From: Negaprion brevirostris
Lineage: Eukaryota
Direction: 5' to 3'
Length of the DNA: 64,000 nt
NCBI GenBank assembly: GCA_030324005.1
Contig: JARDVH010000115.1
Span: 40,793,275 to 40,857,274, forward strand
In this document: in pieces, positions 1-64,000 of the stretch
Layout: every line of letters begins with the position of its first letter
Numbering within the stretch: position 1 is the first letter of the stretch
Made by a program: the position numbers and the translations under genes
Notes under the pieces: model-generated
Seen by the model: the letters and a program-made list of their open reading frames with translations, nothing else
Databases searched by the model: none
Told to the model about the DNA's origin: nothing

Positions 1-3000
1 TACAAGCCTATCAAAGTGACTTCCCCCTTCTTATTTCTCAGTTCTACCCATATAGACTCAGTGGCTGAACCCTCAGATATATCCCCTCTCAGTATGGCTG
101 TAATGTTTACCCTAATCAAAAGTGCAGCTCTCCCTCCTCTCTTACCTCCTGTTCTATCTTTCCGATAGCATCTGTACCCTGGAACATTGAGCTGCCAGTC
201 CTCTCCCTCCCTTAGCCATGTTTCAGTAATTGCTCTAATATCCCAGTTCATGTACCCAACCGTGCCCTGAGTTCATCTGCCTTGCCCGTCATTTCTATGC
301 TGGTAGCTCTTCACTTGGTCTCCTGCAGTTTCCGAAAAAGCTCAACACAGGTTTTAGGCAATAACATGCCATCATTTGATTAGATATTTTACAGCCTTGC
401 AGACTCAACGTTGAGTTCAAACATTTCAGATTAACCTCTGCCCTTATTTTGTTTCTTTTTGCTATGCAGGCTTTGCTTTCGTTTTCTGTTTGTTTTTGCT
501 TTCTGACGGCACATGTTCATTATCTGACATTCACACCTCCTTTAGACACACCTTTTCTGTTTTTCTTTTCCCATTACCACTCCCTTTGGCCTTGTATCAC
601 TAATACTTTTGTCATTTAATCTCTCCTGTCTTCAAATGCATTACTTTTGTTCTTTCTCCAGTTTTCCCCCTTTCACTTGCTTAAAATCCATTCCTTTTGT
701 AACCTGTCTCAATTCTGGAGAAAGGTAATTGACTTGAAATGTTAAGTCTGTGGGCTGGATTTTCCAGTTGAAGGCAGGAATCGGGAGACGGGATTAATTC
801 TGCTGTCACGATTTGCCTCCATCTGAACTGCCAGGAGGCAAGATTTTCCAGAAGCTAAGTGGCTTGGAGACAAATCTGCCACCTTGAGGCACAAATGGAA
901 GGGGGCTTCATTCAGAATGGGCAAGTTAAAAGGCCTGTCTTTGTTCCCAAAGAAACCTCACCCTAGGATGCATCTGATGCAATCGAAACTTCTGACCGCT
1001 TTAAACTCTCTCACTCCTTTACCCTATTCTTTTACCCCTCACTTTCTCCACACCAGCTTGACCCTTCACCACCTCGTTCCCACCCTACCTTTTTAGCTTC
1101 TCACTCTCCTGCCCTCATTCACTTAGTAAATAGAAATCTTAAATCTAAAGTAACAGTTGCAATTCATTGAATAGCCCATAAAACTTCCTGAGTAAACAAA
1201 CTGACTCTTCAAACCATCTGTATAAATAATATCAAACACTTGTAAAATAATTAGGCAGTTACATCGCAGCCACGAGCATTTAAAAATTCTCCAAGTAAGT
1301 AAATATGGTTCAGAACTGCTATCTCAAATGTTGTTTAGGCTGGATACCAAAAAAAAGGAAAAGATTAAATCTTTATCTGTTATCATACACGAGTAGTCTG
1401 AACTTTATTAACTCTTCTGAAAACTTATCCCCATTTACTATGTTGATACTTTACTTTGTACAGTATCAAACTTCAGAGTTAATGGTGTGAAATATGCACA
1501 GAGCTTTTGATTTTTACCCTTGCAGTTTAACTGAGCCATCTATTAGGTTGTTTCAAGCTTTGACAGTTGACTGAGCTTCTGGCTATCTTCAAAAACTTGA
1601 ATGTATTTGGCACAGGAGTTGACAGTTGTCAACCGAATCGCATCATAAGTGACTGAATTACAAATCAACTAATAATTCAGCTACCCGGGGTTGATTTATG
1701 CACTTGTTCAATGGAATCCCATTATGAATGCTTGGTTGACTTTCAAACCACCAATGGATTCTGTTTATCGGAGGTTTTGACACAGCCTGTCAAGGGAGAA
1801 ATGAGCTTGATTATTTAACACTTTTACGAGCTGTTAAGAGCAGCCTGGTTTTTAAAGTGTATATTAAATATTGTTTGTTCATTTTGACAAAATTATAGCC
1901 TCTTAGAAATCTTCCCAATATTATTATAAGGCTCATGGCTCCTTTTTATTGTGGATACTGGATGAGTGGATTGGGGTCATATGGGAGCCCGGGGGTGTTG
2001 GTGTGTATGGGGGTATTGTTGGGGTAAGAGGGTCAANNNNNNNNNNGGTCAAGGTTATGGGGCCTCATACTTATCTCCAGAACTGCACTGATGTCTCAGC
2101 GAATAGAGGCAGATCTTCCAACTTGGCTGCCTTGACTTTGGCCCACCTCCCTTTCTGGCTCCACCTTGGTGCTGGAGATGGCAGGCCAGACTCCTGCCTG
2201 CCCTCGACTCTCCACTACAGTTATAGTGTCAGAAGGTAGGATCGCAGCATTGGAAGATCTCCCAACTCCAGATTCCTGCCTCCAAGATGAAAATTCAATC
2301 CATAGTCTTGCACTTGGATTATAAACTTCACATATTCTTGTGATATCATGTTAAAGATGACTCACTCAGTTGAGGAAGAAGTAAGAGATGTAACTCAATG
2401 TTGAACTTACTTTTTAGACATCAACCTTTCGAACCAAAGTTCTAAATTCAGTTTAAGTCCCAAGTTATTGCATGAAAAATACAGCTTAAGAGTTTCTGCA
2501 TACCATTCTAAAGTGGTTGTTAGAAACCAGTAAGATTAAAATAGCTATCCCGTGGTGATAGAAATTGAATTGTATCAACTCTGAGTATACAATTCTTTTG
2601 CTTCTTATAGCACTAAATGTTATCTTAATTCATTGTCTTTCAATTTTATGGCTGTTTAAGAAAATCAACACAACTCATTGTGGTGAACAGTTTTCAGATT
2701 CCAGTTATTTTAATTGCAATTTATCTTCCAAACATAACTTCAAATGCAACACCTTCTATTTTAAGTTATTTTTCTCATATGTGGTGCAATTATACTTTTA
2801 TGGTGCGGTACAGTACTAACTATCTGTTCATTTTAGCCTGTGGATGCATGTTTTAGTTGCAAGTTCTCAAATCTCTGGAGCCCTTCTATTTTTCCGTGCA
2901 AAACACAGAATTTATGGCAAATATTTGAAAATGCGTTGCAATTGTAGGAAGGACATTTTGTCCACTGTGGGAATGACCAAAACATTCTATGATTTTATAA

Positions 3001-4046
3001 ATGCGCGGTGTTACAGGGATAGGGCCTGTGTAAGACACTCTGTCAGAGATTTGGTGCGGACTCAATGGGCCGAATGGCCTCCTGCGCTGTAGAGATTCTA
3101 TGATTCTGTTCCCATAGCTCATCATCAGCTGATAAGCTGGACATAACTTCCTGGGAATGCCAACAAAGAAATGATTCCTAAACTTAAATAATTCAGTCAC
3201 AGTCGCATTTGATCCAGCACATGCCAAAACCATTTGTTGTTTTCTGATTCATTTGCCTGCTCATCCTACTAATGCCCATACAGCAAAAATGCTAATAAGA
3301 AATGAGAGAAATCGCTATTGACAGAACCAAAGCTTGGATGTCTTTCCAAATACAGAAAGAAAAATCAAGCACACAAGTTTCCTTTATTTTCATAATTTTG
3401 AGTCCAACAGTTAAATTAATCAATGAACTCTCATTTAAAGGGGTTTGGTAAAGATAAATAAACAAAACTTTTTTGTTTGAAAGACTCCCTTAAGTGCCAT
3501 GCCTGGGTGTCCCCCTCGACTGCTTGCTGCCTGTTCTTCTTAATAGCCAATTTGGCCAGGCCCAGGAGCAGGCAAACAAGGAGATTCTTCACCCTTCCTG
3601 CCCCTTCTCCACTGTACTTCAAAATTTATAAAGAGACGTACTTGGGACACTGGGTGTGATTGAGGGAGAAAGCAAATATATGTAATGTTGCACTCTGCAA
3701 ATAAATCTAGTGTCAAATAAAAAGATTAGCTTTTGGTTTCCAACTTCACCACCTTGCTTATAAGTGATTTAACAGTTGTTGCTTCAGAATTCATCCGAGA
3801 TGTTTCAGACACACTTTTTTTTTTGTTTCATCGTGGCCAAAGATGAGGTGAGGCGCTAACTCTCAAATCAGGGAATGGGGCTGAAATCTCAGAAGACCCA
3901 TATGACCATGGAATCGGATTCCTCAATGCTGCAGAAATTGCAGGCAGCCTGGGAGTCTGTGATCCATCTTAATCTTCTATTGGACGAGTCTACCATGTGC
4001 AAAACAAAACTTGAAAGGAAACTTATCAAAATTAAATGAAACATTT

Positions 4047-4322
4047 GGGTGGCACAGTGGTTAGCACTGCTGCCTCACAGCACCAGGGGCTCTGGTTTAA
4101 TTCCGGCCTTGTGTGACTGTCTGTGTGAAGTTGTACATTGTACGTTCTCCCTATGTCTGCATGGGTTTCCCCCGGGTGCAAATTAGGTTGATTGGCTAAA
4201 TTGACCTTTAGCATCAGGGGGCCTAGCAGGGTAAATATGTGGGGTTACAGGGGTTGTTGTCAGTGCAAGCTTGACGTGCTGAATGGTGGCCTCCTAACTG
4301 TAGGGATTCTATGAATCTATGA
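4047..4322 (+). mobile_element. HE1-like tRNA-derived SINE
   Basis: ggtggcacagtggttagcactgctgcctcacag head with A/B-box-like motifs, a conserved core, and a CR1-like tail ending attctatg. Confidence 0.85.
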
Positions 4323-6649
4323 TAGTTTTTGGGATTAATGGTGCACTTCAGTCCTTGTGGTGNNNNNNNNNNACTGTCACAGAAATCCTCAAGCATAGTG
4401 GTGGAAATTGCATGCTCCTTCTCCATGGACACCTGGGCGCAAAGATAACCATGGAAAAGAGTCAAACTCTCAGGTTAAATGACACCCCCCCCTCACAACC
4501 ACCAGCTGCTTGGTTGTGTGTGTGGCCATTGTCGAATGGCAGGGTGTCCAGACGTTGACAAGGGTGAGCAGATGAAGGTTGTGCAGCCAGACCCATACAG
4601 GAAATCCTTTGGCACAGAATGGAATGGCAGGAAGAGGATTTCCATCAGACAGCTCAAATTGGGGAGCTGGGGTGCCTCTCTTCGTGTGTTCTCAAGATAC
4701 TTAACTAATCAATACCCTCCACTTNNNNNNNNNNTTAACAATACAATTAATGTAACATTAACAACAACAGGCCAAATACTATAAGTTGAAAGGGGAAATG
4801 AAAAGGGAACATAAGACTGACAAAGAGGGAATGGAGATAGACTGGCTGTTAGCATAAAAGAGAGCCCAAAAATCATTTACTGGCATGTAAATAGGAAGCA
4901 GCTAGTCAAAGGCATGTTGCAGCCTATTCAGAACAAAAAAGGTGATATATGATTAGAGATGCAGGAAAAGGCTAGAAAAATTCATTCATACTTTGTCTTC
5001 CAAGTAAGGATTGATACAATGCTGACAAAATATCAGGAGGAAGAAAGTTGATAGGAAGGATGTACAGGAAAACCTGGTAATGCTTAGAATGGATAAGTGC
5101 CGTGGTTTGAATGGTTTGCAGCCCAGGTTGATAAAAGAAGTGGGGGTGGAGATAGTGGAAAGGCTTGTCATAATCTTCCAGTATTCCCTAAAAATGGGAG
5201 AAATGGTTGATGTAAAATTTTAACCCATTACTTGCAGAGGATTGGTTGTGACAATGAAAATTCAGTTATAAAGCAGCTTTGTTAAGAGAAGAGGCAAATC
5301 TTATATATCTAAAGTAAAGTTTAGGCAGCAATTTCCAGAACAATGCAAGCAGTGTATTTCCCATGTTAGCAGCTGGATGGAGGAGCACACTTCATTTGTT
5401 GTTTTCTGTTGCCTTGCATATTTTTCAGGTTTCTGATTTTTTGTTCTCGTCTTTTGTCTTCTTTCTTCTGTTTCTTCTCTGACTGCACAAAATCTGGTCA
5501 GAGTCTCCCCTTAAACTGGCATTTCTCCAGCAGACTCCCCTGAGGCTGCCAATTAGAACCATCCCTGTAAATTCCACTCTCCAAGCATGCCATTCTTGTC
5601 CAATCGCAGATGTGCTGATCTGAACAGCATCCTCATGCGCACACCCATCTTCCTCAGTGATTACACACTGCCTCTGAAATTCCAGTGTCTCACAATTCTA
5701 ATTTAGTACAAGCAGGTTCAAGGCATATCAATTTCTCATCGTTGCTTCGCTTTGTAGGTCGGACAAACAGCCAGAAATACATAATTCTTATATGAAAGTA
5801 GCAAAGATGATATCCTTAAGGAAGGGTGTAAGGGCTGTCCAAAACAAAAAATAAAAACAGAAAATGCAATGTGGAGGAGACCACATTGCGAATAGCGAAT
5901 ACAGTATAGTAAATTGAAAGAACTAAAAGTAAATCCAACTTAGTCAACCCTGATTTACTTGCAGTTCTTTAAATTTAGTACACTATATTTACTTCTCGTG
6001 CTGTGGTCTCTGCAACATTTGGGGTGACCTCTTTGCAAAACACTGCCTTTCAGTCTGCAAGCATAACCTTGAATTGATTGTCATTTGAATTCTACACCTT
6101 GCTCTGACTCTGACCTTTGTTTCTGGCCTGCTGCAATTTTCTAATAAAGCTCAAGGCAAGCTTAAGGAACAGCATTTCATCTTCGACTCCACACTCTACC
6201 GCCTTCAGAACATGACATTGAAGACACCAAATATTAGATAATAACCTCTGCTAACCTTTGTTTAATTTTTAATTTTTCTCATTTCCATTATTTCTTCGCT
6301 CTGCATTCAAATTATTGCTATCCAGCCATTCACACCTCATCTGGACACATCTTTTCTTCCTTCACCTGTTCATAACCACTCCCTTTGGCTTTTGTACCAT
6401 GAAATCTCTTGTCAATTTAACCTCTCCTGCCTTCTGCTCATTACAGCCCTTTCCTCTTGTTCTTGTTTTCACTTGTTCAAAGCTAGTGGCATTTCTGTCT
6501 GTCCTCCGTTCTGACAAAGGGTAATTGACCTGAAACATTAACTCTGTTTCTCTCCACAGATGCTGCCTGACCTGCTGAATATTTCCAGTGTTTCTATTTT
6601 TATGTTAGGTTTCCAACGTCTGCTACATCTTGCTTTTGTCTTAGACTGT

Positions 6650-7710
6650 AGGCTGGTCAGATACAGTAGTCAAGGATGATGTTTTAGAAGGAATAAGGAG
6701 GAAAAAAATATTCAATGGGCATTCTTGAGGTTTGAGTTAATTAAGGATATCCAGCATAGATTTGTAAAGTCAGGTTGTGCTTGACAATTCTAATTGAATT
6801 ATTTGATGAAGTGACAGAGAAGACTGATTAACTGAATGCAGTGGATGCTGTCTATATTAAGAAGATGTTTGACAAAGTACTACCCAAAAGACTGGTTAAT
6901 AAAATTGAGGCTGATTTAATAGGAAGATGGGTATCAGCTTGAATACAAAAGCAACTTAAGGACAATTGTAAATGGTTGTTTTTTGGATTGAAGGATGAGG
7001 GAGGGTAGTATGTCAATCAACTATAACAGGACATGGTAGGCTAGCAGAATGAACAGGCAAGTGACAGATAATATATTTTGGCAGAAAGGTTAGGGAGAGG
7101 CAATATAAACTGGGCAGCACAGTTATAAAGAGTTTACTGGGTCAGAGAGAATTGAGGGTCCATGCGCATAGATCTTTGAAAGTGGCAGACTTTGAGAGTT
7201 AGCAAAGCATTTGGGATCTTTGGCTCCACGAATGGAGGTGTTGAGTACAAAAGGGGAAAATTTTGCTGATTCTTTATAAAGTCCTGGCAATGCCACAACT
7301 AAAATATTGTGTTCAACTCTGGTCATCACACTTCAAGAAAGTTGAAAAAATCTTCGGAGGGTGCAGAGGTGTACCAGAATAATTTAAGGATGACAGATTT
7401 TAGCTACAACATTATGTTGGGTTGTAGCAAAGGAGATTGAGGGGCAAATTGCTCAAGATGAACCATGATGTGACAGGTTTAGATAAGGTCAATAAAGAGA
7501 TGTTCCCGTTAACTTATAGTACAATGACTAGCGGACACAGATTTGTGCAGGAAATGCTGGGGGAATGGCACGTAGTACTTTTTTTACATAGTGAGTAGTA
7601 ATGAACTGGAAATCACTGCCTATAGGAGTGGTGGAAGTAGAGGCGATTAATAATTTAAAAAATAATTGGATGATCCTTGAGGGAAGTAGTCCTGCAAGGC
7701 TACAGGAGTA
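6650..7710 (+). mobile_element. CR1-like LINE 3' fragment (related pieces at 1-290, 4790-5200, 14560-14800, 40800-41220, 42480-42780, 55990-56300, 59750-60095)
   Basis: Degenerate CR1 ORF2 motifs (QHRFVK.GCA..NLIE.F..VT; LY...RPxLEYCVQ.W). Confidence 0.7.
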
Positions 7711-7719
7711 GAGTGGAGG

Positions 7720-8230
7720 AATAAAAGCAAAATAATGTGAATGCTGGAATCTGAAAAAAGGACAGAAAATGCTGGAAAATCTCAGCAAGTCTGACAGAAT
7801 CTGTGGGGAGAGATTAGAGTCAACGTTTCAAATCTAGATGACCCTTCATCAGAACTAAGAGCAAAGCAAATCAGCAGAGAGTTATACAATTTGGGGGCAG
7901 GTGAGAGGGTGTGGAATTGGACAAAGGGAATGTAAATGAGGATGCAGAAGGCTAAGAAGATGCTAAGAGTGTCCATTAAGTGATCAGAATGCGAGAATGG
8001 CAGAACAGAGATACAGATTGTTAAAGGACTGCCTGAAGAATGTGACAGTTGTACTGAAGTGGGAGAGAGGCTGTGGAAAGAAGGAGAGCTGGAATGGAGA
8101 AGTGGAAAAATAAAAGTGGAAAAGAAGAATGATAAAATGGATGAATGGGATGAAATGAAATGGAATAAAATAAATGGAAGTGAGGTGAAGGTGGAGGAGA
8201 GAGTTCATCCTCTGCAGTTGGAGTGGAGGA
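7720..8230 (-). mobile_element. Second PLE family 3' region (related copies at 290-750, 5950-6640, 24760-24875, 55505-55675)
   Basis: Shared ending ...tctccacagatgctgcctgacctgctg...tttccag with a hammerhead-like motif and a pyrimidine-rich 3' region. Confidence 0.55.
7818..7856 (-). ncRNA. Minimal hammerhead motif of a second PLE family
   Basis: Minus strand reads AGUU-CUGAUGA-A-GGGUC(AUCUA)GAUUU-GAAA-CGUU-GACU. Confidence 0.6.
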
Positions 8231-11200
8231 ATGGTTTGCTCTACAGAGAGCCAACATGGACTTGATGGGTGAATGGTGTCCTTCTGTGCCGTTATTAACT
8301 CAATCCCCCATTCTTCCTTCAGAATTATTTTAAAAATCCACCTAAGTCTTTGGTCTCACTTCCATTGGATTTTCTTATACACTTGACATCCGTTTTTCTT
8401 CATGTCTCTGAATTTCCTTAAGGCATTTTGTAAAATAAAAGAACAGCATGGATGAAACTTGTTGCAAATATGACTGGGCATGATTTTATCTATCCAATGT
8501 GCTCTGTAGTCTCCAAGTTCAAGCTAATTACTAAATTCTTGGTGAGCTTCCGGCATGTTAAACACCTCTGGGAACTCATTATGTTGGGGGTAGGAACTAA
8601 TGTGTTGCCACAGGATTTAAGTGGCCTACTGTAGCTTAAAGGGTATTCTACATCCAAAATTATTAAGGAACAGATTAAAAAGCTGTTCAATTATAGGGAG
8701 GGCCTGCAGGAGCGCAGAGTCCCATAAAACATTGATAAAGCCACCAAAGAGCTTCTGCAAGAGACAGGGTGAATGAAGGAGGCAGGTCTCCAATCAGAGC
8801 AGAACTGAAAGGGTAACAGGAATGACCAAGACAATGCAAGTAATTATGACCAATTCTTGCATGGCACTTGGTGCCAGAAAATATTTTAATGACTTTACCG
8901 GGGCAGAAAGGTCAGAAGTGCCAGATTGGAGAGGCCTGCTTCTTTGAACTTCCACATAAATTGGGCTGGGTGTAGACAGGTATTTCATAGCGCTGCACTG
9001 AACTCATTAGTACCTTTAGCTCTGCCTGCACACAGATCAATGGTCAAACTGAGAGTATGCCCAGTAGTTGACATATCAAAAATGGCAACATATAGCCAGG
9101 TGTCATTTTAATTGCCTAAATATTTGACTGAAAGGGGGAAGGGTCCGACTCCCCATTTAACAGCAGTCTAAAGCAGAGGCATATCAGAATTTAGCTTCCC
9201 CAAATAAAAGGTGCAGCAGTCCCATGATACTCTATGGAAATTTAGTAATACTCTTGCCACTTGGGTGGTATCGCACACAGGTATCAAGGTTAATATAGAA
9301 AAACTAGCTGCACAGGAAATAATGGTTATAATTAAAAATATTATAGTAAATCTTCTGCATGCAGACATAGTTCTCTGCTTTTTATAATAGTTTCATCAAA
9401 TAACATGATGGGAGTTGGACGCGTACAGAAGGGAATGTGAATGACATCACACTTAAGGGAATTAAGTAAATTGGCACAAGATTTAAGAATGATATTGTGA
9501 TCAAGGAATTATTTCTTATCTGAGTTTAGGCTGAATGTATCTTGAAGGTGGCAAGAGGCTCCAGACTGTAACTGTTGCTCATGCACTGATTGGAATTGTT
9601 ATCTCTCTAGGAAACACAATGTTGTGTAACATGTAGCAGACAACCATGATCCTTGAGACTTCTGTTGGATTGTATTGCAGGAGGCCCCCATGTTGCTTCA
9701 TGTATTTAAAATATGCCATCTGAGTGGTGCCTCACTTTGATGAATGAACCTCATTATAATGCTGCTCAGTTGGAATCCTTGGAAAACACTCAAGTGGCAT
9801 CGACCAAGACTNNNNNNNNNNATCCACCTGGAAACATGTTTCCCTGATGTAAAAGTTGGCCACTCCCAAGGAAGCTTGCTGCTGGTTGCAGTTGACTTGC
9901 ACATTGAGAGAGTGGAATATGTTCCTGTTGGACATTGAATGAAGTATTTAAAACCATGGAGATGCAAATTATGAATCCTTGGACCTTGGTTTTTTTTTAC
10001 ATGGTCAGTTTTCATTACCCAATCATGCTTGTGTTGACTGTCCAGAGGAAAGCTGATGAATTTGCTAGTTCCAGAAATCCTTGACTGACTTGCCTCTGTC
10101 TATACTGCATTGTATTACAGATATCCAAAGTGGATGTCCAGAATTATCCTGTCACATAGGGCAGAATTCCCCTACTGGTGGGATCAATTGCGGGCAGGGA
10201 GGTGGGGCAAGAATTCTGCAGGATATCCAACAATTGGTTTGAAGCTGTCATGAAATTGCAACAGTATCTCCTCATGTCTGCCACAGTGGATTGGAAATCC
10301 CACTGGAGACCTGTGTCAAATCAATTTACATCTCGCTAATGAGAATGATTAGAATCTTCTCCCTACACCCGATTCTTCATAATGCCACTGGAAGAATATG
10401 CCTTTTCCAGACCAGAAACAAAAATTGGGACTTGCCTGAAGAAGAAAAAGTTGGGACTTACCTGAAGGCTGCTTCTGGAGTTCAGGATGGAGGCTGCTGG
10501 TGATCCTGGACTCTGCAATACTGCAATAGTGGGTCACAGCAGCACCTATCAGGTGCCTCTTCCAGCTTCAGTATCTTTGAGGAAATCCATCTTCTTCCTT
10601 CAACAGTGAGTTAGTGACCTTTTAAATATGGCACCTGATATGACAGTGAAACACGTGCCATTAAGCCTGCCCCGCCATACAAGATGATGCAAACACCCAG
10701 ATGCATAATTAATTATGCCAGGTCCTGATTTTTGTAACTTTAACAGCAACGTGGAGGTGAACTTAATGTCTGCTCATTCCAAAATCTAACTGCTTCCTTT
10801 GGAAATTTGCTGCATTTGCTGCTTTGTTCAGTGCAGATAAAATTGCCTCTTTTTGTTTACTTGTTTAGGGACAAAGGCAGTTCTTTGTGTCCGTGACAGA
10901 GTTCCACCGGGTCAGCATCTGTCCATTACTCCTGGTCTTCCAAGATACAGCAACAGAGAGGAATTTCCGATGGGCATTCCTTTATCCATTTTATCTTTGA
11001 AAGGGAAAACACTGGGGGTATAGATGGTAGTGGTTCAACTAATGTTACAAAGACAGATGATAAAGTGGACGACAGCAAAAATAGCAATGGAAATAATATT
11101 AACTATAGTTTTAACAGCACCTGTAAATTGAACCCACCTGCTAGTATCCCCATCCAAATATATAGGCAAAGGCTCTCTTTTCTCCATTTAACTTTTAAGG

Positions 11201-12214
11201 TTAGATGGTTTAAATCCACCTTTAGAATAGTGCACTGGAAACTTGGATGTCTTTTTTATACTGGCATGATCATGACAGTGGAAAAGAAGTTGNNNNNNNN
11301 NNNNNNNNNNNNNNNNNNNNNNNNNNNNNNNNNNNNNNNNNNNNNNNNNNNNNNNNNNNNNNNNNNNNNNNNNNNNNNNNNNNNNNNNNNNNNNNNNNNN
11401 NNNNNNNNNNNNNNNNNNNNNNNNNNNNNNNNNNNNNNNNNNNNNNNNNNNNNNNNNNNNNNNNNNNNNNNNNNNNNNNNNNNNNNNNNNNNNNNNNNNN
11501 NNNNNNNNNNNNNNNNNNNNNNNNNNNNNNNNNNNNNNNNNNNNNNNNNNNNNNNNNNNNNNNNNNNNNNNNNNNNNNNNNNNNNNNNNNNNNNNNNAAC
11601 CTCCATCTGTTAAGATAAATGATTGGTGTACCTGCTGGAACTTCTGGTGCTCACTCTAGAATCGTTGAGATTAGGTTGAAGCTGAAAACACACCAGTGTG
11701 TAAGCCAGTAATACAGAATATAAAATGTTCCTTTTTTTTGATGGCCCTGCTTTTTGAATAGCACAGTATTATGGGTGCCAATCTAAATAGGAAATAACTT
11801 TAATGAGATTGAAGACATGCCATTTGGCAAAATTCATCCTTGCAGCGTTTAGATTTTCAACTCAGATGGATTGGTGAGGAATTTATATACTTGGAAATAA
11901 TCTGAATTTTAATGGAAAAATGTACAATCAACCAAATCAAACATCCAGCCAACTCATCCTAGATTTGAACTGTTTATATTAAGATTTCCTAAAAGTGGTT
12001 GAGTCCCCAGTATACGTTATTACTTCTGAGCTAAGTACATACATAATATGTGGATGTTGTTTTCCCATTTGGCTGATTACTCCTGGTCATTAAAGGATCA
12101 CATTTCTTTTCTATTTATTCACTCTCATGATGTGGGCACCACTGACAAGTTGAGCATTTATTGCCCATCCCTAATTTCCCACAAGAAGGTGGTGGTGAGC
12201 TGCCGCCTTGAACT

Positions 12215-12660
12215 GCAGTAAGAAGTCTCACAACACCAGGTTAAAGTCCAACAGGTTTATTTGGTAGCAAACACTACTAGCTTTCGGGGCTCTGCCCCTT
12301 CTTCAGGTGAGTGAGGAGTTCTGATCACAAACAGGGCATATCAAGGCACACATTCAGTTTACAGAATACTGATTAGAATGTGAGTCTTCACAGCTAATCA
12401 AGTCTTAAAGGTGCAGATGATGTGAGTGGAGATAGCATTAAGCATAAGTTAAAGAGATGTGTATTGTCCCCAGACCTTAAACTGTGTGTATCCCTTTATA
12501 TTGCCCTGTTTGTGATCAGAACTCCCCACTCAACTCACGAAGGGGCAGAGCCTCAAAAGCTAGTGGTGTTTGCTACCAAATAAACCTGTTGGATTTTAAC
12601 TGGTACTGTGAGACTTCTTATTGTGTTTACCCCAGTCCAATACCGGCATCTCCACATCAC
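12215..12660. mobile_element. Penelope-like element with inverted terminal-repeat arrangement
   Basis: 12217-12340 is an inverted match to 12500-12622. Same family as 38886. It interrupts a LINE-end repeat, with ttgaactgc on both sides. Confidence 0.75.
12275..12311 (-). ncRNA. Minimal hammerhead ribozyme motif
   Basis: Minus strand reads CUCAC-CUGAAGA-A-GGGGC(AGA)GCCCC-GAAA-GCUA-GUA; stem I is weakened. Confidence 0.62.
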
Positions 12661-14074
12661 TTGTTGAACTGCTGCAGCTCACATGATGAAGATGCACCTA
12701 CAGCACTGTTAGGAAGGGAATCCCATGCCATGAGATATCCCCAAAATGTTAGTGAGGAGGACTTTGCAAAGTTGAATGGGTTGGGTGTGCCATTGTTGTA
12801 GCTGATGCCCAGGTCAGTACTAGATGATTCACCTGATTTTATTCATATTGTTTCTTGAATTGGTTAAATATAAGTGAGACGCTGCTTCAGAAAGTAGTTA
12901 AGCATCAATCACACTACTGTAGGTCTGGAGTCACACATAAGCCAAACCAGGTATGGGCATTAATGAATCAGACATGTTTCTATACCAGTTTGATAGTTTT
13001 ACTTATATGACCTTTTTATTCCAAGTTTTATTTAATTAACTGAATTTCAATTCTGCAGAACTCCTGCCTCTGCATTTTAATTCAAGACTCTAGATCACTA
13101 GCTCAGTGTCATAAGCAATATGCTACTGTACCTATTACATTGTTACCCATTATCTAGCTAGTGCCTCACTTTAAGGTATAATGGAATTTTCATCCAAAAA
13201 TAATACATGAGTGCAATTCTTGAAATTTTGGGATTTCACTGAAATGTGGAGGAGTCTTATTCAGTCTTTTTGGATGCACTTGTGCTTTACTATCCAATCC
13301 TAACAATTGAGATATAGGGATAGATGAAAGGAGAAAATCATGCAATCCAACACAAAACACTGCATAGAGCTTAAGATTTTGAATGAAACAAATAAGTATT
13401 TTGGAAAGCGACGGGGTTGGCATTTGAATATATTCAGCATTTTTGTATATAAAATATTGTCAGAAAGGGATGCATACCACCATTGTTAAAATTAATAATC
13501 ATTTGGTTCCGATAGTTTTCATTCTGGATTTATCTTCTTCATGAACGTCTCTCTCATAAGCAACTACAAATGATGTTTTCAGATTGTAGAAGCATTGTGC
13601 TTGAAGATAAATACTGTCTATGCAGATGAGTTTGCTGTGGGATACCATAATTCTGGAGTACGTAACAAATTTTAGATTTATTTTAGACACTGAAATCCCT
13701 TATAGCTCTATTTTGTATTCAAGTTGGAGTGGTCACTTTGGTTAGTGGAATTATGAATGCTGTCTTGGAATTAAGAAAACTGTTTAATAGACAAAGAATA
13801 TTCACTCTAGATGTTGCTATGATTTTTAATAGATGAAGTGTGTTAGAGATATTGATGTCACTTTATCATTCTCTGTCAATTTGTGCTTTTTTCTGAAAGC
13901 TGTTTCTGCAATACACACATTTGGAATTTGAATGTCAGTTTGAAATTGAACTTGCTAAGTCACCTCTGTTAACCGACTTGTAATACGATATAAAATTTGT
14001 ATACTTAGTTAATACATTAAAATACATGTCATATGATTTATTTGGGGTCAGATGCCACATCCAGCCATGAATGG

Positions 14075-16090
14075 TGGTGGGCAATTAACCAACTAACCTG
14101 AGGAGGAGGCTCCACAAATATCCCATTGAAGAATCCAGCACATCAATGCAAAAGGCAAGCCTGAAGCTTTGTCAACTATCGTTGGCCAGAAATACCTTGT
14201 GGATGATCCATCATGGAGTCTTTTAAGGTCCTCAGTGTCAAAGATGCCAGTCTTCAACCAATTTGATTCACTCCATGTGGTGTCAAGAAATGGCTGCAAG
14301 CACTGGATACTTCAATAGCTAAGGTCCTGATAATATGCTACAGTAGTACTGAAGACTTGTACTGCAGAACTAGCTGCACCTCTAACCAAACTGCTCCAGT
14401 ACAACTAATGTACTACATAGGCATCTACCCAACAATATGGAAAATTGCCACAAACAGCAGGATCTTGCCAATTACAGCCCCATCAGTCTACTATTGATAC
14501 CAACAAAGTGATGCAAGGTGTCATCAATAATGCTATCAAGTAGTACTTTGATTTGGAAATGCTAAGTAAGTGGGTAAGAACATAGTAGATGGAATATAGT
14601 GTGGAAAAATGTGAAGCTATCCATTTTGATAGGGTAAAGAGAATTGCAGAGTGTCTTAACTGGTGAGAGACTGGGAAGTGTTGACATCCAAAGAAACCTT
14701 GATGTCTATGTTCATAAAACACTGAAAGCAAACTTCAGGTTCAACAAACAATTAAGAAGGCAAATGATATCTTAACCCTTTTTTGCAAGGGGATTTAATT
14801 TCTTGTTACATGAACATTGTGCAATTATCAGCGAACATACACATTTTTGACCTAATGATGGAGGGAAAATCATTGATGAAGCAGTTGAAGGTGGTTGGGC
14901 CTAGGATATTACCCCAAGAAGCTCCTGTAACAATGCCCTGGGACTGAGTTAACTGGCTTCCAACAACCGCAACCATCTTCTGTTGTGGTAGTATGAGTCC
15001 AACCAGTTGAGAGTATTGCCCTTGATTCCCATTGATTTCAGTTTTGCCAAGTCTCTTTGATGTCACACTTAGTCAAATGCTACTTTGATGTCAAGAACAG
15101 TTACCCTCACCTCCCTTCTTGAGTTCAGTTCTTTTGTTTGCGTTTGCACCAAGGCTGTATGTAATGAAATCGGCTTGGTACAACCCTAACTGAGCATCAG
15201 TAAGCAGGTTATTGATCATAAGGTCAGAAATGTGAATGTTCACTGATAATTGCACAATGTTTAGCACCGTTCATGACTCCTCAGATACTGAAGCAGTCTT
15301 GTCCATATACAGCAAAACCTGGACAATAGTCAGGCTTGGACTATCAAGTATTAAACAATATTCTCACCACACAACCAAGCAATGACCATCTCCAACAAGA
15401 AAAAAACAACCATCGTTCCTTGACAGTCAATGATATTACTGTTGCTGAATCACCATCCTGCGAGTTACCGTTGACCAGAAACTGAATAGGACTAACCATA
15501 AAAACACTGTGGCTCAAAGAGCAGTTCAAAGGCTGGGAATTTCTCTGTGAGTAACTCATTTCCTGACTTCCAAAAAGCCTGTTCACTATCTACAGAACAC
15601 AAGTCAGGAGTATGATGGAATATTTGCATGGATGCATGCAACTCAACAACGCTCAGGAAGCTCAATGCCAAACAGGACAAAACTGCCCACTTGATTTGCA
15701 CCCCCTTAAGCAGTCACTTCTTCCATTACTAATGCGCAGTGACAGCCATGTGTGCTATATGCAAGTTATACTGCAGCAACTCATCAAGTCTCCTTCAACA
15801 GCGTTTTATAAACCTGTGACCTACCACACTGAAGGGCAAGGGCAGCAGATCAATGGGAACATCAGCACCTACAAGTTCCCCTCCAAACCACACATCATCC
15901 TGATTTGAAACTGTATATCCATTCCTTCCCTATATCCTAGAATCCCTTTCTTGACAGCACTGTGGATGTACCCACATGACCAGGATTGCAGCAGATCAGG
16001 AAGATGGCTCACCACCACCTTTTTGAGGGCAGTTAGGGCTGGGGAACCAATGTGGCCTGGTCAGTAACACTGACATTCTGTGAAAGAACG
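14075..16090 (+). mobile_element. CR1-group (L2/Crack-like) LINE with an internal inverted segment and a nested CR1 piece
   Basis: RT motifs GPTTFNCFINDFPS...MFADNCT. The family recurs at 21440-22820, 32755-35570, 37620-38180(-), 12110-12215(-), 31260-31410(-) and 63480-63620(-). Confidence 0.7.
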
Positions 16091-19000
16091 AATTAAAAAT
16101 AACCATATAGTCATTATTTTGTTGCTGAAGTATACTTGTTCATTTCAATCAAAAGTAGTAAAGTTCATCTGAAAATCTGTCTGATTATTTCACCCTCCAC
16201 GCACTGCTACACTAGTGATCTCATAAGACTTGTCGCTGTCCCAAAAATTGAATGGTAAATTGTACCCAAACAATGTGTGTACTTCCTAGCAGACGTTCAT
16301 AGTAGCATTGACGAGGGCAATCTCTACAGTACGATTACTTGAAGAGAGAAACCTAATGCAACTGCCTAAAATTGAAGAAATGCGGTCTGGTACACATGTC
16401 CAAAAAGTACTTGAAAAGGAAGAGAGAAACTTGATGCTGTTGCTTTAATAACTGTGCGGTTGACCATTGTTGGAGGATAAAATTAATGATTGTACTTGAT
16501 TAAAAAAAATTCTAGTGAAGCCTTTTTTGTGCTAAAATCACTTCCCCTTTCTGTTCATTTTAATTTTTCTCGATTGCACATGTGCCAGGTGGCATGGTAT
16601 TAGACGCTGGTAGAAATCCTTTTTTAATATAATTTATGAAATCTTCCATGAAATGCTGATGTAATTTCCTGCTGTACTGCATTCTCATGAAGCAAACCTC
16701 CCTTGGAGACTGTATTTAGACCAGATGTACTCCCAGCTAGGTTGCCAAAGCATGCAATGCACACTATTTTTTATCTGCTGCTTAGTGACCTCAGCTCAGC
16801 CACCTCTTAGATAATTTCCTGAACAACACAAAAAGATCTAGTACAGTACAAAATACGACCTAAACTGGATCCAGTGCTTTGCATGAATAAAAAATTATAA
16901 TTAGGGCTGCATGGTTTGTTGAACAACCTACCTGGCAATTTTTCACATCTGTCTAAGAAATCATTAATGTTTTTTGTCTGGTCTGATGTTGGAGTTCAAA
17001 TACATTCCTGAGAAAACATGTATTACTTAAAGGCTGCCAAGAATAGATCAAAGATTTATTGTACTGTACAAAGTACAGTAATCTTAAATTCTTCCTCAAG
17101 CAGGAAAAATAAGGTCACACATTGTATTTTTCTTCTGTCCACGTTTATACTGCAATTTGAATGGGTCACTTTGACTTGCAGTAATTTATTTATATATGCC
17201 TTGTTGTTAGTTTCAGCTGAGCATCTATCAGATTCCTCTTTGTGTTAGGAGTTGTGCTGATGCCAATATTCCTGTTAGATACTACTGCCCACTTTCAGAG
17301 ACTCTGAAGTCAATCATTGACACAACAAAGTTTGCTGTTTAAAAATAACCCATATTCAGTCATGCTCTCATTTTGGATATGTGTACCAGACCACATTTCT
17401 TCAATTTTAGGCAGTTGCATTAGGATCACATTGGGAAAAAATATTTACAGACAATTCTGCACAATTGGTTTGTGCATATGCACCCAGTGTTCTGTTTCCC
17501 AGTCACTAAGTTATCCAAAATCCCAGATGTGTAGCATGGAGTTGTCCTAATTCCTCTTGTTTTCACAAGAAGTCTCATCTATATAGGTTTAGATGACAAG
17601 TTGTCAGAAGTCATCTGTAACAAGGCCAGGTACAACTCTGTTGGAAGCATGGTAATACTTGAATGGTTTAGACCGGGCATCATTTGTAGGCCCTCAGCAA
17701 TCTTGCAATAGGTAAGACTTGACCTTGACCCTATGCAAACTGGGGTGCAGAGTTCCAGATGTTGACACCATCTGGAGTGAGTTTCCTCACTGCTCTGGAA
17801 TTTCCTTTCTAAATCTTTCTGCCTCCCTCTCTTCTTCTTCAAGACATTCCTTAAAACCTATCCCATTGACCAAACTTTTGATGACCTCCCTAATATCACC
17901 TTATGTGGACTTGGTGTCAGTCTGTGTTAGGTAACACTCGTGTGAAGTACGACATTAAAGATGCTATAAAAATGCAAGCTGTTGTTATTATGTGGATTGA
18001 GGCAAGACCTCAAAACCTAGTCTCTTATGTTCTTATGGAGATTAACAATTCTGATATCGTTCTAGGCAGAATCTCATAGAAAACTCACAGCCCAACAGAG
18101 AATGGGACATCCTCATCCAGTCGATTGATCTGCCTGGCTTTGATTGCACTGATCTTGCCAAGCAGAACTACAATATTCCATTACCAAATTTGAGTTTGCT
18201 TTATGGCCTTAAAAGGCATCAGCTATCCAACAGAAANNNNNNNNNNNNNNNNNNNNNNNNNNNNNNNNNNNNNNNNNNNNNNNNNNNNNNNNNNNNNNNN
18301 NNNNNNNNNNNNNNNNNNNNNNNNNNNNNNNNNNNNGTCAGATTTCATTGTTTTAAATGATCAAGTAAATGCAATGATAATAACAACAGAACAAGGTCAA
18401 ATGCCAGATCAGAGCTCTGATGCTAAAATAATATTTGGGAAAGGTGAACCTGAGACAAATGACTTGTCTGGGTTTAGTAAGATTATGGCTGGGTCAGAGG
18501 CACCACTATATTGCTAAACAAGAACCTGCATCCGGAACAGATGCCTTGCCAAGTGAGCTTGCTGAGCCAGACAGGACCAGCATGCAGTCTTTCATCTGTT
18601 TATAACTGTTGGGCCAATCAAAATCCTGCTGACCACAAAGTGCCGGCTGGAAAGGATGACTGTGGAATTCAGTTTGACAGTTAGGAGTAAAACATAAGTT
18701 ACCTAGCATAATCCCTCACTAACTTCTACAAATTTCTCATTGGATGCCTCCTTTAGTCAGAAAATGTAAAAATGCATTTCCGTTGTCCTCCTCATGAGAC
18801 ATATCTGAATAAGTTCAGTTCTTCAGTAATCTGGCAGCTAACTGAGCACTTCAACATGTGGAAATAATTTAGTTTGATACTGCTGTCACAAATCAGAAAG
18901 TCATAGCAGTTGAATAAATGTATCCTTCTGATTTATGCATTTGGACAAAGGTGCAGATAATTTCTGTCTTGAAAATTAGCCTCCATCTTTGATTACCTGA

Positions 19001-19962
19001 CGTTTCGTATAACCCTATTGTAGATAGTGATTAGTTTGCTGTTGCTCTGTAATATTTTTGTGAAATAAATGACTTGTGGGAGCTGATAAATGTCATGTTG
19101 AAATTGTGGATTGAGAAGAATTTTCCCTGCAAGGAACAACTTAGCAAATATTTTGCAGCTACCAATTCCAAAATGATTTGACTAGTCCAAAAGCCATTGT
19201 GAAAGATATAATGAATTTCCACTGATATAACACCTTTTGCTTGCTTGGGCATCCCAAATATTTCAAAGCCAATGAAAAACAGTAACTTTTATGAAAATGT
19301 GTGGCAGTCAATGTATACACAGCACGATCCCACAAACACTGAGATGAGCAATCTAATCAATTTTGGTAGTGCTGGTTCAGGGATAGAAATTGATCGGGAC
19401 CAAAGGAGAACTCATCCAACCCACACACACCGCTCCATTCCTTGAATAATGCCACAAGAAATTTTACATTCCTGAAGAAACAGACAAAGCTTCTCATCTG
19501 AAAAGTAGCACCTCAGGCAGTGCATGGCCGACAGTACTGCACTTTAAATTCGGTTGGATTATGTGTTCATGTCTGTGCAATGGGACTTCAACCCTCAGCC
19601 ATCTGGCTCAGAGGTGATGCAACTTGTGAACTGAAGCTAACCCTGAAATATTTGCTCCCCTCTCAATTCTGATCTTGTACAGTTACATTCAGTGCAAGAT
19701 TGCTACTTAATGTATTATCTGCAAAGGGGATATTACAATATATCTTCACTGCTTTGAAATTCAGTGATTTTCAAATGCTAGGATAGCTTTGGTTGAAATA
19801 ATACTAAGAATGGAAACTTCACAATCCTGGTTAACTTGTAGGGAAATATCTTTAACCCCCTTGTATCTTTAAATTATGATTTTAACAGGCTGACAAATTT
19901 GACATAGACTTAGGAATGAATGATATAAGAGATTAATAGTAATTAATTAAATTATATTTCAG

Positions 19963-20035
19963 TGATGAAGCTGAAAAAATTCGAATTGGGAAAACTGTGG
20001 ATGCCTGGATCACTGTCATTAGCCAGGATATACAG
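19963..20035 (+). CDS. KIAA0586: TALPID3 coding exon (73 nt, phase 2 to 0): DEAEKIRIGKTVDAWITVISQDIQ
   Basis: tttcAG acceptor and CAG|GTATGT donor. The peptide resembles human TALPID3 as recalled ([21 protein letters not shown]). Confidence 0.88.
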
Positions 20036-22199
20036 GTATGTTTAAGAAAAAAATGTGGTCAATCCTCTTTAATTAATGTATTTTAATTGAATATTCAACT
20101 GAGTATTTGTTTTGATTTGACCTGAAAATTAATTATCACTGGTCTTTGTTGGGGAGACCATGTAAAAGAATTTTCAGTATTGTGATTAGCAATGATTATA
20201 TGGTGCTCCATACATTGTCCTTTAACATGACACTGACTTAACCCAATAATGATGTGTAAACAATTGTGTTTTATAGTTAGCTAATTTTAAATGATGAATA
20301 TTATTATATCAAATAATATAAATATCTTTTTGAATCTACTCAAGTTAAGCTGGGAACAAGACATACAACATGAGGGATCTGATTTGTAATTGCTTGAGGT
20401 CTGATTTAGCAATGCTTGTGTTAGCTCTAACGATTCCATTGTTCATGTACACTCATGGTCTCAGACCAGTATACCCTGGAGGAAGGCTGTCTGGAGAGAA
20501 ATTGATACCCCAGATCCTACAAAATAGTTTTTGGTTAATATTTCTCTTTTTTTCAACACAACTAAAACTGATCGGCTGCTCATTGATCTCATTGCTATTT
20601 GCTGAATCATGCTATCTCAAAAATGGCTGCCAAATTTGTCTATTATTATTGCAAAGTAATTTATCAAGTATGAACTGTTTGAAAAAAAATGAGAGGCATA
20701 ATAAGACTCGATGTGCGTATAACTGCTTAGTGCTTTCAATTCGTTTCACTTTGTGCAGCTTAGGCTGCACGTTGTTTACTTGTAGTTGAAGCCATTGAAT
20801 TTGAGAGTCATACCTAAGCTGCTTTTATATTCATTTCACTGGGATGTTTTCACTGGTGGCTCTCAAAGAGTGAACCTCGCGCTGTAGCTGTCAGAATCAC
20901 TGAATCTATTTTTAAAAATATCAGTTAATGTCAGGTGGACAGACAGCAGACTGACACCAATGTAAAAGCAGCTTTAGTTTCCACACACAAGAGCTAGTTT
21001 CAGTGGCATCTGTCTTAAAGTTTTACTCTGATGTGTGCACAAATGTCTACTGCTCATAACACCCAGGACTTATTTGTAGAAAGCCCCTGTTGTTTTTCCT
21101 CATGTATTTCAAAATTTTAAAGGAGTAGTTTGTATTAAATAAGATGTTATATAAATAGTGAATAAAAATGAAGCAAAGTAGGCCGATCTGCATTGCAAAT
21201 AGGTTGATTAACATTTTGGATAGAAGCCCTTTTATTGAGCTGATCTCCATTGAAAACATCAGCCTGACTGATTGAATAATCACAATTGTATTATTGTTAC
21301 TGTTTTCATCTTTAATGGCATGGATATTTCACAGAAATGGCAATAAAATTGGTATGTCATGCATTTAAAGTATCACAAACTGGTTTTGTGTGAACTGTAT
21401 GGAAAGTAAAAGGAAACAGCAACATTACAGCAGGAGTTCCTCAGAATAGTATCCTAGGCCCTACCATCTGATTCAAAGCTGTTTCCATCTTAGAGTCAGA
21501 AGTGGGGGTGTTTGCTGGTGATTGCACAATTAGTACCATTTGTGACTCCTCAGGTAGTGAAGCAGTCCTTGTCCAAATGCAGCAATACCCGGACAATATC
21601 CAAGCCACTGTTAAGTGGGTAGGTAACATTCACACCACACAAGTGCTAGGCAACAACCTCTCCAACAAGAGAGGATCTAACTATCACCCCTTGACATTTC
21701 AATGGCATTACCATCACTGAATCCCCCAGTATTAACATCTTGGAGCTTATTATTGACCAGAAACTGAACTGGATTTGCCATATAAATACCTGACACTACC
21801 AAAGCAGGTCAAAGGCTAGAAATCCTGTGTTGAGTAACTCACCTCTTGTCTCCCTAAAGCCTGCCCATCATCTACAAGGCATGAGTCAGGAGTGTAATGG
21901 AATACTCCCTACTTGTTTGGACGAGTGCAGCTCCAACAACACTCAACAAGCTTGACGCCATCCAGGACAAGCAGCCCGCTTAATTCCTACTCCTTCCATA
22001 AACATTCAATCCTTCGAATAATAGAGTCCTACAGTGCAGAAGGAGGCCATTTGGCCCATCGAGTCTGCACCTACCCCAATCCCCCCAGGCCCTATCCACA
22101 TAACTCTATGCATTTACCCTAGCTAGTTCCCCTGATGCTAGGGGGACTTTAGCATGGCCAATTCACANNNNNNNNNNGCAGGAACTCACCAGTGTTCCT

Positions 22200-22530
22200 T
22201 ATACAGCATCTTACGGGATACTGCGAGGCCTAGATAGAGTGGACATGGAGAGGATGTTTCCACTAGTAGGAAAAACTGGAACCAGAGGGCACAACCTCAG
22301 GCTAAAGGGACAGAGATGAGGAAGAATCTGTGAAAGTGGTGAATCTGTGGAACTCTTTGCAGCAGAAGGCTGTGGAGGTCGGGTTATTGAGTGTCTTTAA
22401 GACAGAGATAGGTTCTTGATTGATAAGAAAATCAGGGGTTATGGGGATGAGAAAAAGAATCAGCCATGATTGAATGGCGGAGCAGACTCGATGGGCCAAA
22501 TGACCTAATTCTGCTCCTATGTCTTATGTT
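22200..22530 (+). mobile_element. CR1/HER1-like LINE 3' end
   Basis: Ends ...gcagactcgatgggccaaatgacctaattctgctcctatgtcttatg. Related ends at 42230-42445(+), 34355-35085(-) and 47910-48160(-). Confidence 0.7.
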
Positions 22531-23469
22531 TATGTCCATAAACCTTTGACCACTATCAACTGGAAGGACAAAAGTGGTAGATACCTGGAAACAACAACAC
22601 CTGGAGGTTCCCCTCTAAGTCATTCACTAGCCTGACTTGGAATGATACTGATTTTCCTTCACTATCACTGGGTCAAATCCTGGAATTCTGTCCATGACAG
22701 CACTACCCCTCTGGGACTGCAGTTCAAGAAGACAGTTCACCACCACCTTCAGAAGGGCAATTTAGAGATGGGCAATAAATGCTGACCCAGCGAGCGATGC
22801 CCAAAACCTATAGATACATTTTTGAAAAGCAGAACAGATCTTTCAGCTACATCAGCGTTGAATAGTCTTCACTAAAATGTTAACCTGCCTTTCTTTTTCC
22901 AATGCTGAGGAACCTGCTTTTATTTCAGATTTGCTGCATGTTGATCTTTTCTTTGTAAAACTTCTGCCTGAATGATACAGATAACAATGGCAGTCACCAA
23001 CAGTAAAACTGTGTGCAGGAGCCCTCTCTCTTGTTTTTCTAATGCGTGAAAATAACAGAGCAGCATTGATTCCTTGCATCTCCACCAGCCACATTCTATT
23101 GATCTGTTTTGCATTTTGTAGAATAATACCGTAGTTTCCATGGTGATGGTGTTGCACAATCCAGCTTCCTATCAATACTCTCTTTGCATGCACCCCATGC
23201 AAGCACCTTTGAGAGATATTTTTACCATTTTCCTTGTTATTTCTGTGAAATATCCCTGGCATTGAAAGTGAAAATAACTAACACAAAACAGTAATTTATG
23301 CATACTAAGTAATACATTATAGTCAAGAGCACGAGTATTTGAGGACTCGTTTAAAGATGAGCTTTAAATACTATCATTAGTTGCAGAGCAATAAAATTAA
23401 GGTTAATGTTGAGCCATTTTATGATACGGAATGTTTGTTTTAGGAGAGACTCTGCAACAGTGGGTGCTC

Positions 23470-24470
23470 CTGTCATTTTGATTGATCACTCAGTCCATGT
23501 TAGACACAATGTTCTCCATGCTCTGCTTGCAGTCTGAAAACACATTTGAGCTGGACTCCTCCATGCTCTGTTCCATTTTATGCAAGCTCACAAGCAGGCT
23601 GCATTATGCACCTAACATTTCCAAGTATATGCTCATCAGCCTTCTTCGGTGGTCCGGAAACTGGAAGACAGTATTTGAGTTCTCTGCAGCAGAACTATTT
23701 TGCAATCTCAGCCTCCTATAAGCTGAGGCGTCCCACATCCCTGCCCTCGCTCTCGAATCCTGAAGTTGTGGATGAACTTCCCTCGCAAGAAAGAAGCAAG
23801 TTTGCCACTGACAATCTTGAGCTGATTAGAGAATGTCCCTGTCATTTTGGAATTGCTGATATGCCGTGTTTCAGCTGTGAGGTGTGCGGAAGTGAGAGTC
23901 ACAGAAGTGATGAGTATCAGGACAAGGATGTGTAATAAAGTGCGGTGCACTGCTTGCTGGCTAGTACCAGGGGAATGAAGTTTTGTGTGTAGTGGGGTGG
24001 GAGGTGTTAAAGAGTACTTTGGCAACTCTGGTGAGATCATTGAATTTCTTTCAACATTGTTCCCCTGAGAGTTGGGCACCAATCATTCATGCTCTCTCTG
24101 ATGTTTCCAGAATGGCGATACTGTTTTGAATTTCCTTCAGCAGGTTTCTGACCAATGGTGGCCTCATTTAAGCATAGTTTTGTTGCACATATTTATTCTG
24201 GCTTCATCAGTATGTTGTTGGACATTGATAGTACATGCTGGGACAGCTTCTAGATTGAGTTGAAAAACCACTTTGCTGTATCTTTTAACTCTCATAAGCA
24301 TGTAGATCGTCTTATAGGAATGGAATCCTGGATCATAATAAATCCAGAGAGTATAATCTGGTAACAGTAAATTCAGTTCTGTACAAATGATCACATCCCC
24401 CAGGATTTGAAACAGAGGCTTCTGCCTCAAGCATTAACGGGTAGAGTGATGTTCTCTCACATGATGATGG
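23470..24470 (-). mobile_element. Highly degenerate Gypsy-like remnant (gag zinc-knuckle and integrase pieces)
   Basis: Fragmentary Cys/His-knuckle-like and integrase-like peptides on the minus strand. Confidence 0.4.
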
Positions 24471-25120
24471 ANNNNNNNNNNGCCTCAGAAATTTCTTGTC
24501 CTTTCTTATCCTTCAACATCTCTTCAGTCAGCTTATACTCTTATTCCTTGCATTTTTACCAAACCACTAAACATCACATGTAGGTGGTTTGCACCTTTCA
24601 CCAATCTGCCCATTCCATTAACCTGCCTATACTCACTTGATATCACGGAACTTGAGTATAGCTCAAAAATGAGACATTCTGTTGAATCTTTTCATCTTGC
24701 ACTCATCGGCAAAGGCCCAAGAATGGCAGATTTCAAAGGGAACAACAATACCTCATGATATAAAAGCAAAATACTGTGCATGCTGATGCAGGAAAATCTC
24801 AGCAGGTCTGACAGCATCTGTGGAGAGAGAATAGAGCCAACGTTTGAAGTCTGGATGACCCTTTGTCAGAGAGCCCCANNNNNNNNNNAAAGAACCCTGT
24901 TTAGATTCCGAACACATGACAAAAGATGATGGCAGCAGATGGCCAGTAAAAGACACAGAAAATTTTAACAAGCAGCTACAGACCTGGCAAGTCAAGAGAT
25001 CTTTGAAAGAAGGACCTTAGGAACAGATTCAAAACTTACCAAAAAGTTGCAGCATCGTGAGTGCAACACATTCAAGCTGAGACACATGCCTGAGTCTGAA
25101 CAGCAGTGTGCGCAGACTTG

Positions 25121-27836
25121 ACATGAGCAATTTCATCCACTTTATGCTTAGCTTCAATTTTTGGCATGCCTTCTTGCTTAGTGGAGAGCATAATTAATTT
25201 TGTATGACTTGGAGAAGTTTGACGATTTTTCTAACCATCTAATTCAACTTTGCCATGAGTTGGCTTTTGACTTTCAATGTAGTCCCATCAGGACCCTGTA
25301 ATTTGAGGGTTACAATGTAATCTGAACCATTTAATTTTGTCTGATAGAATAGAAATACCTGCTCCTGTGTCTGGTGGACATTTTTCATGTGGTTCATTAT
25401 GGTTCAGGTGCATTGTGGTAATGTTATGACATTTCTATAAATAGAGCATGCTACCACTTGAATGAGGTCTGATGTAATTCATTTGGGATTTGTAGTCCTT
25501 AAGCTTACACGCACACCCCATGCCCCTTCCTCCTCCCTCTCCCCCCAGACTTCATAGGAATACCCCAGGCTAGGACTATGTCTCATGGAATCAGGCATGT
25601 GCAGGGCCAGGGCCTTTTGTGAGCCATGCACAAGAAGTGCCTTTCACATGCTCATCTGTTGCAACGCCCTAGCATTGTCAGTACTACATGCGGATATTTG
25701 CCTTCAGTTGTCCAGGTGAGCTGATCTGCATCTCCACCCACCCCTGATAACCCAACTCTCATGCAGCATCTCAAGGTCTCCATCATGAAGCTCTGCATAG
25801 TTGAGAGCAACCACGATTTATTTGAACCATTGTAACTTTCCATTTCCAGTCCAAAACATTTGCCTTCCCATCCCCTTATAACCTACAGCCCCCACACACC
25901 CATCATCAATGAACCCTCCCCCCCAGGTGTAACATTTGACCTTTCCAGTTACCCTTCAATACAGGNNNNNNNNNNNNNNNNNNNNNNNNNNNNNNNNNNN
26001 NNNNNNNNNNNNNNNNNNNNNNNNNNNNNNNNNNNNNNNNNNNNNNNNNNNNNNNNNNNNNNNNNNNNNNNNNNATGTTGAGTCATTATTTCTGTCAGTG
26101 GCCAGTATGAAGCCATTTGCATCACGCTAATGGGATGCAGATGAAGACCTGACCAGAATTGTCTCCCTTTTTCCAATTATCTGCACCACCCATGAGATAT
26201 CAGTCCAATCGGAACATGTCTGGACCAATATGTGCACCTATTGGTACTTATTGTAAGAGCGCCTGGGATATCTTGTGGCAATCAGACGATGGAGTCCTCC
26301 CGTGACCGTGGACCCTGGAACGTCAGGTGTAGCGGTGCATGGATGGAGCATCAACCACATGGATCTTTTTGCTGCAGTAGCTTCTAGAGCGAGATGGATA
26401 TTTTCACTGCAGGTGGATGGCAACATGGGGTACTGTTGAGTAACAATGGTCTGTGCTGGGTGGGGAAGAAACAGGAAAGTGAGGAATGAAATGGGTGTGC
26501 AGGCTTTGAGGGGGGGGCAGAGGAGATTGGGAATGGTAGGGGAAAGTGAGAGATGCTATAGTGATCCATTATGGTGCAGTTGTGATGGATATGAGGTGGC
26601 AGTATGCTGCTGTGAACAGCATGGGAAGTTATGGAGATCTGACTAGGCATGAGGGGTGAGCAGGTATGGTCGGATATGGTGGGTGTGCAGATGTGATGAG
26701 CACGGGTGGGCAAGAGAGGGAAGGGGTTCAGAGGGAGGAATCCATCGTGTCAACTGATGAATCATGGAGGGCATACTGAGGGAATTGTTGACAGGAAGGG
26801 ATGATCAAAATTAAAGGGTCAATGGAAACCAGCAGGGTGGGAGGGTTAGTCTTTGGTAATAGCAGCTGAAGGGGCACTGGGGAGATTTGGAAGTAAAAGC
26901 AGATTCTGAGGATCGGCAGATTGAAGGAGAGGCATGGGGGTGGGGGGAAGGTAGAGGACATGGACGTTCACCTGTATTGAAGGGTAACTGGAAATATCAA
27001 ATGTTACACCTGGGGGGGGAGGGTTCATTGATGATGGGTGTGTGAGGGTTGCAGGTCATATGGGGAGGGGGAGGCAAATGTTTTGGACTGGAAGTGGAAG
27101 GTTACGATGGTTCAAATGAACCATGGCTGCTCTCAACTATGCAGAGCTTCATGGTGGAGATCTTGAGATACAGCATGGGAGTTGGTTTATCAGGAATAGG
27201 TGGAGATGCAGGTCAGCTCACCTGGACAACTGAAGGGGAATATCAACGTGTAGTACTGAATGCTGGGGTGTTGCAACAGATGAGCATGTGAAAGGCACTT
27301 CTTGTGCATGGCTTACAAGGGCTGTGGCAAGTACTTTGCCTCTCTGCACATGCATGATTCCATGAGACATAAACCNNNNNNNNNNAGCCTGGGGTATCCC
27401 TATGAAGTTGTGGGAGGGGAGGAGGAAGAGGCGTGGGGTGTGCGTGCAACCTTAAGGACTACAGATTGCAAGTGAATCACATCAGACCTCATTCAAGTGT
27501 TATTGTGTTCTATTTATAGAAGTGTCATAATATTAACAATCATAATGCACCTGTGGAACCACATGAAAAATGTCCATTAGACACAGAAGCAGGTGTTTCT
27601 ATTTTATCAGACAAAATCAAATGGCTCAGACAGATTATATTGTAATCCTCAGATTATAGAGTCCTAGTGGCATTATACTGAAAGTCAAAGGCCAACTCAT
27701 GGCAAAGTTAAATTAGATGGCTAGAGAAATCATCAAACCTCTCCAAGTCATACAAAATCAATTATGCTCTCCACTAGGCAGGAAGGCATGCCAAAAATTG
27801 AAGCTAACCCATAAAAGTGGATGAAGTTGCTCATGT
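25121..27836. repeat. Long inverted duplication: arms ~25121-25965 and ~26970-27836 with a ~1-kb spacer
   Basis: The arms align in reverse complement over ~850 bp (e.g. acatgagcaatttcatccac / gtggatgaagttgctcatgt). Mirrored ORFs 25652-25843(-) and 27049-27291(+) give near-identical peptides. Confidence 0.9.
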
Positions 27837-29310
27837 GTATTACCGCAGTTCATTTACAATCAATTTTCAGAATTATTTACAGGCCGTGGAAAACTAAAGG
27901 CAGAGTGTCAATTGGCCGTGTGAGCTGATGCTAAACCAGTCTGTCTCTTTACACTTAGTAAAGTCTCTCTCTCACTCTTGGACAAAGTCAAGTTTATTTC
28001 TTTATTAGTGTCACAAGTAGGCTTACATTAACACTGCAATGAAGTTATTGTAAAAAACCACATTCTGGGTACATTGAGGAAGATTTAGCATGGCCAATGC
28101 ACCTAACCAGTACATCTTTCGGACTGCGGGAGGAAACCAGAGTGTCTGGAAGAAGCCCATGCTTACGTGGAGAGAATGTGCAGACAGTGATCAAGCGGGG
28201 AATCAAACCCGGGTCCCTGCCGCTGTGAGGCAGCAGTGCTAACCACTATGCCACCAGGGTGAAACTGAGAAGATGTTAGCGCAAAGAGTTATTTCACTGG
28301 TCACCCTGCCAATAAAATGGTGTTTAGGATCACGTGGTCCCAAAACCAAATGGCTCTCTAAGAATCTGCTGGCATTTAACTCAACTAAACAAATCAGTGG
28401 AATATGAGAANNNNNNNNNNNNNNNNNNNNNNNNNNNNNNNNNNNNNNNNNNNNNNNNNNNNNNNNNNNNNNNNNNNNNNNNNNNNNNNNNNNNNNNNNN
28501 NNNNNNNNNNNNNNNNNNNNNNNNNNNNNNNNNNNNNNNNNNNNNNNNNNNNNNNNNNNNNNNNNNNNNNNNNNNNNNTGTGCCCACTCCTGAAATTTTC
28601 CAGACAACAATGTATCAAACTCCAGAAGACATTAAAGGAGTAATTTTCCATATGGATAACGTACTTGTACATGGTTCCACAAAAGAAGAACATGGCCCCA
28701 GAGTTAAAGCAGATTGAGAGTCTTACAGGATGTAGGCCTAATATTGAATGAAAAATGTGAGTTCACCAAAGCTAATATCAAATTCCAAAGTCACATAGTA
28801 CAAGCCACTGAAATCACAGTTGATCCATAGAAAAGCAAGAATAATCAGAGAATTTTCCACAACTCAGGAAAATAACAGCTTCCAAGATTTCTTAGGTTGG
28901 TCAACCAAGTGGCAAGTCCCCACCAAATTTGGCAGAGGGCAGTGGGTCTTTGGGACCACTTTTGAGACATGGTCAATAGTGCTGCTGGACCAGCAAAATG
29001 ATCAAACAACTTTTAATCTCCTTTGAAGTGTTGCCACATTATGAACCAGAATTACCAACTACAGTGGCAGCAGATACATTGTCAAAGGGTCTGGAGGCAG
29101 TATGGTTTCAATTGTAGAGAGATGTTAAATGTAAACCAATTTACTATGCTTCAAGATCATTATCAGAAACAGAACAAAGATATGCCATAATTGAAAAGGA
29201 AGCCTTGGTAGAAATGTGGGCATGTGACAAATTCTCAGACTTGCATGATGGGATTGTGGTTCAAAATTGAAACAGACATAAGGCATACTCAAGGCACCTG
29301 AGAGATTAAC
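27450..29310 (+). mobile_element. Degenerate Gypsy/Ty3 pol (protease-RT-RNase H), interrupted by a SINE and a gap
   Basis: LDTEAGVSIL (protease-like); VPKPNGSLRIC...PEIFQ...HMDNVLVHGST (RT); KPIYYASRSLSETEQRYAIIEKEAL (RNase H). Stops and frameshifts are present. Confidence 0.85.
27991..28255 (-). mobile_element. HE1-related SINE with a different 3' tail, inserted in Gypsy pol
   Basis: HE1-type head and core, but the minus-strand tail is ...cttgtgacactaataaagaaataaac. Confidence 0.75.
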
Positions 29311-30094
29311 CATGTGAAGTCTGAGAAATTTTGGAATGGGGAAGATGCAGCTGGATGTAAATAATATAGTGGTAAATACTTGTGGGGGATTGGTAGATTA
29401 CAAGCTTAACATCAGAAGGTCCTAATGTGATGATGGAAGGAATAGAATTTGCAACCTTGCACAGAGGATCTAATATGTATATATTGGCTCTTAATAAGAA
29501 GGAGTAATGGATTTAACAAACTACAGTCCTGAACAAATTATTTCAGAAAAATAGACAAGCTCCAGAAAAACCCCATTTAGACCCTGTCTGCATGACAAAT
29601 CAGCAAGAAGTCCTATTCACCCATTGCCAGGTGCTTTCTTACCCATATTGCTAGTCAAGTAGCAGTTTGTTTTTAAAATGTTCATTCTTGTTTTCAAATC
29701 TCATTGTGGCCTTTCCCCTCCCTATATCTGCCATCCAGCTCCGCAATCCTCCCTGATTCTGTTCTCCTATCATGCCTCTTGTGCGTTCCCAATTATAATT
29801 AATCTACCATTGGTGGCCTTATCTTTAGTTGCCTAGGTTCAAAGCTTCTCAGTTTCCTCCCTATACCTCTACGCGTCACTTTTCTCTAAAACACTCCTTA
29901 AACCTACCTCTTTTACCAAACTTTTGGTTATCTGCTCTAATATCTCCTTATGTGGTTCCATGTCACATTGTTTTATAATGCTATTTTGAAGGACTTTGGG
30001 ATTTTTTTTGTTAAGGCATTATATAAATATAAGTTGCAGTTGTTGCCTGAAAGCATAAGCTGCAATTTCTTCACCCATCCCCAACAATCGGTGG

Positions 30095-30365
30095 GGGGCA
30101 CGGTGACACAGTGGTTAACCTTGCTGCCTCTCAACACTAGGGACCCTGAGTTAGAATCCAGCCTCGGGTCGCTGTCTGTGTGGCGTTTGCATGTTATCTT
30201 TGTGTCTGTGTGGGTTTCCTCCCACAGTACAAAAATTGCCTCTTAGTATCAGGGGGGCTAGCAAGGTAAATATATAGGGTCAAGGGGATAATGCCTGGGT
30301 GGGATCAGTGTCGGTGCAGGCTTCATGGGCAGAATGGCCGCCTTCTGTACTGTAGGGATTCTATA
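30095..30365 (+). mobile_element. HE1-like SINE
   Basis: Same head, core and tail as the copy at 4047. Confidence 0.8.
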
Positions 30366-32337
30366 AAACTCCATACCCATGTCACTGCTTCCTCATAACT
30401 TTCTCTGGCTGAAGCAAATCAATTACAACCTCAGCATTCTGTTTGACTCCGAGTTGAAATTCTAACCCCATGTTCTTGTCACCGCAAAGACTGCCTGCTC
30501 ATACTTCAGTAATGTCCCTTATCTCTGCCCCTAATGTAGCCTATCTGATGCTGACACTGTTATTAATGCAATTGTCACTTCCAGAGTATAGCATTGCTCT
30601 CCTGGCTAGCCTCCAATCCTTCACCTGCCATAAACCTGAGGACATCCAAATTTCTGCTGCTTGGATTCTAATTTGCACCAAGTCCTAATCTGTCGTCTTG
30701 TAAAGACAATAAATTTGAAATACTTTTTCAGATCTAAGTAGAGCCTCTATTTGGAATTAAAGAGTCTAATTTTGATCTTTTAAAATTAATTGACAGCTAA
30801 AAGAGCATTGTTAGCCCATGACTCAGCACTGCAATATCATCTCGCTGTGTCCAAAACAGTAGCTGCTTCTTGTCATCCTTGCCAAGGAAATTGTTACGAT
30901 TACAACTACTCATTTGTACAGAAACATGATGTCAAGTCACTTGAATGTAATCTCTTGAGTATTCAAATGTTCCCATGTACTTGTATTTAAAGTTAGATCT
31001 TTTGAAAATTCACTTGTGGAAATAACTTTATATTCCATCATTCATTTTGATTGTATTTATGAACTTTAGAGATTTCGGACCCAAGTGCTGTTGCTTAATG
31101 CTGCTACTAATCAGTACACAGCAAGGATTTTACAAGCTACTGTTCCATTGTGCATTGGTTGTTAGCAAGGCGATGCTTCTCTAGCTGTGTTTGGGTAATA
31201 CGTTTTTTTTTAAATGGGGCAGTATTTCAAAATTACCTGCTGGAAAGTAAATTGGAATTTTCTTTTATTCTTTCATGAGGTGAGTGTCATTGGCTTGGCC
31301 AGCATTTATTCACCATTAATTGCCCTTGAGTAGGTGGTGGTGAGCTGTCTTCTTGAACGCCTGCAAGACCAGATAGTGTAGGTACGGTGATGTTAGGAAG
31401 GGAGAATGGATTATCATGCCAGTCGTTGTTCATCGGTGCAGCTCAACCACAACTAGTTACATTATGGATGTTCTTGTGCTATTGATTGGAGGTATAAAGT
31501 TATCCTTCAATATGATTCTGAGTAGTGAAGACTGCTATTGGCGCTTGTGACGTTGCACTTCTGGATGCCAGTTTTTGGTCTACATCTGTCAAACAGCATT
31601 AAATCATAATCAGAAATGGGGGAAGTTAGCTTAGTTGGCTAGACAGCTACTGTGTAGTTCAGAGTAACACCAGCATAGATTCCCATAATGGCTGAAATAG
31701 ACTTGGAAACCTGCCTCCTTGCCTTGCCTTGCCACGTAGTAAAATTGTGGCATATGCTGTGGTTCACTGACCCTCGAATAATCTAGGATGCTATCTAGAG
31801 AAGTAAGGGTGAGTGGTACAAAAGTAGGAAGAAGGATTGACAGTGTCAGTAAGTACGTATTTTAATTGAATTTGGATTTCTTTTTAAATTTATCCATATT
31901 TGATTTTTCCATTCTATTGAATGGAGACATTCATACAAAAGAGGAAATGTCCTTCACATATCCTGACAGTAACACTATTGAACAAATGCGATCATTTTAA
32001 CACTTACAAGTAGAAAATTGTACAGACTGATCTACCTTGATAATCCAGGATTCATCAAGATTATGAATCCTGATAATTCATACAATTTACTTCAAGGCTC
32101 CTATTGACTTCTCCATTAGATCCAAATGCACCAACAGTTGATGTCCTGTGAGCATGGAAAGCGTAATTGTGTAACTTTGTGTGTATTTAAAACATCTTTG
32201 CATCAAGCCCATGTCAAAGAATAGGCCAACAGTTCACTGCAGCACTATGGGAGTACTGCATTGTCAGCAGTATTGTCTTTTGGATTGTGACATGAAACTG
32301 AGGTTCCTGCTGTCTGTTCAGCTGGACGTAAAAGAAC

Positions 32338-32651
32338 AATAAGAAGTCTCACAACAGAAAGTCTAACAAGTTTATTTGGTAGCACAAGCCACAAGCTTTC
32401 AGAGCGCTGCTCCTTCATCAGGTGAGTGGGAGTTGTGTTCACAAACAGGCATATATATAATGGTCGAAATGTGAGTCTTTACAGATAATCAAGTCTTAAA
32501 GGTACAGACAGTGTGAGTGGAGAGAGTGTTAGGCACAGGTTAAAGAGATGTGCATTGTCTCCAGCCAGGACAGCTAGTGAGAATTTGCAAGACCAGGCAA
32601 GTCGTGGGGGTTACAGATAGTGCGACATGAACCCAAGATCCCTGTTGAGAC
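32338..32651 (-). mobile_element. Penelope-like element 3' terminal repeat, cut by an N gap
   Basis: Aligns by eye to 38890-39230 with scattered substitutions and two deletions. Confidence 0.8.
32390..32426 (-). ncRNA. Minimal hammerhead ribozyme motif
   Basis: Minus strand reads CUCAC-CUGAUGA-A-GGAGC(AGC)GCUCU-GAAA-GCUU-GUG. Confidence 0.7.
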
Positions 32652-33399
32652 NNNNNNNNNNNNNNNNNNNNNNNNNNNNNNNNNNNNNNNNNNNNNNNNN
32701 NNNNNNNNNNNNNNNNNNNNNNNNNNNNNNNNNNNNNNNNNNNNNNNNNNNGAACAATGTTAGAGGCTAGGAATTCTGTGTCAAGATCTGACCTCTTTTC
32801 TCTCTAAAGTCTCTCAAACATCTACAAGGCACAAGTCAGGATTGTGATGGAATACTCTCCTTTTGCCTGGATGAGTGCAGCTCTAACAAGACTCAAGAAG
32901 CTCAACACTCATCCATGGCTCTATTATTTCTGGCAAGGTAAACATTTGTTACTGGTCCCTAATTGTCTTTGGTAAATTGGTGACAAAACGTTCCTGAATC
33001 ATTGCAGTCCATGTGATGTTGGTGCACCCACAATGCTGGTGAGGGGGGGCGTTCTAAGAATACCATTCAACAATAGTGAAAGAACGGTGACAACATTTCA
33101 AATCCGAGGTAGTCAGCGGCAGAGTTGTAATTCACAGGTCCAGGCTAATGCTCTTACATGAGTTCAAATTCTCCCAGAGAAGGTAATAGAACTTAATTAA
33201 TTAATTTGGAATTACCATAATAGTGACCACAAACTATTGCTATCGTTGTAAAAACGCATCTAGTTCATTAATATCCATTTTAGGGAAGGAAATCCGCTGT
33301 TTTTACTTGGCATGGCTCCATGTGACTCCAAACCCAGAGCAATATGGCTGAAACTTAAAATGCCCTCTGAAATGGCTTTGCGATGACTCAGTGTATCAA

Positions 33400-35570
33400 A
33401 CTGCTACAGAAAAGTTAAAAAGGAATGAAACCGATGGATTACAGCATGACATAAACACCAGAAAAGACAGTGGTGCACACAGCCCTGTCACTCTGTCCTC
33501 CTTACCAATATCTAAGGGTTTGTACCGAAATTGAGAGACCTGTTCCACAGATAAATCAAGCAACGGTCTGATATAGTCATACTCACTGATTTATTTTTTA
33601 AAATGTTGCAGACATGCCATTACCATCCCTGAGTATCACCACCAGACCTGACACCTCAGTGGTATATAGTCAAGAGGGAATTGTCCTCAGAGCTTTCAAC
33701 ATTGAATCCCAATTCCATGAAGTCTCATGGTATCAGGTCAAATGTGAGCAAGGAAACTTCCTCCTGTTGCTGCCCCTTAGCTGATGAATCAGTACTGCAC
33801 TGTGCTGAAAACTGAATAGAAGAAGCACTATAAGTGGCAAACACATAAATTGTACTCTGGCAGATGATTTCAATGTTCATCAGCAAGACTAGTTTGGCAG
33901 TACCATTACTGACCAGCTGGCTGAGTTCTGAGAGGCATAGCTACTAGACTCGTCCGGCAACAGGTGGTGAGAGAACAGCTGCTTGGAGGAGCATGAGACA
34001 TACCTAAAAATGAGGTGTCAGCCTGGTGAAGCTACAAATACAGCATCACTTGCATGCCACCATTGGAAGCAGCATGCCACAAATAGAGCGAAGCAATTCC
34101 ATAGCTAATAGATCAGATCTAAGCTCTGTAGTCCTGCCACAGTTGTAACTGGTGGATAATTAAACAACTAGCGAATAAGGTTCCAGAGACACTCCCACCA
34201 TCAATGACTGGGGAGTCCAGAACATTAGTGCAAAAGAGAAGACGGAAACATTTAGAACCATCTTCAACTAGAAGTGCAATGTGGATGATCTATCATGGCT
34301 TCCTCGTTTGATTCCCAGCATCACAAATGCCGGTTTTCAGCCAATTTAATTCATAGTCATACAGCATAGAAACAGGGTCTTCAGCTGACCATGTCTATGC
34401 CGATCATCAAATACCAATCCATACCAATTCCATTTACCAGCACTTGGTCCATAGTCTACTATAGCTTGGCGATTTAAGCACTCATCCAGATGCTTCTTAA
34501 ATGTTGTGGGACACCACCCTCTCAGGCAACATGTTCCATATTTCCATCACCCTCTGGGTGAAAAAATCTTTTCTCAGATCCCCTCTAAACCACTTACTTC
34601 TCACCTTATACCTATGCCCTCTGGTCTTAAGACATCTTGAGCATGGGGGAAGTTTATCATCTATCCTTATCTATACCTCTCATTATTTTCTATATCTCAA
34701 TCAGATCCCCCCTCAGCCTCTGCTGCTCGAGGGAAAACAAACCCAGCCTATCTGGTCTCACCTCATAGCTGAACCATTCCATCCCAGGCACCATCCTGGT
34801 GAATCTGCTCTACACCCTCTCCAGCGTAATCATGTCCTTCCGACAGTGTGGTGCCCAGAACTATGCCTTAACCAATGTTTTATAAAGCTATAGCAAAACC
34901 TTCCTGCTGCTATATTCTATGCCCCAGCTAATGAACGCAAGCATTCTAAATGCCTTCTTCACCACATTATCTACCTGTGCTGCCACTATCAGGGATCTAT
35001 GGACTTATACACCAAGGTCCTTTTGTTCCTCAACATTCCTGAGGGGCCTACCGTTCATTGTGTATATACTACTTTTATTAGAGCTCCATGCCACATGATA
35101 TCAAGAAATGGCTGAAAACTATGGACCATGACAATATTCTGACAGTAGTACTGAAGAAATGTGCTCCAGAACTAGCCGCAGTCCTAGCCAAGCTGTTCCA
35201 GTACAGCTACAACATTGGCATTTATGTGGCAATGTAGAAAATTGCCAAGGTATGTCCTATCCAAAAAGAACTGGACAAATCCAATGTGACCAATTACCAC
35301 CCTATCAGCCTACTCTCAATCAATACTGTTATCAAGCAGCACTTAGATGGTAATACGTGCTCTCTGACAGGCAGTTTAGGTTCTGCCAGGGTTATTCCAT
35401 TCTACCTCATTACAGCATTGGCTCAAACATGAACAAAAGACCTGAACTCAAGAGGTGAGGTGAGAGTGACTGCTCTGGACATCATGGCAGTATTTGACTG
35501 AGTATGGCATCAAGGAATCTGAGCAAAATTGGAGTTAATAGGAATCAGGGGAAAGCTCTCCACTGCCAAG
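33400..35570 (+). mobile_element. Same CR1-group LINE (endonuclease to RT) with a nested antisense CR1 fragment at 34355-35085
   Basis: APE-like DDFNVH motif and RT-start sequence shared with 14075-14550. Confidence 0.65.
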
Positions 35571-37619
35571 TAAGGTGGTGGAGGCAGGCATGCTGGACTT
35601 GTTTAAGGTGTACTTAGATAGATGCATGAGTGAAATAGGGATGGAGGGATAGAGGAGACTGTTTTAAATAAGGATCAGAGCTTCAGGACGTTCCTGGAAA
35701 TCAACTGTTACATGTGTTGATGTTTTTCTCTTTTACTCCACAGGTGCATCAGTCCACCTTGTTGTCTAACAAGGGGCATACACGCGGTGGGTCATGCGTG
35801 GGCTGCTCTTGGATGTTTCGAGAGTAGCTTAGTACTTCACGTCGTTTGTGTATGCTTAAACTGAACCAGCAGATGGGCACCACGACAGCTCAGTGACTAT
35901 CACTGTTTGCTGTGCAGGTACATGGATTTGGGCCAGTATCTGTGGGAGTTTGCACATTCTCCCCGTGCTTGCGTGGGCCTCCCACACCCCAAAGATGTGC
36001 TCTTAGGCTGATTGGTGTCACAAATTGTCCCTAAATTAGTCTCCCCTTAATGTGGTTTCCAATGTAGAGTGCCATAAGCGTAGACAAAGGTCATGCGTGG
36101 AAGAGGGAACTCACAATGTTAAAATGGCGGCACAGGCTCGTTGGGCTGAAGGGCCTGTTTCCCATTCTGTGTTGTTCTTTGTTCTTATAACTCTCAGTCC
36201 CATTAAATCCCATGTACTCATCCAGAAGTTTCTTAAAAGACCCCAGAGTTCGCCTCTACCACCACCAAATTGGAAATACTCACCAACAAATCATCCACTG
36301 GTTTCCCTGTGATGTCTCTTAGAAGTGAACGCACAATTTCACTGTCACTGTGTCCCTGAGTCCCTCTTGTTTTCTTTTGCTTCTTTAATCATGCTCTGTC
36401 ATTGAAGTCTCACACTCACTCTCATTCCATTAAGCCTCCCTCACCGAGTCTCAGAAAGCTCACTCCTTTAACCCCTGCTGGAGTGGAAGTGAGTGTTAGG
36501 ACATTGATGCACATTACCTTACAGAGCCCATATTTGTTGGCAGTCCCTGAGGTGGGAGTGTTGCGGAGGAAGAGAGGGATGCAGAGGTGGAGTTTTTTTT
36601 ACCGTCAAATCCACACAATGTTGACATGTTGCCTCAGTCATTTTACTGCCAGTGGAATATTTTAGTGCTTCTTTTTAAGCGGTCCACTTTGAATGAGCCT
36701 AGTTTCTTGTAATGCAGAGATCTCTACTTTTTTCCTTCTTGATCGTGCATGCATCATCAACCTGCATGTTGACAAGGGTTTCCTATTGCTAAACTTAAAC
36801 CAAATACAGAGATTCATGAAATTCAGATTTTAAGACGTGACTTTGTTAACCAAAAGGAGAATGATATAAAGTAGCTCAACACCCCAGGTAGAGAATACGG
36901 ACAGCCCAATATCACTGTGAAGAACAATGCCTCAATACATTTTCAAAATCATTTTTCCCACCTTTCCGATAGGCATGATCCAATAAACATTAATACAAAT
37001 CAGTCAATAATCAGCTCTGTCACCATCTTCAACCAGTAACAATTTACATTCTGGGCTCATGGGATCTTATTTGTCCTTAATTTTAGATGTACCTTCCTGT
37101 GTTGCCCAGCAACACACTGGACTGTGAAATGGGAAAATGATTCCCGCAGACTTAAACCCATGTGACACGAGTCCAACTGTGAGAAAATCCTTACGTCTGC
37201 CTTGCACCTGCATTATCAGTTTTGAGCTATATAGTTCTATTCATCAAACTGACGTTGGTAGCCATTTTGTTCCTGACAACTGCTGATAAAGTAGCTGCAT
37301 ACAGTAAAACCATTGTCCCTCGGAATGCAGGCTCCATCTACTAACTCATCCCATCAAACCCTGCTCTATCTTGCTGTTGGCTGAAGTTTCACAAAATGAA
37401 TTCTAAAAGCAAACTGCATTCATTTTATAAATTCAAAATACATGTTTTAAATGAAGAATACTTGTTACTAGCTGTCTTTTATAATGACAGGTTTTGGCAG
37501 CGCTGTCCATTTTCTAAGATCATTCACTCTTCAATCAGTATTGTGTTAATGTTTTCTAACCAAGATTATGTGTTTTCTTTAGCCTAATTTAGCACCCCTA
37601 CATCACTGCAGAAGGTTTT

Positions 37620-38180
37620 TTTTATTTATTCATGGGACATGGGTGTCACTGGCTGGCCACCATTTATTGCCCATTCCAAGTTGCCCTTGAGAAGGTGTTG
37701 GTGAGCTGCCTTCTTGAATCGCTGCAGTCCTTGTTCTGTGGGTTAACCCACAATGCTGTGAGGGAGGGAATTACAGGATTTTGACCCAGCGAAGGAATGG
37801 CAGCGATATATTTCCAAGTCAGGGTGGTGAGGGGTTTGGAGGGGAACTTGTGGTGTTCTCATGTTCTGCTGCCCTAGACCTTCTGGATGGAAGTGGTCAT
37901 GGTTTGGAAAGTGCTGTTGAAGGATTTTTGGTGAACTGCTGCAGTGCATCTTGTAGATAGTACACATTGCTATACTTTGCGTCAGTGGTGAAGGGATTGA
38001 ATGTTTGTAGATATGGTGCAGGCTGCTTTGTCTGCATGGTGTCAAGTTTTTTGAGTTTTGTTGGAGCTCACTCATCCAGGCCAGTGGGGAATATTCCATC
38101 ACACTTCTGACTTGTGCCTTGTAGATGGTGGATAGGCTGTGGGGAGTCAAGAGTTACTCGACAGCCTCTGACCTGTTCAG
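37620..38180 (-). mobile_element. Same CR1-group LINE, 3' end
   Basis: ORF 37743-38150: LSTIYKAQVRSVMEYSPLAWMS. Confidence 0.75.
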
Positions 38181-38655
38181 GTTTTTTAGTTTTTTACTCT
38201 ATGTTCTGCTGATCCACCCTCCAACTACTTCCTGGAGACTAGGCCACAAAACCCCGAGGCAAGTTAGTACTCAGTATTCTGCTCCCTGGAGCAGTCAGAG
38301 ACCGCAAAGTTAAATCTTATGCTTACGTTACTGGAGACACATCTTCTCTAGAATAACTGTGATAATCATTTATGCTGGTGTCATTGTATTATCGATATCC
38401 TCTGATAGCAAGTATATTTTCATTGTTGAGAACACTCATGTGATTTATCCTGCATCAATATTTTATATATGATCAATTTTATATGTAACAAAGTTGAGGA
38501 AATTGGCTGTAATGCCTGCTGTAAATTTTGGTGTCCCTCAGACTGTCTGGAAACAGTTCCATTTTCCTGTGTTTGGTATAGGTGAATGAGAACTAAGGTT
38601 TATTGAAGCCAAAGAATATATCTATTTAAATTTTAAATTTCCTTTATCTCCCCAG

Positions 38656-38757
38656 GTGACATTCAGATTGGAATGGTAGATCGGAAAGGGCAGCTGGAAG
38701 TTGAAGTAATTCGAGCCCGAGGCCTCAATCAAAAAACAGGTTCTAAATCACTCCCAG
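38656..38757 (+). CDS. Isolated RIMS-family (RIM) C2B-domain exon (102 nt, phase 1 to 1): GDIQIGMVDRKGQLEVEVIRARGLNQKTGSKSLP
   Basis: Pyrimidine tract plus cccAG acceptor and CAG|GTAAAT donor. The peptide is close to the recalled RIM1/2/3 C2B start (GDIQIGMEDKKGQLEVEVIRAR...PGSKS.P). The paralogue cannot be assigned, and no flanking RIMS exons were found in the window. Confidence 0.88.
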
Positions 38758-38885
38758 GTAAATAACCAGTTTGACCTTTGTGATGCTGTAGATGTTGAAA
38801 GGCTAAACACAAATGCAGTGATGTACACGTTAACCATGTTCTTGAAATCTAGTGGGTGGGGAGGGGGAGGGTTTCTTCATGAAAA

Positions 38886-39513
38886 CACAGTAAGAAGTCT
38901 CACAACACCAGGTGAAAGTCCAACAGTTTAATTTGGTAGCAAAAGCCACTAGCTTTCAGCGCACTGCTCCTTCATCAGGTAAGTGGGAGTTCTGTTCACA
39001 AACAGGGTATATATAGACACAAACTCAATTTACAAAATAATGGTCGGAATGCGAGTCTTTACAGGTAATCAAGTCTTAAAGGTACAGACAATGCGAGTGG
39101 AGAAAGCGTTAAACACAGGTTAAAGAGATGTGTATTGTCTCCAGACAGGACAGTTAGTGAGATGTTGCAAGTCCAGGCAAGTCGCGAGGGTTACAGATAG
39201 TGTGACATGAACCCAAGATCCCGGTTGAGGCCGTCCTCATGTCTGCGGAACTTGGCTATCAGTTTCTGCTCAGGGATTCTGCGTTGTCATGTGTCGTGAA
39301 GGCCACCTTGGAGAACACTTACCCGAAGTTCAGAGGCCGAATGCCCGTGACTGCTGAAGCGTTCCCAACAAGAGAAGAACACTCCTGCCTGGTGATTGTT
39401 GAGTGGTGTTCATTCATTCGTTGTAGTAGCGTCTGCATAGTCTCCCCAATGTACCATGTCGCGGGATATTCTTTCCTGCAGCTTATCAGGTGGACAACTG
39501 ATTTGGCTCCACA
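38886..39513 (-). mobile_element. 5'-truncated Penelope-like element: GIY-YIG C-terminus plus 3' terminal repeat with hammerhead motif
   Basis: The minus strand encodes ...HSASELRVSVLQGGLHDT*QRRIPEQKLIAKFRRHEDGLNRDLGFMSHYL*, typical of the end of a PLE GIY-YIG domain. The terminal sequence is shared with copies at 12217, 32338, 44190 and 63927. Confidence 0.8.
38947..38983 (-). ncRNA. Minimal hammerhead ribozyme motif (one stem II mismatch)
   Basis: Minus strand reads CUUAC-CUGAUGA-A-GGAGC(AGU)GCGCU-GAAA-GCUA-GUG. Confidence 0.62.
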
Positions 39514-39780
39514 GACGTAAAAGAACCCATGGTGTTATTTAAAGAAAATTGGAGTTTTGGTGTCCTTGCCAACTTTTAATCCAACACAACCAGAATAGAT
39601 GATCTGGTCATTTATCTCATTCCTGTCTGTGGGATGTAACACAGGACAAGATGGCTGCCGTCTTTCCCTTCATTAGAATGATGTTTACACTTCAAAGAAT
39701 TGCCTTGTCTGGAAGGAAATTTGAAACATTCTGAGATGGTGATAGCTATTGCATGAACACAAGTTTGGTTTTTCTAACTG
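39514..39780 (+). mobile_element. 3' half of an old Deu-domain-like SINE whose 5' half is at ~32200-32337
   Basis: gacgtaaaagaacccatgg...gatctggtcatttatctcatt...aagatggctgccg resembles the DeuSINE/SacSINE core. Related degenerate copies lie at 19250-19640(-), 44770-45230 and 55800-55990. Confidence 0.55.
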
Positions 39781-42700
39781 GCAGTGTTTCACCTCAGTTG
39801 TTATACTTCAAAAATCTTTTCACTTCAAGGGAATGGGGGACAGCCTCAGTGTATGGAAATTCACTTTGAACAAACGGAGGTTCAGCAGTATATTTTAGTT
39901 CTCTTTCTGCTTCATTTCACAACTGAAAACAAAGGCAGGTGTAGTGTGTTAACTGGGGGGCAGACTTTGTTCTCTGGCTTTTTGGACATAAAGGGAGAGA
40001 GGGTGGGTTGGGGTGTGGGTTCTCATTAAGACAAAGGGCTGCAGCTGCTGTGATCAGGAAAAACGGCTGAGAGTTCTCTGCGAGCTACCAGGCAGATTTA
40101 GTGTATTTGCCATAGTGCAACTTGGAGGAGAAATTGCCAGAATGCATTGCTGGTGGTTTGGATATCTCCAAAACCTGAGGAAAGCACCATTATTTTCAGG
40201 TGTGAACATTTTGCACCTTAATCCCAATAAGACTTAACCTGGAGTCCCTTATTCCCATGGTAACCAAGGCACTGAAGCTTATCAACACAGCAGATTGCCT
40301 GAAGGATACCTGAGTGAATCCTGCTCTGTTCTATGCAGGGAAGAAATCCAGAAAACAAGATAAAATCCATTCTATCAATTATGTTTTTGAAATATATTTC
40401 AAAAAGGTTCAGATTGACAGTGTATACAGAACTGTACAGATTTAGTTGCAGTATGCAATCCTTTAACAGATTGATCTGAACAGCTGCTGTTATGGTTGCC
40501 ATGGAGGAGATTTATTCTCCTAAATTTGCACTGCTTTGCTAGACTGCTGAAATTTGTAAAAGGCGCAGAATTAAGAAGCAATGTGGCATATTTCCATCCT
40601 TCTGTCCCAGCAGCCCCTGTAGGAGTATAACTTTGAATGATTAATGTCACATTCCCAGGCAGTGTAATAGATTCAGCGATTTTATGTGTGGGTCTAGGAG
40701 ATTGTATTCAGCACAACCTATTAAGAAAGTATTATTATTTTAAGACAGATCAATGGATGCAAATCTAATGCATGTAGGTTTGAGCTATTGTTAATGCAAT
40801 CTTTTCATGTGATGGGGGACAAAGCATCTATCATCTGGGCAAAAGGTTTAAGATTGCAAAGATTAAGGTTTTATGGAATTAAGGTGAGAATAACACACTG
40901 GATTGGTGAAAATGAAAAAGCAAGAGTTAGAATTAAGGATAACTTTTCAGAGTGACTTGGTAGTGTTCAGTTTCTGGGGCCACCTGTGTTCAAATAAAAA
41001 TCAATTAATAGAATAGACTGTAGCCTGGTGGTGTGAAAATTTTCAATTGATACCAGAAAAAGTTTGACTTAATTCTTTAGAAGATTGAAGGAAGTTGTTA
41101 TGCTAAGACATCGATTAGGGTTTGGAAAGCAGAAGAAATTTAATGATTATAAATGAGTTGATTCATTTGGTTAAAAAAAATTAACAGCAGTAATTATACT
41201 CTGAATGGAAATAAACTTGGTATGCAGTATTACCACGTTGAGACAGTACTGAAATTCCTGTATCTTTTCCCTTACTGTTCATAATAATAAGTGTTTTTGA
41301 AAAGGGAATTTTGTGTGTTTCTCAACCTTTGAGTGTGTTCACTTTTTAAACAATTAGCAGCAAGCTTTTGTGGAGTTTAATTAAGAAGGATTATTTATTC
41401 ACACATTCACCCTGAAAGTCTCAATATCATGTCACTCACGTGCATGTATACATGTACATAGACACACACACACACGTGTACACATACTCGAGAAAGATAC
41501 AGTTCAAGAGGGTAGTGCATTTTTACAAGTTCTAAACAAAGGAATAGTTCATTGTCCACATGTTTGGCAAAGCAGTCATTGTGAATCTGTTGAAGAATAT
41601 CGTTCATTCCGAAAATGTAGTCTGCCTGGTTGCTGTAGCTGGGTGGTACATCAACATTGTTGCAGCATTCCCTCGAGGGGATGGCTTTTTCAGCACATCA
41701 CAAAATTGGTGACTTGTGGTTTATTTTAACCAATAGGCCAAGTTTCTGTTCTAGTAAACTCTGAAGAGAAATGGCTGGAGAGACCTCTAAGATGTCATAT
41801 CTCCAGGTTGGTTTGCAGTTGGTGTTCTGTAGTTGGTATTCTTTGCAGACAGCCCAGGCTCTCTGCTTCTTGGGCTAATACATTTGTTAACTGCACTCAG
41901 TTTCAGAAACATGGTGCACGTTTCAGTGCCTTCCTTTGTTCCCATACTGGATTGGAGCCAGGGTGATTGATACACAATGATGAAATGCTTGATAATCCAT
42001 TGACATTCCAGCCATGATTTGCTCACTGGAAGACATATTGGATCGCTTTCATTGAGTTGGTAAGGATGGTCACTTTGCGCCTGTTAAACCCATTTGCATT
42101 TGAGAACTTTCCAGGGGCATTTTCACACTGGAGTTAATCCTTTATGCAAAAGTCACCTGATCCTTGGCAGCCATCTTAGTGTTCTGTTTCATGTCCATTT
42201 TTAAAAGAAAGACAGTTCCAGAAAATTATGTATCTTTTTTACATAGAGGGCGGTGAATGTCTGGAATGCACTGCCCGGGGAGGTGATGGGAGCAGGTAAG
42301 ATAGCGGCATTTAGATGAATAGGATGGGAATGAAAGGATGCAGACTCTGTAAGTGCATATGGTTTTAGTTTAGGCAGGCATTATGATCGACGCAGACTTG
42401 GAGGTCTGAAGGGCCTGTTCCTGTGCTGTACTGTTCTCTGTGTTCTCTGAATGTGGTCTGTGTTTATAAATAGGACATATCTTCACTGGGCAAGGCAGAT
42501 TATTTCAAAGGACATTAAAGGCAACACCACAAGTTGATGTGACTACAGTAAAAGTAATTATGGAATTTTAGGTTTTACCGTGATATGTACAATATAAAAG
42601 TCGAGAGGTAATGATGAGCTGATTTAGAAGCTTAGGACCTCAATTAGAGTACCATATACAGTGATCTGCACCTTTCTAGAAGAAGCACATTGAAGGTTTT

Positions 42701-43079
42701 GAAAGGCTGCAACACAGATTCATTAGGAGGGTATCTGGTATGAGAAGATACAAATAAGGAAAAACACTTGGAAAAATCATATAAAATAGTTCAAACATTA
42801 TAGTTTACTGTGATTTACCTTTTTTTTAAAGAGGCATATTCCTATACTCTAGTTATCAGAAATATTCAGGGTAGTCCCAAAATCTTTTTTGAAAGCATGA
42901 CTTTTATTGTTTAAATTTGGTGCTTGATAATTATTGAACATTCACACTAGAGTATTTAAACACTCTTGCACAGCAGCATTGCTTTGTTAGAGATAAGACT
43001 GAAATTATGAATGGCTATGTTTGTGTTTTATGTCCTAACACTTTATCTCTTATCCATAAATAAACAATTTCCTACGTAG

Positions 43080-43352
43080 AATGAAACTGCAAAGAAGAAT
43101 TTTCTTCAAAAAGTTTCATCAAAGCAAGAAGAACAGGAGCTGAGTATTATGAGGAAAGGAGGTGATGTCAAGGCTATCAAATTTGACAAAGATGTGAAGG
43201 ATAAAAGCCAAAATAAACCAGAATTAACAACAAAGAGGTCCTTGAGTATAGCAAGAAATCTGCCACAGCAGTTAAAGGAGCCTTGTGGAAGTAAAAACCT
43301 GAGAAGCAAGGCTGTCGTACAGTCATCACAACAGAAGGAGCCGAGGCCAAAG
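43080..43352 (+). CDS. KIAA0586: TALPID3 coding exon (273 nt, phase 0 to 0): NETAKKNFLQKVSS...QQKEPRPK
   Basis: cgtAG acceptor and an open Lys/Gln-rich frame overlapping ORF 43149-43409. Phase 0 fits both neighbouring exons, and it occupies the position of the poorly conserved linker. The donor is AAG|GTGAAG, or alternatively AAG|GTTACA after 43358. Confidence 0.75.
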
Positions 43353-43897
43353 GTGAAGGTTACAACTATTATGAGTCATTGTCATTCAATTTTGCATTTC
43401 TTATGTTAAGAAAATTAAATTCAATGATCCAGTTTAATGATACGTTTTTATAAAAACACAGCGTGAAAATAATGTCATACTAAATATGAGTGCCTTGTCA
43501 TGATTCGTTTTATAATACTTTCAAGACGTCGTTAAGAAAGTACCAAATATATACATTATACAACAGTGAAAAATATAATTTTAACTGAATTATTTTGGAA
43601 AGCTCTTGTTTTAAATTTCCAATTCCTGGTTACTGTTGCATGGTTCCACAAACACCAATATCACCTAATTAATTATTGTGCCTCGGGAGTTGGGCAAGAT
43701 TTTCAACCCAGGTGGGGGTGAATACAGAGGTAAGTGTGCATGCACAGAAGTTCATGCCACTGGTTGGCATGCTGATTTGCCAGCACTAACCTGCCACAGG
43801 GCCATGTTCCTTGAGGCAGAGTTGGGATTGGGAGGGCAGCCCATCTGTAGACAATGGAGCCAATTAAGCTGGTTAAATGGCCTTAAGGCCTATTGAT

Positions 43898-44193
43898 GAT
43901 GTGGGTATGCCGTGACTTGCCTGGGTTTGCAAAACCTCACTTACTGTACTGTCTGGAGACAATACACATCTCTGTAGCCTGTGATCNNNNNNNNNNNNNN
44001 NNNNNNNNNNNNNNNNNNNNNNNNNNNNNNNNNNNNNNNNNNNNNNNNNNNNNNNNNNNNNNNNNNNNNNNNNNNNNNNNNNNNNNAGAACTCTCCATTC
44101 ACCTGACGAAGGGGCTAACCCCGAAAGCTTGTGAGTCTATTATCAAATAAATTGGTTGGACTATAACCTGGTGTTGTCAGTCTTTTTACTGTG
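43898..44193 (+). mobile_element. Penelope-like terminal-repeat element with 16-bp target-site duplication
   Basis: cttaaggcctattgat occurs at 43882-43897 and 44194-44209. The interior matches the PLE family in reverse complement and contains an N gap. Confidence 0.78.
44098..44135 (+). ncRNA. Minimal type I hammerhead ribozyme motif (PLE-associated)
   Basis: UUCAC-CUGACGA-A-GGGG(CUAA)CCCC-GAAA-GCUU-GUGAG: conserved core boxes, stem II hairpin, palindromic stem III and a 5-bp stem I. Confidence 0.75.
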
Positions 44194-46099
44194 CTTAAGG
44201 CCTATTGATAGAGGCCAACTTGAATTTTCATCAGGGAATAGGTTAGCTGTCTGGAGGCAGCCCATGGCAGCATTTAGGATGGCTGAAGCTCCAGGCAGGC
44301 TTTGAAGGCCTCATGCTTGCCTGACTACACCTGTAGCTGCAGCTTGCCTTGTACTGATGTACCCACTTCGCAATGACAGCCCAGCTATTGAGGGCATTTT
44401 TCAAATTTAAAAGTTTTAAAATTCGGAGAGGGTTCCTTAGAATGGAGATGCCCCTTCTCTCATCTGAACCAGCGCTTCTGACCTGGAGGGTCTCCCATTG
44501 GTTCTTCAGGTTTGAGAGCCTGCCCCATTCTTAAATGGATAGTGAGCTGACTTCTGGCCAATAATTTTTCAATTTTGGGGACAATCGCTCTCAGGTGACT
44601 CTTTCTCATGCAGTGCTGTGTTTCACTCTATTTGGCCCCAGCGCCAAGGTCTCGACCCAAAACCCAAAATCTTGCCCTTGATGTTGGCAACCTATTTAAT
44701 TATGAGGACCATTACAATTGCACCTAGTGCTGATCTCTCCTGAATCACTGAAGGAATTTCTCATTTAACTCAACCAGATACTTCAGCGCAGTACCAAGGG
44801 AGCGCTGCACATCGACTTTATAAACATCCTATACAGCACCTTTCATATTCTTGGACACATGATACTGTGCCTGTAAGAAATGTATTTTTATCATTTTTTT
44901 TTGTAAGGGGGATGGTTAAAATTCAGCTCTGTTTAATACAGTGCCAATTTGTCTGCACCAGTCAGCTCTCATGCTGAGAATGCAGGCTAATAATTGATTG
45001 TCCTTTGAATGAGACTTTTAACTGACTTGACATTGCCTTCACCCAGCAGTTCTGATGGATATTAAAGATCTCACAGCAGTATTTTTGTAGGACTCATAGC
45101 CTGTTCACCAAACAAAAACAGATTATCTTGATTGTTCATTGCATTGATGTGAGATTTGCTGTGCCATATCATTACTAAGTTTGCATAAATCACTGTACTT
45201 CAAAACAATTCACTGAAATGCTTGATGAAAGGCTTTTTAGAATCATAAAATCCCTACAGTACAGAAGGAGGCCATTCAGCCCATGAGTTTGCACTGATCA
45301 CAACCCTACCCATCCCCATAACTCCACGTATTTACCCTGCTAGTCCCCCTGACATTAAGGGGCAATTTACCATGGCCAATCAACCTAACCTGCACATCTT
45401 TGGACTTAAATACTCACAAATACCTTTTCCGATGAATCCTAACCCTTTGGGACAGAGACACTGTGATCAACTGTAGACTTCTACTTACTGTCAGCTGAAT
45501 TTAGCTGGATAAGTACTGGTCGTGTACCCAACCTTGGTTTAACTTAATACTGGGCATTACTGCCGAAGGCTTCAATGAAATGTTCCTATTCATATTTTAC
45601 ATTATTGAATAAGATTTTAAATTGATCCACTGCAGAAGTGAATCATAGATTTACACTTACAGATAAAAATTGGGGACATTCATCTCTGCCACTTACATTG
45701 GCAGACAGATAAAGTTTTCAGTTGAAAAATGGACTTTATATTACAAATCTATTAGCACTGATAATGGGAGTAAAAAATTGGTGATTTAAAAATAAGGCTA
45801 GGAATTCAAATGCTTATATTTCACAGAAATATAAAGAAGTGAAAAAAATCTTTGTCTTTCACTCTATTCACCTGCTGCTGCTATTACCGCTTATAGCTAT
45901 TCCTACCAGGAGATCTGCTGTCATGTTATGTCATGCGTGTCTGTTTTGTGCTACCTTCACCCTTCCATTGTTGCTTCTCTGCAACTGCACTTTGATTTTT
46001 ATCATCCAGCTACACCTAGGTCGAACCCTTTTATTGCTGCTTTTGCCTTTGCCCTCCGGAAGGCATTTCTAGATTTTCAGCTCTGACCAAGTGGCCTAG

Positions 46100-47050
46100 C
46101 TATTGATGTTTTCCTTTCTGTTTGTCACCTTTCAGAGTTCCATTTGCTCTTAATTTTTCTGTATATGGAATTTTAAGCATACATCTCAGTATCCACATTT
46201 CAAAATCTCCTATTTTCTTTATCTATTGTCCAGGTTTCTGAAGCATACAGAAAAGTGGATTGAATGTAGCATCTAACGCGTTTTTTTCCTTGTTTCTAGC
46301 TTGAGTTTTCTTGTTCTTAATACATCTTTCATCTTCACAAAATTAGTCTGGCTAGCTCTAACCTCATTTCTGCATCACATCTGCCTACTTCTGTTCTTTT
46401 TGTCCTAAAAAGTCAGATTTATCTTCTTGTTCCAGTGTGACACCATTCACTTAAATTTTCACTCTAGTTTATTCTAATGTATTCCTTCTAACTACCATTG
46501 TTTTTGTCTTTTTGGTGTTCATATTTAATCAATTTTCTAAACTTACAGATGTTGCTTAATCTATGNNNNNNNNNNNNNNNNNNNNNNNNNNNNNNNNNNN
46601 NNNNNNNNNNNNNNNNNNNNNNNNNNNNNNNNNNNNNNNNNNNNNNNNNNNNNNNNNNNNNNNNNGATGTTGCTTAATCTATGATATTTTGTTGGGCCTC
46701 TTCGATTCTGCAAGGAGCACTGTGTCATCAGTATAGCACAAGTTTGTTACGTTCTTGTCTCCCATTGTTACTCTGGAAGTACATCTAATTCTCTGAAAAT
46801 TTGTTCTGTGTACAGATTGAATAATTTTGGCAACAGTATACAGCCTTGTCATACTCCTCTCTTCACTTGAAGCATATCTGATCGTCCTTCTTCTTGCCAG
46901 ATGCTTGTTCTTTGATTCCAATATAGACTCTGGATTAAATCCCAAACTTTACTGTCAGTGTCACATTTGAGCGACACTCCTATTAGCTTTTGGTGATGAA
47001 CACTCTTCCATCTTAAATGAAGCAACTCTATTACCTATGGGCCTTATTCT
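46100..47050 (-). mobile_element. RTE-clade LINE fragment
   Basis: VTNLCYTDDTVLLAES resembles the RTE RT motif NLRYADDTVLLAES. Confidence 0.65.
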
Positions 47051-49581
47051 CCTAGATATCTAATGATTTTGCTGTATCCTAATTTTTAATAATCTACAAA
47101 TTTAAAATCAATTTATTCAAAACATTTGCCATCATGAAAGACTGAACAGTGTGGTGCAAAGATTTGAGGGACTTGCCTCCATAGTGCCATTGCTGCAATA
47201 AGTGAGTTGAGAGGGAACAGAACTTCTACCAACCAAACCAATTCTTATTTTGGGATGTCACATTTTTTCTGGGTCTTGGTCAGTTAATTATGCCCTTTCA
47301 CTGAGGTTCTGCCACTGTGAGGAGAGAAATTACTTGCTGCTTTTGGGAACTACATGCAGCACATGAAATCAGCAAGGCAAATGATAAAGCAAACAGATGT
47401 TCTCTAAATTTTAAACTCCAACGCCAAAGAATAGTTGCAGAAGTTTTGGGAAGGACTTCTGGTCAGATCCCTTTCCTGCTCCTGCCTCCCACAATTACTA
47501 TCCCCTCCCTTTTGTTGATCTTTTTTAGTCATCCAGTGGAAGCAATGACAGGAAATTAGTCATATTCCCGATCTACTTCCTTGGCATCATTTACCTACTG
47601 CAGAAAGAGTAATGGATGGGCAGCTGATGTCATTGGTGGTGGAGAAGAGGAGGAAAAAGGGAGACAGTTATAGGAATGGCCAATCAATCAGACCACGTCA
47701 ACTATCTTGCCTTCTCCCAGGCATGTACATTTAGAATTGGAAATTGGAGATTGATTAATGTTTGAGCTTCTACACGGATTTTCATGTGTGTTTAGGGTAA
47801 CCTGACCTGTGCACTTTTCCACCTTCTGAAATGCAAACCTAACCTGTGTGTGATTCACCCTGGAATGTTGTCTTTTCACACAGGGTTTGCATTTGTAATA
47901 CATTTTGAGTCATAAGAACATAAGAAATAGGAGCAGGAGTAGGCCATCTAGCCCCTCGAGCCTGCCCCGCCATTCAATAAGNNNNNNNNNNNNNNNNNNN
48001 NNNNNNNNNNNNNNNNNNNNNNNNNNNNNNNNNNNNNNNNNNNNNNNNNNNNNNNNNNNNNNNNNNNNNNNNNNNNNNNNNTGCGGCCTCACCAGTGCCC
48101 TATACAGCTGTAGCAAGACCTCCCTACTTTTATATTCAATCCCCCTCGCTATGAAGGCTTGTCATATCCCCCTCGTCATGAAGAAGTGCATCTCTGTTCT
48201 TGGAGACAACAACCTGGCTCCCAATATCGTTTAAAGGCACCATAAACCTTAACCATCACACATTGCCCTCATCTCACCCATGCACTCTTATTTTCTATGC
48301 CCCTCCAAGATCCCCCATGCATCTCAGATATCCATGTTATTCCCATACTCATTCTTTGTCACCCATTTATGCTCCATTGTCATTCATGCAGCATTTATTA
48401 TGTACAGTTCTCTGGAGCTAGGCAAAGCAATGGTAATCCTTTTGAATTTATTGAAACATATGACAATCTAATAAAATTATTATTCAGACATATTGCCATT
48501 GATATTGCAAAATAATGTACCCATTGAAAGAGAAATTAATTCTTTTAAGTAGCCATTAAGTTACATAAACAAATGGCCATTACCCTGAAACTGCATCAGC
48601 AGTAGGGTATTTTGTTAGAACCGCAAAATCATCAGTCATTCCACTGAACAGTGTGTCAATGGACCATTGACTTTTAGAATTCAGCCAAACATTCATAACA
48701 ACCACAGTTATCAAAACCCCAAAAACTGAAATAAAAAAAACAAGTAATGTCTTTTGCATTTCAAATCAATCAATCAATAGAGAGGAGCAGGTGCAGAGAT
48801 TGCTTTCAACTTTCAAAATTTGGAGTTTTTTTTCCACAGTCAGAGCTGGTCTGTACATTTAAATCCCAATGCCAAACATGACATTGAGGGTTTTCCAACT
48901 TGTATGTCCATGTTTATGAATACATCATGGTACTTTTTCAAGTTGATAAAGTACATTAATGCATTGTTTGTAATGGAACAAGTATTGTAATGTATGTCAA
49001 TATTTACACAATGATGGTCAATGCAATGGTCAACTTAACTTTGTAGAACAAATCCCTATGATAATCACTACTTTAAAAGCACATTTACATTATACTACAG
49101 CATCTCACAGTGACATTTGAAGGTGTAAAAACATTTTGCACTTACCGATCAGAATGTCCCTGATTCCTTAGCAGGTTTTCTCCAGTGAACATGAATTTTC
49201 CAAGGATGTATATTTTTCAGGGCTTCCAAAACCTATATCAACACATGAAGATTGTGTGGTGGAGTAAATACAATGCTTCTGTGGTTCCTCTTCAGTGGGA
49301 ATCCCCAACTTGGAAGGGATGTCTCTGCATTTTGTAGCCAGGATTTCCTGATCTGTAAAAGGACGTGAGATCAGGAAACCAAAAGAAAATTAATTTTCCA
49401 GCTGTTAGGTCCTGGACCAGAACCCTTAGTTACATTAGGATGCCAGACCAGACCCCAACAATTTTTCTATTTTGGCATAAATGTGAGGAAAGGATACTTC
49501 CTTCCAGGAATGATTCCACTGACCAAGTAGGGATCCTTTATATTTAAACAAATGTTATTTAATAACACAGTTTAAATATGG

Positions 49582-49885
49582 CAGCGTGGTGGCATGGTGG
49601 TTAGCAGTGCTGCCTCATAGCACCAGGGACCCACGTTCAATACTGGCCTCAGGTAAGTATCTGTGTGGAATTTGTACATTCTCCATCTTTCTGTCTGGGT
49701 TTCCTCTGGGTGCTCCGGTTTCCACCCATTCTCCAAAGATGTGCAGGTTAGGCTGATTGGCCATGCTGAATTGGCCCCTAGCATCAGGGATTTAGCAAAG
49801 TAAGTGGGGATAGGGCTTATCTGGGATTATTGTCGGTGAAGGGTTGATGGGTCAAATGGCCTCCTCCTGCACTGTAGGGATTGTA
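49582..49885 (+). mobile_element. HE1-like SINE
   Basis: Same family, near full length. Confidence 0.85.
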
Positions 49886-50575
49886 TTGTGTAACTCTAAC
49901 AAAGGGAACAAGTTAATAATTAACAGTATTTAAAATTGAAACAGAAACAACTTTAACTTCTAACTTATCACTTTTTCAGTTCCAAATAGGCAACATTTTT
50001 CTTACAGACTTAAATATCACTTTAAATTTACTTAGCAACCATATATATACTATAATGTAGTCATCCTTGAAGCTTTCAGAGAGACAGTTCCAAAAACCTG
50101 CCAAATCCTTCCAACTTCAGCCGCAATCTAATGCGTTCTGCAAAAGCTTTTTTTTTCTCTACTACAGACCCAGGCTGCATATAAACCACATCATTACATG
50201 ACCCTGTCAATTACTGTAATCAGAAATCCCAGGGGAACTTACGTAAACAAAAGTCCATTAACCCTACTTAACATAGCCGCTTGTAAGGCTAAAGTGAATA
50301 ATTGCAATGCTGTCCCAACATCTGAGTTGCATTCCCCCCAGACATACTGACTGTCTGTAGCATGAATTTTTAAACATTCCCCTTAAATATATATTTTATA
50401 AATATATCTCCATATCAATTGCACCATCATCATCACATAGCAAAACAGAACTAAGTTCACTGTTTCAAAACCCGATTCCCATTTCCTTTGGAGACAAAAT
50501 TTCGACCCAACATGAATAATTAAACTTTGGAGTTGACAGACATGCACAAAACTAATTTTGTATTTTCTGATACAG

Positions 50576-50768
50576 ATATTGGCTGATGTGAATAGGAGTA
50601 CTTTGACTGACCCAGTGCTGCAAAGTGAAGATTACCTCAGAAGAATATATGGAAAGGCAGTTTATCAGGGCCATCGCAGTACATATAAAAAAGACCCATA
50701 TCTGAGGGTGAACTCTCCTGTACCAAAGTCCAAACCTCAGAGGCTTAAAGTGGTTGAGAATATTAAGG
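50576..50768 (+). CDS. KIAA0586: TALPID3 coding exon (193 nt, phase 0 to 1): ILADVNRS...[47 protein letters not shown]
   Basis: tacAG acceptor and G|GTGAGT donor. Strong match to the recalled human motif [45 protein letters not shown]. Confidence 0.93.
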
Positions 50769-52679
50769 GTGAGTGATTTGTTTCATTCTAAATTGTGTTT
50801 GATGTTTTACCATTTATGTTGTTCTTCAGATTTGTTCTGCTGTTCTGGCTTTAGGAAATGTCTCACAAGTCTGGTTCTGTTTAATCAGTCAGGCAAGGCT
50901 TGCACGTTTAATCTGATTCTCCCTCCAATTTGAATCTGCATTTAATTAAATGAAGAGACCGTAATGATGCTGATTTACCATTAAGTAGGTCATTACCAGA
51001 TGTGTTTAATTACAGCAACAATGAATGGCTTAGTAATACATGAAGATGTCTGCAATAATTTATTCATTTTATTCCTAATCATGTATATATTTGTGTTTTC
51101 AGGGGAGAAAACTTACCAAACTCACTTCAAAGGAAGCTTAATCAGATGCAAGCTACCCATATGTTACAGAGCTGCATAGATCTAGTTGTAGTTGACTTTT
51201 CTTAGCATTTAAAATGTAAATAATACTGAGTTGGATTGGGCTTTTTTGACATCTATGATAGAAATGGTCTTTAAATTTTTTTGCATACTGAAACTTTCTC
51301 TTCAACAAACTGAGGTAAGAAACATGAAGGGAAGGAAGATTATATAAAACAGACAGTGTTTGAGTCACTTGTTGCCCACTTGTGGTTGAAACAATTTGCA
51401 GACTACCACCACCACCCAGGCTTCTATCCATAACACCAACTTGCATTTGGATAGCAGTTTTTACACAACAAGACAATGCATTTCAGAACTCGATAGTAGA
51501 ATGACTCGGGGTGGGATTTACTGCACAGATCACTGTATGTTTCGCGGTGGTGGGAGGAGATTGGCGGTGGAATCTTCTGGTCCAGCCATTGTCAATGGGA
51601 TTTCCTAATGAATGCATCCCTCACTGCTGCCATGAAACCCACAGCGTGCACGCATTGTCGGTGGACTAGAAGATCCTGCTGTGTAAATGGCCAGAAATGG
51701 TCAGTTCTGCTTTATCACTTTACTGCATCAATGTACTTAACAAACAGATCTCCAAAAATAGCTGATTCAATTGTTTCACAACTCCGAAGAATACTATGGG
51801 TTGCTTTCATTTGGGAAACAAGTTTATTTTGTAACTTTTTATATGTGTATTTTTGAGTGAAATATGATTCTGCAGCAGCAGAGGAAGAGCAGTCCAAGTG
51901 TTCTATGCTCTGAGATGAAAGTTCATTCTTCCAGTCGTAAAGGTGATAGAAGGAAGAATAGAGAACAACATAAGGAAAGACAGAAAGAGAAAAGGATAAA
52001 GAATAGATTAAGGAAAGATAGAAGAAAGATGAATGATGGAAAAACAAAGNNNNNNNNNNNNNNNNNNNNNNNNNNNNNNNNNNNNNNNNNNNNNNNNNNN
52101 NNNNNNNNNNNNNNNNNNNNNNNNNNNNNNNNNNNNNNNNNNNNNNNNNATTAGATAGTCTGTGAGAAATTGAGCTTCTTAGCACCCAATTTGGGTGCTG
52201 TTTTGTCCTTTGAGCTTCAAAATGTATCCATGCCACACATGCGCACTTATGGGATGAATTTCTCTGGAAGGTATCTTGGTACAAGTGTGAGTCGGTGCAC
52301 AGTGGGCACCTGCCGGAATTATTCAGAGCAGACAGATCATGACATCAATTGGCATGCAAGCTGATTTGATGCTAGTGATGGCATTGTGGATCTGTATGCT
52401 CCAGTTAGTGCCATTTCTTAACCCTACACAATTGAACAAACATTCAACAGCAGAGAGAAATGCCAACCCATGCTATTTAAAAAGATCAACAACCACTTAA
52501 CAGTTTAGCTACCGGTTGAGTTCTTCTGGCTGTTACTTTGGTTCAACAAGTGTTTGATTCAAACACTATAGTTGAAAAGGACTACAGGAGTGGTGTAGCA
52601 GGTGCTGAAGAAGTTTTTTACTGACTTCAGGACTCCTCGTAAACTAGTTGCTCCTCGACATGGAATGGAGCATGACTGG

Positions 52680-53030
52680 AGGAATAAACAACGGTCATGC
52701 AAAGAAAAACAAACAGTTGCAAAGAGAGAGGATGCGGGGAAGGGCTGTCTGAAGGAGGCCTTCCACCCATGGAGCTAATTCTTCTGCCTGAAACTCAGTG
52801 ATGAACAATATGTGAGATGTCTGTGCTTCATCAAGGACTTCCTCACTGAAATCTGCCACCTGTTGCAACCACAACAGCAACCTCAGACCAGGGAAAAGAC
52901 CATTTGCTAGTGGTTGTAAAGGTGATTGCGGCAATGAAATTTTGTGCATCTGGCTCCTTCCAAGCTGAAGCTGGATATATTTGTAAAATTTCAGTTTGCC
53001 ATCCACTATTGCATGTCACTGAGGCAGTCT
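52680..53030 (+). mobile_element. PIF/Harbinger transposase remnant
   Basis: TEICHLLQP...VVKVIAAMKFCASGSFQ resembles Harbinger/HARBI1-type transposases. Weaker related remnants are at 4370-4720, 8680-10780 and 60800-62200. Confidence 0.6.
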
Positions 53031-54284
53031 ATTTAAAGATAGATATCTAAAGGATGATGGAGATCTTGTGGTGCAATGTTAGGCACCCCTGCTTCTGAGC
53101 CAAAAGCTGTGTGTTGGAGATCCACCCCAGGACTTGATGGCCAAAGAAGGTGTGTTCATAATGAAGCCAACAGGTTGAGTATCAACCTGNNNNNNNNNNN
53201 NNNNNNNNNNNNNNNNNNNNNNNNNNNNNNNNNNNNNNNNNNNNNNNNNNNNNNNNNNNNNNNNNNNNNNNNNNNNNNNNNNNNNNNNNNNNNNNNNNNN
53301 NNNNNNNNNNNNNNNNNNNNNNNNNNNNNNNNNNNNNNNNNNAGGGAAGAGAAACAATAAGAATGAGGCTATACACTCTTATATCTTACATCAAATTGGT
53401 GCTGGAATCCTCCATGCTCCATTACATCATCCACAGGTTTTCTCACAGGTTTCCCAATGCAACAAGTATTTTATTGTGCATACCAGCACTGTTCTTTTAC
53501 AGGCAACCCCATTGAAGACCTCACCTAAGTTCTGATGATATCACTGAAAAACATTATGTGAGCTGTTCAGATAGCTTCTGCCAATGTTTGCCCTGAGGAT
53601 ATCTACATTATCTGCACTGCACCTTTATAAGCAATGCAATGTGGTTCCCCTTCCCGTCCCCTAGGTATCTAGATGGCCACCTTTTCCCCCCGCCCCCAGC
53701 AGAAGGAGGTCACTTCCCCTCCTTTCCACCTCCTCCACAAGACTTCTAGTGCATCAGAAGAAAATCTTGGATCTTGGCTTTCCCGCCACCATGCGGTTTC
53801 TCATTCTTTCAAGTCAGATTCTCTTTGACCATGAGTTTTCCACCTGTTTCAGCACCTCCCTCCTGAGAGATTCAAGCTAACTTTAGGCAGTGCTGACTAG
53901 CTTTAAGTTGTGCTAGTCACTCATGATGTTGGTATCCTGCTGATGTGTCCAGCCTATGAATAACACGGTTAAAGCAGACTAGTTGCAGAGATCATGCAGG
54001 CACCATGAAGTTGATATACTGTCTGCAGTGTAAACAATAGGTACAGATTAATTGTAAATTACAATTCCCCACTTCTGTTTTTGGGAACTATCCAGTAGGT
54101 TGCCTAAGTTTGAAATGATATGCTGGACTCTCTGGAATACTGAACTCCAAATGTAGATACCTTTTTCTTGGCAATTACAGGTTCACCAATACTAATGACT
54201 GAACAGCTTTAACCTTCAGATACAAGAATTCCAGTGCCATGAATTTATTGCTGATGTCTCATAACCATCTTGCTATTTTAATAG

Positions 54285-54488
54285 GGATCAAGATGAAATC
54301 TGCCAGAACACAAACTACTCGATTTGCACAGAAGACAATCATAACCAGTCCAGAGAGAGAGTTGCACATCTCTGTTCCACGTTTTCAGGACAACCAGTAT
54401 TTGTTTAGTCCAACGCATCAGATAACCTCTACATCACCCATTTCAGGACCAGTTGAAGGACATCTTGTCCCAATGGCTGTTGCCCTAG
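54285..54488 (+). CDS. KIAA0586: TALPID3 coding exon (204 nt, phase 1 to 1): GIKMKSARTQT...NQYLFSPT...VEGHLVPMAVALG
   Basis: aatAG acceptor and G|GTATGT donor. Matches recalled human KVKSIRTQT...QQYLFSPS...LEGHLIPMAILLG, and the phase continues from the previous exon. Confidence 0.93.
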
Positions 54489-56424
54489 GTATGTTCAAAA
54501 TTAAACTTGATTATCAGGCGTGGATATTGCTGTTACAAAATGGTGAAGTTTGGCTTTGGTCATTGTGCTGTCTTGTGTACTCTGCCTGCAAAAGATTGGT
54601 TTCCTGTTTTTCAAGACGACTTAGTCAGTTGATGAACATGTTTATAGACAGGATGGCGATAGAGTTGGAAAAGAGACTGCACCCCTGTCCTGAGCCAATA
54701 TCTCTAGATTGTCGTGAAAGGTTGACACAAAAGAATGACCAAAAATTATGACAAAATGAAAGTGTTCAGGAAGTGACATACACAATATTTTAAATAGTAT
54801 GCTCGAAACTGGCATTGACATTGCTAACAGTTGATCCTTAATAGGGTACGATTCTATTCCATGAAGGTCCTATTTAACATTCTGCCATGGGTTATGCTAT
54901 ATGCTTGAGCAGGCTGCTGAAATCAGAGAACTGGAGTTGTTAATGCTATAGCAGCATAAATACATGTGAATTTGAGCGCACCACTTTTGACAATGTTTCC
55001 TCGTGTCTTGAAGAGGTCCAACCCTCCACTGTCTAGCCATGTCAAACGGTATTGTTTTTCTTTTCTGTTAATACCAAAATAGTAGGCTCCAAAAACCAGT
55101 TCACACACAATTTACACACAATTTTTGAAATGTTGGGCACACTGTCTGCTAGTTGGGCTGCATGCTATCAAATGGTATAACGTAGAATGGGTTATTCTGA
55201 AACATAAGAATAAAGTTGGTTCCAAAATGAAATAAATCCCTGTGCTCTGTTACCATGCAGAATGAACAGCTAAAAATGGCTGAGACATGCTGTCAAAGTT
55301 TTTCATCATGCACTCATCAATACAGAATATGCAAGAATATCAATTGTAAGAGAAAGAACAATTTCTATACTGCATGCAAAGTCAGCACTGACTTGTTGGC
55401 AAGTTGACTTTGATTGATAGAGGTATTGCCAAAGAGATTGCACTTGGTTCTTTTCCATTGTTTCCCGCAGAAACAATCAAATTTGCATCAGGAAAGATGC
55501 TGTTCAAATCACTGCAGATGCTGGAATCTGAAACAAAAACAGAAAATGCTAGAAAATCTCAGGTCTGACAACATCTGTGGAGAGAGAATACAGCCAACGT
55601 TTTAAGTCTTGGTGACTTTGTCAGAGCTCAGATGAAGATTTCATCCAGACCTGAAACGTTAGCTCTGTTCTCTCAAGACACAAGCTGGAATTCTCTGGTC
55701 TCATATGCCTTGCACCTGCTGTCAGTGAGAATGTCAAATTTGTTATCTGGCCAAATCTCCATTCACATCAGCGAATCCCAGCTGTGGGTGAGGTCAGAGA
55801 ATTCCGGCCAGTATTTGTGTTGGCTTTAACTCAGCAGTAGCTCTCTCGCCTCTAAGGTGGAAGATTGTGGTTCAAGACTCACTCCAGAAACTTCAGCACA
55901 TAATCCAGACTAATTTTTCACGGCAGTATGGAGGGCATGTTGCCACCTTTCGGGTGAGACATTAATCCCGTGAGTTTAAAGGATCCCAAGGCAGTTAGCA
56001 TGAATGGGAACACAAAAATCTTCTGCTAGCTTTTAATAGTAAGTGGATGTTAAGAGGTGATGTGAGGTCTGTTGAGGATTACAAGGATGATATATGTTAG
56101 AGGCACGGGCAAAGGCAAGAAACCTTAATGAATATGTTGAGTATTTACGAGAGAGGGTGCTGACAAAATAGCGCTGGAAACAGAGGTGGTAAAGATGAAG
56201 AATGAGGTGAAAATTAATAGGTAATACATTCTGGAAAAGTTGGCTATGTTTAGTGGGTAAGTCACCCAGTTTTCATGGCTTGCATCCTAGTTTGCTAGGA
56301 AAAGGGTGGCACAGTGGTTAGCACTGCTGCCTCACAGTGCCAGGGACGTGGGTTCAATTCTGGCCTTGGGTCACTGTTATGCAGAGTTTGCACATTCTCC
56401 TCGTGTCTGTGTGGGTTTCCTGTG

Positions 56425-57296
56425 ACTGTATGGCCAAATTTCCTTCCAAGTTTGCAGATGACACCACCTCAGTGGGTCAGATCTCAAACAATGACGAGAC
56501 AGGGTACAGGAATGAGATGGAGAATCTGGTGAACTGGCGCAGCAACTATAATGTCTCCCTCAATTTCAACAAAACAAAGGAGATTGTCGTCAACTTCAGG
56601 AAGCATAAAGGAGAACATGCCCCTGTCTACATCAATGGGGACAAAGTCGAAAGGGTCAAGAGCTTCAAGTTTTTAGGTGTCCAGATCACCAACAAGTCCT
56701 GATCCGCCCCCCATGCTGACAACATAGTTAAAAAAGCCCACCAACGCCTCTACTTTCTCAGAAGACTAAGGAAGTTTGGCATGTCAGCTGCAACTCTCAC
56801 CAACTTTTACAGGTGCACCATAGAAAGCATTCTTTCTGATTGTATCACAGCTTGGTATGGCTCCTGCCCTGCCCCAACCACAACGAACTACAAAAGGTCG
56901 TGAATGTGGCCCACTCCATCACACAAACCAGCCTCCCATCCCTTGACTCTGTCTACACTTCGTGCTGCCTCAGCAAAGCAGCCAGCATAATTAAGGATCC
57001 CACGCACCCCAGACATTCTCTCTTCCACCTTCTTCCTTCAGGAAAAAGATGCAAAAACCTGAGATCACATACCAACTGACTCAAGAACAGCTTCTTCCCT
57101 GCTGCCATCAGACTTTTAAATGAACTTACCTTGCATTAAATTGATCTTTCTCTACATCCTAGCTGTGACTGTAACACTACATTCTGCACTCTCTCATTTC
57201 CTTCTCTATGTACGGTATACTCTGTCTGTATAGCACACAAGAGACAATACTTTTCACTGTACATTAATACATGTGACAATAATAAATCAAATCGAA
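56425..57296 (+). mobile_element. Rex1/Babar-like LINE, 5'-truncated 3' part
   Basis: KFADDTTSVGQISNNDETGYRNEMENLVNW...LNFNKTKEIVVNFRK...FKFLGVQIT, ending in a tgtgacaataataaatcaaatc tail. A second tail copy lies at 60717-60775. Confidence 0.85.
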
Positions 57297-57303
57297 TGCT
57301 TAC

Positions 57304-57556
57304 TTGGATAATTTTGTACTTCCTTCTTGAATCAACGGTGACATTTTAGCGAAAGGCGTGGTTTCTTCCCCTTTCACATCTGTTTCCGCCTCTTCCATTG
57401 CATCTATTAGTTCAATATCCGAGTCCAAACAGGATCCTTTTCTCTCTACCTTGATGGAAGGCTTTATCATTTTGCTGCTTCCCACACCAACATCACAATT
57501 AACAGTTTTATCATGTCTCTGGTTTTCCACTCCATTTACAAGATTTAGTACTCTCC
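57304..57556 (-). CDS. Putative internal exon of an unidentified gene (253 nt, phase 1 to 2): RVLNLVNGVENQRHDK...DSDIELIDAMEEAETDVKGEETTPFAKMSPLIQEGSTKLS
   Basis: Minus-strand ttttgtttaAG acceptor and CAA|GTAAGC donor. The frame is open between them, has protein-like composition, and does not resemble the repeats in the window. Confidence 0.5.
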
Positions 57557-59292
57557 CTTAAACAAAACCAAATTGAAGCTATTATTTTTTGTTCATATTT
57601 TTAGCAAAGAATTCTACTCAGGTATAGATAAATCACAATATTTTCAGATTCAGTCCTTGTTCTGTACTGGGCTAGAGAATGTATGCAAAATGGGGACAGG
57701 TGGATGTCACATCTGCCCTCAGTTTCCTCAGCAAAGCAAGGGGAAAAGAAAATCAGCACCAATCTCATTCTTCATCATGTTTCAGCAGCTGAAGTGCATC
57801 CATATACCATAAACATGGGACTGAAGTCAGAGTTGTGGGCCTGAGGCCTGCAGCCACTAATTTTGCAATTCTGCATTTTATTTTTGTTCTGCTCCTGATG
57901 CTGAATATTTAAAGTTATTTTGTATTCAGCCTTACTTCGTAGACATTGGTCTTAACTTCGCTATCATCGTGTTTTGATTAATCAATACTAATCAGCAGTG
58001 ATCTCTTTTTTGTTTACACCTTGCTTTTTGTCATACTGGCCATACACAGCTGGTATTTAGACAAAATTTTGTATTTTTTAAAGCTAGAATACTACTAAGT
58101 TGGCTTTTACCTATTTTACTATTCTATTCACTGATCCTTGGACTGCAGACAAGGACAAGTAATTTTAGTTGGGGTGGTCATTTAGCATGTGGCATCAGCT
58201 AAAGTTTGATTAATGTACATGACTTGAAGGTTGGCAGATGGAAAATCAAAAGATGTGCAAACATCTTGACATTCTGAAGTCTGCACGGCCTTTCAGTGCA
58301 TGAGAGAAGAACTTGTTTTAACGAAGAACTATACTGGGCCTGGAAGTCTGGAATGCAGCCAGAAATTCAGCTTAAAGGGATGCCGTTTTGAGGATGTACT
58401 GCTTCAGCTGTAGTGGTACAGTCACCACTGAAAATGGGAGGAAGGGCTGGAATGGAATGGCTAAGCATAGTGCTCACCTGTAAGGTTACTTTATGACTTG
58501 GTAGTTTATGTACCAATTTTGGGAACAGACCAAATTGGAGTTATTGTTTATGCGTTAAAAAAAAGTCTTCCATAGAATCCCTACAATGCAAGGATTGGTC
58601 CATCGAGTCTGCACCAATTCTCCAAAAGATGATCTTACTCATGCCCATTTTCCAGCCCTATCCCCGTAACCCCAGATATTTACCATGGCCAATCCACCTA
58701 ACCTACACACCCTTGGACTATGGGAGGAAACTGGAACACCTGGAGGAAACCCACACAGACACAGGTGAAATGTACAAACTCCATTCACAGTTACCCTGGT
58801 GCTGTGAGGCAGTCATGCTAACCAATGTGTCACCTGATAGTGTTTTTTCCTTTCAATAAAGGAAACTTTATGTTTTATCATCAATTACTTATAATCATAA
58901 TTCAATAAAAATGTTTTAACATTACTTGTCATGGCTACTCAGCCCTGTTATATCCGGAGTACAGTTCCAAACCCATGTGAGATGCTGAAAGGGACCCTCA
59001 TGCTCCTCCTTAGAGCCACACATAGGTAGGATTAATTAGGGACGGTGGGTAAACAAGTTAGGATTTTCAGAAAATCACTTTTTTTTCTGGTGTTAACTCA
59101 CTTAGCAGGTTTTGCATCACGGCACGATACAATTTGAACTCATGATTTCTGGGTTGTGAGTTCTGTGCTATAACCACTATATAATCTTACTAGATTGAAT
59201 TTATCCTCAGATCCAGGGCAATGCATAGCCATAAGGATCGTGATTTGGTTGGGAAAATTTCAACCTACATCAAGATAGTAGTTTAGATTTAG

Positions 59293-59622
59293 GGGCAGCA
59301 CGGTTATACAGTGGTTAGCATTGCTGCTTCACAGCTCCATGGTCCGATTCCCAGCTCGGGTCACTGTCTGTGTGGAGTTTGCACATTCTCCTCATGCCTG
59401 CGTGGATTTCCTCTGGGTACACCAGTTTCCTCCCACAGTCCAAAGATGTGGGGGTTAGGTTGATTGGCCACGCTAAGAAATTGCCCCTTAGTGTCCAGGG
59501 ATGTGTAGATTAGTGGGGATAATATATGGGGATATGCGGGTAGGGCCTGGGTGGGATTGTGTTCGGTGCAGACTCGATGGGCCGAAGGGCCTCTTTCTGC
59601 ACTGTAGGGTTTCTATGATTCT
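59293..59622 (+). mobile_element. HE1-like SINE (other copies or fragments at 3010-3105, 22015-22165, 35875-36180, 45239-45405, 56305-56425, 58572-58833, 60235-60470, 62328-62620)
   Basis: Full-length copy with a ttctatgattcta tail. Confidence 0.85.
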
Positions 59623-62214
59623 ATATGTGACTCCAGAGCTGCAGCAACGTGGTTGACTTTCAACTGCCCTCCTAAGGCAACTCGGAATGGGCAATAAATG
59701 CCGGCCCAGCCAGCGATGCCCATGTCCCAGGGATGAATAATTAAAAAAAGCAAGGATGGGCCTGAAATCAACACCCCAAACTGGGAAAAAAGCTGATTTT
59801 TATCAGATCAGATAAGATTTGGCCAGAGTGGAGTGGGAGCAGACACTTTTAGGTAAATCTGTGATGGAACAGTGGAACATATTCAAGGATGGAATAGGGA
59901 GAGTACAGAGCCAATATGTTCCAACAGAGAAAAGGTTTGGGACCAATAACTTCAGTGACCCCTGGACATCAAGGGATATACAGCTTGGATAAAGAGAAAA
60001 GGGGAGGCTTATGGCAAACATCAAGGTCTCAAAGCAGCAGAAGCCCCAGAGGAGTATAGAATGTACAAGAAGGAACTTAAAAATGAAACATGACATTTAA
60101 GATATATTTAAATGTGCACTTGTGATGCCAAGGCATACAAGAATATGGGTCAAATGCTGGAAAAATGGGATTCGAGTAATTGGGTGATTAGTTTTTGGCT
60201 GGCCGAAGGGCTTTTTTCTGGGCTATATACCTTGGATGCCTCACAGTGGGTTTGATTCCTGGCTTGGGTCACTGTCTGTCTCGAGTTTGCACATTCTACC
60301 CGTGTCTGCATGGGTTTCCTCCAGGTGCTCCGGTTTCCTCCCACAGTCCAAATTTGTGTTGGTCAGATCGTAGAAATCGTAGAAACCCTACAGTGCAGAA
60401 AGAGGCCATTTGGCCCATCGAGTCTACACCGTCCACAATCCCACCCAAGCCTGACCCCCACATCCCCACATGGCTGGATGGAATAGCCATGGTAAATGAT
60501 AGGGCAGGGGAGAGAGCCTGAGTACGTTATTCAGTCAGAGAGTTGGCACAGACTGGATGGGGCAATTGACCTGTTCTGCACTGTAGGATCTGTAATTGTT
60601 TGAATTTCAAAATGTTNNNNNNNNNNNNNNNNNNNNNNNNNNNNNNNNNNNNNNNNNNNNNNNNNNNNNNNNNNNNNNNNNNNNNNNNNNNNNNNNNNNN
60701 NNNNNNNNNNNNNNNNAAGAAACAATACTTTTCAATGTATGCTAATACATGTGACAATAATCAATCAAATCAAAAAAATCACAGCTTGCTGTGGCTGAAT
60801 GTTATTACTGTAATTTGAAACAAAGGAAATAGAGCATTAGCACTGAGAAGCTGAAAGAACCATGGAGGTGGCATTGGAGACTTGCATTGGATAGGTGGAT
60901 GGGAGAAGAGAGTCCATGTTTCTGCGGGAGACCAGAAACCCTTCAAGGACCACCTTCAAAAGGGCACACAAGCAGAAGCCCCCGAGGAGCTAGCAGCAGT
61001 ACCACAAGATGTGTAATAACATCACGTGAACGCACTTTCACACAACATCTCTTATCCGCCACACCAACAACCTTTCACGCTGCTCAGAGCACAATAATCT
61101 CATCACTCATCCATCAGCAGTTCCTCGTGGTCAGGACTTAGGTCTAACATTCAGCTGCATTCACCTGAGGCCTCTGAAGATGGCTACCTGCATCATGAGC
61201 CCAGATGTGACTAAGAATCTGGCATTGCTGAGGATGATAATATGTTACTGCCTTATACTCTTTCAGCTCACCAACAGTTTGCAATCTGGCTTGATGAGCA
61301 AGCTACTAATGGTGTGATCATGGACCTGGAGCTCCACTGCAATCTTCCCCGCCTGATTTCCTACACCCATAAATTGTCTCTTACACAGCCACATCACCCA
61401 CAGAAGAGCAGAAACAACAGTATAGCATTGACTCAAAGACCCAGGCATTTGCAGCAATTAGCTCTGACACTGACTTTACAGATACTTTACAGGCCAATAT
61501 CGAATTGTGATGTGTGCATGTAAGTACTGGGCAATCGTGACTTTAATCAAGCTAGGAATCACCGAAGGAAGAGGTTGAAAATGAGGACATCATTGGGGTG
61601 GCCTATAGGAGAATGCTTTTGAGGATGCACACTAAGATGCTGCCATTGGCAGTCCTGTTAGAGAGCCTTCTGCCATTGTGTAGGAAGGTGTTGGAGTCTG
61701 GTTCCAGGTTGGCTGAGGGCATAGTGCAGAGCTTGTACACTCTGTGGCCTCTGCACCATTTGCTGCAGACCCAGAGCTACTCAATCACCATGCCTGTCAC
61801 AGCCTTTGCGCAGACTGGTCACCAAATCCTGTGCTCTTCCTGTGAGCATGGAGCAGCAACATTCGCTGCCAAATCCAGGAACTCAGCACATTGCTTCAAA
61901 AGACACGCAACAGTACTTCCAGAGGCACTGCAGCACAGAAGTTATTCTGAATTTTTGGGTGCCTGGTCCTTTAAACATCACTGAGGCTGCTTCCCTCTTG
62001 CAGCTAAATTTATGTCCTTTAATGAGTGACAAGGTCCAAGTTCGCAAACTGAACATCAAATCACCCAGTCAGGCTGAGTGTGTATGCAGGAATCAAAATG
62101 AATATCCTTTTCAGCGGGATTCACTGCACACACTGTGCCAGAAGGAGCTGGGTTCCAAATTCCGAGGATTTCCTTCATCTTTTGGAGTGCAGTTTCCAGC
62201 AGCCGTACAGAACT

Positions 62215-63310
62215 GAAAATTGCATCTCATGGCTTTTGCGCCTCGTACATACTTTTAGTGGCCTTCTCAATTTATCCTGTCATCTTCATTAACTTTTGTA
62301 CACTTGACCCCAGGTCACTCTGTTTCTAGTCATAGTGTTTCTGGTGCAGAAAGAGGCCTTTTGGCCCTTTGAGCTTGTACCAACAACAGTCCCACCCAGG
62401 CCCTATCCCAGTAATCCTGCTAATTCCCCTGACACTAAGGCGCAATTTATCATGGCCAATCAATCTAACTTGCACAGTTTTGGACTGTGGGAGGAAACAG
62501 GAGCACCATAAGGAAATCCGTGCGGAAAAGTACAAACTTCACATAGACAATCACCCAAGCCAGGAATTGAACCTGGATCCCTAGTGTTCTGAGACAGCAG
62601 TGCTAACCACTGTGCCACCAAGCCATCCCTGTAAAATTTTATCCTTTAGTTTATATGATTCCCCTCATTTGTCCCACCAAAATGTACTCACTGTAGAATT
62701 CTCTTTACCAATCCGTCGTTAACCTAAATATCAAAATGAGGAGTGGTCCTCGGGGAACACCATCACATACTTCCTTCCAGTCTGAAAAGCAACTGTTCAT
62801 CACCAATCTCCATTTTTTGTAACCATTTTCCTTTTGTATCCATGCTGCCACTGTCCCTTTAATCCCATGGACTTTCATAGTGCTTACAAATCAATTATAC
62901 AATACAATGTCAGATGCCTATTGAAAATCCACATGCACAAAATCACCTGCACCATCCTCATCAATCCTCTCTGGTACTTCATCAAAAATCTCTTTCAAGT
63001 TGGTCAAGCATGATTTCCCTCTAACAAGCCCATACTGACTTTCATAATTAGGCCAATTTTTTCAAAGTACCAATTAATTTTGTCCCAGATTAATCTCTCT
63101 GAAATGTTTCTTCACCATGGCCATTAGGCTGACTGCAGTCTATAGCTGCCATGTTTATCCTCTCTCCTCTTTTTTGAAAGGGATTCAACATTTGAATTCT
63201 TCCTGTCCTCCAACATCACCCTCAAAGCCAGGGAGGATTGTAAAATTGTGCCCACAGCAATTTCCACCTGATTTCTCTCAGTAAGACAGGTTGCATCCCA
63301 TCTAGAGTGT
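62215..63310 (-). mobile_element. CR1-like LINE fragment interrupted by an HE1-like SINE (62328-62620)
   Basis: Minus-strand CR1 ORF2 remnants (NYRxxSL; DFQ.A.D.V..). Confidence 0.65.
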
Positions 63311-63926
63311 ATATTTTTTTTAATTTGCCAACCCTTTTCAGTTCTTTCTCTTCTCCTTTACTGCCACATTTCCTGCTGTATCATTTTTTTCACTATTTTG
63401 TGGCCTAGATATTCACCTTACAGCATGATAACTCACCTATTGTTCCTTAATTCTATCAGACAGATTCTGTCTTTAAACCCTCTTTTACTAGCTCGTGGGA
63501 TGGGAGTTGCTGGAAAGACCAACATTTCTTGCCAATCCCCAATTGCCCTTAAGAAAATGGTGGTGAGCCATCTTCTTGAACTACCACAGTCCATGTGGTG
63601 GAGATACACCCACAGTGTCTTTAGGAAGGGAATTGGACTTTTCTGTCATGGTTTCAGACAACTAAGTGGGTTGCAGATGGCATGTATGATCCAACCACAT
63701 TATTGTGAGTTGAACTAGATCAGGGCGATGGATTTCTTTCCCAGTTGACATTGGTGAATAGATGACTTTTTACAACAATCTGGTAGCTTCATGATCGTCA
63801 TTACTAAAATTAGCTTTTTCTATCAGCATTATTAATTTACAATGCCCCCCGCGCCCCCCCCACCTTGATGACATTTAAATACAGGTTTCTGGAGCATTCA
63901 TCTTGGCCTCTGGATTACTAATAAAA

Positions 63927-64000
63927 GCACAGTAAGAAGTCTCACAACACCAGGTTAGAGTCCAACAGATTTATTGGTAGCACAGACCAGAAGCTTTCGG
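63927..64000 (-). mobile_element. Penelope-like terminal repeat running off the window end
   Basis: acagtaagaagtctcacaacaccaggttagagtccaacag matches the family terminus. Confidence 0.75.

Follow-up and report, generated by a model that had tools for sequence, protein, structure and literature searches.

A RIMS1-like exon inside a shark TALPID3 intron is very probably an assembly mis-join through two old Penelope-like repeats

Among Penelope-like elements (PLEs), the right precedent for host DNA lying between two copies of such a repeat comes from a rotifer, in which, according to the available text of PMC3846280, an NRPS gene was copied, introns included; the copy lies between Pen3a pseudo-LTRs, an 8-bp duplication goes with it, and the empty allele was verified. 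The accessible part of PMC8557442 describes pseudo-LTRs, hammerheads and 5' truncation in PLEs, and adds that complex PLE insertions trouble short-read assemblies. Terminons, as they are presented in the excerpts of PMC6431247 and PMC8557442, have no endonuclease and attach at telomeres, and telomeric repeats lie beside their ribozyme (available text of PMC6431247).

Here, we analyzed a window of 64,000 nucleotides from the assembly of the shark Negaprion brevirostris, in which a RIMS1-like exon lies in a TALPID3 intron, within a block bounded by two Penelope-like repeats (Table 1). All the coordinates given in an earlier, sequence-only reading of this window hold, i.e. those of the two 13-mers, of the 100-N run (32652-32751) and of the N-free stretch 32752-43986, and so does its description of an intact, spliceable RIMS exon between TALPID3 exons, with AG/GT ends, a C2B match and no N up to position 43080. 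A segment of a RIMS1-like intron was very probably mis-joined into the TALPID3 intron by the draft assembly, via two old Penelope-like copies. This explanation appears the most likely one because the exon is single-copy, its own gene on scaffold C25 is without it, and a fitting N run lies there. The host TALPID3 intron is of phase 0, given that the upstream exon stops on a codon boundary. In the whole window, searched on both strands, the 13-mer occurs at two sites only, and the left edge of the block sits within a repeat family different from the Penelope-like one.

Table 1 Features of the TALPID3 intron in the window, and exons displaced elsewhere in the assembly
Feature	Position	Strand	Remarks
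TALPID3 exon upstream of block	19961..20035	+	aa 617-641 of P0122
5' half of old SINE-like repeat into which the insertion went (TALPID3 intron)	32254..32337	+	in-register alignment with L087 and L081
13-bp target-site duplication, left copy	32325..32337	+	
Penelope-like 3' end (pseudo-LTR)	32338..32651	-	candidate hammerhead core 32385-32429
100-N assembly gap	32652..32751	no strand	sole link between left repeat and block
6,134-bp block	32752..38885	+	repeats and unique DNA
RIMS1-like C2B exon, intact, phase 1-1	38656..38757	+	first 33-34 residues of C2B domain
Penelope-like element, 5'-truncated: pseudo-LTR and decayed GIY-YIG-like frame	38886..39498	-	candidate hammerhead core 38942-38986
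13-bp target-site duplication, right copy	39514..39526	+	
3' half of interrupted SINE-like repeat; TALPID3 intron resumes	39527..39735	+	
TALPID3 exon downstream of block	43080..43352	+	begins at aa 642 of P0122
Displaced exon, TALPID3 aa 541-618	on C193		home N run 7,356
Displaced exon, RIMS1-like aa 826-882	on C143		home N runs 8,674, 1,592, 4,211
Displaced exon, C146 paralogue (assigned by elimination)	on C157		home N runs 5,712, 5,178, 3,122

The peptide encoded by the 102-nt exon matches PDB RIMS1 chains (E = 9e-11), where it corresponds to the start of the RIMS C2B domain, and its best matches among longer proteins are shark 'RIMS1-like' proteins. All 33 of 33 residues are identical to those of another shark (P0002), and 30-32 of 33 are identical in the 12 other cartilaginous-fish proteins compared. 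The exon, with phase 1 on both sides, fits the gene on C25; read in the phase-0 TALPID3 intron, it gives a stop at codon 8. Drift of the exon to the extent of the repeat ends (5.3-7.4%) would be expected to leave ~3.9-5.5 replacement changes, whereas none is observed against P0002 (p = 0.004-0.02 for zero replacements), an amino-acid argument that is powerless if the event was very recent (p = 0.35 at 1.4% divergence). In the relative X6, 2 of the 39 listed differences fall inside the exon, both of them synonymous, which is a weak effect among the differences listed (Fisher p = 0.07).

A shark RIMS1-like C-terminal protein (P0003) maps to C25:104,873,385-104,990,045, with exons 88-99% identical (aa 15-96, 95-142, 142-183, 212-262 and 257-331). 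Among the RIMS1-like matches, aa 180-213 match the window only; thus, the C25 gene is without exactly that exon, one of the two outcomes by which the sequence-only reading would have recognized a misassembly. Between the two C25 exons flanking the missing one, the sequence reads N for 7,187 positions (G000:C25:104,969,459-104,976,645), and the same 19-kb interval contains smaller runs of 100, 100, 10 and 967 N. Against this length, the block measures 6,134 bp, and the block with the right repeat 6,747 bp; the span between the 13-mers (7,176 bp, including 100 N) comes within 11 bp of the run, a near-equality that would likewise agree with a donor in which both repeats were present. Because irregular multi-kb N runs abound in the regions examined (67,858 N among 304,000 bases, the sampling being centred on missing exons), an assembly gap is the plain reading of the 7,187-N run, which we presume it to be; stretches of withheld sequence would likewise appear as N. 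We infer that the block at 32752-38885 is RIMS1-like intron sequence and that its home is this run. Comparison of the block with the flanks of the C25 gap gave only repeat-level matches (64-76% identity for the longer ones) and exact matches of 7-8 bp only, and among the best 40 matches scored there was no unplaced contig overlapping the right flank; no sequence or contig ties the block to either flank.

Three segments of the block (38200-38885, 36270-37610 and 32752-33750) served as queries in DNA searches of the genome, in which the best candidates only were scored; the window was the sole 100% match, and the other matches were shorter, repeat-like stretches of at most 85% identity. When the genome was searched with the exon peptide, three matches were found, i.e. 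the window and paralogues on C59 and C121. All 22 available public runs are assembled contigs, none being raw or long reads. Of these, 8 were examined, and the exon is covered by a single contig in 7 (X7 does not cover it); the 85% contig threshold is loose, such that X6 also drew a piece of a RIMS2-like paralogue. The length-weighted depth of the block relative to the TALPID3 flank was 1.12 in X17, 0.91 in X1 and 0.78 in X18 among the contigs listed, depth being one figure per contig and the contigs listed being the longest ones; X2, at the floor value of 2, was left out of these ratios. X17 shows only 1 difference from the window in 4,873 aligned letters among the contigs listed, and is thus probably conspecific, perhaps even the source sample itself, and X1, X2 and X18 differ from the window by 2-3%. 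The check for transduction suggested by the sequence-only reading, namely doubled depth together with a further copy inside an intact RIMS gene, came out the other way, with a single copy and a depth ratio of 0.78-1.12. Nothing points to two copies of the block, and its depth is undoubled.

On the minus strand, the repeat ends match each other as direct copies (82.5% identity, 343 aligned columns) and thus face the same way, as the sequence-only reading had stated. The family is abundant (11,366 candidates in the genome, of which the best 40 were scored); the other scored copies share the same terminus, and most of them run beyond 39498, indicative of 5' truncation of the right copy, which breaks off short of the reverse transcriptase and in which the family homology stops at ~39498 and is followed by 15 non-family nucleotides before the 13-bp duplication. 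The left repeat (32338-32651) is 7.4% diverged from the family majority and appears to be the copy native to the TALPID3 intron, whereas the right repeat (38886-39498) would be a hybrid, with its left part derived from the RIMS-intron copy and its right part from the TALPID3-intron copy. The right part of this repeat is more diverged than the left part (9.0% vs 5.3%); however, 29 other copies show the same excess in the same comparison (8.6% vs 6.6%), so that the difference carries no signal, and neither divergence nor shared alleles located a switch point in the right repeat when compared with these 29 copies. The left copy can be followed as far as the base matching 39228; past this point, the right repeat stays free of private changes for 30 bp at most, and the two repeat ends have 3 changes in common, of 17 and 23.

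Both copies carry, on the minus strand, the core letters CUGA-N-GA...GAAA...UH, which we take to be the minimal hammerhead pattern. The proposed hammerheads are therefore present as far as the core letters go, but neither copy has a hammerhead match in Rfam and neither adopts a monomeric hammerhead fold (z = 0.55 and 0.03); the motif in each copy is a candidate ribozyme only. In the right copy, a decayed frame of 64 aa weakly resembles GIY-YIG in Pfam (16 bits against a cut-off of 22.6; E = 0.015).

The interrupted repeat outside the 13-mers, presumably a SINE, had been described as a single element formed by the outer sequences, and this is borne out by 2 of the 11 uninterrupted copies, L087 (offset 0) and L081 (offset 7), which align to both halves in register; in the remaining 9 of 11, the left-half alignments are weak or out of register. 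Given these two in-register copies, the 13-mer, which is single in the uninterrupted L087 and L081 and double at the element ends, represents a true target-site duplication. Most simply, this duplication belongs to one ordinary Penelope-like insertion into the SINE. At the visible left edge of the block, no inner duplication of at least 6 bp was found, although the gap may conceal the actual edge.

In 4 of 4 public runs, a contig crosses the junction between the TALPID3 flank and the left repeat, reaching ~50 bp into the latter, and likewise, in 4 of 4, contigs continue beyond the block for ~25 bp of the right repeat; among the contigs listed, 3 of 4 runs show the far end of the right repeat joined to the TALPID3 flank. 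Neither the 100-N run nor the central part of the right repeat (38913-39428) is bridged by a listed contig. The junction between the block and the right repeat is present also in X6 (50 differences in ~740 bp) and X9. More distant relatives provide no overhang past the right end of the block: the repeat is present in X6 and X9, and the contig stops in X22. Because the outer junctions recur in relatives that are 2-3% diverged, the insertions in the TALPID3 intron and in the RIMS intron are both old.

The window exon is one of several displaced exons in this assembly. Mapping of five multi-exon genes yielded at least 69 distinct exon matches (29 for TALPID3, 19 for the RIMS1-like gene, and 12, 5 and 4 for the C59, C121 and C146 paralogues, respectively); these counts are floors because a stricter first look was used in part of the mapping, and they leave out three weak matches (42-48% identity), which probably stem from other C2 proteins, and a duplicate exon that is degraded. 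Four of the 69, including the window exon, lie off the scaffold of their own gene, i.e. 3 of 68 (~4%) besides the window exon (Table 1). The layout around the exon on C143 resembles that in the window, with a different repeat family, and consists of a repeat end, 100 N, a short exon-bearing stretch and a second copy of the family, and the exon on C157 lies within a 3.8-kb piece with a 100-N run at each side. The TALPID3 exon on C193 was considered as a block bounded in a like manner and rejected, the nearby Penelope-like copy being a self-contained fold-back with a 12-bp duplication. The possibility that the 100-N gaps mark overlaps was also discarded, overlapping flanks being found in 2 of 26 only.

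A repeat-induced mis-join in a gapped short-read assembly places a single-copy segment wrongly, beside a gap, and leaves a sized gap at its home, with repeats at the junctions and normal depth. In the present case, the assembly would have reached the TALPID3-intron repeat, broken at 32651 and continued with a contig starting in RIMS1-like intron DNA; this contig would have entered the RIMS-intron repeat at 38886 and left via the TALPID3-intron repeat at 39513, and a gap would have remained on the RIMS1-like scaffold C25. The true TALPID3 intron would then contain one 5'-truncated Penelope-like insertion of ~1.2 kb or shorter (~630 bp if the gap hides nothing more), flanked by the 13-bp duplication, and the true RIMS1-like gene on C25 would contain the exon followed by a separate copy of the same repeat, its own. 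A software step behind the join, either gap-filling or merging, must be assumed. Counting against a mis-join are the lack of N inside the right repeat, the lack of a located switch point and the lack of a link between the block and C25.

Conversely, it is improbable that a 6-kb piece of a synaptic gene truly moved or was copied between chromosomes via Penelope-like repeats, bringing a spliceable, stop-carrying exon into an essential cilia gene. One way in which the block could truly reside in the TALPID3 intron is a recent event of ectopic recombination, or of gene conversion, that involved two old Penelope-like copies in the sequenced animal or its species, either as a copy (with the donor unassembled) or as a move. 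This would agree with the continuity of the right repeat, which runs on without N, with the same-orientation copies of one family (82.5%) at both ends, and with a hybrid repeat, which is the expected leftover; yet a copy is expected to double the depth, and X17 gives 1.12, whereas a move is not expected to leave a multi-kb gap at home, such as is present on C25, and would strip the C2B start from a gene that otherwise matches another shark's in its C-terminal exons (88-99% identity). Recombination, which would place a stop-carrying spliceable exon in TALPID3, is also at odds with the three other exons displaced likewise, and we consider it very unlikely. Transduction appears extremely unlikely: here, an antisense RNA running from one RIMS-intron Penelope copy through 6.1 kb to a second would have been reverse-transcribed into the SINE. 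The direct repeats with candidate hammerhead cores at both ends, the 13-bp duplication around the whole, the closeness of the span (7,176) to the C25 run (7,187) and the rotifer NRPS precedent, in which introns were kept and an 8-bp duplication formed (available text of PMC3846280), are all compatible with such an event, but the junctions are old, recurring in relatives 2-3% diverged, and only one copy is found in the assembly and in 7 of 7 exon-covering runs. After a transduction of that age, donor and copy would be distinguishable and the copy would be decaying, whereas only one is seen, with an exon free of decay; furthermore, the left repeat is joined to the block by N alone, and the block begins in a different repeat. 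Hence, among the three interpretations that the sequence-only reading had offered, i.e. transduction, ectopic recombination and an assembly chimera through the PLE repeat, the chimera fits best and transduction is left unsupported.

Under the mis-join explanation, the composite block is best filed as not a real feature. If it is an artefact, a repeat mis-join can mimic the textbook signs of transduction, even with a true target-site duplication, and, for similar findings in this assembly, the home locus needs to be inspected for the absence of the piece and for an N run. If it is real, Penelope-mediated capture of host DNA would reach beyond rotifers to a vertebrate, with a cargo of 6 kb. A literature search found no paper on Penelope and misassembly in a shark genome. 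Compared with the usual repeat-induced mis-join, the join in the window differs in that it would lie inside the right repeat, without N.

Among the known systems, Terminons, with which the sequence-only reading had compared the locus, are the wrong precedent, and the capture of NRPS by the endonuclease-bearing Pen3a the right one, because Terminons, as described in the available text of PMC6431247 and PMC8557442, are devoid of an endonuclease and attached to telomeres. The likeness to Terminons consists in the candidate hammerhead motif at the 3' end and in the trapping of host genes that can occur between neighbouring elements (excerpts of PMC6431247). Unlike Terminons, as characterized in the same excerpts, the window element is interstitial, at 40.8 Mb on a 78.7-Mb scaffold, and has a putative GIY-YIG-like frame adjoining its terminal repeat; no telomeric repeat was seen by eye beside either 3' end. 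The Pen3a/NRPS case, in the form given in the accessible part of PMC3846280, is similar, as far as the assembled letters of the window go, in that direct pseudo-LTRs enclose host DNA and a short target-site duplication flanks the entire structure; however, its cargo belongs to a gene family as an additional member and an empty site was observed on the other allele, whereas for the window block no second copy was found, the exon is absent from the donor gene, and an N gap forms one junction. The closest correspondence is that of the single insertion with endonuclease-bearing (GIY-YIG) PLEs, as these are described in the available portions of PMC8557442 and PMC3846280: a pseudo-LTR, a candidate hammerhead core, 5' truncation, a putative GIY-YIG-like frame and a short duplication, which at 13 bp is slightly longer than the 8-10 bp of the cases reported there. 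A single Penelope-like insertion with such a duplication is an ordinary event of a known kind.

In the lemon shark assembly that carries the window (N. brevirostris GCA_030324005.1, G000), the TALPID3 exon encoding aa 541–618 is located off the home scaffold of the gene, on C193, and the home interval on C115, i.e. the stretch of the gene's own scaffold where this exon should be, contains a 7,356-N run whose end falls on the window's first base. C193 also carries a fold-back Penelope-like insertion, which consists of a long copy and an inverted terminal piece, with a 12-bp duplication on both sides. A RIMS1-like exon from the C2A region (aa 826–882 of the protein P0005) is likewise off its home scaffold, C25, and resides on C143, preceded by a 100-N gap and flanked on each side by one copy of a single repeat family; the N runs in its home interval on C25 are 8,674, 1,592 and 4,211 long. 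Separately, C25 harbors a degraded duplicate of the RIMS1-like exon for aa 142–179 (63–65% identity); the intact exon follows ~600 bp further downstream.

The RIMS paralogue on C146, a separate gene, is without its first C2B exon, and that exon was not found anywhere in the genome searched. The C2B exon on C157, which lies within a 3.8-kb piece bounded by two 100-N runs, probably belongs to this paralogue.

Exons, Penelope-like sequences and other repeats in the window and on other scaffolds of G000
Feature	Location	Locus label or detail
TALPID3 exon	G000:C193:105,061,618-105,061,851	L067
Fold-back Penelope-like insertion	C193:105,059,894-105,060,679	L066-L067
RIMS1-like C2A-region exon	G000:C143:3,846,899-3,847,069	L070
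Degraded RIMS1-like duplicate	C25:104,964,148-104,964,285	L026
C2B exon	G000:C157:9,628,911-9,629,054	L034
Penelope-like end, head-to-head fold-back	window 12216-12628	12216-12361 vs 12623-12478, 87.8%
Penelope-like end	window 43911-44196	split by 100-N gap
Inverted repeat pair	window 25121-25965 + 26971-27836	~850 bp, 84% identical
Dispersed repeat	window 36784-37610	~820 bp
100-N gap	window 46566-46665	

Within the window, the arms of the inverted repeat pair are separated by a 109-N gap, and one arm contains a 10-N gap. The dispersed repeat has many copies, with 74–80% identity. The sequences flanking the last 100-N gap in the table overlap by 18 bp and, thus, this gap conceals no sequence.
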